11,911 nt of DNA from Octopus sinensis. Lineage: Eukaryota. The notes beneath the pieces were generated by a model, which saw only the letters and a list, made by a program, of their open reading frames with translations, ran no database searches and had not been told where the DNA came from. Of this stretch, positions 1 to 11,911 are shown piece after piece. The stretch covers positions 1-11,911 of the forward strand of contig NW_021826776.1 in NCBI RefSeq assembly GCF_006345805.1, given 5' to 3'. The position numbers and the translations under genes were made by a program. Every line of letters starts with the position of its first letter. The stretch's first letter is position 1.

Positions 1-215
1 ACACTAATTTGGAAATTAAAAGACGAAAATGTCTAATATTCAATATGCGGATCAATTATCAGAAATGCTCGCCCCTATAAAGGTGGTATTCCTTTTCTTT
101 ATTTATATATTATAGGATCTATCGAAATCCTAAAATGCCGAACTGCTTAACTTAACAAATGCAATGAATTATTGATTAGTTGCTCTTATTATAAAAAGAA
201 AACATTTTCAAAACT
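1..215 (+). mobile_element. Decayed 3' end of a Penelope-like retroelement ORF (GIY-YIG endonuclease C-terminal region)
   Basis: Frame 1 reads TLIWKLKDENV*YSICGSIIRNARPYKGG...ILKCRTA*LNKCNELLISCSYYKKK with two in-frame stops. This matches the recalled PLE endonuclease C-terminal pattern IW-LK--N--Y-I-W-I---A-PY--G...LNKR-EL---C-H--K (Naiad/Neptune-like). It is truncated by the window edge. Confidence 0.7.
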
Positions 216-442
216 CGCCACACCCAGTGTAGAAGTGGAATTTGATGCTTTTGCAAATTATTATCTTGTAAGTATCTGATCTATTTACTTAGTGGAAGTA
301 ATTGCAGATTCAAAGTTTACTGTTTTCTTTCTTTTTGCACAAGTATTTGTGTTTCTATAATTATTCACTTACATTTAAATATAAGTGAATGCGTATAATG
401 TATTTATCAGTGTCCAAGAAAATGAGTGTGTGGGTGAGCGTT

Positions 443-537
443 CGTGCGCGCGCGTGTGTGTGTGTGCGTTCGTGTACACGTGTGCGCGTGAGTGTGTTTG
501 TTGTATGTATGTATGCATTTATATAAATATGTGTGCG

Positions 538-623
<86 letters not shown>

Positions 624-720
624 ATGTATATGTATGAATAAGTGTGTCTCTGTCAGTGGGTCTATCTATACGTATGTGTACACAGACACACACACACACA
701 CACATATATATAGATATACA
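443..720. repeat. Compound microsatellite (GC/GT)n, (TA)n about 538-615, (CA)n
   Basis: Read directly. It includes an alternating purine-pyrimidine run at 443-469 and explains ORF 385..738. Confidence 0.97.
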
Positions 721-1261
721 TATGTATTTATTATGTGAGTGTGTGCATGCGTGCTTGAATGTGTTTGAACGCGTAAATATGTGCTTAAGTGCGTGTATTT
801 ATTGATAATTAAACATTTCAAATTGTCTTAATCTTACGAAAGCTAATACTTATTAAACAGAATAATATAAAAACGATTGAATATCAAAAACCAACAAAAC
901 CTATAAAAAATAATGTTATTTTATAATAAATACTTTAATTAAACAAAGAATATGAAAATCTATTATTTTGTTACTAATAATTTATATTTGATAAAAACAC
1001 GTAATTATTAAAATAATGATTAAAATATCGAAGTTAATGTAGAAGACAATAACCGTTGCATCAACAAAATACAGCAGGAGAATAAATATAAAAACAATTA
1101 AATAAATAATAAAAATTGGGTTTATCATAATAAAAAAAAACGGTTCTGATTATGAAACTCTAAGAATAGACGTAATAGAACGTGGCTGAAAGAACGAGTC
1201 TTTGGATACAAACTTAAAGGATAAAAATTCTTATTGGCTTACATAAGATTTATCAATCTAT

Positions 1262-1320
1262 AGGTGTATGTGCGTGTACGTGCATATACGTATGCGTGTA
1301 TGTGTATGCGTGTGTGTATA
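1262..1320. repeat. Imperfect (TG/TA)n microsatellite
   Basis: Degenerate GTAT/GTGT/GCGT units read directly. Confidence 0.8.
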
Positions 1321-1520
1321 TGGTTGCGTTAAATTTCGTTCTTATCTCTGAGAAAAAGGGACTCAAAGATATGAAAGAAAATCTATATTTATGGAATTTT
1401 AGACGGAGAAAACATGACAAATGCATTGATATAATAAACGAGGATCTATAATACGTGCAAGAAATAAATATTCAGAATGCATTGTACGGACGTGTATGCA
1501 TGTATGTGTATGTATAGAGC

Positions 1521-1536
1521 TATCTATCTACCTACG

Positions 1537-1614
<78 letters not shown>

Positions 1615-1624
1615 CTATCTATCT

Positions 1625-1685
<61 letters not shown>

Positions 1686-1698
1686 ATATAGATATATA
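1521..1698. repeat. (ATCT)n about 1521-1625 followed by imperfect (TA)n
   Basis: Read directly. It explains ORF 1477..1719 and the low-complexity C-terminal part of 1619..1828. Confidence 0.97.
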
Positions 1699-1699
1699 A

Positions 1700-1862
1700 C
1701 GGGAAGTTTACGAAAATAAACAAAAGACGAAGGCAGGTGGAGTACAAACAAACAAATGTATTAGTATGGCGCTCAGAAAGAGAATAGAACAAGTCTTTTA
1801 CTTTTTCGTCGAGCCAACGCTCTTCCAAAGATACCAGAAAAAAAAGGAGAGAAAAAAAAAAT
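1700..1862 (-). repeat. Unclassified dispersed repeat, copy 1 (hammerhead-like relic; possibly PLE-derived)
   Basis: Aligns by eye with 6141-6295 (AGGTG...ACAA-CAA-ATG-ATTAG...G-CGCT...TTTC-GAGC-----GCTCTT followed by an A/G-rich tract). Strand is assigned from the hammerhead-like motif. Confidence 0.55.
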
Positions 1863-1896
1863 ACGTGTAGGAGCTAACGATCTAACTGGGCGTTCA

Positions 1897-1912
1897 ATAT
1901 ATAATATATATA

Positions 1913-1944
<32 letters not shown>

Positions 1945-1972
1945 TATTATATATATTATATATATATATATA
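1897..1972. repeat. Imperfect (TA)n microsatellite, left flank of the inverted-duplication structure
   Basis: Read directly. Confidence 0.97.
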
Positions 1973-1974
1973 CA

Positions 1975-2210
1975 ACATTTATAAAAGGCTTAGTAAATAA
2001 ATTACATTGCCACATACTGAACTCATTAAAATAGCAGCTAAAAAATTTTTTTTAAAACTATTTCTAATACTTAAAGAAAATCTCTCTCAGATAGTGTTTG
2101 CTCAAACCAACTCACGAAGGTATGGGGGTAAAGACATTAAAAAATCACAAATGCAAAGGTTATTTGAGAACGTACGTTTCTAGATTAGTCAAATCGACAT
2201 TTCTTTCGTT
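1975..2210 (+). repeat. Inverted-repeat arm A (pairs with 2526-2764)
   Basis: Manual reverse-complement alignment: 2065-2210 is an exact reverse complement of 2526-2671 (146 bp). 1975-2064 matches 2672-2764 with about 8 small differences, mostly 1-bp indels. Confidence 0.97.
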
Positions 2211-2386
2211 AGCTCAGAACTCCTTGATTCGGATTTGGGAACACTGAAAGTGGGAGCATACCCTTTTGGCTTCTTATCACCTCCTGAGATCCGCTCGAAA
2301 CTAACAGTGCTGACAAATTCAAAATATGCAAGCGAAGAATTTCTGCTCTCCCCTTTCCACCAGCGTGGGTTAAAATTGGCAAACAC
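2189..2386 (-). other. Candidate terminal coding exon / open frame (FANFNPRWWKGESRNSS...SELTKEMSI*), unidentified
   Basis: Open frame in GC-richer unique DNA. A possible acceptor (tttctctctgtttaatgcttcggtttttcaccgataaaacatag|TG) lies at its start. No recognisable domain, and overlapping frames on both strands are also open. Confidence 0.2.
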
Positions 2387-2434
2387 TATGTTTTATCGGT
2401 GAAAAACCGAAGCATTAAACAGAGAGAAATGAAT

Positions 2435-2527
2435 TATAATTTCAACAATTGAGGGTAAAATTAATTAATTATTAATCAATTTCACCAAGTATTCAGTATG
2501 TAAAGGGACCATTTAAGGCGAATTCAA
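2435..2527 (+). repeat. Inverted-repeat arm B (pairs with 2771-2861)
   Basis: The reverse complement of 2771-2861 matches with four 1-bp indels and no substitutions. Confidence 0.95.
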
Positions 2528-2764
2528 CGAAAGAAATGTCGATTTGACTAATCTAGAAACGTACGTTCTCAAATAACCTTTGCATTTGTGATTTTTTAAT
2601 GTCTTTACCCCCATACCTTCGTGAGTTGGTTTGAGCAAACACTATCTGAGAGAGATTTTCTTTAAGTATTATAAATAGTTTTAAAAAATTTTTTAGCTGC
2701 TATTTCTAATGAGTTCAGTTATGTGGCAAAGTAATTTATTTTACTAAGCCCTTTTATATAATGT
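2526..2764 (-). repeat. Inverted-repeat arm A' (reverse complement of 1975-2210)
   Basis: See arm A. It overlaps arm B by 2 nt (AA, 2526-2527). Confidence 0.97.
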
Positions 2765-2770
2765 AATATT

Positions 2771-2861
2771 TTGAATTCGCCTTAAATGGTCCTTTACTAC
2801 TGAATACTTGGTGAAAATTGATTAATAATTAATTAATTTTACCCTCAATTGTTGAATTATA
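2771..2861 (-). repeat. Inverted-repeat arm B' (reverse complement of 2435-2527)
   Basis: See arm B. It runs directly into (TA)n. Confidence 0.95.
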
Positions 2862-3095
2862 TATATATATAATATATTATATATATATATATCTAAAAGA
2901 TGAACTTACTTGGAAATGGATGCTTGGCGTCCAATCATATAACATAAATGATATATATATATATATTTTTATGCATATATACATACATTACATACATATA
3001 TAGTACATCTATATAATATATATGTGTGTGGTGTGTGTGTGTTGTGTGTGTGTGTGTGTGTGTATGTGTGTGTGTTTGTGTGTGTGTGTGTGTAT
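2858..3095. repeat. (TA)n 2858-2892, then TA/TACA-rich and (TG)n tracts about 2950-3095
   Basis: Read directly. It explains most of ORF 2935..3150. Confidence 0.93.
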
Positions 3096-3505
3096 GGGTA
3101 CAAGACGTCACAAAATGTAAACAATATGAAATACGAAGATAAATTTGCAACGTCTAACAGCCTGCTTCGCAGAGTCTGACGAGCTCCTCAGACTGGCAGT
3201 CAGCTTAAGAAGATCGAAGCTATCCACCATCTCACAGGTTAGAAAACTCACCGTCACCAATGAGACAGAACTGAAGACAGTCCACCAGTTCAGTTTCAAA
3301 CATCAGGATTGACAGCGGTTGGCAACAATCAAGCGAAGGCAAACAGTATATTTACTTCGCCATAAAGAAGCATCTGGATGCTTCTGTGTAGTCTGAGGGA
3401 AAACATTAAAAAAAAAAACTGAACAGAGAAGCGTTGTACTGATCGTTCTACTGCATAATTCCGACGCATGGCTGCATAATTCCGAAACTACAATTCCTTG
3501 GGGGT

Positions 3506-3679
3506 TTATATTAACGCTGCCTCCACACAGTCCTCAATATCCACTGGAGTAATTTTATTACTAGCATTGATATCCTCGAACAAACAGCAATCACTTGCAT
3601 CGAGGTTACGTTGCTTGAATATTTTGGTAATTTCTTCACTTTGGCTTCCTAAATTACAATCATTCTTGCCACTGTCAAG
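3506..3679 (-). other. Candidate coding fragment / terminal exon (LDSGKNDCNLGSQSEEITKIFKQRNLDASDCCLFEDINASNKITPVDIEDCVEAALI*), unidentified
   Basis: 57-codon stop-to-stop frame with protein-like acidic composition and no ATG. A possible acceptor cttgacag| lies at 3672/3671. No recognised homolog. Confidence 0.25.
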
Positions 3680-4734
3680 TTACGAAAGATTGGATCGTTT
3701 GATGAGCATGTGCAGCATCCATGGATATTCTGTCCGTTAACTGGCGTCCAAGTCTTTACTTAGCCGTTGTTCTTGTTTGATGACAATATTTAGATTTATA
3801 TTTTAATGCTGGAATCTCGAAATGGCATTGCAAACAAGAGGTGTCAATCGATCAGAATGTCCATACTAACAAGATGATAACTGCGTTATGGTCCATAAAC
3901 AGCTTTGAAGAAAAAAAAATCAATTCTTTCTTTAAATAAATAACTAAGAAGCATAAGAATCCCATTGTTCTGAGAGAATTCTGACCAAACATAGAAACAC
4001 ACATCTCACTTCTTTCGGAAGCGGTAATAAATGAAATTTATAGGAAATGCGCATTCGAAATAGCTTTGCAATTAGGATTTAGATTAGATGCGCTGAATAA
4101 AATAAGTATAGCATTCTATCAACTGTCAAACCCTCCTGAGATTTTCAAGCTTGCATCTTAAATTGCTAACGACAGGAAATTTCTCAAACAAATTCACCCG
4201 ATTGTTTATTTTAACGTCTAGAGTTCAGCTTCGGCAAATATTTCATGGAATTCTGTAGACGTAAGGAAACAAGCTCCGGCTAAGGACAAATATTGTTAGC
4301 ATTTGGAAAGTTTCTCAGTTTCAAAAGAAGAAACTAAGAAGTCCACACACCAAAAAAGAAAACAAATCCAAAGACAATAGAAAAATAATAAAAAAGGATT
4401 TTGAGCAAAAACAGAAAAAAGAAAATAAGTGCGATTTATTACGTAATTCTGTAGTGTTGGATTTCTTTGAGCATCGCAAGGGTTTTGTTGGAATTGAACA
4501 GTTTCATGGCCAGTTAGCATTTTCATCGGAAAGTTTGTGCAAATATTTGAGGAGAATGGTTTAGTATTGTTGTAAGACGTCTGTGATTTATATTTGCAGC
4601 CTCCTTCTTATGGTATCATAAGATTTTGTGACTGGAAAAAGGCAACGATGATAGATTTAAGAAAATAGAAAGGAAATCATATTACATCAGTAAAGAATGT
4701 TTTAATTGTTCCAGCTTAGATTACTTAGATTAGA

Positions 4735-5017
4735 TAAAAAGAAATGAGATAGAGAGATAAAGAGAGTAAATGAAAGGAAGATGGTTAATAGTGAGAAACT
4801 TTTAGGAAGAAGAAGAATGAAATAGGCAGACATAAGTGATGAAAGAGAGCGAAGAGAGCAAACATATGTGAATGAAGACAGAGAAGGAAAAACAATTAGA
4901 GAGACAGAGGCAGAGAGAGAGAGAGAGAAGGAGAGAAAGAGAGAGAGAGGGAGAGGGAGAGGGAGGGAGAGGGAGAGAAAGAGAGAGAGAGAGGGAGAGA
5001 AAGAGAGAGAGAGAAAA
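4735..5017 (+). repeat. Purine-rich (GA)n low-complexity tract; pure purine 4912-5017
   Basis: Read directly. It explains ORFs 4702..5160 and 4868..5065. Confidence 0.95.
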
Positions 5018-5749
5018 CCGTTAAAGATGGTTGTCTTCGATATTTGTTGTCTCTTTAGAGTATAACTTGGATATTTTAAGAAAGTATCTCCTTTGAGTTT
5101 AGAAACTGGAAGATTCGATAAGTTTACACAAATAACGTCTGATTCCTTATGAACAAACAACAGACTGGAGGAACATAGAACGCTAATGCCATTGGCATTG
5201 GTTGGTACCGATGGGCTGGGGTTCGAATCAGAAATATTTCAGAGGGGTCAATAGTTTTGGACTATTTTGGAAAATCTTTTCTCTGTGGTTACTTTGGCCA
5301 TTATAATATTTGACCAAATTAGAATATATCTGATCGAATTTCTGCTACCTTTTTCAGAAACTCTGTTACCTTCTCCCCAAATACGTGACGATGGCTAAGA
5401 CAATATAACACACTGACACTGGACATTTCTATTTCTTTATGCAATATAAGAAAATATTGAATGGTAATTTCTTTCCGGGCGTTTCCCCCGTGTTTTTATT
5501 GAAGCTCATATTATTCCAAGTAGATGTTCACAAGAGGCAACAATAGCACCGATCTCTTCTGTGTCGGAAGGCTTGCATCAATCATACCCACTTCCTCCAC
5601 CCCACCAACCTGTCAACTGATTTGCAAATAAAATAAATAAATATATAAATTGAAGATCTTCGGTTGAAAATATTACAAGTCATTACTCTGAATCGTACAA
5701 ACTTAGATTTATTTTTAAATTAGCATTTACACAAGCATAAATACATATA

Positions 5750-5805
5750 ACTTATACACACGCACAGACACAACACACACACACACAGATACACATACGC
5801 ACACA
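5750..5805. repeat. Imperfect (CA)n microsatellite
   Basis: Read directly. Confidence 0.85.
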
Positions 5806-5832
5806 TATTTTTGTATATATAATTTGAAATTA

Positions 5833-6140
5833 TGTTGTTGTTTGTTCCTTCTCGAGGCACGCCTGGCTCATAAGGGCCAGTTTCCAGGTTTCCTTGGCCT
5901 ATAGGTTCTCCACCTGGACGGAACACCGGTCCGTCACAGGTGAGCTGCAAGATGCAGGAGGAAAGAGTGAGAGAAAGCTGTGGCGAAAGAGTCAGCAGAA
6001 GTTCGCCATTATTTTCTGCCGGAGCCGCGTGGAGCTTAGGCGCTTCGTTCATAAACACACACATCACCCGGTCTGAGATTCGAACCCGCGATCCCTCGAC
6101 CGCGAGTCCGCTGCTCTAACCACTAGGCCATGTGCTTCCA
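5833..6140 (-). mobile_element. Near full-length tRNA-derived SINE (Pol III A/B boxes, V-domain-like core, AAC-type tail)
   Basis: Minus strand: A box TGGCCTAGTGG (6130-6120), B box GGTTCGAATCT (6087-6077), central CACCTGTGACGGACCGGTGTTCCGTCCAGG resembling the V-SINE core, and a 3' tail AACAAACAACAAC. It matches an abundant octopus SINE as I recall it. Confidence 0.9.
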
Positions 6141-6295
6141 GAGTTCAAAATTATACAGAATCAAAAATACAGAGCTAGGTGATAGGACAACAATCAAGAT
6201 GCATTAGGTTGACGCTTTTTGACTTTTCGAGCCTGCGCTCTTTTTGAGGAAAGAAAAAAAAAACGGAAAGAGGAAAGAAAAAAAGAGAGAGAGAT
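6141..6295 (-). repeat. Unclassified dispersed repeat, copy 2 (hammerhead-like relic)
   Basis: Homologous to 1700-1862. The minus strand keeps GAGC-GCAG-GCTC-GAAA. Confidence 0.5.
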
Positions 6296-6466
6296 ATGCA
6301 GAGGCACATTTCTTTAATATGAATTTGAGCAACCTGACAAAAGTTTATTGCATTTCAGAAGTGTTCAAATAAAAGAATTTCCTATAGATACGACAACTTT
6401 TTAAAATCTAGAAATTGCCAAGTAGCGATAAACCCAGTTCTTTGTCACTTTACATGTTTATCGCAG

Positions 6467-6495
6467 AAATTATGCAGATGAGCCACCGCTAGAAG
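6467..6495 (+). CDS. Candidate 29-nt internal coding exon (x-NYADEPPLE-x); an alternative AG at 6477 gives an 18-nt symmetric exon
   Basis: Acceptor ttctttgtcactttacatgtttatcgcag|, strong donor AAG|GTATGT, locally GC-richer, and only one of three frames open. No transcript evidence. Confidence 0.4.
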
Positions 6496-6781
6496 GTATG
6501 TCACAACATATTTTTAATTAGTGTTTGCGTTTCTTCGAGTGAAATTGTTAATTAATTAATTACTTAATTAACTAAAGTGGATTCCGTGTATCATTATCAG
6601 GAAAATACCTTTAGAAATCAAATGAAGTAATTAGAAAGCATAAATTACTGATTAATAACCGTAGGTTATCGATAATCATATTATAGTAGCAACATAATAG
6701 ATGTTCAATTTATTCAAGAGATTGTTGTTGCTGTCGATGGGAACTGCAGGAACTGAATTGATGTTTTAACAAACACAGCTA

Positions 6782-7060
6782 CCTCCCCCCTCTCTCTCTT
6801 CCTCTCTCTCTCTCTTCCTTCTCTTAGCCTTAGTCTCAACATATACATATTAATGTCGGTGTATGTATGAATGTATGTATGCATGTATCTATATACATAC
6901 ATAATCATACATATATACATACATTCATACATACATAAATACATACATACATACATACGTACATACATACGTACATACATACATACGTACATACATACAT
7001 ACATACGTACACACATACATACATACATACATACATACATACATACATACATACAAACAT
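6782..7060. repeat. (CT)n 6782-6825, then (GTAT)n and long (ATAC)n about 6861-7060
   Basis: Read directly. It explains ORFs 6714..7052 and 6871..7095. Confidence 0.96.
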
Positions 7061-7585
7061 ACTGCTATTTAGTCACATGCCTTCTCCAGTTTTAGAGATG
7101 CATTATTTGTTTTGTTTTCCCCCAAAGTGCTCAACGAATGTTCATATCATCAATTATTTGGCGCTATGACGTAAAATCAATCTATAAAATGAAAGAATAT
7201 AGCGACAGAGTCAATTTATGACACGTGATATAGAGGAAACATTCAAAATCTTACAGCTTAGCAAGTCTGCTATAACAAAAAGTTCTTTTTCGATGAATGT
7301 ATCTCATATCAGGTGGCATAAAATAAAAAGGTGACATCCTTCCGTGGCAAGAAATAGAAAACTACTAATTCTGCTGCGTTAGTTATAAAACTCCTCGGAA
7401 CTGAAAATTTTGCATGGATTCAGATGAAAATATTTACCTCAAAAGACACGAAATGAACGGAATAATTAATTAGTCTTAGCAACGTAATTTCCACAAATAT
7501 TTGTATAAATTACAAGTTATTTCGGGTTATGACTTGGAAATTATACGGTAAGGGATTATACGGATAGATTTAACTTCTGTTACAG

Positions 7586-7603
7586 GATATGAAGAAAATA
7601 TAC
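7586..7603 (+). CDS. Candidate 18-nt phase-1 microexon (G-YEENI), or start of a terminal exon with stop at 7621-7623
   Basis: Acceptor tttaacttctgttacag|, donor TAC|GTGAGA, phase-compatible with 6467-6495. Weak; could be chance. Confidence 0.25.
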
Positions 7604-8029
7604 GTGAGATATCTTCACCTTGAAAACTCTCTCCAAGAGTTCACTCATAGATGCTTAGAATTATTCCCATGTTAAAGTTTCTCACATCCTTCACCAATTC
7701 TCTATATGATGTGTGAGTTGACTTTCAGCCGGTTTTTATGTCTAGCTGGTAATGTGAGGTGGTCGACAAACTTCTTAACGCGTAGTTCGGTCAAAATATT
7801 ATCTTAAGAACTGTAGAATTTCATTTAGAATGTTTCTTGCCCAGGTCGCCGATGTAGGCAATAAATTACTGTCAAGTCATCGCACACATTGCCGGAAGCA
7901 ATTAGCATGTGGCTTAGTTGCCGCGTCACACCAACGAGCGGCCTTTTCTCTCTTTATTTATTAGCTCTAACAATGCACTCCGTGTCTCACTGCGAAGAAA
8001 TGTTGGAGTGCCATTTTCAGGGCTAGCAT

Positions 8030-8565
8030 GAAGATAGCGATGTTTTTCTTCTCGGCTCTTCTAATCTGATGTTTCACTTCCTTTAATGTACTTTCTCTCT
8101 AATGTTATTTATCAATTCTATTCTAATAACTCTTGAGAGAGAAACTCACCACCGGTTGTTCTGTCAACCTCTGCTTAAGTACTTCACTATTTCAGTTGTT
8201 GGGTTTCTGCCCCGAAGACGACATGTTCATTTGTCAGTAACTATTTGGGTTGACAAAGCAGATCACAAAGTCTAAACTGTGGGCAAACTAGTTTATATCT
8301 ATTTTTTGGTCTTACAAATACTCAGTCTAGATAGAATATGGTTTTAATCTTGTGAAGCCTTTACCTTTTTCGAAAATTGTAGTCTCCTCTTGTGATGGCT
8401 TGGTTGGGGTTTTCGATTTTTGCTTCTGTTGTTTTTTTCTTCCGTTGCTGTTGAATTTTAAGTGGTGTTTGTAGCATGGTTGGTGGAAGCACTCTTACCT
8501 GAAGGTAAAAAGTGGTTTGTACTGCCGCATATATAACACCTGGCTCTCTGATATCCAGCACAGTA
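8030..8565 (-). mobile_element. Possible heavily decayed fragment of the pre-RT region of an RLE-type (R4/Dong/NeSL-like) LINE
   Basis: The minus strand is A-rich. Short peptides LDIREPGVIYAA and LKEVKHQIRRAEKK resemble recalled DITDLNEILYA and AQRIRRYEKR motifs in the expected order, but there are many stops between them. Confidence 0.3.
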
Positions 8566-8817
8566 CTCTCTTTTAGGCATTTGTTTTGTTAAATTTTTGT
8601 ACGTATGATGCTTTTTATCTTGGCAGAATTAAGGCGATTTTGTTTCCTGACACCTATAAGAAGTCGAACAAATTTGGAACAACATTTGTAGACGAATTAT
8701 CCAAATTCTAAATGGTGTCATGTGAAAAGGAGACGCAGCAAGGAGGAATAAGAAGAGAAAAGGTAGAAAAACTACTCATCGATATTACAAACATGAGCTT
8801 CCGTCTTCTGGTTAAAT

Positions 8818-8917
8818 ATTGATTTTAAATTTTAGCACAAGGCCAGCATTTTCAAGGGAGGTGCTAAGTCGATTACATGGCCCCCAGTACTCAACTGGTA
8901 TTTATTTTATTGACCTC
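8818..8917 (-). mobile_element. 5'-truncated Nin/Deu-domain SINE (3' half)
   Basis: The minus strand reads GAGGTCAATAAAATAAATACCAGTTGAGTACTGGGGGCCATGTAATCGACTT...GCTGGCCTTGTGCTAAAATTT, matching the recalled Deu/Nin-type GGTCGATAAAATAAGTACCAG motif and an octopus SINE 3' end. Confidence 0.8.
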
Positions 8918-8999
8918 AGTACTCAACAAACAAAATTTGGTTCTAAACGTACGAAGCGGTAAAAATATATGATTCAGTTTTAATAACTAAAATAACCAA

Positions 9000-9465
9000 A
9001 GTGGAACCTGAATAAACTTAGAAAAAAGCAAAGGTAGGTTGATTATTACAAGGTGTATAAAAAATCACTCAAACAATTTTCTCTGAAAAAAGATGAAAAG
9101 AATAACAGACAAAAGTGAGAAATAAGCACCGAAGAAAAGTTTGGATGTAGGAACAGTAAAAATAAAAGACAATTAAAATTAAAAAGAAAATGAAAAATGT
9201 GTAGTTTAAAATATAATAATGACTACAGAGAAGTAGAAAGGAAACCAATCAATACAAAAGCTAAAAATTCTGGAATAAAGGCAGAAACGGAAGGACTAAG
9301 TTTTAACTGCACAAAATCAATGTTTAGCTACCAAAATCTATCAAAATGAAATGAAAGAGCAAAAGAATTTACATCGACTGCAGACTGTGGAATCGATAGA
9401 AAGAAACAATCGAATACATGATTTCTGGCGGACCGTCCTTGCAAAGACAATTTCTAACTAACTGG
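9000..9465 (+). mobile_element. Decayed non-LTR retrotransposon fragment (RLE-type, R4/Dong/NeSL-like), post-RT region with CCHC zinc knuckle
   Basis: Three frames joined by frameshifts: SGIKAETEGL (from 9269), VLTAQNQCLATKIYQ (from 9300), and CRLWNR*KETIEYMISGGPSL (from 9379). These match the conserved L-ETEG----AQDQ-L-T--Y...CR-C---ETI-HI-SGC--LA pattern. The left boundary is approximate. Confidence 0.8.
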
Positions 9466-9489
9466 ACCGGTTAAGCATACACGTGCATG

Positions 9490-9800
<311 letters not shown>

Positions 9801-10142
9801 TTTATATCGACTTCAAGTTTCACACTGCAAAATGGTGCAACTCTAATATATTGAACCTTTTGGCCTAATCTCGGGGCCCTGTTCTTCCCCTCCCCTCATC
9901 CCTTCTTTTATTTTAAGCATTTGTATTCACTCTGATGAAGCCCCATGTACTAGATCGAGTGTTGCTATAAAGATGACGAATATTATTTTCGGAATTTTCT
10001 TTGTAAGCATCGACTGATATTGGCAGCCAAAACGGCCGTAAGAAATGTTGCGTCATGTTTTGTATTTAAAATATAATTAACCGATGTTGGTCTGTTTGTT
10101 TGATGATCAAAAGTTTTCTCCAATTTCTGCTTACTTAAATTA

Positions 10143-10143
10143 T

Positions 10144-10184
<41 letters not shown>
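10143..10184. repeat. (CA)n(TA)n microsatellite
   Basis: Read directly. Confidence 0.95.
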
Positions 10185-10329
10185 CTAACAATGCACCCCG
10201 GCGTTGCGCAGGGTGTTATGACCTACAGCCACATTGTATTATTTGTTCCTTTCTTATGGTCAGTATCAGCACACGAGGTGTATGAAGCAAACAGCTCTTC
10301 TTTATAAACATGTTTTTCTGTCATTTTCT

Positions 10330-10493
10330 GATGAACAACTCTGCAGTTTCCGTCTACCAAATTCATTCACAAGTCTGTGGTTGGCCTAGGGCTATAGTAG
10401 AAAACATTTGCCCAAGGTACCATGCAGAGGGACTGAACGTGGAATCATGTGGTTGGGAAGCCAATTTCTCAGTCATATATTCATTCTTGCACT
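10330..10493 (-). mobile_element. tRNA-derived SINE 5' half (head)
   Basis: The minus strand contains CTTCCCAACCACATGATTCCACGTTCAGTCCC...CCTTGGGCAAATGTTTTCTACTATAGCCC...TTTGGTAGACGGAAACTG, with a degenerate B box and the CCTTGGGCAAG-type motif of a recalled octopus SINE head. Confidence 0.8.
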
Positions 10494-10495
10494 TA

Positions 10496-10700
10496 ATATG
10501 TATGTGTGTGTGTGCGTGTGTGTGTATGCTTACATTCGTCGTTAAATCGAGTATTGTGTCCCACTGTGTCTCAAAATTAGCAGTTCATCAAATAGGAATC
10601 TATAAAATAAATGCCAAATTGAAATACGCACTGAGGTCAGTATGATGAATTAAATTTTTGAAGGCGACAGTCGAAAGACTAAACCCAGTAAAATAATATT
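10496..10700 (+). mobile_element. (TG)n spacer plus degraded 3' half of apparently the same SINE family, in the opposite orientation to the head
   Basis: TTAGCAGTTC...ATAAAATAAATGCCA...CACTGAGGTC...AAGGCG...GACTAAACCCAGTAAAA follows the recalled consensus TTAGCGGTTC...ATAGAATAAGTACCA...ACTGGGGTC...AAGGCGG...GACTGAAACAAGTAAAA. Confidence 0.55.
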
Positions 10701-11389
10701 TAAAGACTTAATGGCTTCAAATTTAAGGCAATGGATTACTAACCACAAGATAATGAGTTGAAAACTTCGTATTGAACTTCCATCCTTTACGATAACACTA
10801 TATGTACATCTCAGTGTACTTGACTTCCAGCAATTAACAATTGTAATTTGAAGTTGAATGGTTAGCAGTAAGAAAGCTGTCCAGGTTTCTTAAATTATTA
10901 TTGTGCAAAATATTCTAGAGGTAACCCTGTGCTAAACAAAACACAGATAAACATATTTCCCATTGAAAGGTTATCTAAGAAATAATATTAATAAAGTTGA
11001 TGGTATATCTCCGATATTTCCTTTATTGGTAAAACTCCACGTATTTTAAACATTTTCTCATTATGCTCTAAGACACAAAGATTGTTCTGGCAGAGTTGCC
11101 TCCCTTAGCTAAAATTGTGCGACCTGACCTCGTTTTCGAGGTTATTTTTGTAGTAAAAAAGAGTTATTATGCCAAAAAAAAAAACCAAAAAAAACTCATA
11201 TTTCATTTGGTAGCGAAAAGATTACTGAATCTTTTGATAACTCATACGTCAAAATCGGCAACTCAGTTTTCGAATCCATAAGGAACATACCGACACACAC
11301 ACAAATTCTGTTTTATATATAGAGATATAACCGGCATTTTACTTCTAACAGAGTAATGTGGACTAACTATATATATCATACTATTATAG

Positions 11390-11527
11390 TATGTGTGTGT
11401 GTGTGTGTGTATGCGTGCGTGTGAGTGTATGTGTTGTGTGTGTGTGCACGTATGTATGTGTGTGTGTGCGTGTGAGTGTATGTGTGCGTGTGCGTGTGCA
11501 CGTATGTATGTGTGTGTGTGTATGTAC
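11390..11527. repeat. Imperfect (TG)n microsatellite
   Basis: Read directly. It explains ORFs 11263..11529 and 11393..11587. Confidence 0.96.
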
Positions 11528-11792
11528 ACAGTGAGAGATAGAGCGGAAAATGCACAGAGTGTTTTTATGAATATGGATTTAAAGTAAAAAAAAACGAAAT
11601 GGAAATAGTCTTAATGTTGAAAAGGAGGTGAAAATATTTTTCACAGTAAAGAGTGGTGAGTGAATATACTTATATTTTGGTCGTTCAATAAAAAGAAAGT
11701 ATTCCTTTTATTTCAAGAGATTGTTGCAAGTTTTAACATTAGCAGAGAGAAAATTCCACAAAGGCGAAAATATTTCATTCTTCATATTAAAG

Positions 11793-11835
11793 ATTATCAC
11801 GTTCTTTATGATATGCGCAAATCTCCATCTCAAAG
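11793..11835 (+). CDS. Candidate 43-nt internal exon (x-YHVLYDMRKSPSQ-x in phase 1)
   Basis: Pyrimidine-rich tract with a weaker AAG| acceptor and a strong donor AAG|GTATGT. The phase-1 reading is compatible with the upstream candidates. Confidence 0.25.
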
Positions 11836-11911
11836 GTATGTTTTCATAAAAAACAACCATATTTTCTACGAACTGGTTTTCGCTTGCCAGGATATTAATG
11901 AATATTCTGAA

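What the first reader, a model, noticed from the sequence alone, without database searches (positions are those of the whole stretch)
1975..2861. Interleaved double inverted duplication (A-U-B-A'-B'): a ~900-bp pseudoknot-topology structure between two (TA)n tracts
Seen: A (1975-2210) pairs with A' (2526-2764), including 146 bp of perfect complementarity. B (2435-2527) pairs with B' (2771-2861). The order A,B,A',B' is crossed rather than nested, so this is not a simple foldback, MITE or TIR element; there are no real TIRs or TSD. Established: long perfect dsRNA is the ADAR substrate, coleoid cephalopods have unusually extensive A-to-I editing, and multi-step template switching (FoSTeS/MMBIR) produces such inverted duplications. 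Inference: if real and transcribed, the RNA would form two competing long helices around the unique segment U. It could act as a locally generated editing or siRNA substrate, or as a structural switch.
Basis: partly seen in the sequence, partly recalled or inferred. Interest (0 to 1): 0.75.

Follow-up and report, generated by a model that had tools for sequence, protein, structure and literature searches.

The report
Crossed inverted duplication in octopus repeat DNA
The interleaved inverted repeats are really in the sequence, but they sit in a common octopus repeat next to (TA)n tracts and look like a very recent local copying accident (or an assembly error), not a purpose-built RNA switch.

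Summary
A 1975-2210 pairs with A' 2526-2764, including a 146-nt perfect block. B 2435-2527 pairs with B' 2771-2861. The order is crossed and (TA)n tracts lie on both sides.

New evidence changes the interpretation:
- The window is octopod DNA.
- The tail of A', the 6-nt linker and B' (2677-2861) form one copy of a dispersed, (TA)n-flanked repeat unit. It is also present, colinear, in an Octopus vulgaris chromosome. The first 40 nt of B occur at another locus. So the A'|B' junction is native, not a breakpoint.
- The two copies differ by 2 substitutions and 10 indels. Six other octopus inverted repeats show 70 substitutions to 5 indels. The arms are therefore essentially undiverged: very young, or partly sequencing error.
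- As RNA, A:A' (-355 kcal/mol) dominates B:B' (-124 kcal/mol). The two helices cannot coexist, so there is no pseudoknot.
- Long inverted repeats are common in octopus DNA, about one per 14 kb in the sample.

Best reading (0.45): a recent local inverted duplication, by a switch-and-return template switch, on a repeat that already carried one inverted repeat. Rivals are two family copies that inserted side by side or nested, and an assembly artefact. There is no evidence of function.

The parts
1897..1972 (.). Left (TA)n tract (T1), directly upstream of A
   Evidence: TRF reports period 2 and 40.5 copies. Sequence read.
1975..2064 (+). Segment f, the first 90 nt of arm A. It is homologous to the dispersed repeat unit and carries 8 of the 12 difference events between the copies.
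   Evidence: An nhmmer profile of the family unit hits 1979-2051 with E = 3e-9.
2065..2210 (+). Segment c, the inner 146 nt of arm A. It is perfectly complementary to 2526-2671. No significant relative was found outside the window.
   Evidence: No hit in 81 kb of O. vulgaris. The resemblance to L001 is not significant (z = 1.9).
2211..2434 (.). Segment U, a 224-nt single-copy stretch (GC 0.42) between A and B. Its origin is unknown.
   Evidence: No copy in the window and none in the four O. vulgaris loci. It is not a SINE fragment. There are no Pfam hits in four open frames. The one protein hit, P0001, is a low-complexity repeat protein. Exact-word scans of the viral, metagenome and prokaryote collections found nothing.
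2435..2527 (+). Arm B (b, inner copy). Its first 40 nt are 100% identical to a fragment embedded in (TA)n in O. vulgaris locus L004.
   Evidence: The L004 match starts exactly at 2435.
2526..2764 (-). Arm A', the reverse complement of A. Positions 2526-2671 are c' (perfect block). Positions 2672-2764 are f'.
2765..2770 (.). 6-nt linker AATATT between A' and B'. It is part of the native repeat unit, not filler.
   Evidence: The alignment with L001 runs colinearly through it. A junction-centred test gives z = 4.9.
2771..2861 (-). Arm B', the reverse complement of B. Its outer end abuts the right (TA)n tract.
2677..2861 (-). One contiguous native copy of the dispersed repeat unit (b + linker + f).
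   Evidence: 88% identity over 150 aligned columns with L001 3057-3236, which comes from O. vulgaris OX597827.1. z = 17 against dinucleotide shuffles. nhmmer E = 2.5e-45. The L001 copy is flanked by (TA)n on both sides.
2858..2892 (.). Right (TA)n tract (T2)
   Evidence: TRF reports period 2 and 18.5 copies.

Best explanation
The block is repeat DNA in an octopus genome, not a dedicated device.

Its right end (tail of A' + AATATT + B', 2677-2861, abutting (TA)n) is an ordinary copy of a dispersed, (TA)n-associated repeat unit. The crossed layout arose when a very recent local event copied a nearby stretch in reverse complement. One arm of the new inverted repeat landed inside the loop of an inverted repeat already present.

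The simplest such event is one switch-and-return template switch during replication or break repair. These are classes 1-4-3-2 / 3-2-1-4 of the four-point model. There are two equivalent versions:
- B was copied from B' into the loop of a pre-existing A-U-A' hairpin.
- A was copied from A' to the far side of U, next to a pre-existing B-A'-B' unit.
Either version needs only two new junctions.

The self-complementary (TA)n tracts and the hairpin-prone arms are the likely triggers. That step is inferred.

If the region is transcribed, the RNA folds into one 236-bp A:A' hairpin. This would be a generic ADAR or Dicer substrate of a kind very common in octopus. B:B' forms only in transcripts that lack A.
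For: - Octopod origin is shown.
- The family unit and the native A'|B' junction are shown.
- The four-point model says classes 1-4-3-2 / 3-2-1-4 create an inverted repeat and are the commonest repeat-creating class. [quoted passage not shown]
- There is a 2-nt overlap (AA) at the B|A' junction.
- c and U have no relative outside the window, so the c/c' duplication looks local rather than transposed.
- The copies are essentially undiverged: 2 substitutions and 10 indel events. Six other octopus inverted repeats show 70 substitutions and 5 indels (Fisher p = 4e-8).
Against: - Which arm is new cannot be decided.
- The copied stretch (91-236 nt) is much longer than the tens of bases documented for the four-point model.
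- The copied stretch ends exactly at the edges of the other repeat. This needs a structure-guided switch, or it points to a mobile element.
- U is unexplained.
- The 12 differences are not spread evenly. There is a 164-nt difference-free stretch (P = 0.003). No single-event model predicts this unless the differences are errors or slippage near (TA)n.
- Only one external copy spans the A'|B' junction.
- No reads were available, so the structure itself is not independently confirmed.
Confidence: 0.45

Rival explanations
1. Two young copies of the same mobile repeat family landed head-to-head or one inside the other, like the maize 'double Ds'. (TA)n-associated truncation then removed parts. No local copying was involved.
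For: - With 2211-2772 removed, A joins B' into a 325-bp unit. It aligns colinearly, with no gap at the join, to the reverse complement of 2435-2764.
- TT is present on both sides of that insert.
- The family has other near-identical fragments: 40 nt at 100% in L004.
- Family copies are cut off by (TA)n at different internal points in L001 and L004.
- O. vulgaris has recently active TA-targeting Tc1-Mariner, TIR and MITE families (PMC13282606).
- B/B' form 91-nt terminal inverted repeats around 2435-2861, with TA at both extremes.
Against: - The self-nested parse makes A'|B' an insertion boundary, yet that boundary is the family's native layout in L001.
- There is only one B' for two A-type segments.
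- The insert would have to carry the 224-nt U, which has no other copy.
- c has no significant relative in the family copy.
- The ends of the joined unit have no terminal inverted repeat (p = 0.14).
- No external copy has both B-type arms.
Confidence: 0.2
2. The crossed layout, or part of it, is an assembly or long-read artefact between two (TA)n tracts. Causes could be a chimeric read, a mis-join, or a collapsed or expanded repeat.
For: - The differences between the copies are indel-dominated at 10:2, unlike real octopus inverted repeats at 5:70.
- 7 of the 10 indels lie in homopolymer runs.
- In 8 of the 10, the copy next to a (TA)n tract is the shorter one (P = 0.055).
- All differences lie within about 90 nt of T1 or T2.
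- The available O. vulgaris reference is an ONT R9.4.1 / NextDenovo assembly polished with Hypo (PMC10700109). I do not know whether the window comes from it.
- Whole-genome amplification and library chimeras are known to give inverted artefacts in long reads (10.1101/173872, listed).
Against: - The usual long-read artefacts are simple palindromes, not crossed pairs with a unique 224-nt spacer.
- The right-hand part is a bona fide family copy in native layout.
- At the sites where the copies differ, both carry states shared with family relatives: inner 6, outer 3. So not all differences are errors in one copy.
- Residual consensus errors do not by themselves make the structure false.
Confidence: 0.2
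3. The block is a selected RNA element. It would be a locally encoded editing or siRNA trigger, or a structural switch between the A:A' and B:B' helices.
For: A perfect 146-bp and overall 236-bp intramolecular duplex is an excellent ADAR or Dicer substrate in principle. Transcripts that start inside U would instead form B:B' (-209 kcal/mol for U-B-A'-B').
Against: - No conservation can be shown. c and U are single-locus.
- The arms are undiverged, so there has been no time for selection to act.
- There are no compensatory changes to count.
- The helices are not balanced, at -355 against -124 kcal/mol.
- No Rfam family matches 1975-2861.
- Similar inverted repeats are abundant in octopus DNA (PMC5625713).
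Confidence: 0.03

Closest known systems
Switch-and-return template-switch mutations (four-point model, Loytynoja and Goldman 2017, PMC5453318)
   Same: A stretch is copied in reverse complement from nearby sequence and synthesis then returns. Classes 1-4-3-2 / 3-2-1-4 create an inverted repeat. [quoted passage not shown] There is a short overlap (AA) at one junction.
   Different: The documented events are tens of bases long, whereas here 91-236 nt (or 330 nt) were copied. A 224-nt unique segment lies between the arms. The ancestral sequence is unknown, so the event cannot be reconstructed. The pure 3-1-4-2 parse conflicts with the native A'|B' junction.
FoSTeS / MMBIR complex rearrangements (my own knowledge; mentioned in PMC5453318)
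   Same: Multiple template switches with microhomology give inverted duplications with inserted segments from elsewhere. That could account for U.
   Different: Those events are usually kilobases to megabases and are defined from patient or parent comparisons. Here the scale is sub-kilobase and no parental allele is available.
Maize 'double Ds': one transposon copy inserted, inverted, into another copy of itself (my own knowledge; no paper retrieved)
   Same: It has the same crossed order of half-elements (A, B, A', B'). The joined outer halves are colinear with the inner copy.
   Different: There is an extra 224-nt U and no terminal inverted repeats on the joined unit. The boundary that should be an insertion edge is native in a family relative.
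MITE / foldback-type hairpin repeats of octopus genomes
   Same: They are short and AT-rich, with long inverted arms, TA-rich flanks and multiple genomic copies. Six comparable hairpin repeats occur in 81 kb of O. vulgaris.
   Different: Those repeats are simple nested hairpins with 5-15% arm divergence, mostly substitutions. This one is crossed and essentially undiverged.
Inverted-repeat dsRNA substrates of ADAR hyper-editing (Porath et al. 2017, PMC5625713)
   Same: A long near-perfect intramolecular duplex made from repeats in non-coding DNA of an octopus.
   Different: Editing and transcription are untested here. Nothing sets this locus apart from the very many others.

Membership tests
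Template-switch mutation (four-point model) | The inserted fragment is an exact reverse complement of nearby sequence. | tested here: met
   A/A' are identical in 232 of 234 aligned columns and B/B' in 90 of 90.
Template-switch mutation (four-point model) | One switch-and-return on a known ancestral or sister sequence explains the whole change. | not testable with these tools
   No orthologous or allelic sequence is available. No DNA search of eukaryote genomes is on hand.
Template-switch mutation (four-point model) | Short range and short copied fragment (tens of bases). | tested here: not met
   The copied fragment would be 91, 236 or 330 nt, against the scale described in PMC5453318.
TIR transposon / MITE | Terminal inverted repeats at the ends of the element. 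| tested here: inconclusive
   The whole block and the joined A+B' unit have none (p = 0.14). The sub-block 2435-2861 has 91-nt inverted ends, B/B'.
TIR transposon / MITE | Target-site duplication. | tested here: inconclusive
   TA lies at 2435-2436 and 2860-2861, and TT at 2209-2210 and 2771-2772. In DNA this AT-rich, next to (TA)n, neither is diagnostic.
TIR transposon / MITE | Multiple dispersed copies with the same ends. | tested here: inconclusive
   L001 holds one 180-nt copy and L004 one 40-nt fragment. Both share the outer end of B next to (TA)n. No copy with both arms occurs in 81 kb.
Self-nested transposon ('double Ds' type) | The outer halves join into a unit colinear with the inner, inverted copy. 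| tested here: met
   325 nt against 330 nt, with no gap at the join.
Self-nested transposon ('double Ds' type) | Both edges of the inner copy are insertion boundaries that are absent from other family members. | tested here: not met
   The A'|linker|B' edge is colinear with the family copy in L001.
H-type RNA pseudoknot | Both helices can form at the same time in one chain. | tested here: not met
   There are 0 nt between B and A' and 6 nt between A' and B'. Those would have to bridge a 236-bp helix. This is inferred from A-form geometry. The MFE and centroid structures use A:A' only.
ADAR hyper-editing substrate | Long near-perfect intramolecular dsRNA. | tested here: met
   The A:A' duplex is -354.6 kcal/mol with 146 bp perfect.
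ADAR hyper-editing substrate | The region is transcribed and shows clustered A-to-G RNA-DNA differences. | not testable with these tools
   No RNA-seq data are accessible.
Long-read assembly artefact | No independent reads span the junctions, or read depth is abnormal. | not testable with these tools
   No reads are accessible. The indel-rich difference profile fits consensus errors but does not prove a false structure.

The most novel reading that the evidence does not exclude
The locus is real and transcribed, and it works as a start-site- or strand-dependent two-state dsRNA source.
- Transcripts that include A give a 236-bp A:A' duplex.
- Transcripts that begin inside U, or antisense transcripts in which the B-type helix is made first, give a 91-bp B:B' duplex with A' looped out.
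One locus would then feed different ADAR or small-RNA outputs.

A less exotic version: the (TA)n-associated family regularly generates crossed inverted repeats by self-templated strand switching, and this copy was caught almost mutation-free.
Probability: 0.04. Interest if true: 0.55.

Novelty: new member of a known kind. Interest (0 to 1): 0.2.

Why it matters
If the structure is real, this is a clean and nearly mutation-free example of a sub-kilobase inverted duplication that lands inside another inverted repeat, next to (TA)n tracts, in an octopus germline. It would illustrate how long dsRNA-forming hairpins are born in a genome already rich in them. Those hairpins are the raw material of the heavy non-coding A-to-I editing seen in cephalopods.

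It also warns against reading crossed repeats as designed RNA topology. The two helices here cannot coexist.

If the structure is an artefact, it flags (TA)n-flanked repeats as weak spots in long-read octopus assemblies. Either way it is of modest interest.

Tried and rejected
- **Exact-word scans.** A, B and U were scanned against viral, metagenome and prokaryote contigs. There were no hits. This was expected for animal DNA and is not informative.
- **Protein probes for other copies.**
  - The A-derived ORF found nothing. It has no ATG, so this is uninformative.
  - The 72-aa ORF of U gave only a low-complexity repeat protein, which I rejected.
  - Pfam gave nothing on four U frames and six other ORFs.
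- **Independent assemblies.** Look-ups of six window ORFs, three of them spanning junctions, found nothing on record.
- **U as a fragment of the abundant octopus SINE.** Local alignments looked suggestive, but shuffles gave z = 1.5 and a SINE profile found nothing in U. Rejected.
- **Homology of c with L001 beyond its internal (TA)n.** z = 1.9. Not accepted.
- **L004 1780-1880 as a diverged B-like copy followed by a homologous hairpin.** The B-like match is marginal (z = 2.3) and the 144-nt repeat arms are unrelated to A (z = -1.0). Not used.
- **Pure 'A+B' unit split by an inverted copy of itself' (class 3-1-4-2, or double Ds).** This was my first reading. I dropped it as the sole explanation once A'|B' proved native.
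- **Single inversions of any block set.** None gives a simpler ancestor. This was worked by hand from the block order.
- **Terminal inverted repeats of the joined unit.** Not significant.
- **Which copy is ancestral, judged from family states.** The tally was 6 to 3. Not decisive.

Full report
**Observation**

- A (1975-2210) aligns with the reverse complement of A' (2526-2764). 232 of 234 aligned columns are identical, with six small indels.
- B (2435-2527) aligns with the reverse complement of B' (2771-2861). All 90 aligned columns are identical, with four one-base indels.
- The perfect stretch is 2065-2210 against 2526-2671, 146 nt. The repeat finder reports 169 nt at 98%.
- B and A' overlap by two bases, and six bases (AATATT) separate A' from B'.
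- Tandem Repeats Finder places (TA)n tracts at 1897-1972 and 2858-2892.
- The fold z-scores are -52 and -33 against dinucleotide shuffles.
- No comparable non-microsatellite inverted repeat occurs elsewhere in the window.
- No further copy of A, B or U occurs in the window.

**Context**

The window is AT-rich, packed with microsatellites and has no convincing coding sequence. It has no Rfam family at gathering score and no tRNA.

A tRNA-like SINE lies at 5835-6140 on the minus strand. Translating it gave an ORF that hits three 'Hypothetical predicted protein [Octopus vulgaris]' entries. I fetched those loci and one more, 81 kb of GCA_951406725.2 in all. They carry the same SINE at 85-90% identity over 306 nt.

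**The key new result**

In locus L001 (OX597827.1) a unit of about 180 nt is flanked on both sides by (TA)n. It aligns colinearly with the window's minus strand from the right (TA)n tract through B', the 6-nt linker and the first ~88 nt of A'.
- With the (TA)n excluded, identity is 88% over 150 aligned columns, z = 17 against dinucleotide shuffles.
- A 71-nt piece centred on the A'|B' boundary still aligns straight through it, z = 4.9.
- A profile of the unit finds only these places.

In locus L004 (OX597836.1) the first 40 nt of B occur at 100% identity, again embedded in (TA)n. That match starts exactly at window position 2435.

Three conclusions follow.
- B and the outer 90 nt of A belong to a dispersed repeat family tied to (TA)n tracts.
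- The A'|B' boundary is the native layout of that family, not a rearrangement junction.
- Copies of the family are cut off by (TA)n at various internal points.

The inner 146 nt of A (segment c) and the 224-nt U have no significant relative in the 81-kb sample.

**Parsing the layout**

With 2211-2772 removed, A joins B' into a 325-nt unit. It is colinear with the reverse complement of 2435-2764, with no gap at the join. That first suggested a unit split by an inverted copy of itself. This is the maize 'double Ds' layout, or class 3-1-4-2 of the four-point template-switch model, which 'creates two inverted repeats' (PMC5453318).

The native A'|B' junction argues against this as the whole story. 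That parse makes A'|B' a new junction.

Two parses keep A'|B' native and need only two new junctions:
- A pre-existing hairpin A-U-A' followed by B', into whose loop a reverse-complement copy of B' was written (class 1-4-3-2).
- A pre-existing unit B-A'-B' with 91-nt inverted ends, whose interior was copied in reverse complement to the far side of U (class 3-2-1-4).

In the paper these two classes are mirror images and are the commonest repeat-creating class. In both parses the crossing arises simply because one arm of the new repeat lies in the loop of the old one. I could not decide between them. The copied stretch is far longer than the events documented in that paper.

**Age and quality of the copies**

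The two copies differ by 2 substitutions and 10 indel events.
- Seven of the indels lie in homopolymer runs.
- In eight of the ten, the copy adjacent to a (TA)n tract is the shorter one.

Six other inverted repeats, with 81-219-nt arms, occur in the O. vulgaris sample. They differ by 70 substitutions and 5 indels. Fisher p = 4e-8. The window's arms therefore carry almost no ordinary divergence.

The differences are also unevenly placed. All lie in the family-derived, most AT-rich parts within about 90 nt of the (TA)n tracts. That leaves 164 nt without any difference (P = 0.003), although that stretch has as many homopolymer runs as the rest.

This pattern fits two explanations: residual long-read consensus errors near (TA)n, or slippage-prone synthesis. 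The O. vulgaris reference is an ONT R9.4.1 assembly polished with Hypo (PMC10700109). I do not know whether the window comes from it. At the differing sites, family relatives agree with the inner copy six times and with the outer copy three times. So neither copy is simply the faulty one.

**RNA behaviour**

- The A:A' duplex is worth -354.6 kcal/mol and B:B' -124.2 kcal/mol.
- The minimum-energy and centroid folds of either strand use A:A' only.
- B:B' appears only when A is made unavailable (-209.4 against -428.7 kcal/mol).

A true pseudoknot is excluded by geometry. The 3' end of B abuts the inner end of helix A:A'. The 5' end of B' lies six bases from the outer end of that helix, about 66 nm away for 236 bp of A-form helix. 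This is an inference from standard helix dimensions.

**How ordinary is it?**

Six non-microsatellite inverted repeats with arms of 80 nt or more occur in 81 kb of octopus DNA, about one per 14 kb. Porath et al. report that octopus has an exceptionally high fraction of loci able to form long near-perfect dsRNA. They also report over a million hyper-editing sites, mostly in repeats (PMC5625713). About 66% of the O. vulgaris genome is repeats, including recently active TA-targeting DNA transposon families (PMC13282606).

A long hairpin here is thus routine. Only the crossing and the freshness stand out.

**Verdict**

| Reading | Probability |
|---|---|
| Very recent local inverted duplication on a copy of a (TA)n-associated repeat, with no dedicated function | 0.45 |
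| Two young family copies inserted side by side or nested, with (TA)n truncation | 0.2 |
| Assembly artefact | 0.2 |
| Selected RNA element | 0.03 |

Read support, genome-wide copy number, the orthologous locus and expression could not be examined with the tools at hand. These are the decisive tests.

Noticed in passing
window 5835-6140 (minus strand): A tRNA-like SINE with box A/B-like motifs near 6070-6135. It matches copies in three O. vulgaris loci at 85-90% over 306 nt. Its translated ORF matches annotated 'hypothetical proteins' of O. vulgaris, which are therefore probably SINE-derived mis-annotations. ARAGORN and Rfam do not call it.
   Followed up: partly
window 10343-10695: A copy of the abundant octopus SINE whose 5' part (profile positions 18-145) lies on the minus strand at 10343-10470. 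Its 3' part (177-390) lies on the plus strand at 10497-10695, and about 31 profile positions are missing at the join. This is a 5'-inverted layout like LINE 'twin priming', and a second local inversion in the same window.
   Followed up: no
L004 1888-2213, L004 322-577, L002 9119-9712, L001 16034-16334, L001 17402-17686, L001 1938-2024 / 4224-4310: Six non-microsatellite inverted repeats with 81-230-nt arms at 85-95% identity occur in 81 kb of O. vulgaris. Five are hairpin-type with spacers under 410 nt, and the sixth has a 2.2-kb spacer. Differences between their arms are almost all substitutions. They are probably MITE or foldback families. I did not classify them.
   Followed up: partly
L001 3287-3665 and L004 1381-1790: In two of nine copies of the abundant SINE, a B-like sequence follows within about 60 nt of the SINE 3' end, in the same orientation. 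This may be chance, or the (TA)n-associated unit may prefer SINE tails.
   Followed up: partly
window 2977-3065: Sub-threshold Rfam hits to mir-3149, mir-568 and mir-1277 (34.6 bits at best, against gathering scores of 75-100). They fall on the (AT)n/(TG)n microsatellite and are compositional.
   Followed up: no
window 2452-2484 (inside B) and 2815-2846 (inside B'): B contains its own imperfect palindrome of about 33 nt (GGTAAAATTAATTAATTATTAATCAATTTCACC). It folds locally when B is unpaired.
   Followed up: no
L001 6022-8739: A 905-aa single-exon gene with many C2H2 zinc-finger repeats is listed with no Pfam family on record. It is probably one of the expanded octopus ZNF genes.
   Followed up: no
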